Below, piece by piece: positions 1 to 32,000 of a stretch of 32,000 bases of DNA. How positions within the stretch are numbered: position 1 is the first letter of the stretch; every line of letters begins with the position of its first letter. The stretch spans positions 2,940,001-2,972,000 of the forward strand of contig NC_009925.1 in assembly GCF_000018105.1 (NCBI RefSeq), read 5' to 3'. The stretch is from Acaryochloris marina MBIC11017 (GTDB lineage: Bacteria; Cyanobacteriota; Cyanobacteriia; Thermosynechococcales; Thermosynechococcaceae). A program made the translations under genes and the position numbers. Under the pieces are notes generated by a model. That model was given only the letters and a program-made list of their open reading frames with translations, was not told the origin of the DNA and did not search any database.

Positions 1-927
1 GAATGGGGCAAGCAGCTGTTAGTTTATGAGTTTTTCGAGTTCCCCTCCCTGTTTGACGTAGCTCGTCAGATTGAAACGGGACAGCGAGGTGGGACTGACC
101 GAATTGTTGCCCTGCAGGAAAAAGCCGACCAAGCCCTATGGGATATCTATCAGCAAACCTTGCAGCCTTTATCTGCTGAAGACCATGCTGACGTGCCCAT
201 TCATCAACTCTTTATTCATCGCCTGGTTGGGGGACGCTATCACGAGTTTTATGCGGGCAAAGAAGTCAAGTTACCGGGGCAAACCCTCAATTTTGATCAG
301 CTGGCTCAACTGACTTGGCAGATTAATGGCATTCCTTACCGAGACACCCTTGCGGACATTATCCAAACGGCCAGTCAAAAACTTAATCCAACTGCTACTC
401 CCTCTGTCGTCGGTCATGGGGATGCCCATAATGGCAATGTGTTTGTGGATGAAGGCACAGAAACCCTGATCTATTTCGATCCGGCCTTTGCAGGACGACA
501 TTCACCCTTTCTAGATCTCACGAAGCCAATCTTCCATAATGTATTTGCAATTTGGCTCTATTTTCCCCAAGAGATAGCCAAAGACCTGTCTATTAACGTG
601 GAGATTTCAGCAGATCGCATCCAAGTGGATCATGATTTCCAACCCTCAGCCATACGACTGGGATTCCTGCAATCCAAACTTAAGCATGTCCTTCAACCTT
701 TACTTGACCATCTCAAAGCTGCAGGACAACTCCCGGATACCTGGCGACAAGAACTCAAGCTAGCGCTTTTTTGCTGTCCCTTTTTAACCATGAACCTCTG
801 CGATACCCAGCGATTTCCTCCTGAAATTACGCTATTGGGACTCTCTCTAGCAGTTGAAATGGGCAGTTTTAGCAGCTCTGAAGACCAAAGCCTGTTGGAT
901 ACGACCCTAGACCAACTGAGCGCCTGA
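1..927 (+). CDS. Phosphotransferase-family (APH/choline-kinase-like fold) protein, 5' end outside the window
   Basis: Frame 1 is open from base 1, and the track's start at 160 is only an internal TTG. It has the Brenner-type catalytic loop 'HGDAHNGNVF' followed by 'IYFDPAFAG...FLDL', as in aminoglycoside/choline kinase-like phosphotransferases. Confidence 0.7.
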   Translation, partial: EWGKQLLVYEFFEFPSLFDVARQIETGQRGGTDRIVALQEKADQALWDIYQQTLQPLSAEDHADVPIHQLFIHRLVGGRYHEFYAGKEVKLPGQTLNFDQLAQLTWQINGIPYRDTLADIIQTASQKLNPTATPSVVGHGDAHNGNVFVDEGTETLIYFDPAFAGRHSPFLDLTKPIFHNVFAIWLYFPQEIAKDLSINVEISADRIQVDHDFQPSAIRLGFLQSKLKHVLQPLLDHLKAAGQLPDTWRQELKLALFCCPFLTMNLCDTQRFPPEITLLGLSLAVEMGSFSSSEDQSLLDTTLDQLSA

Positions 928-966
928 GCAAGACTTCAAGTGGTGCCGTCCATGTGGAATTAACCT

Positions 967-1524
967 ATGCCGACGTTTCCTAAATTGCAGTGTAAGCGCG
1001 GCATTCTGCGAATGGCGACACAGGATGATATCGATGCCATTCTTAGGTATTTCATCGTTAATCGTGATCATTTAGAACCCTTTGAGCCGATCAAGCCTGT
1101 AGAGTTTTATACACCGGAGTTTTGGCGGGCATTGATTTGCGATCGCACCCAGGCATTCCTCAACGACCAAGGCATCAAATTCTTTCTCTTTGATCAGGAT
1201 AATTCCCAGCAGATTATTGCAACGATCAACTTCTCAAATGTCATTCGAGGTGCTTTTCAGTCCTGCACCCTAGGGTTTAGTATTTCCGCCCAATATCAGG
1301 GGCAAGGCTATATGACCGAGTCAATACCTGTTGCTATTTCATACTTATTTTCTGACCTCAGCTTTCATCGAATTATGGCAGCCTATATGCCCCATAACCA
1401 ACGTAGCGGCAGACTTCTCCGACGATTAGGCTTTCAAATGGAAGGGTATGCCCCTAGATATCTCTGTATTAACGGAATCTGGCAAGACCACATACTCACC
1501 AGCCTCATTAAAACTAATGTTTAG
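967..1524 (+). CDS. GNAT N-acetyltransferase, RimJ/RimL-like
   Basis: 185 aa with the acetyl-CoA binding motif 'QGQGYMTES' and the C-terminal 'N.RS.RLLRRLGFQMEG' signature typical of RimJ/RimL-type GNATs. Confidence 0.85.
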   Translation: MPTFPKLQCKRGILRMATQDDIDAILRYFIVNRDHLEPFEPIKPVEFYTPEFWRALICDRTQAFLNDQGIKFFLFDQDNSQQIIATINFSNVIRGAFQSCTLGFSISAQYQGQGYMTESIPVAISYLFSDLSFHRIMAAYMPHNQRSGRLLRRLGFQMEGYAPRYLCINGIWQDHILTSLIKTNV

Positions 1525-1603
1525 ATTTTATTTAGATATACCCATCACCAAACCGAAAAAGACTTGGGCACAATAGGGGTAGCTATTGTCATGGAAGTTC
1601 GAC

Positions 1604-1628
1604 GGGGGGCGCAAGCCCCTTTTTTTTT
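1604..1628 (+). terminator. Rho-independent terminator downstream of the GNAT gene
   Basis: GGGGC (1606-1610), GCAA tetraloop, GCCCC (1615-1619), then a run of 9 T (1620-1628). Confidence 0.6.
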
Positions 1629-1935
1629 AGAGAATTAGACAACAAAACAACAACTTAAAATCTGGTGAATTGTTTCAAATTTTCCACTTCTGTACAACAT
1701 TTTTTATTCTTTTGGCAACTTAAAATATCTTTAACTATCTCTCGCTGAATTGAGAGATAAAGCTTTGCAAAATCTGAGTATCTTTTCTATCGCACTGCTA
1801 AGAATGCGATAGAAGCGGCAGTCAAGAACTTTAATCCCCAAAGATCTCAAAGTTCAAAAAATAATTATTAATATTTCCTACAGAGATGTGTTTGTTTCTG
1901 TAGAAAATAGGGCATGATGTAATCAATTAGTCTCC

Positions 1936-1965
1936 AAATAAAAACCCAGCACGGGGGGTGCTGGG
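1936..1965 (-). terminator. Terminator-like hairpin on the minus strand
   Basis: CCCAGCAC (1945-1952) pairs with GTGCTGGG (1958-1965). On the minus strand the stem is followed by TTTTTATTT. No upstream minus-strand gene is evident. Confidence 0.3.
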
Positions 1966-1986
1966 TCGATATGGGAGGTATTGGAA

Positions 1987-2026
1987 CCCTCTGGATGAGT
2001 GAATGCATCGCATCCGAGGGTTTTTT
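1987..2026 (+). terminator. Terminator-like hairpin with U-tail, possibly the 3' end of an sRNA
   Basis: CCCTCTGGATG (1987-1997) pairs with CATCCGAGGG (2011-2020) with one bulge, followed by TTTTTT (2021-2026). It lies in a 770-bp AT-rich intergenic region. Confidence 0.4.
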
Positions 2027-2294
2027 ATGGCATGAATTAACTAGTTGTTTATACTCTAACCACTCTTTCAAATCCAGACCTGAGAAGAACTACGGAATTA
2101 TTATTTCTCTTGCCACCAAACCTCCAGTAAATACACCCACATTTACTTTCGCTCCATCTCATAGAAGTCATATCAAAAATAACAGAAACAGAACTTTAGG
2201 GAGACATTTATAATATTCACAACACGGGTAATAGTGCATTCCTCTCCTAACACGCTGAAATGAATCAATTAACAGTTTCTATGAGAGAGCAGGT

Positions 2295-3671
2295 ATGGAA
2301 ACTCAAACCAGTTCCAATCCGAGCAATTTAGATATTCAGTTCAATTTTTGGCAACAGTGGTATCCTGTCGCTCCCTTAGAAGATTTAGATCCGCAGCGTC
2401 CCACTCCCATCACGTTATTAGGGCAGCATTTTGTCATTTGGCAACCTAAAGATTCTGGCCAATATCTGGTGTTCCAAGATCTGTGCCCCCACCGCTTAGC
2501 TCCCCTGAGTGAAGGTCGCATTGACGATCAAACAGGTCAGCTCATGTGTAGCTATCACGGTTGGCAGTTTGACCAACAGGGTCTTTGCACCCACATTCCT
2601 CAAGCTGAAGCCGTTACCTCTCAGCAATCACAGCTTTACTGCGTCACGGTTATCCCCACTCAAGCGCACAGTGGGCTGTTGTGGGTCTGGCCGGATCCAG
2701 ACACCCAAGATGTTGCTGCGACTCAACCTTTGCCTCTCTCTCCCCTCGTTGATGCGGATCAAAACTTTGTCTACTCCTCTTTCATGAGAGATTTAGCCTA
2801 TGACTGGCAGACATTAGTCGAAAATTTATCTGACCCGAGTCACGTTCCCTTTGCCCATCACGGTGTCCAAGGAAATCGCAACCAAGCTGCTCCTATTCCC
2901 ATGGAGGTTCTGACCTCCACCCCAGAGTTAATTGAAGTCCAGACCACGGGGAAGTTCTCCACCAACATTACCTTTCAACCTCCCTGCCGCATGGAATATC
3001 AATTTTCCATCGGCGATGGGAAACAAGCGACCATGGTCACCTACTGTATTCCCATTGCCCCAGGTCGATCTCGCATCGTAGCCTTGTTTGCACGCAATTT
3101 TGCCACCGGTTTAATGAAAGTGATTCCTCGCTGGGTAGAGCATATGTTAAACCGCAATCCAGTGCTGGATGGTGACATGATTTTGTTACGCTCCCAAGAA
3201 AAACAGCTGCTTCAGCACACCCAAACCCAAAATTGGCAAACCACCTACAAACTCCCCACCAGTGCGGATCGTCTCGTGATTGAATATCGGCGATGGTTCG
3301 AAAAGTATAGTCATGGACAAATTCCTTGGGGATCTGCTGATGGGCAGATCCCCGTTGCTTCCAACAACTATGCCTATTTACAGCCCCTAGGGGAGCAGCG
3401 ACCTCAACTTCTGGATCGATACCATCAGCACACCTTGATCTGCAGTAGCTGCCGAGGAGCATTGAGCAGAATCAAGCAATTGCAAAAGATGTTGGTGGCT
3501 GTCTTTGCGATCGCCATCAGTGGAGCTGCAATTTTGCCCGACGATTTAAGAGCAACCTGGGGAATTCCTTTAGTGATTACAGCCCTTCTAGGATTAGGGG
3601 GTTGCTACTGGTTGAAATATTGGCTGGAACCCAAATTTTATTTTGTTGACTATATCCATGCTGATCACTAA
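2295..3671 (+). CDS. Rieske [2Fe-2S] oxygenase of the PaO/Tic55 (pheophorbide a oxygenase-like) family
   Basis: Rieske motif 'CPHRLAPL...CSYHGWQF'. Mononuclear-iron motif 'ENLSDPSHVPFAHHG'. C-terminal 'CSSCRGAL' CxxC plus a C-terminal TM helix, as in PaO-family proteins. Confidence 0.9.
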   Translation: METQTSSNPSNLDIQFNFWQQWYPVAPLEDLDPQRPTPITLLGQHFVIWQPKDSGQYLVFQDLCPHRLAPLSEGRIDDQTGQLMCSYHGWQFDQQGLCTHIPQAEAVTSQQSQLYCVTVIPTQAHSGLLWVWPDPDTQDVAATQPLPLSPLVDADQNFVYSSFMRDLAYDWQTLVENLSDPSHVPFAHHGVQGNRNQAAPIPMEVLTSTPELIEVQTTGKFSTNITFQPPCRMEYQFSIGDGKQATMVTYCIPIAPGRSRIVALFARNFATGLMKVIPRWVEHMLNRNPVLDGDMILLRSQEKQLLQHTQTQNWQTTYKLPTSADRLVIEYRRWFEKYSHGQIPWGSADGQIPVASNNYAYLQPLGEQRPQLLDRYHQHTLICSSCRGALSRIKQLQKMLVAVFAIAISGAAILPDDLRATWGIPLVITALLGLGGCYWLKYWLEPKFYFVDYIHADH

Positions 3672-4249
3672 GCAGTCAGGGCGCTTAAAACAGTGTTATG
3701 CCTTGCTAACCATCAGCTGTAAAACGGTGAATATGCTTAGCTCTCGCTGATGGGTTTCAAGATTAAACCATAAAACATCTTTAGAGAAGTCTTTCGATAC
3801 CACAATAATTTGCAGGAAATAAAAATCTACATAGTTATTTTATGAATTTTTATTACTTTATATAAAATATTTCTAGCACCTAAAGTGAATCCCTACTTCG
3901 TAGGCTTATTGAACACAGTAGCGTTCCAAATTAGTGGCATCAACATTCTCCAAAACCTCTGCAAGACTTGAATTAAAAGGCTTTTTAAGTGTTTAAGGCA
4001 AGATGAAAATCTCGGATAGAGCATAGAGTATTGCGAATGTTATTGCATCATCAGCCCCAATCCCTTATATGGGGATCAAAATCAGCGCAACCTTTTTCCT
4101 AAAAGGATTTCAAAGATTATTCTTGTTATCTTCCTCCATATGTAAAGAACTGTATTGAGTCATGGCTATGTAAACCATGAGTATTAAGTATTTTTTCTTA
4201 GCCTGTTTGGGACTAGCGGGAGGATATACTTCTAGAACAGAAACGCTTG

Positions 4250-4711
4250 ATGTTGTTGAGGTCGCGTATGGATTCGCCCCCTCCTATGTTGTTTGCGTCG
4301 ATCACAGCCTTTTCCATGACGCTAGCTGTGTTCCTTTACATAGGACTTGGTGTACTAGGGATTGCCCTACGAAGATTGCGACTCCGTCACGGTGAAGCTT
4401 CTTGGGGATGGTTACGTTATATCCACTATGGTTTGGGTATCACGCTAGTACTAACCATTTTAGAGTTAATGACCATCGGTATTTTAGGTGCCTCCACTTA
4501 TGAAGGAACCTCCGGTCATTCATCTCATTTACCCGCTGGCCTATTGGTGGCCGGTTTAACCTTGGCTTCTGCTTGGGCAGCCAGTCGTGTGCACCCCAAA
4601 CGCCCTTGGGCTCGTCCACTCCACGTCAGCATTAACGGCATGCTTTTTCTAGCCTTAACCGCTGTGTCTTGGACAGGTTGGTCAGTGCTTCAAAACTATT
4701 TGCCTCAGTAA
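4250..4711 (+). CDS. Four-TM histidine-containing membrane protein, possibly DUF4079-like
   Basis: Hydrophobic ORF with about 4 predicted helices. Start is uncertain: TTG 4247, ATG 4250, or ATG 4268, the last preceded by GAGG. The family call is tentative. Confidence 0.5.
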   Translation: MLLRSRMDSPPPMLFASITAFSMTLAVFLYIGLGVLGIALRRLRLRHGEASWGWLRYIHYGLGITLVLTILELMTIGILGASTYEGTSGHSSHLPAGLLVAGLTLASAWAASRVHPKRPWARPLHVSINGMLFLALTAVSWTGWSVLQNYLPQ

Positions 4712-4745
4712 CGCCTGATCAATATTCAACTCACAAGTACGCAGC

Positions 4746-5201
4746 ATGTGTTGCGTACTATGTTGTCTTATGCAAAAACTAAGTGGTCGCTGTCTATGCG
4801 AAGGAATCGCTTATGAGATTTCAGGTGAGCTAGGTCCCATCTTTAACTGCCATTGCTCAAAATGCAGGCGCTGGCATGGGGCTGCATTTCGCACCCGAGC
4901 CACTATCAATGCTCAACAATTTCGGTGGACTAGGGGTGAAGAGCTGCTGTCTCGTTACCATTCGTCTGAGTTTGTCGTGAAGCATTTTTGCTCTGTCTGT
5001 GGCTCCAATCTCATTAGCACCTATGACAATGATCCTGAGAAAATCGGCGTTCCCTTAGGGGGGCTAGATCAAGCGCCTCACAATGCACCAGAGGGCCATA
5101 TTTATGTGGGGTCTAAATCGCCTTGGTTCACCATTACAGATGACCTCCCCCAGCACGATACCTGGCCAGGCAGCCATGCCAAAGTTCGTGAGACCCGCTA
5201 A
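4746..5201 (+). CDS. GFA-family (glutathione-dependent formaldehyde-activating / CENP-V-like) zinc protein
   Basis: Cys pattern 'GRCLCEGI...NCHCSKCRRWHGAAF...FCSVCGS' is typical of the GFA family. ATG 4770 (MQKLSG...) is an alternative start. Confidence 0.8.
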   Translation: MCCVLCCLMQKLSGRCLCEGIAYEISGELGPIFNCHCSKCRRWHGAAFRTRATINAQQFRWTRGEELLSRYHSSEFVVKHFCSVCGSNLISTYDNDPEKIGVPLGGLDQAPHNAPEGHIYVGSKSPWFTITDDLPQHDTWPGSHAKVRETR

Positions 5202-5226
5202 GTTCTCTTTGATAAGCCGCTAAGCA

Positions 5227-5859
5227 TTATGCAGTCGGTTCAGTTCCCTGCCAACGCTGCAGGGGCACACAATCGATTCCGAGTTGATCTAAAGCCCGAG
5301 CAACCACAAAGTCTGCCAAATCTTCAATCGTTTGGGGGTTGTGGTACCAGGCAGGAATCGCAGGAACAATCCGAGCTCCCGCTTCTGCCAATGTAGTCAG
5401 ATTTCGCAAGTGAATCAGGCTAAAAGGGGTTTCTCTAGGCACGATTACCAAAGGACGTCGTTCCTTCAGGTGAACATCAGCCGTTCGTTCCAAGAGGCTA
5501 GAACTGAGACCCGCAGAAATTTTAGCCACCGTACTCATACTGCAGGGAATCACCAGCATTCCTAAAGTACGAAAGGAACCGCTGGCAATGCCTGCACCGA
5601 CGTTAGTCGCAGCATGGCAAGTTAATTTCCCACCCCATTCATCAGCTTGCTGACGCCAAAATTGCTCTTGCTTAACAGGGTCAGCGGGCATACGAATATT
5701 TTGTTCAGCTTGCCAAACCTGATACGTGGCCTTAGATGCCACTAGCTCAATTGAATAATTTGCGCGGAGCAAGAACTTAATGGTGCGTACGGCATAGAGT
5801 AATCCAGATGCACCAGACACGCCTAAAGTAACGGGTAAAGGTGAGTTAGAGTGAGACAC
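5227..5859 (-). CDS. ubiX: Flavin prenyltransferase UbiX
   Basis: Motifs 'GVSGASG', 'VIPCSMSTVAKISAGLSSSLLERTADVHLKERRPLVIVPRETP' and 'HLRNL..LAEAGA.I.PA.PAWY' match UbiX/Pad1. GTG start. Confidence 0.9.
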   Translation of the reverse strand: MSHSNSPLPVTLGVSGASGLLYAVRTIKFLLRANYSIELVASKATYQVWQAEQNIRMPADPVKQEQFWRQQADEWGGKLTCHAATNVGAGIASGSFRTLGMLVIPCSMSTVAKISAGLSSSLLERTADVHLKERRPLVIVPRETPFSLIHLRNLTTLAEAGARIVPAIPAWYHNPQTIEDLADFVVARALDQLGIDCVPLQRWQGTEPTA

Positions 5860-5977
5860 AAGCGTAGGCCATAAAAGAGTGGTATTTCGCCTCAGCGGAA
5901 CGTTTCATTATAACGTTGCTACTCTGTATCCCTCACACAGAAAGCGATCCCCAACCTAGGCTTGATCTCTACTCTGC

Positions 5978-6532
5978 TTGCAGGATAAGTGCTGTCGAGA
6001 AGGGGATAGAGCAATCTCTCCATACGTACAGCTTGACACCAAGGAACCCAGATTGAATCGAACTTTCTTCTCATCCAAAGGCTTTACATTACTCTGTTGG
6101 ATCGTGTGGATGGCGGTCATGGTCCAGTTTTCCACTCAGCGATGGGGCGGCGAACAGACCCAATCCATTCTGACAACGCTCTTAGATTGGAGTGTACCAG
6201 CCTTACTGAATGCCCTCAGCCCAGAACAACTACACACCCTGAACTTTATCGTTCGCAAGGGGGCGCACTTAACGGAATATGCCATTCTCACCACCCTTTG
6301 CTTCACAATGGGAACATGGGGGTTCCAACAACCTTGGAAATCAGTATTACCTGTTGCAGTTCTGGGTTCAGCCATCTTTGCGGTCACCGATGAGTTTCAT
6401 CAAGGCTTTGTCCCCAATCGCGGTGCATCTCCCGTAGATGTGATGATCGATATTACGGGTGCCTTGATTGCAGTGGGCTTGATCAGTATTTGGAAAACCC
6501 AATTTCAACCTGAGACGAAACAAGATCGATGA
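5978..6532 (+). CDS. VanZ-family membrane protein
   Basis: Motifs 'RKGAHLTEYAILT' and 'DEFHQGFVPNRGASPVDVMIDITGALIAV' are VanZ-like. The true start is probably internal, at TTG 6053 or ATG 6110. Confidence 0.7.
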   Translation: MQDKCCREGDRAISPYVQLDTKEPRLNRTFFSSKGFTLLCWIVWMAVMVQFSTQRWGGEQTQSILTTLLDWSVPALLNALSPEQLHTLNFIVRKGAHLTEYAILTTLCFTMGTWGFQQPWKSVLPVAVLGSAIFAVTDEFHQGFVPNRGASPVDVMIDITGALIAVGLISIWKTQFQPETKQDR

Positions 6533-6889
6533 CAGTAACTCAGTTTTTACATGCAGCCTTGCTTGTACAGGATTTAGAGCGCTCTCGGCAGTTTTATGGT
6601 GAGTTGCTGGGCCTAACGGAATGTCCTCGTCCCTTTGATTTCTCTGGGGCTTGGTATCAAATCGGTCCTCAACAGCTCCATATCATGGTGTCTCCAGAGT
6701 ATTCTGCCCAACAAGCCGATCAAGAACGTTGGGGGCGCAATCGCCATGTGGCTTTGGCGGTTTCCAATCTAGAGGACTGTCAAACCCAGCTCAAAGCAGC
6801 TGGAGTGACCTATCAGTTAAGCCATTCGGGCCGAGCTGCATTATTTGTGCACGATCCAGATGGCAACATTATTGAGCTAAGCCAAGTCG

Positions 6890-6912
<23 letters not shown>
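6529..6912 (+). CDS. VOC (glyoxalase/bleomycin-resistance/dioxygenase) family protein
   Basis: Motifs 'FLHAALLVQDLERSRQFYGELLGL', 'HVALAV' and 'FVHDPDGNIIEL'. The ATG overlaps the VanZ stop (ATGA at 6529-6532). Confidence 0.8.
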
Positions 6913-10266
<3,354 letters not shown>

Positions 10267-10289
10267 CGCAGATCTTACTCAGCTCTCAT

Positions 10290-10775
10290 CTACGAATCTG
10301 AGGTCAATAATGCTACTGCATAGGAGCAAATACCCTGCTCTTGTCCTACGGGTCCGAGCTTTTCATTGGTTGTCGCTTTTATACCGATTAATTCCGGGCT
10401 GAGATTTAAGACTTGGCTAATGCGATCGCGCATCGCTTCAATATGAGGTTTAAGCTTAGGGCGCTCAGCCACCACCACCGAGTCAATATTCCCGATCTGC
10501 CAGCCTCGATCCAGAATCAATTGGTGAACTTGTTCCAATAACTTCAAACTATCGGCTCCTGCCCATTTTGGATCGGTCGGTGGGAAATAATGACCAATAT
10601 CGCCTAAACTCAAAGCACCTAATAGGGCATCCATAATTGCATGGGTCAACACATCTGCATCACTATGGCCTTTCAGTCCTAGAGAATGCTCGATTTGCAC
10701 CCCCCCAAGAATCAACGGGCGACCTTCAACCAGTTGATGGATATCGTAACCATTACCAATGCGGATGGATGTCAT
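10290..10775 (-). CDS. ispF: 2-C-methyl-D-erythritol 2,4-cyclodiphosphate synthase
   Basis: Motifs '[11 protein letters not shown]', '[19 protein letters not shown]' and 'GDIG..FP' are the IspF signature. Confidence 0.95.
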
Positions 10776-11058
10776 AGTTTTACTACGGGAATCAATTGAA
10801 AAACGGCTCAGTGCTCTCGTACCATACTATGACGGTACCTCTCTATTTACAGCACTAATCGTTAGGCTGCTAAGACACCATTGGTTGAGAGCAGCGCCAT
10901 CGGTTATCCATATCCTGTCAGCGTTACACTAGCAGCCACCCTTGAAGATTGGAACAGGTTCCCGGCGGCACCGTCTAAACAGTCAATGCTTTATGCCCAA
11001 GCAGCATACCAACTCAGTTCCCCTACAGTTACTGTTATTGTTTTCCAAATCACAACTT

Positions 11059-11559
11059 ATGAAAAAATTCCTACTGTTTTCATCCATACTTCTAGCCCCC
11101 TTAGCGATAACTCCTGCACTGAGTGCTCAGGAAACCGTTGCTTCCCCCCGCTATTCCCAACCGCTAGTCATCGCACAAGATGCAGTGAAAGCCGACCCTT
11201 TCTTTTTAACTCGAGCCAAAAATTTGGCTCGGCAAGCCGCCGAACGAGAAAATGGTGGACTCAGTCAGTACCGGGCTGAAACTTCGATGTATGGCCCGGC
11301 CATCGACTCTCCTCACGTCGAGAATGAGGATGGCAGTGTCACTTTCTCTTTTAAAGGAGGTGCTCCTGGATTTGTGTCCCCCACGTTAGAGACCGTAGCC
11401 ACCGTATCTCCTGCAGGCATCGTGACGATCGGTTACAACGGCCCCATTCGTCCCGCCGCTGCTCAGCCCCCCCAACCCGAACCTACCCCCGCAGCCACAG
11501 ATCCCATCCCGCAGGTACCCTCTCAAATTATTGACCAGATCAAAGATTTAGTTGAATAG
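11059..11559 (+). CDS. Exported protein with one copy of an unrecognised ~88-aa domain
   Basis: ATG 11059 gives the signal peptide 'MKKFLLFSSILLAPLAITPALSAQ'. The domain 'DPFFLTRAKNLARQAAERENGGL..YRAE..MYGP...DGSVTF.FKGGAPGF' spans 11191-11454. The track's TTG start at 10942 is unlikely. Confidence 0.7.
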   Translation: MKKFLLFSSILLAPLAITPALSAQETVASPRYSQPLVIAQDAVKADPFFLTRAKNLARQAAERENGGLSQYRAETSMYGPAIDSPHVENEDGSVTFSFKGGAPGFVSPTLETVATVSPAGIVTIGYNGPIRPAAAQPPQPEPTPAATDPIPQVPSQIIDQIKDLVE

Positions 11560-11723
11560 CCATCCAACGAATCTGGCAGGAAAAATCAGTAGTAAGCCTA
11601 ATTACTGCTATCCGTCGTCTGCACTTATCCAACACAGATAGGCATCCTAACGATAGCCTATAGATGTTTTGTGCCTCTACTATGGGCAGATGGTTTTGTT
11701 TATCTCTCTTTAGGGTTGTGTCT

Positions 11724-12701
11724 ATGCGCCAGTTTGTTGCTTTCTCGCAGGTTTTGTTACTTCCCATGTGTTTGGGGATAGGGCAGGTATCAGTCCATGC
11801 CCAATCCTCCCCATCCATCACACCTCCTCCTAAAGCCGCAGATCCCTTTTTCCTAACCCGGGCCAAGAACCTGGCAAGACAAGCCGCCGAACGTCAGAAT
11901 GGCGGACTCAGACTCTATCGTGCAGAAGCTGCCATGTATGGACCTGCCATAGATGCCCCCAGTAGACAGAATTCTGACGGTAGCGTCACCTTTACTTTCA
12001 AAGGCGGAGCCCCTGGTTTCGTCACGCCCACTGTAGAAACTATCGCCACCGTGACCCCCCAGGGACAGGTCAGCCTTCAATACAACGGTCCTTTACGCTC
12101 CGTTGCTCTTGCCCAGGTCAAACCCACTCCATCCCAGACTCAAATACCAACACAGCCCCCAACCCCATTAACCAATTCATTAGAAAAGCCTGTTTTAATC
12201 CCCCGCTCTCAACCCTTACTGCCTAAATCTCCTCCACCATTAACCCCTCAACCCAAAGCACCACAAACACGTCTTCCCACCTCTGAACTACCGCCCCTGC
12301 AACCAGCACCAACAATCACCCCAACGCAAACATTGCCACCTCTCGCAACACAGCCAACGCCTGCTATTACCCCTCAGAGTACGCCCAGTCGCCCCGCTCA
12401 GACCTCACCTACATCCCTCCCAAAGAATAGTATTGCGGCTGATTTCTTTCTCTCTCGCGCCAAAAACTTAGCTCGGCAAGCTGCTATTAACGCGAACGGT
12501 GGTTTAGCTCAGTATCGACCTGAACCTTCCATGTTCGGTCCTGCGGCTAGCACGCCACATCAAAAAAATCCAGATGGCAGTATTACCTTTAGATTCCAAG
12601 GAGGAGCCCCTGGGTATCGCAATCCCACCACAGAATCCGTAGTCACCGTGACCCAAAATAGCATTGTCACCGTGACTTACAATGGCCCCATCCGACCTTA
12701 A
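11724..12701 (+). CDS. Exported protein with two copies of the same ~88-aa domain separated by a Pro/Thr/Gln-rich linker
   Basis: ATG 11724 gives the signal peptide 'MRQFVAFSQVLLLPMCLGIGQVSVHAQ'. Domain copies lie at about 11838-12101 and 12435-12698, with the linker at about 12102-12434. Confidence 0.7.
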   Translation: MRQFVAFSQVLLLPMCLGIGQVSVHAQSSPSITPPPKAADPFFLTRAKNLARQAAERQNGGLRLYRAEAAMYGPAIDAPSRQNSDGSVTFTFKGGAPGFVTPTVETIATVTPQGQVSLQYNGPLRSVALAQVKPTPSQTQIPTQPPTPLTNSLEKPVLIPRSQPLLPKSPPPLTPQPKAPQTRLPTSELPPLQPAPTITPTQTLPPLATQPTPAITPQSTPSRPAQTSPTSLPKNSIAADFFLSRAKNLARQAAINANGGLAQYRPEPSMFGPAASTPHQKNPDGSITFRFQGGAPGYRNPTTESVVTVTQNSIVTVTYNGPIRP

Positions 12702-12840
12702 CGGCAGTGAAGTAATACTGTCCTGCTGAGAAACCCATGGCAAGCAACTTCACAAACTATAGACCATAGAGTAAGTTCCTCTAGTAAATGGGTAAACTAA
12801 GACATATCAGACAAAAAATTAATTGTTAAGGACAAGTAGC

Positions 12841-13287
12841 ATGGGTTTGAGCTTCAAGCACTGGAGTGGGGGTATAGCACTAGCCACCTTGATTCTGACA
12901 GGGAATGGCGTTGCACTAGCTCAAGAAGTTGATCCACTCGATCAGCCATTACATCAACCCACCATCTCTGAAACACTGGATCAGCAGTCTAACCTCGACA
13001 GTTACTGGGAAGATGAGTCCGTAGGAGGGGATGCTAATTTTGCGTTCAGCGTTGAGACGCCAGAAGGGGTCATTAAAGATGCTGCTGAGCGTATTGAAGT
13101 GATCTACAAAGATCTACTCCAGCAGCAAGATGATGATTTTCCTACGGTTCGCACTCGCGATTTGGCTAATCCTTACGCAACTTCATTACTAGAACTGCAA
13201 AGTCTATCAGGCATTGGTAACTCTGAATCCGAGCCTGCTCCACAATATATTCCTCCTGTAGCGCCTGCTGTTCCTGCTCTTTGGTAG
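12841..13287 (+). CDS. Hypothetical exported acidic protein
   Basis: ATG 12841 gives a signal-like N-terminus 'MGLSFKHWSGGIALATLILTGNGVALAQ'. The mature part is acidic, and no family was recognised. Confidence 0.5.
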   Translation: MGLSFKHWSGGIALATLILTGNGVALAQEVDPLDQPLHQPTISETLDQQSNLDSYWEDESVGGDANFAFSVETPEGVIKDAAERIEVIYKDLLQQQDDDFPTVRTRDLANPYATSLLELQSLSGIGNSESEPAPQYIPPVAPAVPALW

Positions 13288-13321
13288 CCGCCAAACAAAT
13301 TCATACAATCCAGAACAGTTA

Positions 13322-13356
13322 AAGCGCCCAACTTGCATTTCACAAGCTGGGCGCTT
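13322..13356. terminator. Hairpin between a convergent CDS and a tRNA gene
   Basis: AAGCGCCCAACTTG (13322-13335) pairs with CAAGCTGGGCGCTT (13343-13356), 14 bp with one mismatch. No strong U-tail on either strand. Confidence 0.4.
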
Positions 13357-13372
13357 GAGCTATTGAAACCAA

Positions 13373-13445
13373 TCCAGGGTGCAGGAGTTGAACCTGCCTA
13401 AGGCGAATTATGAGTTCGCTGCCTCAACCGCTCGGCCAACCCTGG
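13373..13445 (-). tRNA. tRNA with CAT anticodon: elongator Met or, more likely, lysidine-type Ile2
   Basis: Hand-folded 73-nt cloverleaf. Acceptor CCAGGGT/ACCCTGG. Anticodon arm GCGAA-CTCATAA-TTCGC. T-arm GCAGG-TTCAACT-CCTGC. No encoded CCA. It is not initiator-like because the anticodon stem lacks the three G-C pairs. From memory, the long D-loop and T-arm resemble plastid trnI-CAU. Confidence 0.85.
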
Positions 13446-13650
13446 CAAAATAACAGCTTTTGTATAGTGTGGGATGTTCAACTCTATACAGAATCTAGTA
13501 AAAATACCAGAATGACTATAGCACTATCCCCTAAGTTATATTATTACTGAATCTGAACGTCATTTTTATACGCACGTTCTAGTATTAGCGCTTAGATACA
13601 GAGTCGCAAGACATAACTCAGCTCTGGCATTTTTAACTTGATTCAAACGT

Positions 13651-14382
13651 GTGATCTTGGCTAAAGCGAATAAGTCCCCAACCAACAAAACTCGAAATCG
13701 ATTCAGGATTGATCCATCTATCAAACGCACAGTATTACTGTTACTGCTGATGTTGATCGTCGGATCGATTTGCGGTGCCGTCGGTTATGTATTCGCCCGC
13801 CAATCTTTAAAAGGCATTACACAACCTGCCACCAACCCATTTCTGAAAGAATCTGATGATTTGGATCGACGTCCTCGCCAAGGAGCCGATTTTCTCAATG
13901 AGAAAGACCTTATTGCCAAAGTGAAGTCCCAAACTAGCGGTGCCAATATCGCCAAAGAGAAACAAAAAACAGCGCCTAAACCCAAGAAACCCAAATCTTC
14001 TGACAACAAGCAGGAAAAACAGTCACAACCCAAAACTCTCCCCATCAAAGTTGACAACCAGGGCATGAACTTTGAAGTCAAGTCCTTGTCTCGTGAGGAT
14101 GATACGCTCATTCTTAACGTTGCCTTACAAAACAGTAGCGATCAAACCATTCAGTTTGTCTATACGTTTTTAGATATCACTGACGAGCAAGGGCAAGCCT
14201 TATTCTCCGAAATTCGGGGGTTGCCGACTGAGTTTAAACCCAAAGGAGAAATCTTTTTTGGCACGATCAAAATTTTAGATGTTCCGCCAGAAACGGTTGA
14301 GAAAGTCTCGATTTCCTTGAACGACTATCCTGACCAAAAGGTCAAACTCGATATTCAAAATATCCCGGTCACCGATGAGTAA
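13651..14382 (+). CDS. Hypothetical membrane-anchored protein (N-terminal TM, Lys-rich linker, beta-rich C-terminal domain)
   Basis: GTG start, TM segment 'TVLLLLLMLIVGSICGAVGYVF', and linker 'KEKQKTAPKPKKPKSSDNKQEKQ'. No family was recognised with confidence. Confidence 0.55.
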   Translation: MILAKANKSPTNKTRNRFRIDPSIKRTVLLLLLMLIVGSICGAVGYVFARQSLKGITQPATNPFLKESDDLDRRPRQGADFLNEKDLIAKVKSQTSGANIAKEKQKTAPKPKKPKSSDNKQEKQSQPKTLPIKVDNQGMNFEVKSLSREDDTLILNVALQNSSDQTIQFVYTFLDITDEQGQALFSEIRGLPTEFKPKGEIFFGTIKILDVPPETVEKVSISLNDYPDQKVKLDIQNIPVTDE

Positions 14383-14448
14383 GCGCCTATCTTACATATT
14401 CAGTCGATCTCACATCTCCAATAGAGGGCTGGCACAATCTCAGCTGGT

Positions 14449-15912
14449 ATGACTCCACTTCCAATGCTTCCCTACTGGGCCCAGCTCAGTACGTCCCGCC
14501 TCTCCGATCAATTTTCAGGGCTGAGTGCACCTGAAATTGGATCACGGTTATTCGCCATTGCTGCCTTGATTGCCATTAATGGTTTTTTCGTTACAGCTGA
14601 GTTTTCCATCGTTGCCGTTCGCCGCTCCCGCATCAACCAACTCGTGCAAGAGGGAGATACTCAAGCCAAGTTAGTTCAACAACTCCAGCAAGACATTGCT
14701 CGATTACTTTCAACCACTCAAATTGGGATTACCTTGTCTAGCTTAGCCCTCGGTTGGATCGGAGAACATACCGTAGCTGTGTTGATTATCTCGTGGTTAC
14801 GGCAGAGTGCCCTATCTGACTCCACTCAAGTCTTTATCGCCCATACCCTAGCGGTCCCTATCGCTTTTTTGGTCATTGCTTATCTACAAATCGTCCTAGG
14901 AGAGTTATGCCCCAAAGCGCTCGCTCTACTGTACTCCGAACAACTCGCTCGATTTTTAGGTCCGACTAGCCTAACGATCGCAAGGCTGTTTAACCCACTT
15001 ATCTGGATTCTCAACCAATCAACCCGATGTTTACTAGGACTGGTGGGTATTGAATATTCAGATCAAGATTGGTACCACCAAGTTACCCCAGAAGAGCTGC
15101 AGCTCATGATTGCAACCTCTACAGAATCCACCGGTTTAGAAGCGGACGAGAGAGAGTTGCTCACCAATGTCTTCGAGTTTACGGATGTCTTAGTGGAAGA
15201 AGTCATGATTCCTCGAACTCGGATTGATTCCTTGGAAGAATCTGCGACGTTTCAAATGCTGCTAGAAGAGGTCGCCCGGTCCGGGCACAACTACTACCCT
15301 GTCATTGGTGAATCCTTGGACGATATTCGCGGCATCGTCCGTTTCAAAGAGTTAGCGGTTGCTTTTGCTAAAGGAGACCTCCAAAATGACACCTCCATCA
15401 GAGCATGGGTACAAACAGCTTGGTTCGTTCCTGAAGGCACCTTAATCAATGAGGTGCTACAGCTAATGCAGAAATATCACCTCGATATCGTCATGGTGAG
15501 GGAAGAAGAGGTCAATGGGACTGCCGGTTTGGTCACTCTGAATGATCTCGTCCATGAAATCATCGGGGGCGATGATGCAACTGGTAACGATGCTACACCT
15601 CCCATTCAAGAACTCGATAATCATACGTTCATTGTCCAAGCTCAAACCGACTTAGATGAAGTGAATGAGCAGTTAGGCATAGCGTTACCTATTGTGGATG
15701 ATTATCAAACCTTGGGAGGGTTTTTACTATTTCAGCTGCAAAAGCTCCCTCTCCCAGGAGAAGTGCACCACTTGTACGATTTAGAGTTCACTATCATCTC
15801 AACCGATGGTCCCCGTCTGGATCAGATCCAAATCCATCAGTCAGAGTTTGGCATTCGCTCAGATTTACCTACTCATTTGGGTCATCAAACGGATAGCACT
15901 CCTAACCATTAG
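14449..15912 (+). CDS. CNNM/DUF21-CBS-CorC_HlyC family transporter ('hemolysin family protein')
   Basis: N-terminal DUF21 membrane domain ('INGFFVTAEFSIVAVRRSRI', 'GELCPK'), a central CBS pair, and a C-terminal CorC/HlyC domain. Confidence 0.9.
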   Translation: MTPLPMLPYWAQLSTSRLSDQFSGLSAPEIGSRLFAIAALIAINGFFVTAEFSIVAVRRSRINQLVQEGDTQAKLVQQLQQDIARLLSTTQIGITLSSLALGWIGEHTVAVLIISWLRQSALSDSTQVFIAHTLAVPIAFLVIAYLQIVLGELCPKALALLYSEQLARFLGPTSLTIARLFNPLIWILNQSTRCLLGLVGIEYSDQDWYHQVTPEELQLMIATSTESTGLEADERELLTNVFEFTDVLVEEVMIPRTRIDSLEESATFQMLLEEVARSGHNYYPVIGESLDDIRGIVRFKELAVAFAKGDLQNDTSIRAWVQTAWFVPEGTLINEVLQLMQKYHLDIVMVREEEVNGTAGLVTLNDLVHEIIGGDDATGNDATPPIQELDNHTFIVQAQTDLDEVNEQLGIALPIVDDYQTLGGFLLFQLQKLPLPGEVHHLYDLEFTIISTDGPRLDQIQIHQSEFGIRSDLPTHLGHQTDSTPNH

Positions 15913-15959
15913 AGAAATATTACAGCCTATCGCCCCATAAAAATAAACAAGAAAAAATT

Positions 15960-15993
15960 CTCGATAACGGTATGTTTACAAATCGTTATCGAG
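15960..15993 (-). terminator. Terminator hairpin downstream of ycf65, between convergent genes
   Basis: Perfect 10-bp inverted repeat CTCGATAACG (15960-15969) / CGTTATCGAG (15984-15993). On the minus strand it is followed by AATTTTTTCTTGTTTATTTTT. Confidence 0.5.
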
Positions 15994-16033
15994 GACATGA
16001 ATCTGTCTTGAATTAGGTCTTATGGCGATATGG

Positions 16034-16333
16034 CTAAGCGGTGCCAGTAAAGACTACCTCAGGAAAGCGTGCTTTTGCCTCAGTCAGAGGGCGTCGACGT
16101 CCTTCTTCTTGCCAATAGTTAATCACCTCTGTGGCTTTGTTGAGGATAGAGATACGCTCAACCTCATCAATCCAGGTTTTTTTCTCTAATTCAGTTTTGA
16201 GATTTTCCCAGGCGTCGTTTCGAGGCCAAAAGAAGTAAGAGGTTAGGGGACTACTCCCATTGCCAACCACTTGATCCACTGCTAAGGCAACGTTTTCATC
16301 AAGCCAGAGCACTTTAAGAATAAACTTTGACAA
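16034..16333 (-). CDS. ycf65: Ycf65-like 30S ribosomal protein PSRP-3
   Basis: Motif '[46 protein letters not shown]...[13 protein letters not shown]' matches PSRP-3/Ycf65. I place the start at TTG 16333, which sits 4 nt after an AGGAGG Shine-Dalgarno. The track ORF extends to ATG 16378. Confidence 0.85.
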
Positions 16334-16437
16334 TCTGCCTCCTAAAACTGAAAAAAATTTATCACTACAGCCCTCCATTATAGTTGATAAATCTTCATCT
16401 TCATTAAAGACTTAATGGTGAGCTTCCTAAATAAGAC

Positions 16438-17142
16438 TTAAGACCTTTCCAATCCACCTGCTGGCATGCCGCCATGACTACGTGGATCGTCTTGATTCCC
16501 CCGGACTGCAGGTTGAAATATAGATGTTTGTCCTATGGCTTGCGACTTGGGCACGGTTTCTTCCGCCACTAAGGCTGCTAAATTATCTGCCAAAATCTGT
16601 CGGGGTTGCTGCCCCACTGAGCTAGCTAAGGCTTCACCATCGCCATCCAGAAAGACAAAATGCGGAATACCATCAACATCAAACTTCAGCACTTCAGGGA
16701 GCCACTTGCTGTTGTCAACGTTCAACATCACAAAATTCACTTGATCAGAAAATTCTTGTTTGAGGCTGTTCATGTCGTCAGCCATTGCCTGGCAACTCGT
16801 ACACCAATTCGCGTAAAACTCCATTAGAGTTGGTTTTTGGTTTGCCAAGGCGACTTCTAACGGCGTCGAATTAACTGCCAGGGTTGATAATGAGGGCTGT
16901 TCAGTTTGTTGACGAGAGCCGAGAAAAAGGGCGATGCTAAGTGCGATCGCAACCATAGCAACCAAAAAATTTCTCAATCGTTGACTGGAGGTTGCTGCAT
17001 TAACCTCAGGATCGGACGGCATATCTGATGGATCTAAAGTCATGAGGTATCCAAAAACTTGACTAATCATTCCCATTCTCAGTTTAGTCATCCACCGGCT
17101 CAGTACACACATCTTTACCCCATAAAATTGCACCTTTGGCAC
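16438..17142 (-). CDS. Membrane-anchored thioredoxin-like protein (TxlA/TlpA-like)
   Basis: Active site 'FYANWCTSCQ', thioredoxin-fold tail 'VDGIPHFVFLDGDGE', and TM 'FLVAMVAIALSIALFLG'. The true start is probably internal, for example ATG 17043. Confidence 0.8.
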   Translation of the reverse strand: MPKVQFYGVKMCVLSRWMTKLRMGMISQVFGYLMTLDPSDMPSDPEVNAATSSQRLRNFLVAMVAIALSIALFLGSRQQTEQPSLSTLAVNSTPLEVALANQKPTLMEFYANWCTSCQAMADDMNSLKQEFSDQVNFVMLNVDNSKWLPEVLKFDVDGIPHFVFLDGDGEALASSVGQQPRQILADNLAALVAEETVPKSQAIGQTSIFQPAVRGNQDDPRSHGGMPAGGLERS

Positions 17143-17379
17143 TTTGGGCTACATTTCACTAGGTATCAGAGGTTGAGACGGATCGAATACATTTTTCCGT
17201 ACCCTCGCCAGTGATTTACCTCACAACTACCCGTCTTCTAATCTTGTAATCTGCAAGATAATTTCCACAGCAACCTTTTCATCAGTGTGAAATTGACAGT
17301 ATCAACTCACTGCAACAACTGCTCAAAACGTCTAGACACTCTCAGCCAACATTTATAAGGGGATTTAGGTGGGGGGCCT

Positions 17380-18042
17380 ATGAAACTTAAAAATCAGCAG
17401 ATGCTACCTCTCGACGAGCAACTCCGTCAACTGGTCATAGAAGCCCGTCAATACCCCTCTGGTCATTTGAAGCGCAAGCAATGTTTGACGCAGATTGTCA
17501 GGCTGATTGAGCAATCTCGTAAGCTCTGGCATGAGCATACGCCTTACTATGAAGATGCTTTACAGCAAACCTGGGTTTATTTTTGTCAGAATATTTGTGA
17601 AGCCGGTACTGGAGAACAATATGATCCGGACCGGAGTAGCGTCATTACCTGGCTCAACCGATATCTAAAATGGCGATTACAAGACTTTCGGATTAACAAA
17701 CAAAAGCACCTCGCGAGATATACCTCTACAGTACCTAGCGCCATCAACAAAAACCAAGATGCAACGGATAATCTCGCCGCTCCACCCGATACTCCCCCCA
17801 TTTTGGAAACAACCCGTCATTGGGTGGAAACTGATCCCTCCGGCGAATTAAGAAGCGTTCATATCCAAAACCGACCGGATGTCACTTGCCAAGCTTTACT
17901 CTTACGACGTCTTCCACCGGAACAAGGCTGGGAGAAGGTTTCCGAAGAATTTGGCTTGCCAATTTCGACGTTGAGTAGTTTTTACCAACGACAATGTATG
18001 CCTCGCTTGCGTAATTTTGGACAGTCACAAGGATATCTATAA
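17380..18042 (+). CDS. ECF-like sigma-70 family protein
   Basis: Region-2-like 'YEDALQQTWVYFCQNI ... SVITWLNRYLKWRLQDF' and region-4-like HTH 'GWEKVSEEFGLPISTLSSFYQRQCMPRLRNF'. AGGTGG lies upstream of the ATG. Confidence 0.7.
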   Translation: MKLKNQQMLPLDEQLRQLVIEARQYPSGHLKRKQCLTQIVRLIEQSRKLWHEHTPYYEDALQQTWVYFCQNICEAGTGEQYDPDRSSVITWLNRYLKWRLQDFRINKQKHLARYTSTVPSAINKNQDATDNLAAPPDTPPILETTRHWVETDPSGELRSVHIQNRPDVTCQALLLRRLPPEQGWEKVSEEFGLPISTLSSFYQRQCMPRLRNFGQSQGYL

Positions 18043-18065
18043 TAGAAGTTCCTGATTTTGACTCC

Positions 18066-19037
18066 ATGCTTCCCTTGATGAGCGATTCGTTAGCCTTACC
18101 GATTACCCAAGCCGCAAGACAAATAGCCCAAGACTTTGGGCAGCAACAGTCCACACCCGAGAAATGCCAGCAAGTCTATCTCAATACCTTAGCGGTCTTA
18201 GCTGTTAAAGAGTATCTGGCATTGATGGAAATTCCTTACAATCTGGAAGCTAGCGATAGCTGGAATCCCGTAGTACGATTATGTGCAGACGTTGCCGACC
18301 TCGTCGTTCCAGGCATGGGAAGTTTGGAATGTCGCCCGATTTTACCAGACACGCCAACTTGTCTGTTACCCCCTGAAGTCTGGTCGGACCGCATTGGTTA
18401 TCTGGTTGTTATCATCGATGATCAACAGCGGAGAGCCCGCATCCTAGGATTCACACCCACGGTTCAAGCCGGTCAAATTGCAATAGATCAATTACAGCCC
18501 CTCGAATCCTTATTGGCTCACATCAGTGAATTTATGTTGGTAGACACAAAATCACCGACATTCGTGCAGACCGATCTAGGTCAATGGCTACATGGTATCT
18601 TTAATCAAAGTTGGCAAGTGGTTGAAGACCTCTTACAACCTTCTACCCTAGAGCCAGCCTTCCACTTTAGAAGTGCAGCCACAACATCAACTGTGGAGCT
18701 GGATGACGATGCCGTCCAAATCAAACGGGCCAAATTAGTCAAGTTCAAAAATGACGCAGAAGAAATTCCTCTCGTTCTGATCATGAATCTTCTGCAAACT
18801 GAATCAGATAGCCAGCGTATGCTCTGTGTTCAGCTTCGACCTGCAGGTCAATGCGCCTCATTACCCGCTAATTTAGTGCTTAGGGTACTGGACAACCAGC
18901 ACAACACCTTTTTAGAAGCCCAATCGCGGCAAGCAGACAACTACTTACAGCTGGAATTCAGCGGATTACCAGGAGAACAGTTCCATCTCGATTTAGAGCA
19001 AGGAAACCACATCCTTACGGAAACATTTATTATTTAA
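18066..19037 (+). CDS. DUF1822-family protein
   Basis: The N-terminal pattern '...QQ.TPEK.QQVYLNTLAVLAVKEYLALMEI' and the ~320-aa size match my recollection of cyanobacterial DUF1822. Starts 23 nt after the sigma stop. Confidence 0.65.
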   Translation: MLPLMSDSLALPITQAARQIAQDFGQQQSTPEKCQQVYLNTLAVLAVKEYLALMEIPYNLEASDSWNPVVRLCADVADLVVPGMGSLECRPILPDTPTCLLPPEVWSDRIGYLVVIIDDQQRRARILGFTPTVQAGQIAIDQLQPLESLLAHISEFMLVDTKSPTFVQTDLGQWLHGIFNQSWQVVEDLLQPSTLEPAFHFRSAATTSTVELDDDAVQIKRAKLVKFKNDAEEIPLVLIMNLLQTESDSQRMLCVQLRPAGQCASLPANLVLRVLDNQHNTFLEAQSRQADNYLQLEFSGLPGEQFHLDLEQGNHILTETFII

Positions 19038-19090
19038 AATTTTTGCCCTGGCTGCATAGAAAGGAGATGCCTCTATAAAGAGTACAAGCC

Positions 19091-22000
19091 GTGGATAAAT
19101 TAGTTGTATTGCGCATGGGAGAAGGTAGCTTTACACAGGGTTTTCCTGTGACCCTTCAAGTTGGCCAAGAAAACGATAGACCCTCTACTGAAATTGTCGG
19201 TTCTCTTCCTCCCAATCCTAATATCCCCGAGTATTATCAAGGGTGGCAAACGGCTTATCTCAACTTGGGATTAACCACCCGATTAGATGCTCCCACAGAA
19301 CAATTAACCAACATCGACTGGCAAGAACTCCAAGTCAACTGCGAACAGGCCGCCCAAACCCTTCATCATGCATTAGACCGATGGCTCCTGGCAGACACCT
19401 TTCGCCCCGTCCGCGATAAATGGCTAGAGCAACTGTCTCTCCAAGATCACATTCGCATTATTCTGCAAACGGATAATCCGCAGCTCCAGCGCTTACCCTG
19501 GCACCAGTGGGAACTTTTAACTCGCTACCCTTTTGCAGAACTGGTCTTGAGCGCTCCCACCTATGAAGGCATTCAACGCCAATCCAGCTCTACTGCTGGC
19601 ATCAAGATTCTTGCCATTTTGGGAAGTAGCCACGGTATCAATACTCAAGCAGATCAAAGGTTACTCAATCAGCTTCCTCACGCAAATGTGACTTTTCTCG
19701 TAGAACCACAGCGACAAGAACTCACTGATCAGCTCTGGGACCAAAACTGGGATATTTTATTTTTTGCAGGCCACAGCCATAGTTCCAATCCCTGTGACAC
19801 GGGCCATATTTGCCTCAATGCCCATGAAACACTAAACATCAAACAACTGAAGTATTCTTTGCAGCAAGCCATTAGCAAAGGGTTACAGCTTGCCATTTTC
19901 AATTCTTGTGACGGTTTAGGGCTCGCCCATCACCTGGCCGATCTCCATTTGCCAGCCATGGTGATCATGCGCGAGCCTGTACCTGACCAAGTAGCTCAGT
20001 ATTTTCTCAAGTACTTCTTAGCTGCTTTTTCTAAGGGCAAACCCTTTCATTTAGCCGTCCGCGAAGCCCGGGAACGACTCCATGACCTAGAGCCCCAGTT
20101 TCCCTGTGCCACATGGTTGCCAATTATTTGCCAAAACCCAGCCGAACCACCTCCAACATGGCAACAGCTCAATCAAAACGGTGGGGATGACTATTCTTTA
20201 TGGCGCCATGACAATGACTCGGCGGCTCAAATCGTCACCATTGTCTTCACTGATTTAGTCAGCTCTACTGCCATTAAACAGGCGATGCCTGGCCTGGATG
20301 TCACAACTCGTAACCAACAGTACTACGACACGATCCTCCAACCCCATCGTCAACGCGTCACTACTAGCTTAGCGGCCTTTGGCGGTCGTTTGGTTAAAAC
20401 CGAAGGGGATGGCTTTCTGATGAGCTTTCCAGGGGCTATGCAGGCTGCGCAGTGGTCCATTGCCCTGCAACAGCACCATGAACAAGATCCAATTGAGACA
20501 CCGTTTGGCCCCTTGCAAGTCAGGATTGGTATGCATACAGGCAGCCCCTTATTGAATGCTGAAGATCATGACTATATTGGTCAAGAAGTCGACTATGCCT
20601 ATCGCATTTCTGACCTGGCGGATGGTGGGCAAATCTTGCTATCAGAAGTCTCAGCGGTGTTACTGCGCAATGCTGGTCTAACAGATATTACCGTATATGA
20701 CCATGACCATTGCCCCCTCAAAGGCATCGGCTCTGTCCCTATTTTCGAAATTCTTTGGGATAATCGGCAACCGCGCCCACTGCGGGGGAGTAAACCATCC
20801 ACAGTCTCTAACGCTCTCAATACAGATCAGCAACCTGCGAACAAAACACTCTCTGAGCCCATTGCTAGACCGCCAATCGAGGCGGAACCGCCTGCAGAAA
20901 AAGTCTCTCTGTTTTCTAAAGTTCATCGTTTTTGTCGCCGCCCTCTATGGTCCGTTTTGCCCACCAGTCTATGTTTAACGGCAGCCCTGCTGGGTATTCG
21001 AGGACTAGGCTTGTTACAACCCATGGAGTTTTGGGCGTTTGATCAGTTATTACGCCTTAGACCTAACGAAGGGCCGGATCCCAGGCTACTAATTGTATTG
21101 GTCACGGATAAAGATATTCAGGCCCAAGGAGATCAGACCCGGCGCAGTTCTTTAAACGATCCAACTCTGACGCAACTTCTCACTAAATTAGACGAGGCCA
21201 ATCCAAAAGCCATTGGCCTAGACATTTACCGAGATTTTGCCGTTGATCCTAACTACCCCAAGCTAACGACCCAACTCAAAAACAATGAGCGCTTAGTGGT
21301 TCCTTGTAAAGGAAGTGACTCATCCAGTGATAGCGATCCAGTCGGCATCGCCCCTCCACCAGAAGTTAAAGCACCTAATCGCATCGGCTTTACAGATTTT
21401 ATCGAAGATGGAGATGGGGTGTTACGTCGCCATATTCTTCATATGAACCATGAGCCCGCTTCTCCCTGTCGAGCGTCTTTTTCCTTCGGGGCTTTATTAG
21501 CCTTTCACTATTTGGAACAGCAGTCAAAACAGGCGTTTTCATTAAAGTTTGCGGAACCCAATGGTCAACCTTTGCAATTGCAGGTTCAAACGGCTCAACC
21601 AGGCACTGACGCGACTCGAACCACAATCTTTAAACAACTACAACCCCATGGCGGTTATCAAGGGATTAATGATGACCGCATGCAGGGCTTGCAATTACTG
21701 CTGAATTATCGAGCATTGCAGAAACCGACCGACATCGCCAAAACGGTAACTTTGGAGCAAGTTCTAACAGGTCAAGTTAATGCCAATGCCATTAAGGACA
21801 AGGTTGTTTTAGTAGGGGTCCAATCTAGTGGATCTGGAGATTTTTGGTCCACGCCCTATGGTGCCGGCCCCACGCAGAAAGTTGCTGGTGTCTTTGTCCA
21901 GGCCCATATGGCCAGCCAAATCATGAGTGCCGTTGAAGATCAACGCTCCTGCTTCAAAATATGGCCTCAATGGGCTGATGGTTTGTGGATATGGGGTTGG

Positions 22001-22222
22001 ACAATGATGGGCAGCATCGTCGCCATTGTCTTCAAATTCACCACTCGTACTGGTATAGTCAGCGCGGTTTTAATAGGTGGATTGTTCAGCCTCTGTTTAT
22101 GGGGCATCGTCCAGGCCATCTGGATGCCGCTGATGCCAGCTCTAATGGCTTTTATCATCACAACTCTTGCGGTGCTATTAGTGCGTACGCAACAAATTGA
22201 CCCCGATCATCAAGCTTCTTAA
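19091..22222 (+). CDS. Multidomain membrane protein: CHAT caspase-like protease, class III adenylate/guanylate cyclase, TM, periplasmic CHASE2, three C-terminal TM helices
   Basis: CHAT dyad candidates are 'FFAGHSHS' (His codon 19772-19774) and 'IFNSCDG' (Cys codon 19907-19909). Cyclase motifs are 'VFTDLVSST', 'VKTEGDGFLMSF', 'VRIGMHTG' and 'GQEVDYAYRISD'. CHASE2 motifs are 'LQPMEFWAFDQLLRLRP..RLLIVLVTD...IGLDIYRDF'. Three hydrophobic helices lie at the extreme C-terminus. GTG start; ATG 19115 is an alternative. Confidence 0.85.
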   Translation: MDKLVVLRMGEGSFTQGFPVTLQVGQENDRPSTEIVGSLPPNPNIPEYYQGWQTAYLNLGLTTRLDAPTEQLTNIDWQELQVNCEQAAQTLHHALDRWLLADTFRPVRDKWLEQLSLQDHIRIILQTDNPQLQRLPWHQWELLTRYPFAELVLSAPTYEGIQRQSSSTAGIKILAILGSSHGINTQADQRLLNQLPHANVTFLVEPQRQELTDQLWDQNWDILFFAGHSHSSNPCDTGHICLNAHETLNIKQLKYSLQQAISKGLQLAIFNSCDGLGLAHHLADLHLPAMVIMREPVPDQVAQYFLKYFLAAFSKGKPFHLAVREARERLHDLEPQFPCATWLPIICQNPAEPPPTWQQLNQNGGDDYSLWRHDNDSAAQIVTIVFTDLVSSTAIKQAMPGLDVTTRNQQYYDTILQPHRQRVTTSLAAFGGRLVKTEGDGFLMSFPGAMQAAQWSIALQQHHEQDPIETPFGPLQVRIGMHTGSPLLNAEDHDYIGQEVDYAYRISDLADGGQILLSEVSAVLLRNAGLTDITVYDHDHCPLKGIGSVPIFEILWDNRQPRPLRGSKPSTVSNALNTDQQPANKTLSEPIARPPIEAEPPAEKVSLFSKVHRFCRRPLWSVLPTSLCLTAALLGIRGLGLLQPMEFWAFDQLLRLRPNEGPDPRLLIVLVTDKDIQAQGDQTRRSSLNDPTLTQLLTKLDEANPKAIGLDIYRDFAVDPNYPKLTTQLKNNERLVVPCKGSDSSSDSDPVGIAPPPEVKAPNRIGFTDFIEDGDGVLRRHILHMNHEPASPCRASFSFGALLAFHYLEQQSKQAFSLKFAEPNGQPLQLQVQTAQPGTDATRTTIFKQLQPHGGYQGINDDRMQGLQLLLNYRALQKPTDIAKTVTLEQVLTGQVNANAIKDKVVLVGVQSSGSGDFWSTPYGAGPTQKVAGVFVQAHMASQIMSAVEDQRSCFKIWPQWADGLWIWGWTMMGSIVAIVFKFTTRTGIVSAVLIGGLFSLCLWGIVQAIWMPLMPALMAFIITTLAVLLVRTQQIDPDHQAS

Positions 22223-22253
22223 GTCCTCATCCCCAGTAAAGGAGATTTCGTTT

Positions 22254-23102
22254 ATGCTGACTGACCAACCTTTTTCTCGATCAATGCTGCTCACGCTAGC
22301 GGTTGTTACTGTGGCAAGTGCAGGACTTTCTGGGCGCACACCTCATGTCATGGCTATGCATCAGCACAACCCTATGACCTTTACCATGCCAACGCCCCCC
22401 AGCGATCCTGGAGCGCCAACAGGTCGGCGTGAAGGTGGAAGTAGCCGTGGCGATAAAATTTACACGCTATGTAAAACGGTAGAAGAAGCTGCGAACAAAC
22501 AATGTGCAACGTCTCGTTTAACCGCTCTAGTCCCTGAAGTTGATGCTGAAAAACAGATATGGGGCCTGACTGGAGCGGATCATCCAGAATTTCTGTTCTA
22601 TTTATCGAAGTTCAGAACCCCCGAGCAACCCAAAACCACACACCTAAACATTGAATTCGTTTTGCAAGATGAGGATGATAAATACGTCCACAAAACCAGT
22701 TTTGTCTTACCGTTAACGGAAGGCGGCATCATTCGTATTCCTATTCCTGAGAATCGAGATCCTTTACAGGTCGGCAAGCGATATACCTGGACGCTGTTGA
22801 CAAAATTTGGGCCAAACGAGACCAATTATGTCCACGGCAGAATTTACCGTAAGCAGATGGACACCCAACGCCAGCAAGAACTGCAAACCGCCTCTCCCTT
22901 GAAGCGATTGGAAATCTCTTTAAAAGAGGGGTTATGGTTTGATGCGATTGCGATGCTCGTTGATTTAAAACAGGATGCCCCTCAAGATCTCACCATTCTC
23001 TCAAGATGGAACAGTTTATTAGACGACATTAATCTTAAAGAACTGGCCACGGAACCCATGCTGTCTTGCTGTACCCCAGACCCCCACTTATCGTTCAAGT
23101 AA
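22254..23102 (+). CDS. DUF928-family exported protein
   Basis: AAGGAG sits 8 nt upstream of ATG 22254. Signal-like 'SMLLTLAVVTVASAG'. DUF928 hallmarks: 'PPSDPGAPTGRREGGSSRG', 'LTALVP', 'EFVLQDEDD', 'GKRYTWTL' and 'GLWFDAIAMLVDL'. Confidence 0.8.
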   Translation: MLTDQPFSRSMLLTLAVVTVASAGLSGRTPHVMAMHQHNPMTFTMPTPPSDPGAPTGRREGGSSRGDKIYTLCKTVEEAANKQCATSRLTALVPEVDAEKQIWGLTGADHPEFLFYLSKFRTPEQPKTTHLNIEFVLQDEDDKYVHKTSFVLPLTEGGIIRIPIPENRDPLQVGKRYTWTLLTKFGPNETNYVHGRIYRKQMDTQRQQELQTASPLKRLEISLKEGLWFDAIAMLVDLKQDAPQDLTILSRWNSLLDDINLKELATEPMLSCCTPDPHLSFK

Positions 23103-23158
23103 TCCATGGCTGTATTGCTAGCTGAAGCATGGTTTCAAGATGGCCATTTTATCAATGG

Positions 23159-24454
23159 CTAGGCATAAGAAAGCGTTTGAGTGGTTTGATTCCATTGCCA
23201 GCACGGCTGATTGGGCCGAATTAATACACCACCTAACCAGCGATCGCAAGTTTGTAGCGATCGCCAATGTTGCGTTTGAGCAAGAAGCGCTAGCCCGAGA
23301 GGTGTAATGTCGAAGTGGCGTTGCGACCAAGGTAACTCCATGGTTTCTGGCTGAACGGTAAGCAGTGGATGCGGGCCATTGAGGAGTTGTTGCAACACAA
23401 ACCAATACATGGTGTCTCCCAAATAGGGAAGTGGCTCTCGCTCATTGACTAGCATCTGAAACAGATCCTGACCCAGGCATGGCCCTTCAGCCACAATCGT
23501 CAATGTCAGACGTTCCGTTAAGCTGAGACCATCTTCCGCCCAAGGGAGCTCTTGTAAGTGACGTAGGAGTGCAGGGCCAAGAGCAGGTAATTGAGAGGTA
23601 TCCTCCGTGGCGATGGACCACAGATCTTCTGGAGAAGGAGCCGTCAAGGCTTGCCAGGTGCGATCGCATAAGTGCATCTGCTCAGCAGTCACAGGCTGAC
23701 GTTGGGACCAAAGCAGCGGCAAGGCTTCTAAGGGTAACTGCCCCAAACCCCGAAAACATCGGATACCCGGAAAGGAATCAATGCAGATCAAGTCTAGTTT
23801 TTGGGAATCCCCCAATTCATACCTAAAATAATGCAATAGGTAGGATAGGCTAAGCTGGTCATAACTATCGGCTTCAAACCACAACAGAATTCGAGGGTAG
23901 CGGTGGCTGGCTTGCAGGTGATGATATTCAGTATGAAGGCGATCGTGGATGACCTCTAGTTCCATTTCATAGGCTGTGGCCATAAACTCAGCCCGTCGTT
24001 GAATGTACTCTGACCGATTGGTCAGCGACTGCACCGGCCCTTGGCAAAACGGATCGGTAAACGCTAAATAATCTCCCACAAACCCGGCTTGTTGTAGACG
24101 CTGTTCCAGATCAGAACCACAGCGGATATGTAGCGTGGAACAATCAGCATCTGGTGGCGGGAGTTGCTGGGCTTTCAGTTGAGACCGAATCAATTCCATT
24201 TGGTCAATGTGAGCTTTCATTTGCGACCAGCTGGAAAACTGATTTTCTCGAGCAATGACCAACTGCGCATCTGCTAATTGCAGCAGATTCATAAACATGA
24301 CCTGTCCAGGTTGGCAGTCCGGATGGTATTTCTGAAAGCGATCAATGGATACAGGATCCCCAGCTTTTGCCTTTTTCAAAATATCTTTAGCGCGCTTGCG
24401 TTGTTGCTCAAGATTTAAGCGGCCATCATTTTTTGAATCAGGGTGTTGGGACAT
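23159..24454 (-). CDS. DUF1835/DUF3658-like protein with an N-terminal helical extension
   Basis: The core begins 'TLHIRCGSDLEQRLQQAGF.GDYLAFTDPFCQGPV', as in DUF1835. The N-terminal ~90 aa reads 'LEQQRKRAKDILKKAKAGD...'. The call rests on motif memory only. Confidence 0.55.
   Translation of the reverse strand: MSQHPDSKNDGRLNLEQQRKRAKDILKKAKAGDPVSIDRFQKYHPDCQPGQVMFMNLLQLADAQLVIARENQFSSWSQMKAHIDQMELIRSQLKAQQLPPPDADCSTLHIRCGSDLEQRLQQAGFVGDYLAFTDPFCQGPVQSLTNRSEYIQRRAEFMATAYEMELEVIHDRLHTEYHHLQASHRYPRILLWFEADSYDQLSLSYLLHYFRYELGDSQKLDLICIDSFPGIRCFRGLGQLPLEALPLLWSQRQPVTAEQMHLCDRTWQALTAPSPEDLWSIATEDTSQLPALGPALLRHLQELPWAEDGLSLTERLTLTIVAEGPCLGQDLFQMLVNEREPLPYLGDTMYWFVLQQLLNGPHPLLTVQPETMELPWSQRHFDITPLGLALLAQTQHWRSLQTCDRWLGGVLIRPNQPCWQWNQTTQTLSYA
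23240..23264. repeat. Two HIP1 palindromes (GCGATCGC) 9 bp apart
   Basis: GCGATCGC at 23240-23247 and 23257-23264. Ten more perfect copies start at 1139, 3507, 7063, 8378, 9638, 10422, 16943, 23660, 25819 and 28399. Confidence 0.9.
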
Positions 24455-24814
24455 GCAGCTCAGAGAATCACCTGCGTTCGCTCCTCAGGAAAAGGTTTTT
24501 AGCGTAACTAATGATGGGCGCAGCCCTTTCCGCGAACGTGGTGGTGCTCACAACACTCTATTGAGAAATATACCAGCAATATTTTTATTTGCACAAGAAT
24601 TTTTTTATGTTGAGCCATAGTAAGAAACTAGCGTTAATCCGATGCCCGAGAACGTCTTAGATGCATCATTTTTCGGAAACAAGCAAATATTTGCTCTTCT
24701 CATAAAGATTATGAGGTATGAGTTATGGAAATATTTAGGCGATACTGAGAACAACCAATTTGAGTACCTAAATTATCAACCAACCAGGCGAACTTCCACA
24801 TGATTTTTGAACCT

Positions 24815-24855
24815 AAAAGACAATGTTTTCTATAGGCAATATAGAAAACATTGTC
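24815..24855 (-). terminator. Perfect 16-bp hairpin with a short U-tail on the minus strand
   Basis: GACAATGTTTTCTATA (24819-24834), loop GGCAA, TATAGAAAACATTGTC (24840-24855). On the minus strand it is followed by TTTTAGG. It lies about 230 nt downstream of tRNA-Cys. Confidence 0.4.
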
Positions 24856-25086
24856 TACAAAAAAGAAAACTATAACTACTTAATTAAGGTAAACAACCAA
24901 TACAACATTCACCTACACATCCAAAATTTCAAGGATTCGCTATGCTTAAAATTGCTTGAACGGTTGACAATACCTCAGCACCTTCATCCGATCAGCCACT
25001 CAACCATCCTTGGCGAAAGACGCTATACAAAATGGCGTCTCTGCCAATACAGCGGAGAACACTCTTATACTTTGTTTCTTAATTAA

Positions 25087-25157
25087 AGGCGGCACCCAGA
25101 TTCGAACTGGGGATAAAGGCTTTGCAGGCCCCTGCCTTACCACTTGGCTATGCCGCC
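25087..25157 (-). tRNA. tRNA-Cys (GCA)
   Basis: Reverse complement is GGCGGCATAGCCAAGTGGTAAGGCAGGGGCCTGCAAAGCCTTTATCCCCAGTTCGAATCTGGGTGCCGCCT. It folds as a 71-nt cloverleaf with acceptor GGCGGCA/TGCCGCC, anticodon loop CTGCAAA and T-loop TTCGAAT. Confidence 0.9.
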
Positions 25158-25316
25158 GTTGAAGAACTTTAAGCTACTACCTTTTAGGTTAGCAAGATTA
25201 CGAAAAGCTCAGCAACCATCAACCATATCATGGTTTAGAGAAGAATGGCTGCCTAGAAGCGAGTACTGGAGTTATCACTCAAGCAAACTCAACTCAGCAG
25301 CCTATGGTGTCATACC

Positions 25317-25544
25317 TTATAAACCTTCTGTGGGAACCAATTCCCATAACCCAAAGGCCGGTCCAATAAACCGCACTACTAACCAGGAGGCTAGCACAAG
25401 AAATATACCGACCCAGCTCCCTTTCATCACCAAGTTATAGATTTTTTCGAGCTGGCTCTTGGTCAACGGAAACCAAGACACCATTTTGGATTCTTTGCCG
25501 TAGTCGTTTCCTAAGGTTTCTTGACGACGTTTTGCTTCACCCAT
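25317..25544 (-). CDS. Small conserved cyanobacterial membrane protein, DUF2839-like
   Basis: 'MGEAKRRQETLG..YG' N-terminus followed by one TM and 'VRFIGPAFGLW'. This matches my recollection of DUF2839. Confidence 0.6.
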   Translation of the reverse strand: MGEAKRRQETLGNDYGKESKMVSWFPLTKSQLEKIYNLVMKGSWVGIFLVLASWLVVRFIGPAFGLWELVPTEGL

Positions 25545-25655
25545 TTCTTTTCCCTAATTTAGACCACTAAAGTCGCAAACAGTACTGCCTAAATCTTATC
25601 GACAAAATGGGGATGGATTACAGAGGGATCATCCTGATTTAAGATACGGTCTCCT

Positions 25656-27200
25656 TCACTCAAGCCGCTGCTGACCAGACGCCGTTGCGAACAAGCTGTC
25701 ATCCAAATAGTTGATGCGTGAATAGGGACTCAGGGCTGTTAAAACTTGTTGACCATAGCTACGATGTAAGACCCGATTATCGAAGAGCGCCACGATACCT
25801 TGATGACGTCTGATGGGTGCGATCGCAGCCTGTAGCGTTCGCAAAGCCGTAGGTAATAGGTAGAGTCGGAACCAGTCTTGGCGATGGTGCTTATAGTAAG
25901 CCACCCGACCCGCCACCCGCGGATCTTCCAAGGAGGGGATGGGCAGGGTAGCCACAACCAGCAGGGCGGGAGTCGGCAGGGTGGCCTGATGCTGTAACCA
26001 ATAGTCCCAGCCGGTAATCAGAATCGTTTCTGCATCCAGATCTGACGTTTCCAGTTGGACCCGGGAGCCAAATTCCGAGGCCATCGCTGTCGCCATTTGG
26101 CGCTGCATCGGTGTGTCTTCGATAATAATGACCGTCGGTCCCCCAGGCTGGGCATTGGCAACCATCAGAAGATGCAGCTGCTTCAGTAAGGCTCCTTGAA
26201 ATGAAGGGGTATTGGGCATAGGTAAGCCATCTGGGAGATATAGCTGCACCGCTTCCGCCTCTCGATGGGCTCCAAATTGAACATAGGTCATGTCTTCAAG
26301 GCCCAGTTGCTGGCGAAATAGCTTCGCCTCGGGTTCAAGGTCAAAGCTACTGCCCATCAGTACAACCGGCTGTCGCGACCATAACCCCTGCAAGCTGAGA
26401 TTGACTTCATTGGGAGCACAGTGCAACGTAAAAGCACCATTGTCGCGGTTTAGGCCACTCCACAATAGATGATGATCCGATTGATAGGCCTGCCAAAACT
26501 GCTGCCAATTCGGCGGACTAAGGGCCATACCATGAGCCAGAATCGCTTGATGTAGCTGGGCTAAAATTTGACGTTCTTTCTGCTCAATAAGGGTGTGGCC
26601 ATAGGGATTCTCAGGGTGCTGGAAAAGCGCACGAGTTAGCTTAACCCGAGTTTCCCGAATCAACTCTAGCAGCGGCGGGTAACACCAAATCAGTTGCTCC
26701 CAGTCCGGTGGGTGGAGCGACAGGGTGAGCTGTTGCTGAGCCCAACCTTCAAGCTGGTCAGCATTATCAATCAGGGTAGGGATATCAGAGGGAAATTGAT
26801 AGGCCTGGGTCAGGTAGTCTCGTAACCATACCTCTGGAGTGACCAGTAAAACGCCTTTAAAGTGACTTCCGGGCCAATGGTCAGCAGCCAAAATTGGCTT
26901 TTTGATCTGCATCCATTCGTGAAGGTGGGGCATCTCAACCCGGAGCAATTGCTGTTGCGCAGCCAGGGGCGCCACTAGGATAACGGCGTCTCGCCAAATC
27001 ATCAGCGGCGCTAAATAACTGAGTCGATGCAGCCCTTGATGTTTCGCTGACGCACTAATCTGAATCAGAGCACTGCGCTTAAGCCGGAAGGCACGAGCAA
27101 CGAGGCGAGCAATGGTGAGGTGATGAGGCCATTGATCAGAACCCTGATCTCGCAGGAAGGCATGGAGTTGGCGATGAACTTCGACCTCAATCACAATCAA
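25656..27200 (-). CDS. DinG/XPD-like helicase homolog with degenerate ATPase motifs
   Basis: 'ALIQISASAKHQGLHRLSYLAPL' sits where DinG has 'LLIEAGTGTGKTLAYLLPA'. 'LIDNADQL' sits where DEAH is expected. The C-terminal 'GIVALFDNRVL...YGQQVL..L' resembles the DinG motif VI region. TTG start. Confidence 0.55.
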   Translation of the reverse strand: MIVIEVEVHRQLHAFLRDQGSDQWPHHLTIARLVARAFRLKRSALIQISASAKHQGLHRLSYLAPLMIWRDAVILVAPLAAQQQLLRVEMPHLHEWMQIKKPILAADHWPGSHFKGVLLVTPEVWLRDYLTQAYQFPSDIPTLIDNADQLEGWAQQQLTLSLHPPDWEQLIWCYPPLLELIRETRVKLTRALFQHPENPYGHTLIEQKERQILAQLHQAILAHGMALSPPNWQQFWQAYQSDHHLLWSGLNRDNGAFTLHCAPNEVNLSLQGLWSRQPVVLMGSSFDLEPEAKLFRQQLGLEDMTYVQFGAHREAEAVQLYLPDGLPMPNTPSFQGALLKQLHLLMVANAQPGGPTVIIIEDTPMQRQMATAMASEFGSRVQLETSDLDAETILITGWDYWLQHQATLPTPALLVVATLPIPSLEDPRVAGRVAYYKHHRQDWFRLYLLPTALRTLQAAIAPIRRHQGIVALFDNRVLHRSYGQQVLTALSPYSRINYLDDSLFATASGQQRLE

Positions 27201-27259
27201 AACTAAAAAGACAATGCATGACTTTCATTCTGGCACAGTCCTCAGAATGTGCCGAGGGC

Positions 27260-28303
27260 CTAAGCCTGCTGTAAAAAAGCCACTAACTGCTGCAACTTCT
27301 GCCAAGCAGCACCGCTAGCCAGAATGGCTTTGGCTTGAGTCACTCCCTCAGCATAGGTCTCTACAGCATGACCGACAAATAAGGCTAATGCTGTATTCAG
27401 GGCCACAACATCGGTTTGGGCAGATGTGCCTTTGCCTTGGAGCACCGCTTGTAAAATAGCGGCATTTTCGTCCACACCACCGCCTTTTAGGGCCGTCAGC
27501 GGGGCCGCAGTCAACCCTAATTCCGCAGGCTCTAAAATATCCTGGCTTACCTGTTGCTGATCAACCACTGCGATATCCGTCAGATCGCCTAATCCGGCTT
27601 CATCTAAGTTTTCTCGCCCATGCAAAACGACCGCTCTTTGCACACCCAGGGTCTTGAGCGCCGAGGCGAGGGGATACAGCAGTGCTGGATCGTAGACCCC
27701 TAGGACCTGCCCCGTGGGTCGGAGGGGATTCACTAAGGGCCCCAATAGATTGAAGATGGTGCGTACTTTTAGGGTCTTACGCAGGGGCACCACCGCTTTC
27801 ATGGCCGGATGCCAGCCCGGAGCAAACAAAAATGTAATCCCGACTTCTGCCACAGCAGCCTGAATTTTTTCCGGTGGGGCAGCCAGATTAATGCCCAAGG
27901 CTTCCAGCACGTCAGCGGATCCGACCCGACTAGAGGCAGAGCGGTTGCCATGCTTAGCCACCGGAAGCCCAGCAGCAGCTGCCGTAAAGGCAACGGCAGT
28001 GGAGATATTAAAGGTTGAAGCGCCATCGCCGCCAGTTCCACAGGTGTCAATCAAGGGACTGGGCATTGCGACCCCTGACTCCACCGATTGCTGCAAGAGC
28101 ACGGTGGCCATCCCTGATAGCTCATCTGCTGACACGCCTTTGGCTTGCAGGGCGGCCAAGATCGCTCCCGACAGGACGGGAGGGACAGCGTCTTGAAGCC
28201 AGCCTTCCATCAATTGCGAGGCTTCTGCTTGGGTCAAGGACTGACCGTCTAGGAGTTGTTGGAGGAGTTGAGACCCGTCTAGGGTATCTGGTGCTAAGGT
28301 CAT
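27260..28303 (-). CDS. trpD: Anthranilate phosphoribosyltransferase
   Basis: Motifs '[18 protein letters not shown]', '[19 protein letters not shown]' and '[11 protein letters not shown]'. Confidence 0.95.
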
Positions 28304-28307
28304 AACA

Positions 28308-28796
28308 CTATCCTGAGGCTAGAGTGGTGAGAGCAGCCCCCGTGACTCGACAAGTTCGCCAATCGGGGAGAACGGTTGCTCCTAGTGTTTCATAGAATGC
28401 GATCGCAGATTCGTTCCAATCCAAAACACTCCATTCCAAGCGGCCATAATTCCGCTCTGCCACTAGTTTAGCCACCTGTTTTAACAAAGCCTTACCCACC
28501 CCCTGGCCTCGATGGTGCTTTTGCACATACAAATCTTCCAAGTACAACCCCGGCTGGGTTAAAAAAGTCGAGTAGCTGGTAAAGAACAGCGCATAGCCTA
28601 CAATCTGCTGATCGATTTCAGCCACCAGCGCTTCCACATAAGGCGGGTCTCCAAACAAATGCTCTTTTAGAGCATCTGCACTTCCCGTAACTGCATCTTC
28701 TAAATGCTCATACTGGGCCAGTTCAAGAATCAACGCAAACAATGCAGAGACATCGCCCTGTTCGGCAGCCCGAATTGAAACCATTGCCTTCGCCAT
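28308..28796 (-). CDS. GNAT N-acetyltransferase (diamine/SSAT-like)
   Basis: Motifs '[20 protein letters not shown]' and '[18 protein letters not shown]'. The stop lies 4 nt before the trpD start. Confidence 0.85.
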
Positions 28797-28798
28797 TT

Positions 28799-29248
28799 CT
28801 ATTCCTCGGCCGCTACTGTCTCAGCAGATGAGAAACGCTCCGAGATCGCAGCCGTCATAATATGGGACAGCAGGCCAATGGGACCCACTAACAGACAGAG
28901 CACCAAGGAGTGGCTGGTCCAGATGCCTGTGCGCTGACCTTCCCAGTAGATCCAGCGTCCTACAAACAAATCCATCACCAAAAAATGCACCCAAGCTGCC
29001 GCTGCGATCTGTTCTTGACCAAACAACTGAGCAATATCAGCAAGGGTGGGATTCGCTAAGACCTTGGCAGACTCAGGTGTCAGCGCTACAGCAAATAGGG
29101 AGGTATACACAATGGCCAGACCCACAAAGGGCAAATAGGACGTGAGAATGCGACGGGTCCAATCCCATTGGGGCAGAATAATCATTAATGCCCAGAAGGG
29201 CAGCACAAACACGTTGGCAATCGTAAACCACTGAGAGATCGTCATCAT
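28799..29248 (-). CDS. ABA4-like / DUF4281 membrane protein
   Basis: Motifs 'FTIANVFVLPFWALMIILP' and 'AAAWVHFLVMDLFVGRWIY.EG' are typical of DUF4281. I place the start at ATG 29248; the track's TTG at 29284 is less likely. Confidence 0.7.
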   Translation of the reverse strand: MMTISQWFTIANVFVLPFWALMIILPQWDWTRRILTSYLPFVGLAIVYTSLFAVALTPESAKVLANPTLADIAQLFGQEQIAAAAWVHFLVMDLFVGRWIYWEGQRTGIWTSHSLVLCLLVGPIGLLSHIMTAAISERFSSAETVAAEE

Positions 29249-29377
29249 CAAGACTGTTACAACGACTTTTGTCCCTATTGTCAACGGATCAGGGATCTTC
29301 TGCTCAAAAAGTTCTCAGGGTTATGGTCTAAGATAAATGAGTCTTGCGTCTATCAATATTCAACTTAGGGAACACCT

Positions 29378-30382
29378 ATGCCACGCCGTCGTACAAAGAC
29401 TTCTGGGTTACATCGTTGGTCACGACCACTGATTGGAGCCCTTGCTGTTTTGGGGGCTACGAATACAGGATATTTGACGGCCACCAAACTGGCAGGTGGA
29501 GAAGCAGCCTGTCCTACAGAGGGATGCGATCTGGTTCTGTCTAGTCCCTATGCCACCGTCTTAGGTCAACCCTTAGCCTTATTTGGCCTGCTGGCTTATA
29601 TTGCCATGGCTATTTTTGCCTTGGCCCCCCTGGCCATCGGTGGCGACAACAAAGAGTTGCGAGCAACCGCTGAGAACACCACCTGGTTCCTGTTATTTAT
29701 GGGATCCACGGCCATGATGTTCTTCAGTTGGTATCTGATGTACATCATGTACGCTAAGTTTGTGGTGCCCTATGGTGCGGGAGCCATTTGTATTTATTGC
29801 GTTGCTTCAGCTACGCTGGCCACGTTAATGTTCCTGCTCACCATTCTGGGGCGATCTTGGGAAGATGCCGGTCAGCTGATCTTTACAGGCATTATTGTTT
29901 CAGTGGTGACGTTAGTCGGCACCTTAGGCATTTACTCACAGATTGATCGGCCCGTCGCAGCCAATTCAGATACGGAGTACAAGGTCACGTCTGGAACGGG
30001 TCAAGTGTTCTTTACCATCACTGATTCATCTGGAGAAGCCGAACTGGAGTTAGCGAAACATCTCAAACAAACGGATGCCAAAATGTTCGGCGCCTTTTGG
30101 TGTCCCCATTGCGCGGATCAGAAAAAATTGTTTGGTGTCCAAGCCATTTCTGAAATGCCTTACGTCGAATGTGCACCAGAAGGCCCTAGTCCTCAAGTCG
30201 ATTTATGTACGGAGGAATTAGGCAAAGCCAGCGAGAAGCTGCGACCTATCATTGGCCGAGATGCCGGTTTTCCAACTTGGAAGATTGGCGATAACTACTA
30301 TTCGGGTCAGCAATCTTTAATCGATTTAGCAGAATATTCCGGTTATCAGGGTCCCAAAAACTTCAAGAATGTACTGCAATAA
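29378..30382 (+). CDS. Vitamin K epoxide reductase (VKOR) fused to a thioredoxin-like domain
   Basis: VKOR loop cysteines 'CPTEGCDLVLSSPYA', membrane CxxC 'CIYCV', and C-terminal Trx-like 'FWCPHC'. This architecture is known from cyanobacterial VKOR homologs. Confidence 0.9.
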   Translation: MPRRRTKTSGLHRWSRPLIGALAVLGATNTGYLTATKLAGGEAACPTEGCDLVLSSPYATVLGQPLALFGLLAYIAMAIFALAPLAIGGDNKELRATAENTTWFLLFMGSTAMMFFSWYLMYIMYAKFVVPYGAGAICIYCVASATLATLMFLLTILGRSWEDAGQLIFTGIIVSVVTLVGTLGIYSQIDRPVAANSDTEYKVTSGTGQVFFTITDSSGEAELELAKHLKQTDAKMFGAFWCPHCADQKKLFGVQAISEMPYVECAPEGPSPQVDLCTEELGKASEKLRPIIGRDAGFPTWKIGDNYYSGQQSLIDLAEYSGYQGPKNFKNVLQ

Positions 30383-30385
30383 TTT

Positions 30386-30979
30386 TTAGCGACTGCTGTA
30401 GCGCTCTTCTGCCCAGGGCTCTCCCCGACGGTGATATCCGTTTGCTTCCCAAAACCCAAGCTGTTCGTGATCCAAAAATTCTAAACTGTTCAGCCACTTT
30501 CCACTCTTCCAGGCATAGAGGTGGGGCACAACCAGACGTAGCGGCCCACCATGATCGGTGGGGAGTGTTTGTCCATCTAACGTATGGGCAAAGAAGCTTT
30601 GCTCATGTAGGAAATCGTCGAGGGTGAGATTCGTCGTGTAGCCCCCATAACAATGCTGCATCACATGGGTAACACCTGGCTGCAGCTCGATAAGCTGCAT
30701 AAACTCAGATACAGCAAAACCGGCCCAGCTTACATCTAGCTTGGACCAGTGAGTCACACAATGAAAATCAGCGGTGAAATTCGATTGAGGTAAGGCTAGG
30801 ATATCGGACCAGGCAAAGGTTTGTTCCTTAACTAAGCCCCAAACCTTCAATTGCCAATCTTGGGGGGTAATGTGCGGCGTTTCACCATAGGTCAGAACTG
30901 GAAACCGATTCGCTAGATGCTGCCCCGGAGGAACACGCTGCTTTTCGCTTATGTTGGGTTTGCGAAAATACTTACCCAC
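30386..30979 (-). CDS. Sulfite-oxidase-like molybdopterin-dependent oxidoreductase
   Basis: Motifs 'FHCVTHWSK', 'GGYTTNL', 'HGGPLRLVVPHLYAWKSGKWL' and a C-terminal 'GYH..G.PW.EERY'. GTG start 5 nt after the rpmF stop. Confidence 0.8.
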   Translation of the reverse strand: MGKYFRKPNISEKQRVPPGQHLANRFPVLTYGETPHITPQDWQLKVWGLVKEQTFAWSDILALPQSNFTADFHCVTHWSKLDVSWAGFAVSEFMQLIELQPGVTHVMQHCYGGYTTNLTLDDFLHEQSFFAHTLDGQTLPTDHGGPLRLVVPHLYAWKSGKWLNSLEFLDHEQLGFWEANGYHRRGEPWAEERYSSR

Positions 30980-30984
30980 GTCCC

Positions 30985-31164
30985 TTACTCATCATCGTCT
31001 TCGTCGTCATCCTTAGTCGGATATTCAAAGCCTTTGGCTCGGCCTGTGAGAATAGATTTACCAGTAGACAGCGCTCTTTGAGCAGCTAAATTTGCTTTGC
31101 GGTTCCAATGGGCTCGACGAGAATCGCGCTTAGAATTGGATGTCTTTTTCTTTGGGACAGCCAT
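30985..31164 (-). CDS. rpmF: 50S ribosomal protein L32
   Basis: Hand translation of the minus strand gives [59 protein letters not shown] (59 aa). The '[14 protein letters not shown]' N-terminus is the L32 signature. It falls below the ORF-track length cut-off. Confidence 0.9.
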
Positions 31165-31399
31165 GGGTATCGATTAGGAAATAAAAATACAGCTTTGCCA
31201 TCTTAACATTGAACTCTTGAGCAAGCGCTAATCATACTAGGAGACATGGGACAGAGATCCTCTCAAGCAATCTCTAGGACCAAATTTAGTGCCTAGATGT
31301 CGATAACAACTTAATTTTTCACTGGATATCCTCTCACTACAACAAAAGGATGCTGCTCTCTTCCGATAAGATTGCTGAAATTTCTGAAGATGTACGCCG

Positions 31400-32000
31400 T
31401 TGAATCGCCACTCCTCCCAGCAGGCTCACGATTTTTTACATCAATCATCCCTAGGTCTAGCGATTGTCGGCATTGTGCTGATGACACCGTTTTCCATCAA
31501 TAATTTTCTACAAGGACGGCATTTACTGGGTGTAGGTGGACTGTTAATCAATGGAATTTTTGCCTTCAATACCTGGACCATCACGAAACGCAATTACTAT
31601 TCCGATACTCTCACCCTGCTAGTGCTGGTGCCTATCGTCATCTTCTTTCTCAATCTGACATTTATTCAGCAAGGGATAATCGGAATTTTTTGGTGTTATC
31701 CCTCTGTTATTGCCTGCTACTTTATGCTGCCAGAGCGGAAAGCGTGGATCGCCAATCTCACGCTACTGTCCATTACCTTCCCCATTGCCTGGCACATTAT
31801 TGAGCAAGCCTTAGCCATTCGGATGATCTCGACAGTAGTAATGGTGAGCATTTTTTCCGCGATTTTTGTTCGAGTGATCAATCGCCCAACAACAGAAACT
31901 CAAGCTTCAAGCCATCACAGATCCACTGACTGGGTTACTGAACCGAACGTCCCTCCATGAGACCCTTGAGCAAGCTATCGCCCAAAGTAAGCGGATGGGC
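31400..32000 (+). pseudogene. Membrane-sensor GGDEF diguanylate cyclase, reading frame broken by a +1 shift, 3' end outside the window
   Basis: The multi-TM N-terminal ORF (31400-31960) ends in junk sequence. A second frame, open from 31878, reads 'SIAQQQKLKLQAITDPLTGLLNRTSLHETLEQAIAQSKRMG', the canonical start of a GGDEF domain. Confidence 0.65.

Follow-up and report, generated by a model that had tools for sequence, protein, structure and literature searches.

The closest described systems are the EACC2+caspase / ECF sigma / DUF1822 gene neighbourhoods described computationally by Kaur, Iyer, Burroughs and Aravind (eLife 2021, PMC8195603); the sections of that paper devoted to them propose a protease-triggered ECF sigma output, suggest "autopeptidase activation" and class the EACC2-caspase systems as conflict systems with variable sensors. 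Our literature search found no experimental study of the EACC2-caspase/sigma/DUF1822 system. In Craspase (PMC9825189), the TPR-CHAT protease Csx29 cuts an inter-domain loop of Csx30, whose N-terminal domain binds the ECF sigma factor RpoE, and in the CalpL/CalpT/CalpS and SAVED-CHAT/PCaspase/sigma cascades (bioRxiv 10.1101/2023.06.23.546230) a signal activates cleavage of a sigma-bound inhibitor or sigma-associated protein. In a type III-B system a putative sigma factor is itself the direct target of PCaspase cleavage. The classical route from an envelope cue through proteolysis to ECF sigma release is that of E. coli RpoE-RseA, with the proteases DegS and RseP.

The locus analysed here lies in a 32,000 nucleotide stretch of the Acaryochloris marina MBIC11017 chromosome (the window) and is a lineage-specific variant of the system that had already been predicted computationally. 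An earlier, sequence-only reading of this DNA had stated that no functional description was known; this was mistaken, since Kaur et al. (eLife 2021, PMC8195603) had published the core system, describing its neighbourhoods and proposing the sigma output in the sections cited above. The features of the locus are as follows:

17210..17225, no strand assigned: CRP-like palindrome AGTGATTTACCTCACA, between the divergent thioredoxin and sigma-like genes
17380-18042, + strand: gene A, 220 aa, sigma-like protein
Protein A aa 11-115: sigma2-like helical domain
Protein A aa 117-139: disordered linker
Protein A aa 140-216: sigma4-like HTH domain
18066-19037, + strand: gene B, 323 aa, DUF1822 protein
18657..18710, + strand: DUF1822 inter-domain linker, aa 198-215, with the F201-R202 motif (A-F/Y-x-F-R-S/G)
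19091-22222, + strand: gene C, 1043 aa, GTG start, membrane protein with N-domain, CHAT, cyclase and CHASE2
19091..19390, + strand: N-terminal constant domain of protein C, aa 1-100, the "EACC2" of Kaur et al. 2021
19403..20116, + strand: CHAT protease, aa 105-342, caspase-like, clan CD (Pfam CHAT, E 2e-13)
19772-19774 and 19907-19909: CHAT catalytic residues His228 and Cys273, respectively
20228..20734, + strand: class III nucleotidyl cyclase, aa 380-548 (Pfam Guanylate_cyc, E 3e-9)
20942..22192, + strand: membrane and sensor region (Pfam CHASE2, E 2e-61, aa 630-975)
22254..23102, + strand: gene D, 282 aa from its ATG, exported DUF928 protein

Genes A to D are a real four-gene cyanobacterial operon, located on the chromosome. 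All four are co-directional and are separated by 23, 53 and 31 nt, which confirms the coordinates and spacing from which they had been called operon-like. The last gap is 31 nt because gene D is taken from the ATG at 22254, which is preceded at 8 nt by an AAGGAG ribosome-binding site and is where its homologues start; the TTG at 22197 given by the mechanical ORF list would make gene D overlap gene C, and the ATG was preferred. The earlier failure to see a terminator between the genes also held up, in that the three junctions contain neither terminator-like nor promoter-like sites, and in the region as a whole such sites are no commoner than in shuffled sequence. No inverted repeats were found between the genes, and no Rfam family matched in the region. 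Direct Pfam matches (E 3e-9 to 9e-69) bear out the DUF1822 (gene B, E 9e-69), CHAT, cyclase, CHASE2 and DUF928 (gene D, E 3e-44) assignments. As the sequence-only reading had noted, there are no two-partner-secretion genes within the window; they do occur in some related loci.

Like the systems of Kaur et al., the locus combines a constant N-domain, a caspase-fold (CHAT) protease and a variable C-terminal sensor with adjacent genes for an ECF-type sigma factor and DUF1822. Their sensor set explicitly includes CHASE2 with TM helices, as here, table rows given as "EACC2+CASPASE+CHASE2+TM+TM" match the architecture of protein C, and one row, from Fischerella, lists its genes in the present order, one of them a "TM+beta_rich+TPRs" gene with the anatomy of DUF928. 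Their sections and tables on these systems do not give DUF928 by name or its following of CHASE2, and do not mention a cyclase between caspase and CHASE2, which is found here. DUF1822 is described there as a TPR protein, whereas our model has an alpha/beta domain and a beta-sandwich, and the TRADD-N signature that they list in some DUF1822-named proteins is missing from the one encoded here.

We found 539 related loci in species-representative genomes, and the best 80 of the 539 are all cyanobacterial. All four genes are present in order in 32 of the 59 loci that have at least 6 kb of downstream sequence, to which the synteny count was restricted; this comparison had been set as a test beforehand, and it supports the earlier remark that these families co-occur in other cyanobacteria. 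The order sigma, DUF1822, N-domain+CHAT+sensor is retained across many cyanobacterial orders, and conservation is higher in the cytoplasmic core (sigma 59%, CHAT 61%) than in the faster-diverging periplasmic parts (CHASE2 47%, DUF928 36%).

By its sequence, protein C is a membrane receptor whose CHASE2 domain is periplasmic and whose N-domain, CHAT and cyclase are cytoplasmic, the arrangement originally suggested. Hydropathy places TM1 at ~aa 618-640, preceded by the basic KVHRFCRR, and three further TM helices at the C-terminus (~aa 965-1034), and gives no TM segments in proteins A and B, both of which are by sequence soluble proteins of the cytoplasm. Among 45 orthologues the N-domain is highly conserved and the CHAT His and Cys motifs (FFAGH228S and FNSC273DG) are at least 95% conserved; this type of N-domain also precedes CHAT in the protein-kinase-bearing paralogue of locus L040. 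The cyclase, which among solved structures is closest to the adenylyl cyclase Ma1120 (E 3e-12), is missing from ~85% of gene C orthologues and is absent from A. thomasi gene C, being present only in the loci of A. marina-group Acaryochloris (L001-L004, L086/L087) and an Acaryochloridaceae MAG (L010). Among the orthologues that bear it, identity is 78-91% in the cyclase and 29-43% in the adjacent linker. From these comparisons we regard the cyclase as inserted between CHAT and TM1 in this lineage only and as lying outside the conserved system. Its catalytic output is uncertain because the canonical transition-state Asn is missing from its motif GQEVDYAYR; of the second-messenger branch envisaged earlier, the domain itself is present, but it is not a part of the conserved system.

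The ECF-like sigma assignment of protein A failed in direct searches and was recovered with wider family profiles and the fold. Protein A has no match in Pfam or NCBIfam, even at E 10, direct sigma HMMs all fail on it, and, unlike the sigma factors of classical ECF systems, it lies far outside the curated ECF models. The wider family profile finds the solved ECF sigmas RpoE (2q1z, E 2.4e-4) and SigK (4nqw, E 9.6e-4), with matches collinear with sigma regions 2 and 4; 13 of 36 divergent family members match Sigma70_r2 (best E 1.7e-7), and aligning the family with E. coli RpoE by hhalign yields E 8.9e-5 at 60% probability over 121 collinear columns, a first hhalign with a narrow profile having aligned the HTH alone. 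The AF2 model (pLDDT 80) has two domains and a linker, which is the ECF sigma layout; its top Foldseek matches are sigma factors, none of them significant. The linker of ~20 aa is followed by a conserved PD(I/T)PP(I/L)LE block. This is the weak one among the domain assignments, but family profiles and fold together support a highly divergent ECF-type member of the sigma-70 family, which would bind RNA polymerase. The family is very strongly conserved and has unusual invariant cysteines. In 15 of the 59 loci, mostly from Nostocales, the sigma-like gene has no adjacent DUF1822 or CHAT-CHASE2 gene, so the sigma can function in other contexts.

DUF1822 had been remarked to sit where anti-sigma factors usually do, and the sigma gene is indeed immediately followed by its gene in 59 of 79 loci; the protein itself, however, has no detectable likeness to known anti-sigma domains, Csx30 or CalpT. 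In its AF2 model (pLDDT 82) the N-domain is alpha/beta and the C-domain an Ig-like beta-sandwich similar to the SoxZ, DUF3244 and ApaG sandwiches, and structure comparison showed no resemblance to anti-sigma domains or TPRs. The linker between these domains has pLDDT <50 throughout and is predicted to be disordered, and yet it carries R202 in 58/58 and F201 in 54/58 proteins, followed by a variable acidic stretch and then a conserved R-R-A-K. In the model, this linker is where CHAT may cut or dock. Cleavage after Arg or Lys is common among clan CD proteases, animal caspases excepted; in Craspase the residue before the cut is Leu or Met and not Arg. DUF1822 is a candidate sigma-binding regulator and protease substrate, the sigma-binding role being suggested by gene position. 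The HTH+...+DUF1822-type fusions in the tables of Kaur et al. 2021 (PMC8195603) are a Rosetta-stone hint of HTH-DUF1822 coupling.

Protein D has a signal-like N-terminus, a beta-rich core with a helical C-terminus, and the conserved motifs GAPxGRRxGGSSRG and LTALVPE, and by sequence is exported, as had been proposed, into the same compartment as CHASE2. A DUF928 gene is downstream of 31 of 36 CHASE2-bearing C genes, and DUF928 genes adjoin CHASE2 genes regardless of the output domain: where CHASE2 is joined to a histidine-kinase or cyclase output, DUF928 still accompanies it and sigma, DUF1822 and CHAT are missing, and DUF928 is absent from L040, where a kinase replaces CHASE2. Judged by these neighbourhoods, DUF928 and CHASE2 form a separable input pair, in which DUF928 is a candidate periplasmic partner of CHASE2; its membership of the module, as first suggested, holds in that it follows CHASE2 and fails as a specific tie to the sigma module. 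Stand-alone CHASE2 receptors (for example in Microcoleus, Laspinema, Trichormus and an Acaryochloris paralogue) share with protein C its 1+3 TM topology and its DUF928 neighbour, but their output is C-terminal to CHASE2, whereas protein C has CHAT and the cyclase, two different outputs on one receptor, before TM1.

The explanation that we favour, tentatively and at slightly below even confidence, is an EACC2+caspase / ECF-type sigma / DUF1822 signalling operon with CHASE2/DUF928 input, in which CHAT cuts DUF1822 to free the sigma factor. A periplasmic cue would be perceived by CHASE2, with DUF928 as co-receptor or ligand, and a signal-dependent rearrangement or oligomerisation of protein C would activate CHAT; CHAT would cut the disordered DUF1822 linker, with the invariant Phe-Arg motif or its close surroundings as the probable cut site, and the sigma factor held by DUF1822 would be released or remodelled and redirect RNA polymerase. 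In the A. marina lineage the inserted cyclase may add a second, cyclic-nucleotide output. A sensor-activated CHAT, a two-domain sigma-binding substrate and a transcriptional output are likewise found in Craspase, tested there and proposed here. The Craspase trigger, however, is RNA-guided Cas7-11 and here would be periplasmic CHASE2, with no CRISPR-Cas; the protease here is membrane-anchored, and the cut would probably be after a different residue (Leu/Met there, a candidate Arg in DUF1822). The Calp and SAVED-CHAT cascades, likewise experimentally tested, resemble the proposal in that such cleavage replaces classical membrane anti-sigma proteolysis, but these type III-B CRISPR/CBASS systems take a cytoplasmic cyclic-oligoadenylate input through SAVED in defence-island contexts, and the Calp protease is Lon-type. 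The proposed route from an envelope cue through proteolysis to sigma release and the regulator gene directly downstream of the sigma gene recall RpoE-RseA, whereas the candidate regulator here is a soluble protein with no relation to anti-sigma domains, and a caspase-fold protease fused to the sensor takes the place of the site-1/site-2 pair.

It is unlikely, though still to be reckoned with, that CHAT instead processes its own protein, with N-domain+CHAT leaving the membrane, or cuts the sigma2-sigma4 linker, DUF1822 then being an adaptor or scaffold and not a cleaved inhibitor. Autopeptidase activation is the suggestion of Kaur et al. (PMC8195603), the type III-B PCaspase sets a precedent for direct sigma cleavage, protein A has a disordered linker with a conserved block after it, and DUF1822 has no anti-sigma-like fold and ends in an Ig-like sandwich, a typical interaction module. 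Yet the orthologue alignment showed no conserved motif between CHAT and TM1 of protein C, and the invariant Arg in a variable disordered linker, which looks like a cleavage or docking motif, and the anti-sigma gene position of DUF1822 both speak against an adaptor. We consider rather improbable a primarily counter-invader (anti-phage or abortive-infection) system in place of a pathway signalling envelope or environmental cues, in which an invader cue would switch on the caspase-like effector and sigma-driven defence or suicide genes. It would fit the placing of EACC2-caspase among conflict systems by Kaur et al. (PMC8195603), the several paralogous copies per genome with differing sensors (L003 and L009; L027 and L040), the CRISPR linkage of all the mechanistic precedents and the fast evolution of the periplasmic components, but none of the four proteins matched in PADLOC, no plasmid match was found, and the window is a housekeeping context and neither a defence island nor a mobile element. 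Acaryochloris and its relatives moreover keep the locus at one chromosomal place between the same flanking genes, the sigma and CHAT parts show strong conservation from order to order, and a periplasmic CHASE2 is ill-placed to sense intracellular phage.

That two independent units merely adjoin, a CHASE2/DUF928 receptor with cyclic-nucleotide output and a sigma/DUF1822 pair with no protease-sigma link, seems very improbable: CHASE2+DUF928 and the output set do occur apart in other loci, stand-alone CHASE2-cyclase+DUF928 is common and the sigma-like gene stands alone in Nostocales, but N-domain+CHAT directly follows sigma-DUF1822 whether the sensor is CHASE2 or a kinase, the short gaps contain no intergenic signals, and most C orthologues have no cyclase, which makes CHAT the conserved output. 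The least probable reading is that protein A is no working sigma factor and switches no RNA polymerase holoenzyme, being an HTH regulator or a decayed remnant. The failed direct HMM searches, the lack of a significant Foldseek match, the HTH-only alignment with the narrow profile and the unusual cysteines would suit it; the collinear matches to regions 2 and 4, the Sigma70_r2 matches among relatives and the ECF layout of the model oppose it, and the very strong conservation of the family argues that protein A is not decaying.

Comparison across orders of the DNA upstream of the sigma-like gene gave no conserved autoregulatory promoter motif. The palindrome AGTGATTTACCTCACA agrees with TGTGA-N6-TCACA at 9/10 positions and is the sole CRP-like site of the window, where 1.2 are expected by chance; it is absent from the loci of other orders. 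It is a candidate cis element by its sequence, whose target, the thioredoxin or the sigma-like gene, is uncertain, and L001-L008 and L010 keep it ahead of the sigma-like gene while its flanks have diverged.

The four genes of the module are closely spaced on the plus strand, as the sequence-only reading had placed them, and a CRP-like palindrome lies upstream:

17210–17225: CRP-like palindrome AGTGATTTACCTCACA, between the divergent thioredoxin and sigma-like genes, matching TGTGA-N6-TCACA at 9 of 10 positions
17380–18042, plus strand: gene A, sigma-like protein, 220 aa
18066–19037, plus strand: gene B, DUF1822 protein, 323 aa
19091–22222, plus strand: gene C, receptor, 1043 aa, GTG start
22254–23102, plus strand: gene D, DUF928 protein, start at the ATG at 22254

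The A–B, B–C and C–D gaps are 23, 53 and 31 nt, respectively; the last value takes the ATG at 22254 as the start codon of D, which has AAGGAG upstream and agrees with the starts of its homologues (the longest mechanical ORF of D begins at a TTG at 22197 and overlaps C). No promoter-like or terminator-like sites were found in the three junctions, the module region being no richer in them than shuffled sequence, and searches for inverted repeats between the module genes and for Rfam RNA families in the module were also negative, so the claim that no terminator separates the four genes stands. The module is flanked by a divergent gene for a probably membrane-anchored thioredoxin on one side and a convergent DUF1835 gene on the other, and elsewhere the window carries housekeeping genes (pyrG, ispF, ROK kinase, CNNM/CorC, PSRP-3, a trpD-type transferase, GNAT, VKOR and two tRNAs). 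The 32-kb window has no cas genes, mobile-element genes or two-partner-secretion genes; the last of these had been said to be missing here and present in some relatives, and ShlB/POTRA transporters indeed occur at 7 related loci. A plasmid or mobile origin of the module was considered and rejected, there being no plasmid match and housekeeping genes on its flanks. The nearest relative of the DUF1822 protein is in A. marina S15 (94% identity) and that of the DUF928 protein in strain CCMEE 5410 (98%); module and flanks are the same in that strain and lie on a contig of 4.5 Mb, most likely chromosomal.

With one genome scanned per species, at least 539 loci proved to encode a relative of protein A, and the best 80 of these 539 are all cyanobacterial and represent many orders. 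When the ORFs of these 80 loci were searched with the individual domains of the window's proteins, the order sigma, DUF1822, N-domain+CHAT+CHASE2, DUF928 recurred. Among the 59 loci with at least 6 kb of downstream sequence, all four genes are present in 32, the first three in 6 and the first two in 3; two more have the sigma, DUF1822 and DUF928 genes with a frameshifted gene C, one has only the sigma and DUF928 genes, and in 15, mostly from Nostocales, the sigma-like gene stands by itself. When neighbouring ORFs were clustered without bias, the same four families emerged as the sole widely recurrent partners; accessory families are the TPR-CHAT proteins, at 15 loci, and the ShlB/POTRA transporters, at 7. 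The synteny thus extends beyond this genome and recurs across orders, and the four-gene module is therefore real. Median identities to the window's proteins over 31 non-Acaryochloris loci are 59% for the sigma-like protein, 61% for CHAT, 52% for the N-domain, 46% for DUF1822, 47% for CHASE2 and 36% for DUF928, which is the fastest-evolving component.

The description of gene A as an ECF-like sigma factor survives in part: every direct sigma model failed, and wider profiles support a relationship through region 2. Protein A gave no match to the Pfam models Sigma70_r2, r4 and r4_2 up to an E value of 10 or to NCBIfam models at E ≤ 0.01, so direct HMM identification as a sigma factor was abandoned; among 25 close relatives, a single one reaches Sigma70_r2. 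Protein A belongs to a large, tightly conserved family (1210 word-search matches; 956 clusters at 50% identity), some members of which carry the NCBI label "sigma-70 family". A narrow family profile searched against the PDB aligned collinearly with Rhodobacter sphaeroides RpoE at a non-significant E value of 0.53, and a first hhalign comparison aligned the HTH alone (probability 1.3%). The sigma identity was reached only through a wider profile from an exhaustive search that took in the most divergent members, and this profile matched region 2 of the solved ECF sigma factors RpoE (2q1z, E = 2.4e-4) and SigK (4nqw, E = 9.6e-4). Sigma70_r2 is matched by 13 of 36 divergent relatives (best 1.7e-7) and Sigma70_r4_2 by one divergent family member, and hhalign against an E. 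coli RpoE sequence entered by hand gave a collinear alignment over regions 2.2–4.2 (E = 8.9e-5, probability 60%) in which region 4.2 falls on the C-terminal HTH of protein A. The AlphaFold model (pLDDT 80) consists of two helical domains with a disordered linker between them. Its best whole-chain Foldseek matches are almost all sigma factors, none of them significant, probably owing to the flexible link between the two domains, and region 4 of SigR superimposes with a TM score of 0.68 but an E value of 5. From these profiles and the predicted fold we conclude that the N-terminal domain is evidently homologous to sigma region 2 and that protein A is a putative, very divergent ECF-type sigma-family protein.

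The other domain calls were borne out by Pfam, which matched DUF1822 in protein B (E = 9e-69), CHAT (2e-13), Guanylate_cyc (3e-9) and CHASE2 (2e-61) in protein C, and DUF928 in protein D (E = 3e-44). The proposed topology, with CHASE2 in the periplasm, CHAT and the cyclase in the cytoplasm and DUF928 exported, likewise agrees with the predictions: hydropathy places a transmembrane segment of protein C at about aa 618–640, preceded by a basic stretch, then CHASE2 on the outer side of the membrane and three closing transmembrane helices, D has a signal-like N-terminus, and neither A nor B has a transmembrane segment.

DUF1822 had been placed in the position usual for an anti-sigma factor. The placement holds (gene B is directly 3′ of the sigma gene and co-oriented with it, 23 nt away in the window, and this order is kept at 59 of 79 loci), but neither an anti-sigma fold nor the HxxxCxxC zinc motif accompanies it; the motif was not seen in the window's protein or in the family alignment. 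The predicted structure (pLDDT 82) comprises an alpha/beta N-domain, which holds most of the invariant residues, a disordered linker (aa 198–215) and an Ig-like beta-sandwich C-domain, for which Foldseek returned only other Ig-like sandwiches. A PDB profile search with DUF1822 gave nothing relevant, its single match, a designed repeat protein, being judged spurious, and the two kinds of search detected no similarity to anti-sigma domains, TPR repeats, Csx30 or CalpT. TRADD-N, an RRM-like alpha+beta sandwich present in some DUF1822-named proteins of Kaur et al., has as its signature a tiny residue and a Ser (u-S) at the beta2–beta3 turn; this is not found in the family here, whose turn consensus is G-x-G-R, and no TRADD appeared in the fold search. 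Readings of DUF1822 as a TPR, anti-sigma or TRADD-N protein were set aside as unsupported by model, fold search, PDB profile search and motif check. Within the linker, all 58 proteins compared have R202, and 54 of the 58 have F201; a variable acidic stretch comes next and then a conserved R-R-A-K. Clan CD proteases, animal caspases excepted, typically cleave after Arg or Lys. Because it is an invariant short motif inside a disordered inter-domain linker, the Phe-Arg pair is a candidate site; it resembles a protease site or a docking motif, a likeness that suggests either role and proves neither.

The CHAT dyad of protein C, His228 (FFAGHS) and Cys273 (FNSCDG), shows conservation of 95% or more across 45 orthologues, and for this reason CHAT is expected to be an active protease. 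Residues 1–100 are conserved jointly with CHAT in these orthologues and in a kinase-bearing paralogue; we assign them to EACC2, the constant N-terminal domain named by Kaur et al., by architecture and not by score against the published profile. Sequence searches found no solved relatives of the N-domain+CHAT region. The C-terminal sensor is CHASE2 at most loci and cyclase+CHASE2 in the window's lineage, and in Elainella (locus L040) a protein kinase replaces CHASE2 after the EACC2 N-domain and CHAT, the gene still following sigma and DUF1822 and lacking DUF928. The sensor of the N-domain+CHAT module is thus exchangeable.

The cyclase segment (aa 365–570) is absent from about 85% of protein C orthologues, and Acaryochloris thomasi lacks it in what are otherwise the same four genes beside the same thioredoxin gene, so the A. 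marina lineage acquired the cyclase recently, by insertion. Identity within it is 78–91% among the orthologues that bear it, against 29–43% for the adjacent linker, and all its motifs are fixed, so that it is evidently under purifying selection. Among solved structures it is closest to the adenylyl cyclase Ma1120, with which the metal aspartates D388 and D440, the specificity pair K436/D494 and the transition-state arginine R505 align, all of them invariant in cyclase-bearing orthologues. The transition-state Asn of GxxVNxAxR is missing: the motif reads GQEVDYAYR in all cyclase-bearing orthologues, with Asp in the canonical Asn place and a Glu that aligns with the Asn of Ma1120, and because of this replacement the catalytic output is uncertain.

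We know of no identified ligand for CHASE2. DUF928 lies downstream of the CHASE2-bearing gene C in 31 of 36 cases, and it also adjoins a CHASE2-histidine kinase (L009) and CHASE2-cyclases (L053, Microcoleus L081 and Laspinema L083) at loci with no sigma, DUF1822 or CHAT gene nearby. Judged by these neighbourhoods, DUF928 tracks CHASE2, whatever the output domain, and not sigma. Since the sensor is exchangeable and DUF928 follows CHASE2, the system is built from two portable parts, an input pair (CHASE2+DUF928) and an output set (sigma, DUF1822 and N-domain-CHAT); the evolutionary rates fit this two-part build. Sequence searches found no solved relatives of DUF928. Its motifs include P-x-P...GAP-x-GRR-x-GGSSRG right after the signal peptide, LTALVPE and, in many members, a C-terminal Cys-Cys (SCCTP). 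According to one paper, CHASE2 and DUF928 are neighbours in Nostoc punctiforme; the same paper cites the induction by acid stress of a DUF928 gene in Synechocystis.

The sequence-only reading knew of no functional description, and here it needs correcting: Kaur, Iyer, Burroughs and Aravind (eLife 2021, PMC8195603) describe computationally a system with a constant EACC2 and caspase and a highly variable C-terminus, which may be CHASE2 with transmembrane helices, and propose that stimulus-induced protease activation leads to sigma-mediated transcription. Their table shows the same gene order as the window, a beta-rich/helical exported protein like DUF928 in anatomy, and HTH-...-DUF1822-type fusion proteins, which hint that the HTH/sigma and DUF1822 parts act together. 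The window has the traits of this system (N-domain with caspase, variable sensor, neighbouring ECF sigma and DUF1822 genes), and we are highly confident that its module is of the EACC2-caspase/sigma/DUF1822 kind. Relative to this published description, the lineage-specific cyclase insertion, which would make a two-output receptor, and the explicit pairing of DUF928 with CHASE2 regardless of output domain appear to be new. The literature was searched for DUF1822, for DUF928, for CHASE2 combined with CHAT or orthocaspase, and for ECF/anti-sigma/CHAT, and no functional study came up.

All of the nearest experimentally tested systems are linked to CRISPR. Csx29 (TPR-CHAT) cleaves Csx30 in the loop between its two domains, the N-terminal one of which binds the ECF sigma factor RpoE (PMC9825189), and CalpL/CalpT/CalpS and SAVED-CHAT/PCaspase likewise couple proteolysis to a sigma factor (bioRxiv 10.1101/2023.06.23.546230). 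Craspase combines type III CRISPR-Cas (Cas7-11) with Csx30, whereas the window has no cas genes and its DUF1822 is unrelated to solved entries; the module has neither a CRISPR association nor a homologous substrate, and its own input is periplasmic. By analogy it may work like Craspase-type systems, yet it is no member of them. PADLOC defence models matched none of the four module proteins, and membership in known anti-phage defence systems was discarded.

Anatomy, topology, catalytic residues and synteny are what is established here, and all functional steps we infer from them. CHASE2, with DUF928 as co-receptor or ligand, would detect a periplasmic cue that switches on the fused CHAT protease; CHAT would cut DUF1822 within its linker; the sigma-like protein would be freed and transcription altered; and in the A. 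marina lineage the cyclase would contribute a cyclic-nucleotide branch. To this full chain we give tentative credence, a little short of an even chance. Its strongest competitor, which we consider unlikely, keeps the protease and moves its target: protein C would process itself, or CHAT would cut directly in the sigma linker, and DUF1822 would be an adaptor. Somewhat less likely again is a counter-invader system in place of envelope signalling, against which stand the housekeeping context, the stable chromosomal position, the strong conservation and the lack of PADLOC matches. That the genes form two independent units side by side, to be set against the N-domain+CHAT gene following sigma and DUF1822 whichever sensor it carries, is improbable, and marginally more so is the reading of protein A as a non-sigma HTH regulator, to be set against its region 2 alignments.

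To our knowledge, the only demonstrated cases of sigma factors under the control of caspase-fold proteases come from CRISPR-associated defence systems. If the proposed chain is right, the same logic would underlie a transmembrane signalling pathway that is widespread in cyanobacteria and stably kept on the chromosome (relatives of the sigma-like protein are encoded at 539 loci or more in species-representative genomes), protease-gated sigma release would be a general bacterial principle beyond defence, DUF1822 and DUF928, two domains of unknown function, would gain roles, and DUF928 would be a concrete candidate CHASE2 partner. In its widest and rather doubtful form, the proposal is of a cyanobacteria-wide, non-CRISPR receptor-caspase pathway in which CHASE2 and DUF928 (its first partner or ligand) would trigger a caspase-like cut at the DUF1822 Phe-Arg and free a divergent ECF-type sigma factor, with the A. 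marina cyclase giving a dual output that might feed back through the CRP-like site. The module offers a well-defined, widespread and testable case of proposed caspase-gated sigma control outside CRISPR, with the His228/Cys273 dyad and invariant R202 as clean mutational targets, and the Acaryochloris protease+cyclase receptor is a natural experiment in grafting a second output onto an existing receptor.

The CRP-like site is kept in all Acaryochloridaceae/Thermosynechococcaceae loci (L001–L008 and L010) while the flanking DNA has diverged, and a conserved CTCTTGTA(A/G)T block comes after the palindrome. One such site per 32 kb is compatible with chance, and conservation is the sole evidence for it; it could serve either the thioredoxin or the sigma-like gene. 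A role as companion of the cyclase was rejected, as the site is also kept in relatives that have no cyclase. ECF sigma factors often control their own promoters. K-mer enrichment found no autoregulatory promoter motif shared upstream across orders, and the idea of one was dropped; all that it returned was HIP1, the palindrome GCGATCGC of cyanobacteria, and a leader specific to Nostocales, TATTCTTGCT.

Downstream of the DUF1835 gene the window (23159–25657) has tRNA-Cys (25087–25157) and then a helicase-like gene, and the corresponding place in CCMEE 5410 (L086, 8906–16849) has DUF2887/DUF4351, an IS1 transposase, alternative oxidase, globin, NorB and a CRP-family gene (cNMP-binding/HTH_Crp, about 7 kb downstream of the module); this difference in gene content marks a synteny break directly after the module. 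On the upstream side, the divergent thioredoxin-family gene (16438–17142, minus strand) encodes a hydrophobic N-terminal segment, from which its product is probably membrane-anchored or exported, and it stands beside the sigma-like gene in 9 Acaryochloris/Thermosynechococcaceae-clade loci and likewise in A. thomasi. The sigma-like and DUF1822 proteins have conserved cysteines: C69, C73 and C206 are invariant and C170 at least 90% conserved in the close family of protein A, with an FCQNxCE motif in the sigma2-like domain, and DUF1822 has two invariant cysteines, C89 and C99 (ECRP...C). Such invariant cysteines are unusual for sigma factors and could serve metal binding or redox control; they are of note beside a conserved divergent thioredoxin gene.

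At four loci (L018, L056, L010, an Acaryochloridaceae MAG, and L040) the CHAT-CHASE2 or DUF1822 gene is split into two overlapping ORFs; these apparent frameshifts may be assembly errors or pseudogenisation, and suggest occasional decay of the module. In Nostocales the sigma-like gene lies downstream of a conserved DUF2330 and RnfD-like pair and is followed by a ShlB/POTRA two-partner-secretion transporter (L045, L057, L068 and L070) or a 900-aa TPR-CHAT protein (L050, L059, L061 and L079), the DUF1822, CHAT-CHASE2 and DUF928 genes being optional. RTX-repeat proteins recur nearby in 9 loci, and the Nostocales neighbourhoods hint at a link to secretion.

Follow-up and report, generated by a model that had tools for sequence, protein, structure and literature searches.

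A CHAT-CHASE2 protein with an inserted class III nucleotidyl cyclase domain, encoded in a conserved four-gene cassette of Acaryochloris marina

Canonical CHASE2 receptors reportedly include CHASE2 adenylate cyclases and kinases. In canonical receptors, the output domain follows the last transmembrane (TM) helix. A different layout is also on record. A protein with an N-terminal metacaspase domain, a C-terminal CHASE2 domain and the same 1+3 TM topology as the protein analysed here was described in 2012 (PMC3501461), and in 2021 a computational study delineated an EACC2-caspase-CHASE2 class encoded beside an ECF sigma factor and DUF1822 (PMC8195603; Kaur, Iyer, Burroughs, Aravind, eLife). In the searchable literature, we found no biochemical or genetic study of any member of the EACC2-CHAT-CHASE2 family.

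We analysed a gene of this type from Acaryochloris marina MBIC11017. All coordinates refer to the window, that is, the whole stretch of 32,000 nucleotides that was analysed (NC_009925.1, positions 2,940,001 to 2,972,000). The gene and its parts, all on the + strand, are as follows.

19091..22222, + strand: whole gene, EACC2-CHAT-cyclase-TM-CHASE2-3TM, 1043 aa (ORF, Pfam and AlphaFold2, AF2)
19091..19435, + strand: constant alpha+beta module that fits the EACC2 description, residues 1-115 (AF2; conserved in the alignment)
19436..20161, + strand: CHAT (caspase-like) protease domain, residues ~116-357 (Pfam CHAT)
20162..20233, + strand: disordered linker 1, residues 358-381
20234..20758, + strand: class III nucleotidyl cyclase domain, residues 382-556, with D388, K436, D440, D494, D501 and R505 (Pfam, phmmer, Foldseek)
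20759..20941, + strand: disordered linker 2, of variable length, joining the cyclase to TM1, residues 557-617
20942..21004, + strand: TM1, residues 618-638, running in-to-out (hydropathy, AF2, positive-inside counts)
21005..21964, + strand: CHASE2 extracytoplasmic sensor domain, residues ~639-958 (Pfam CHASE2)
21965..22195, + strand: TM2-TM4, residues 959-1035; a cytoplasmic tail of 9 aa comes after them (hydropathy, AF2, positive-inside counts)

The frame begins with a GTG codon and is open across 3132 nt; the GTG start is supported by the homologues, which begin at the same 'M-x-KLVVLK'. The three domains that the first-pass annotation had read from the sequence, CHAT, class III cyclase and CHASE2, are all recovered by Pfam in the same order and above the respective gathering cut-offs, including the two enzymes, CHAT and cyclase, for which HMM detection had been proposed as a check: CHAT at residues 105-342 (E 1.8e-13, 51 bits; cut-off 24), Guanylate_cyc at residues 380-548 (E 2.8e-9, 37.3 bits; cut-off 21.9) and CHASE2 at residues 630-975 (E 2.3e-61, 208 bits; cut-off 26.3). 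Two more specific family assignments were considered and rejected, the HetF cell-division protease (NCBIfam NF045509, 27.8 bits against an equivalog cut-off of 1200) and the LipJ lipase/cyclase (NF058673, 42.2 bits against 800), both of which reflect local domain similarity only.

The N-terminal region, previously taken to be about 165 aa of an unrecognised domain, proves to be a constant module of alpha+beta type, some 115 aa long, that every one of the 54 homologues in the alignment conserves. The AF2 model of this module comprises strands at residues 3-9, 17-26 and 31-39 and helices at 44-60, 77-99 and 102-114, with pLDDT mostly between 84 and 94, except for a low-confidence loop at 65-72. 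The modelled fold fits the published description of EACC2; the match is to that description, not to an EACC2 HMM. The adjoining domain passes the HMM threshold for CHAT (PF12770) and carries the expected His-Cys dyad. His228, in the FFAGHS motif (nt 19772-19774), and Cys273, in NSCDG (nt 19907-19909), had been numbered exactly in the first reading of the sequence; each is kept in 53 of the 54 homologues, and in the AF2 model each follows a beta strand (E222-226 and E267-270, respectively), as in the caspase fold. A phmmer search of residues 1-370 against the PDB returned no solved CHAT or caspase relative at E<=1, and the Foldseek match list for the full-length model is occupied by cyclases.

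The single TM helix that had been placed at nt 20920-21000 agrees with TM1 as located here, at residues ~607/618-638 (nt ~20909/20942-21004) from hydropathy and an AF2 helix spanning 607-638. By the same two approaches, TM2, TM3 and TM4 are found at residues 960-980, 987-1007 and 1014-1035. We applied the positive-inside rule across the 54 homologues. The hydropathy peak of TM1 is preceded by KVHRFCRRP, and in the family the 15 aa preceding this helix contain, on average, 3.2 K+R versus 0.8 D+E; the TM2-3 loop contains 1.7 K+R versus 0.07 in the TM3-4 loop. These counts imply an N-in, CHASE2-out, C-in topology, in which the EACC2, CHAT and cyclase domains are predicted to be cytoplasmic, CHASE2 to face outside and a 9-residue tail to follow the three return helices. 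Thus, the cytoplasmic placement of both enzymes before TM1, proposed at the outset, is borne out, contrary to the periplasmic alternative. The domain matches the CHASE2 HMM, is flanked by 1+3 TM helices and is placed outside, all as in CHASE2 receptors. Two of its cysteines, C739 and C793, are invariant in 54/54 sequences, which is consistent with an extracytoplasmic disulfide. Also as initially noted, the protein ends right after the post-CHASE2 helices; the tail ranges from 1 to 33 aa across the 54 homologues, and these short lengths argue that there is no C-terminal output domain. Indeed, no canonical CHASE2 output domain was found downstream of the last TM helix, either here or in any of the 54 homologues. 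In contrast to the canonical receptors, both outputs precede TM1.

This layout, initially considered unusual and described as 'inside-out', turns out to be widespread. Among the best 120 matches, 82 combine an N-terminal CHAT with a C-terminal CHASE2 and lack the cyclase, and a junction-spanning query retrieved 1165 representatives (50% identity) of the protease-CHASE2 layout at E<=1e-30. CHASE2 proteins that start with a TIR, trypsin or cyclase domain exist as well. The receptor type is therefore common, and sequence analyses published in 2012 and 2021 had already described it. A less common variant, with about 18 representatives at 50% identity, arises from the insertion of the cyclase after CHAT and before TM1, and is apparently undescribed: in the text and accessible supplements of PMC8195603, an EACC2+CASPASE+cyclase architecture was not found. 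The original view that a protease-cyclase pairing is unusual thus holds in the sense that the pairing is uncommon, but not in the sense that it is isolated, because it recurs, including in a Trypsin_2-cyclase-CHASE2 protein; trypsin-cyclase fusions have been reported previously (PMC7159879).

The gene is the third in a conserved four-gene cassette that encodes a probable divergent ECF-like sigma factor, a DUF1822 protein, the receptor and a secreted DUF928 protein. The three companions of the receptor gene are listed below.

17380..18042, + strand: sigma-like gene, 220 aa, first in the cassette (homologue names; weak profile and fold matches)
18066..19037, + strand: DUF1822 gene, 323 aa (Pfam DUF1822, full-length, E 8.9e-69, 232.7 bits)
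22254..23102, + strand: DUF928 gene, 282 aa from the ATG at 22254; the mechanical ORF starts from the TTG at 22197 (Pfam DUF928, E 3.2e-44)

Among 10 related loci, all 10 have a DUF1822 gene as the immediate upstream neighbour of the CHAT-CHASE2 gene, 9 have DUF928 directly downstream of it, and 8 contain a sigma-like gene. The product of the first gene has no Pfam match and is probably a divergent ECF-type sigma factor. Several of its 1210 homologues are named 'sigma-70 family RNA polymerase sigma factor' by NCBI; the best match of the family profile in the PDB is RpoE/ECF SigE, with regions 2 and 4 collinear, at a sub-threshold E of 0.19; and the top Foldseek matches of the AF2 model (pLDDT 81.8) are all ECF sigma factors, again at sub-threshold E of 0.16-1, with per-domain TM-scores of 0.61 to region 2 of SigC and 0.67 to region 4 of SigR. 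DUF1822 is called a TPR protein in PMC8195603, the supplement of which labels NCBI 'DUF1822 family' proteins as TRADD-N+TPRs; this protein is a candidate adaptor or CHAT substrate. The DUF928 protein has a hydrophobic, signal-like stretch at its N-terminus, a P..GAP.GR..GG.SRG.C motif that is conserved, and EP..CCT as its C-terminal motif, and appears to be a secreted or periplasmic candidate partner of CHASE2. The cassette is syntenic between Acaryochloris genomes and is surrounded by housekeeping genes (CTP synthase, ispF, trpD and a CNNM transporter). Some of the related loci include a TPS-CHAT exoprotein or lie in a toxin-antitoxin-rich neighbourhood.

How a signal might reach the two enzymes is suggested by the linkers. 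Linker 1 (pLDDT <50 at 363-379) has a conservation of 0.32, and linker 2 (pLDDT <50 at 568-610), which varies in length from 16 to 64 aa across the homologues, is the least conserved segment of the protein (0.29, versus 0.72 for the cyclase, which has the highest column conservation). The earlier notion of a signal passing backwards through TM1, if read as a rigid relay, is accordingly doubtful. From the predicted disorder and the length variability of the linkers that flank the cyclase, we infer activation of both enzymes by proximity, through dimerisation, instead of rigid transmission. Class III cyclases are known to build their active sites where the two subunits of a dimer meet, and induced proximity is known to activate proteases of the caspase type. 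Since dimerisation activates either class of enzyme, proximity could switch on both. The reading that we favour, and consider somewhat better than an even bet, is that of an EACC2-caspase(CHAT)-CHASE2 receptor, operating in a four-gene cassette, with an inserted cyclase and a proximity-driven dual output. An extracellular or periplasmic cue would bind CHASE2, possibly together with the DUF928 protein, and cause dimerisation or clustering of the receptor. The CHAT and cyclase domains, hanging on disordered tethers, would be brought together, so that the cyclase forms a homodimer and produces cAMP and CHAT is activated. Activated CHAT might then cleave itself and/or the DUF1822 protein (the substrate is a guess), freeing the sigma-like factor and changing transcription. 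With the cyclase, a receptor whose core output is proteolytic would gain a second, diffusible output or an amplifier.

The cassette could, alternatively, be a conflict system, directed against invaders or involved in programmed cell death, with CHAT and the cyclase acting as effectors of dormancy or death as opposed to routine environmental signalling. EACC-caspase proteins have been placed among the conflict systems of multicellular prokaryotes (PMC8195603, PMC7159879), the nearest relatives of the cyclase are N-terminal to VMAP-M1 and STAND/NACHT/NB-ARC modules typical of such systems, and the TPS-CHAT exoprotein and toxin-antitoxin-rich surroundings of some related loci fit the same picture. 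However, none of the four cassette proteins matches any model of the PADLOC-DB defence collection, Pycsar cyclases included, at E<=0.01; the housekeeping neighbours and the synteny between Acaryochloris genomes also speak against such a role, as does strong purifying selection, as opposed to diversification, on all domains. Furthermore, an extracytoplasmic sensor of the small-molecule type combined with a probable sigma factor suggests transcriptional adaptation. We regard a conflict function as unlikely, although a serious contender.

Returning to the dual-output receptor, its second arm depends on the cyclase. For the full-length model, Foldseek yields 194 PDB matches at E<=0.001, and the best 50 of the 194 are all nucleotidyl cyclases; the nearest solved relative is Ma1120 (phmmer against the PDB, E 3e-12; Foldseek TM-score 0.92, rmsd 1.9 A). 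The 36 cyclase-bearing homologues retain five of the six canonical catalytic residues, each in 34-36 of 36: the metal-binding D388 and D440 in 36/36, the substrate residues K436 and D494 in 34/36 each, and R505 of the transition-state pair in 34/36. The sixth is the Asn position, which is occupied by Asp501 in 36/36, so that the Asn-Arg pair is broken throughout. K436 and D494 align with K101 and D157 of Ma1120, and this Lys/Asp pair indicates, at the level of sequence, adenine-type specificity. Judged by non-synonymous divergence and column conservation, the cyclase is under strong purifying selection and is the slowest-evolving part of the protein, with the lowest pN (0.044, versus 0.060 for CHAT, 0.118 for CHASE2 and 0.39 for linker 2). 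At the same time, the cyclase was lost by in-frame deletion in several lineages, with vestiges in two homologues (P0031, P0034), and the syntenic Acaryochloris orthologue (locus L006) lacks it; the domain is, therefore, not essential to the cassette.

These features bear on the possibility that the cyclase is a non-catalytic module that makes no cNMP and either unites two CHAT domains through its head-to-tail dimer or binds a regulatory nucleotide. The replacement of the transition-state Asn by Asp in all 36 homologues would fit, as would the loss of the domain with retention of the rest of the gene and the lack of a conserved cNMP-binding receptor gene, none of which was found in the related loci or the neighbourhood. 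Moreover, several cyclase domains fused to conflict systems are inactive and may only bind nucleotide (PMC7159879). Against this, a scaffold would not need the metal, substrate and Arg residues that are so consistently kept, and the domain has the lowest pN of the whole protein. Ma1120 has Ala164 at the Asn position, yet is an active adenylyl cyclase, and restoration of Asn lowered its activity (PMC4215837), so Asp501 does not rule out activity. The cyclase is likely to be catalytically active, to judge from these residues, and a purely structural role seems rather improbable.

A still bolder scheme would make the receptor an entire signalling chain on one polypeptide: CHASE2 dimerisation would activate the cyclase, cNMP made in cis or a nucleotide-bound dimer would gate CHAT, and the ECF-like sigma factor would be released from DUF1822. 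Such gating would resemble that of SAVED-CHAT proteases by cyclic oligoadenylate in type III CRISPR. We consider this decidedly improbable; if true, it would amount to a cascade from membrane receptor through second messenger and protease to sigma factor with no described equivalent, to which the Trypsin-cyclase-CHASE2 proteins would offer a parallel. Finally, an artefactual origin of the three-domain ORF through frameshift fusion, mis-assembly or read-through of separate genes, weighed because of the unusual domain pairing, found no supporting evidence and has a negligible probability, being refuted by the identical continuous architecture that 37 independent clusters (90% identity), drawn from NCBI genomes as well as assemblies of JGI, ENA and Logan, display at 41-95% identity, along with the single open frame and confident AF2 modelling of every domain.

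The dual-output receptor that we favour is most similar to the EACC2-caspase-CHASE2 class (PMC8195603), with which it shares the N-terminal alpha+beta module, the caspase/CHAT domain, the TM helices and the C-terminal CHASE2, as well as DUF1822 upstream, preceded by a sigma-like gene (with only sub-threshold sigma matches here). It differs in having a class III cyclase placed after the caspase domain and before TM1. That work does not mention DUF928 by name; the downstream 'TM+beta_rich' gene of its supplement is probably DUF928. The metacaspase-CHASE2 protein of Trichodesmium erythraeum IMS101 (PMC3501461, Asplund-Samuelsson et al. 2012; PMC2853523, Jiang et al. 2010) likewise has a caspase-family protease at its N-terminus and then, in order, a single TM helix, CHASE2 and three further TM helices, with the protease predicted to lie in the cytoplasm and the sensor outside it (PMC3501461), but contains a Peptidase_C14 metacaspase domain in place of CHAT and no cyclase. 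CHASE2 flanked by 1+3 TM helices is also found in the CHASE2-PAS-GGDEF protein Dgc2 of Leptolyngbya (PMC10581220), an example of the canonical receptors with the output after the last TM helix. The same cyclase subtype directly precedes TM1 and CHASE2 in the Trypsin_2-cyclase-CHASE2 protein (P0282), which also pairs a protease with a cyclase, and in two cyclase-CHASE2 proteins (P0279, P0289); instead of EACC2-CHAT, these proteins carry either a trypsin-like protease or none.

The cyclase domain itself is 27-28% identical to Ma1120, which is an adenylyl cyclase of class III from Mycobacterium avium (PDB 4wp9, 5d0e; PMC4215837). Both have the Lys/Asp substrate pair, the metal-binding Asp pair and the Arg, and both lack the canonical Asn, which is replaced by Ala164 in Ma1120 and by Asp501 here; in contrast to Ma1120, the present domain sits between a protease and a membrane sensor, and its activity is a prediction. 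For the proteolytic arm, precedents for a protease-to-sigma logic can be seen, by analogy, in Craspase and in the SAVED-CHAT proteolytic cascade (bioRxiv 10.1101/2023.06.23.546230). The Craspase system (type III-E CRISPR) uses Csx29, a TPR-CHAT protease, to cleave Csx30, a protein associated with the ECF sigma factor RpoE (PMC9825189, PMC9729208). Craspase and the present cassette, with its probable sigma factor, have in common the genetic linkage of a CHAT protease to a sigma factor of ECF type and a TPR/adaptor protein, with regulated proteolysis as the signalling step. Craspase, however, is switched on by an RNA-guided Cas7-11 complex instead of a membrane sensor, and the sequence relationship is limited to the CHAT fold, which makes the analogy mechanistic only.

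The receptor gene is an uninterrupted ORF on the forward strand (19091-22222) that starts with GTG and encodes a protein of 1043 aa. The three domains named in the first-pass annotation are all detected above the curated Pfam thresholds, and the catalytic numbering of the protease given there, His228 in FFAGHS and Cys273 in NSCDG, is exact.

Pfam domains of the receptor, with residue ranges
105-342, CHAT, E = 1.8e-13
380-548, Guanylate_cyc, E = 2.8e-9
630-975, CHASE2, E = 2.3e-61

Hydropathy analysis reveals one hydrophobic segment at about residues 618-638 (TM1), just preceded by KVHRFCRRP, and a block of three such segments at about 964-1033, after which 9-10 residues remain to the C-terminus; the protein thus ends just after the three post-CHASE2 TM helices, as was originally observed. 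A full-length AlphaFold2 model built from a 54-sequence alignment (mean pLDDT 80.3) contains the corresponding helices 607-638, 960-980, 987-1007 and 1014-1035. Across the 54 homologues, Lys and Arg residues average 3.2 in the stretch preceding TM1, against 1.7 for the TM2-3 loop and 0.07 for the TM3-4 loop, in agreement with the positive-inside rule, and C739 and C793 inside CHASE2 are invariant. Therefore, the receptor adopts an N-in, CHASE2-out, C-in topology, and this charge pattern bears out the proposal that CHAT and the cyclase, both located before TM1, are cytoplasmic. The N-terminal region that had been left without a domain assignment does exist, but is shorter than the ~165 aa suggested: the module comprises about 115 aa, is kept in every homologue and is modelled with high confidence as three strands and three helices, a predicted structure that fits the description of EACC2, the constant N-terminal alpha+beta module preceding the caspase domain (Kaur et al. 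2021, PMC8195603). A phmmer search of PDB sequences with the EACC2+CHAT region gave no matches at E<=1.

The first-pass annotation regarded this receptor as an unusual, 'inside-out' CHASE2 protein, with the outputs placed opposite to the generally known canonical architecture. The observation is real and accurately described, but the claim of unusualness does not hold. A search of a large protein collection yielded 4622 matches to the receptor at E<=1e-5, the closest named relative being an Acaryochloris protein with 89% identity (P0002). Among the best 120 of these 4622 matches, 82 are CHAT-CHASE2 proteins without a cyclase (~760-900 aa), 37 carry a cyclase between CHAT and CHASE2, and one (P0031) retains a cyclase remnant only. 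In 36 of the 37, the cyclase belongs to the subtype of the receptor (protein lengths ~950-1050 aa), and in P0106 it is a different one. An artefactual fusion is excluded by the 37 independent clusters with the same architecture. An exhaustive HMMER scan, for which the query ran across the junctions between CHAT, cyclase, TM1 and CHASE2, identified at E<=1e-30 a total of 1165 representatives, clustered at 50% identity, of which only ~18 are covered by a single alignment running from CHAT into the cyclase. Thus, protease-CHASE2 proteins with the 'inside-out' layout are common, the cyclase form being a minority of ~1-2%. The scan of genome contigs with the cyclase region as a single-sequence query, which reaches close relatives only and has no census value, yielded only a pair of close loci from Acaryochloris and an unrelated cyclase from an actinobacterium. 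Membership of the receptor in HetF or LipJ was rejected.

The family, furthermore, has already been described computationally. A protein from Trichodesmium in which a metacaspase occupies the N-terminus and CHASE2, set between 1+3 TM helices, the C-terminus was reported with the same topology conclusion (Asplund-Samuelsson et al. 2012, PMC3501461), and EACC2-caspase proteins are known to possess a variable C-terminus, including CHASE2 with TM helices (PMC8195603). The supplement of the latter study contains the neighbourhood TRADD-N+TPRs -> EACC2+CASPASE+CHASE2+TM+TM -> TM+beta_rich+TPRs, the first protein of which is a DUF1822 family member according to NCBI. Another effector-first layout, differing from the canonical one in which the output lies beyond the last TM helix (PMC10581220), is that of an Alkalinema protein, TIR+TM+CHASE2+CHASE2+TM+TM+TM, encoded beside a secreted RNase T2 (PMC8195603, supplement files 18 and 20). 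The EACC2-caspase-CHASE2, sigma and DUF1822 cassette is abundant in cyanobacteria and is known only from sequence analysis. We found no EACC2+CASPASE+cyclase architecture in PMC8195603 or the supplements searched, and no description of the cyclase-bearing sub-family in the literature; JGI annotations already name both domains.

In the window, the cassette consists of four same-strand genes separated by short gaps.

Genes of the cassette
17380-18042, forward strand, 220-aa protein without a Pfam match
18066-19037, forward strand, DUF1822 protein (Pfam)
19091-22222, forward strand, receptor
22197-23102, forward strand, DUF928 protein (mechanical ORF; likely start ATG 22254, 31 nt past the receptor stop codon)

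With its mechanical start at TTG 22197, the DUF928 gene would share 26 nt with the receptor gene, and the homologues agree better with ATG 22254. Gene order is constant across 10 independent related loci, all of which have DUF1822, while 9 have DUF928 and 8 have the 220-aa protein; DUF928 lies 3' of the CHASE2 gene in 9/10. A promoter and terminator scan of 16900-23400 gave counts at or below the shuffle expectation and is uninformative, so the operon structure is judged from gene spacing and conservation only. The DUF928 proteins of the window and of the related loci L001, L003, L005, L006 and L010-L012 share a signal-peptide-like N-terminus, followed directly by P..GAP.GR..GG.SRG.C, and a C-terminal EP..CCT motif. 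DUF928 goes unnamed in the main text of Kaur et al. (PMC8195603); it is probably an exported protein that could work together with CHASE2.

For the 220-aa protein there are 1210 homologues, and NCBI labels some of them sigma-70 family sigma factors. The best PDB match of a 50-sequence profile is Rhodobacter RpoE (ECF SigE), at an E-value of only 0.19, with region 2 and region 4 aligned in order; a three-sequence profile produced spurious matches only. The top Foldseek matches of the AlphaFold2 model (pLDDT 81.8) are E. coli sigmaE and M. tuberculosis SigK, SigC and SigR, all with non-significant E-values, the TM-scores being 0.61 to SigC region 2 and 0.67 to SigR region 4. It seems likely, albeit not proven, that this protein is a divergent ECF-like sigma factor.

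Some cassettes contain extra CHAT proteins (12293-18538 in L003/L004; 2716-5484 in L010). In L003, a TPR protein and an 1845-aa two-partner-secretion (TPS) plus CHAT exoprotein are encoded downstream of DUF928, and in L010 a 922-aa TPR-CHAT protein occupies the usual site of the sigma-like gene. Elsewhere in the window, we observed a 431-aa DUF1835-domain protein convergent to the cassette (23159-24454, reverse strand), tRNA-Cys (25087-25157) and tRNA-Met (13373-13445) genes, both on the reverse strand, and three forward-strand ORFs of 205-345 aa with no Pfam match at E<=1e-4 (10942-11556, 11664-12698 and 13651-14379); the strongest negative GC skew, -0.30, falls in the interval 12001-13000.

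The cassette is surrounded by housekeeping genes (CTP synthase, ROK kinase, ispF, CNNM transporter, thioredoxin and trpD) and is syntenic with that of Acaryochloris sp. RU_4_1. Rather than in signalling, it could function in conflict or suicide, a reading that its domain relatives support; these housekeeping neighbours, the synteny and strong purifying selection argue against this possibility, as does the lack of any PADLOC match to the cassette proteins, on which ground membership of a known defence system was rejected.

The closest solved sequence to the receptor cyclase is Ma1120 of M. avium (E = 3e-12), on which the modelled domain superimposes with a TM-score of 0.92 and rmsd of 1.9 A. 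We mapped the cyclase residues onto Ma1120 and the canonical class III residues and assessed their conservation among the 36 homologues of the same subtype.

Catalytic positions of the receptor cyclase and their conservation
D388, metal binding, 36/36
D440, metal binding, 36/36
K436, substrate (adenine-type pair), 34/36
D494, substrate (adenine-type pair), 34/36
R505, transition state, 34/36
D501, canonical Asn position, 36/36, always Asp

The canonical Asn is missing in both proteins, being replaced by Asp501 in the receptor and by Ala164 in Ma1120, an active adenylyl cyclase in which A164N lowered the activity (PMC4215837); therefore, its absence is no argument for inactivity of the receptor cyclase. 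Among three Acaryochloris orthologues, in which synonymous substitution has reached saturation (dS undefined or above 1) and only the pN ranking was used, the cyclase shows the lowest non-synonymous divergence of all receptor regions (pN 0.044, followed by 0.060 for CHAT, 0.118 for TM1+CHASE2 and 0.39 for the linker). Its column conservation in the 36 proteins, 0.72, is on par with that of CHAT, 0.71. Judging from these conservation patterns, the domain most likely works as a cyclase of the adenylate type; a role without catalysis, in dimerisation or nucleotide binding, is less likely, given that the catalytic residues are conserved.

Several homologues carry substitutions of catalytic residues: P0019 (CHAT His->Tyr, cyclase K->E and D->R), P0036 (cyclase K->E and D->Y), P0015 and P0017 (cyclase Arg->His) and P0030 (CHAT Cys->Gly). 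These individual losses could reflect decay or altered specificity. A specificity switch through K436E with D494R/Y (P0019, P0036) was considered and dropped; P0019, with its substituted CHAT His, may be decaying.

Outside the receptor family, the nearest relatives of the cyclase (46-60% identity) are of three kinds: short cyclases that stand alone; cyclases placed N-terminally of a VMAP-M1, AAA_16 or NB-ARC/NACHT STAND module; and cyclase-TM-CHASE2 proteins without CHAT (P0279, P0289) together with a Trypsin_2-cyclase-CHASE2 protein (P0282). Modules of the second type belong to the effector repertoire of conflict systems, in which a cNMP cyclase and a trypsin-like peptidase often occur as a pair (PMC7159879). 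In the representative library, the receptor's cyclase subtype directly precedes TM1 and CHASE2 in three more contexts (P0282, P0279, P0289, P0281): without a protease (~610 aa), with an N-terminal Trypsin_2 (834 aa), and with a 160-aa N-terminus without an assigned domain (795 aa). Thus, the combination of a protease and a cyclase on one sensor, initially deemed unusual, is indeed a minority form (~18/1165), but it recurs, for example, in the trypsin-like variant P0282. Within the same type of cassette, P0106 (L005, 3496-6462) is a CHAT-cyclase-CHASE2 protein with a different, fully canonical cyclase that contains the Asn (motif GNGVNLAARL), occupies the same position and is only weakly similar to that of the receptor (E = 1e-8), which suggests independent acquisition or replacement at this position.

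The cyclase has also been lost. P0031 retains its last strand only (LKAIGPVPIFEVL), P0034 its first strand only (PLLTIVVND), and P0016 (L006, 8001-10553), the syntenic orthologue from Acaryochloris sp. RU_4_1, with which P0018 is grouped among the forms missing the cyclase, lacks it entirely. The CHAT and CHASE2 parts of P0016 are 62-68% identical to those of the receptor, closer than in many cyclase-bearing relatives. These proteins are natural in-frame deletions of the cyclase in an otherwise intact CHAT-CHASE2 background. In a neighbour-joining tree of the CHAT+CHASE2 parts, with very short internal branches and no bootstrap support, most cyclase forms belong to one broad group, with non-cyclase proteins nested within, and P0019 and P0033/P0035 fall outside. 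Because this tree is too poorly resolved, we do not claim a number of cyclase gains; the losses are supported by the vestigial segments, independently of the tree. Taken together, comparative sequence evidence points to a cyclase-bearing sub-family that is selectively maintained, likely active and recurrently lost, with a parallel trypsin-cyclase-CHASE2 form.

Membrane sensors are joined to class III cyclases by rigid helical transducers. In the receptor, both flanks of the cyclase (residues 363-379 and 568-610) are predicted to be disordered (pLDDT below 50), and the segment between the cyclase and TM1, whose length ranges from 16 to 64 aa among homologues, shows the lowest conservation of the whole protein. 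Such a disordered, length-variable connection argues against a piston- or rotation-type movement as the means by which the signal, as previously proposed, would pass back through TM1. Class III cyclases require a dimer to form their active sites, and induced proximity is the classical mode of activation for caspase-type proteases; therefore, the simplest reading is CHASE2 dimerisation or clustering. Under this scheme, a ligand would dimerise or cluster CHASE2, the two tethered cytoplasmic arms would meet, and cAMP synthesis and CHAT proteolysis would be switched on in parallel. We infer this coupling mechanism; what the protease cleaves, what CHASE2 binds and what DUF928 does are guesses, and the literature searched contains no CHASE2 ligand or transmission mechanism.

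As a sensor domain, CHASE2 is widely distributed among bacteria, and the main value of the cyclase-bearing sub-family is a convenient experimental entry to its signalling. If the cyclase is active, cAMP would be an easy quantitative read-out of receptor activation, suitable for CHASE2 ligand screening and for a test of induced-proximity activation, and natural controls are at hand in gene pairs of which one member has the cyclase and the other lacks it, for example the receptor gene and its syntenic orthologue in L006. If it is inactive, the variant is merely another domain shuffle within a known family.

The downstream steps can be envisaged by analogy with Craspase, in which a TPR-CHAT protease cuts Csx30, linked to the ECF sigma factor RpoE (PMC9825189, PMC9729208): CHAT would cleave itself and/or DUF1822, and the sigma-like factor would be freed. 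A similar sigma output, in which a stimulus activates the autopeptidase, was already proposed by Kaur et al. (PMC8195603). The cyclase-bearing variant is a further case of the protease-plus-nucleotide-cyclase pairing that recurs in prokaryotic conflict and signalling systems.
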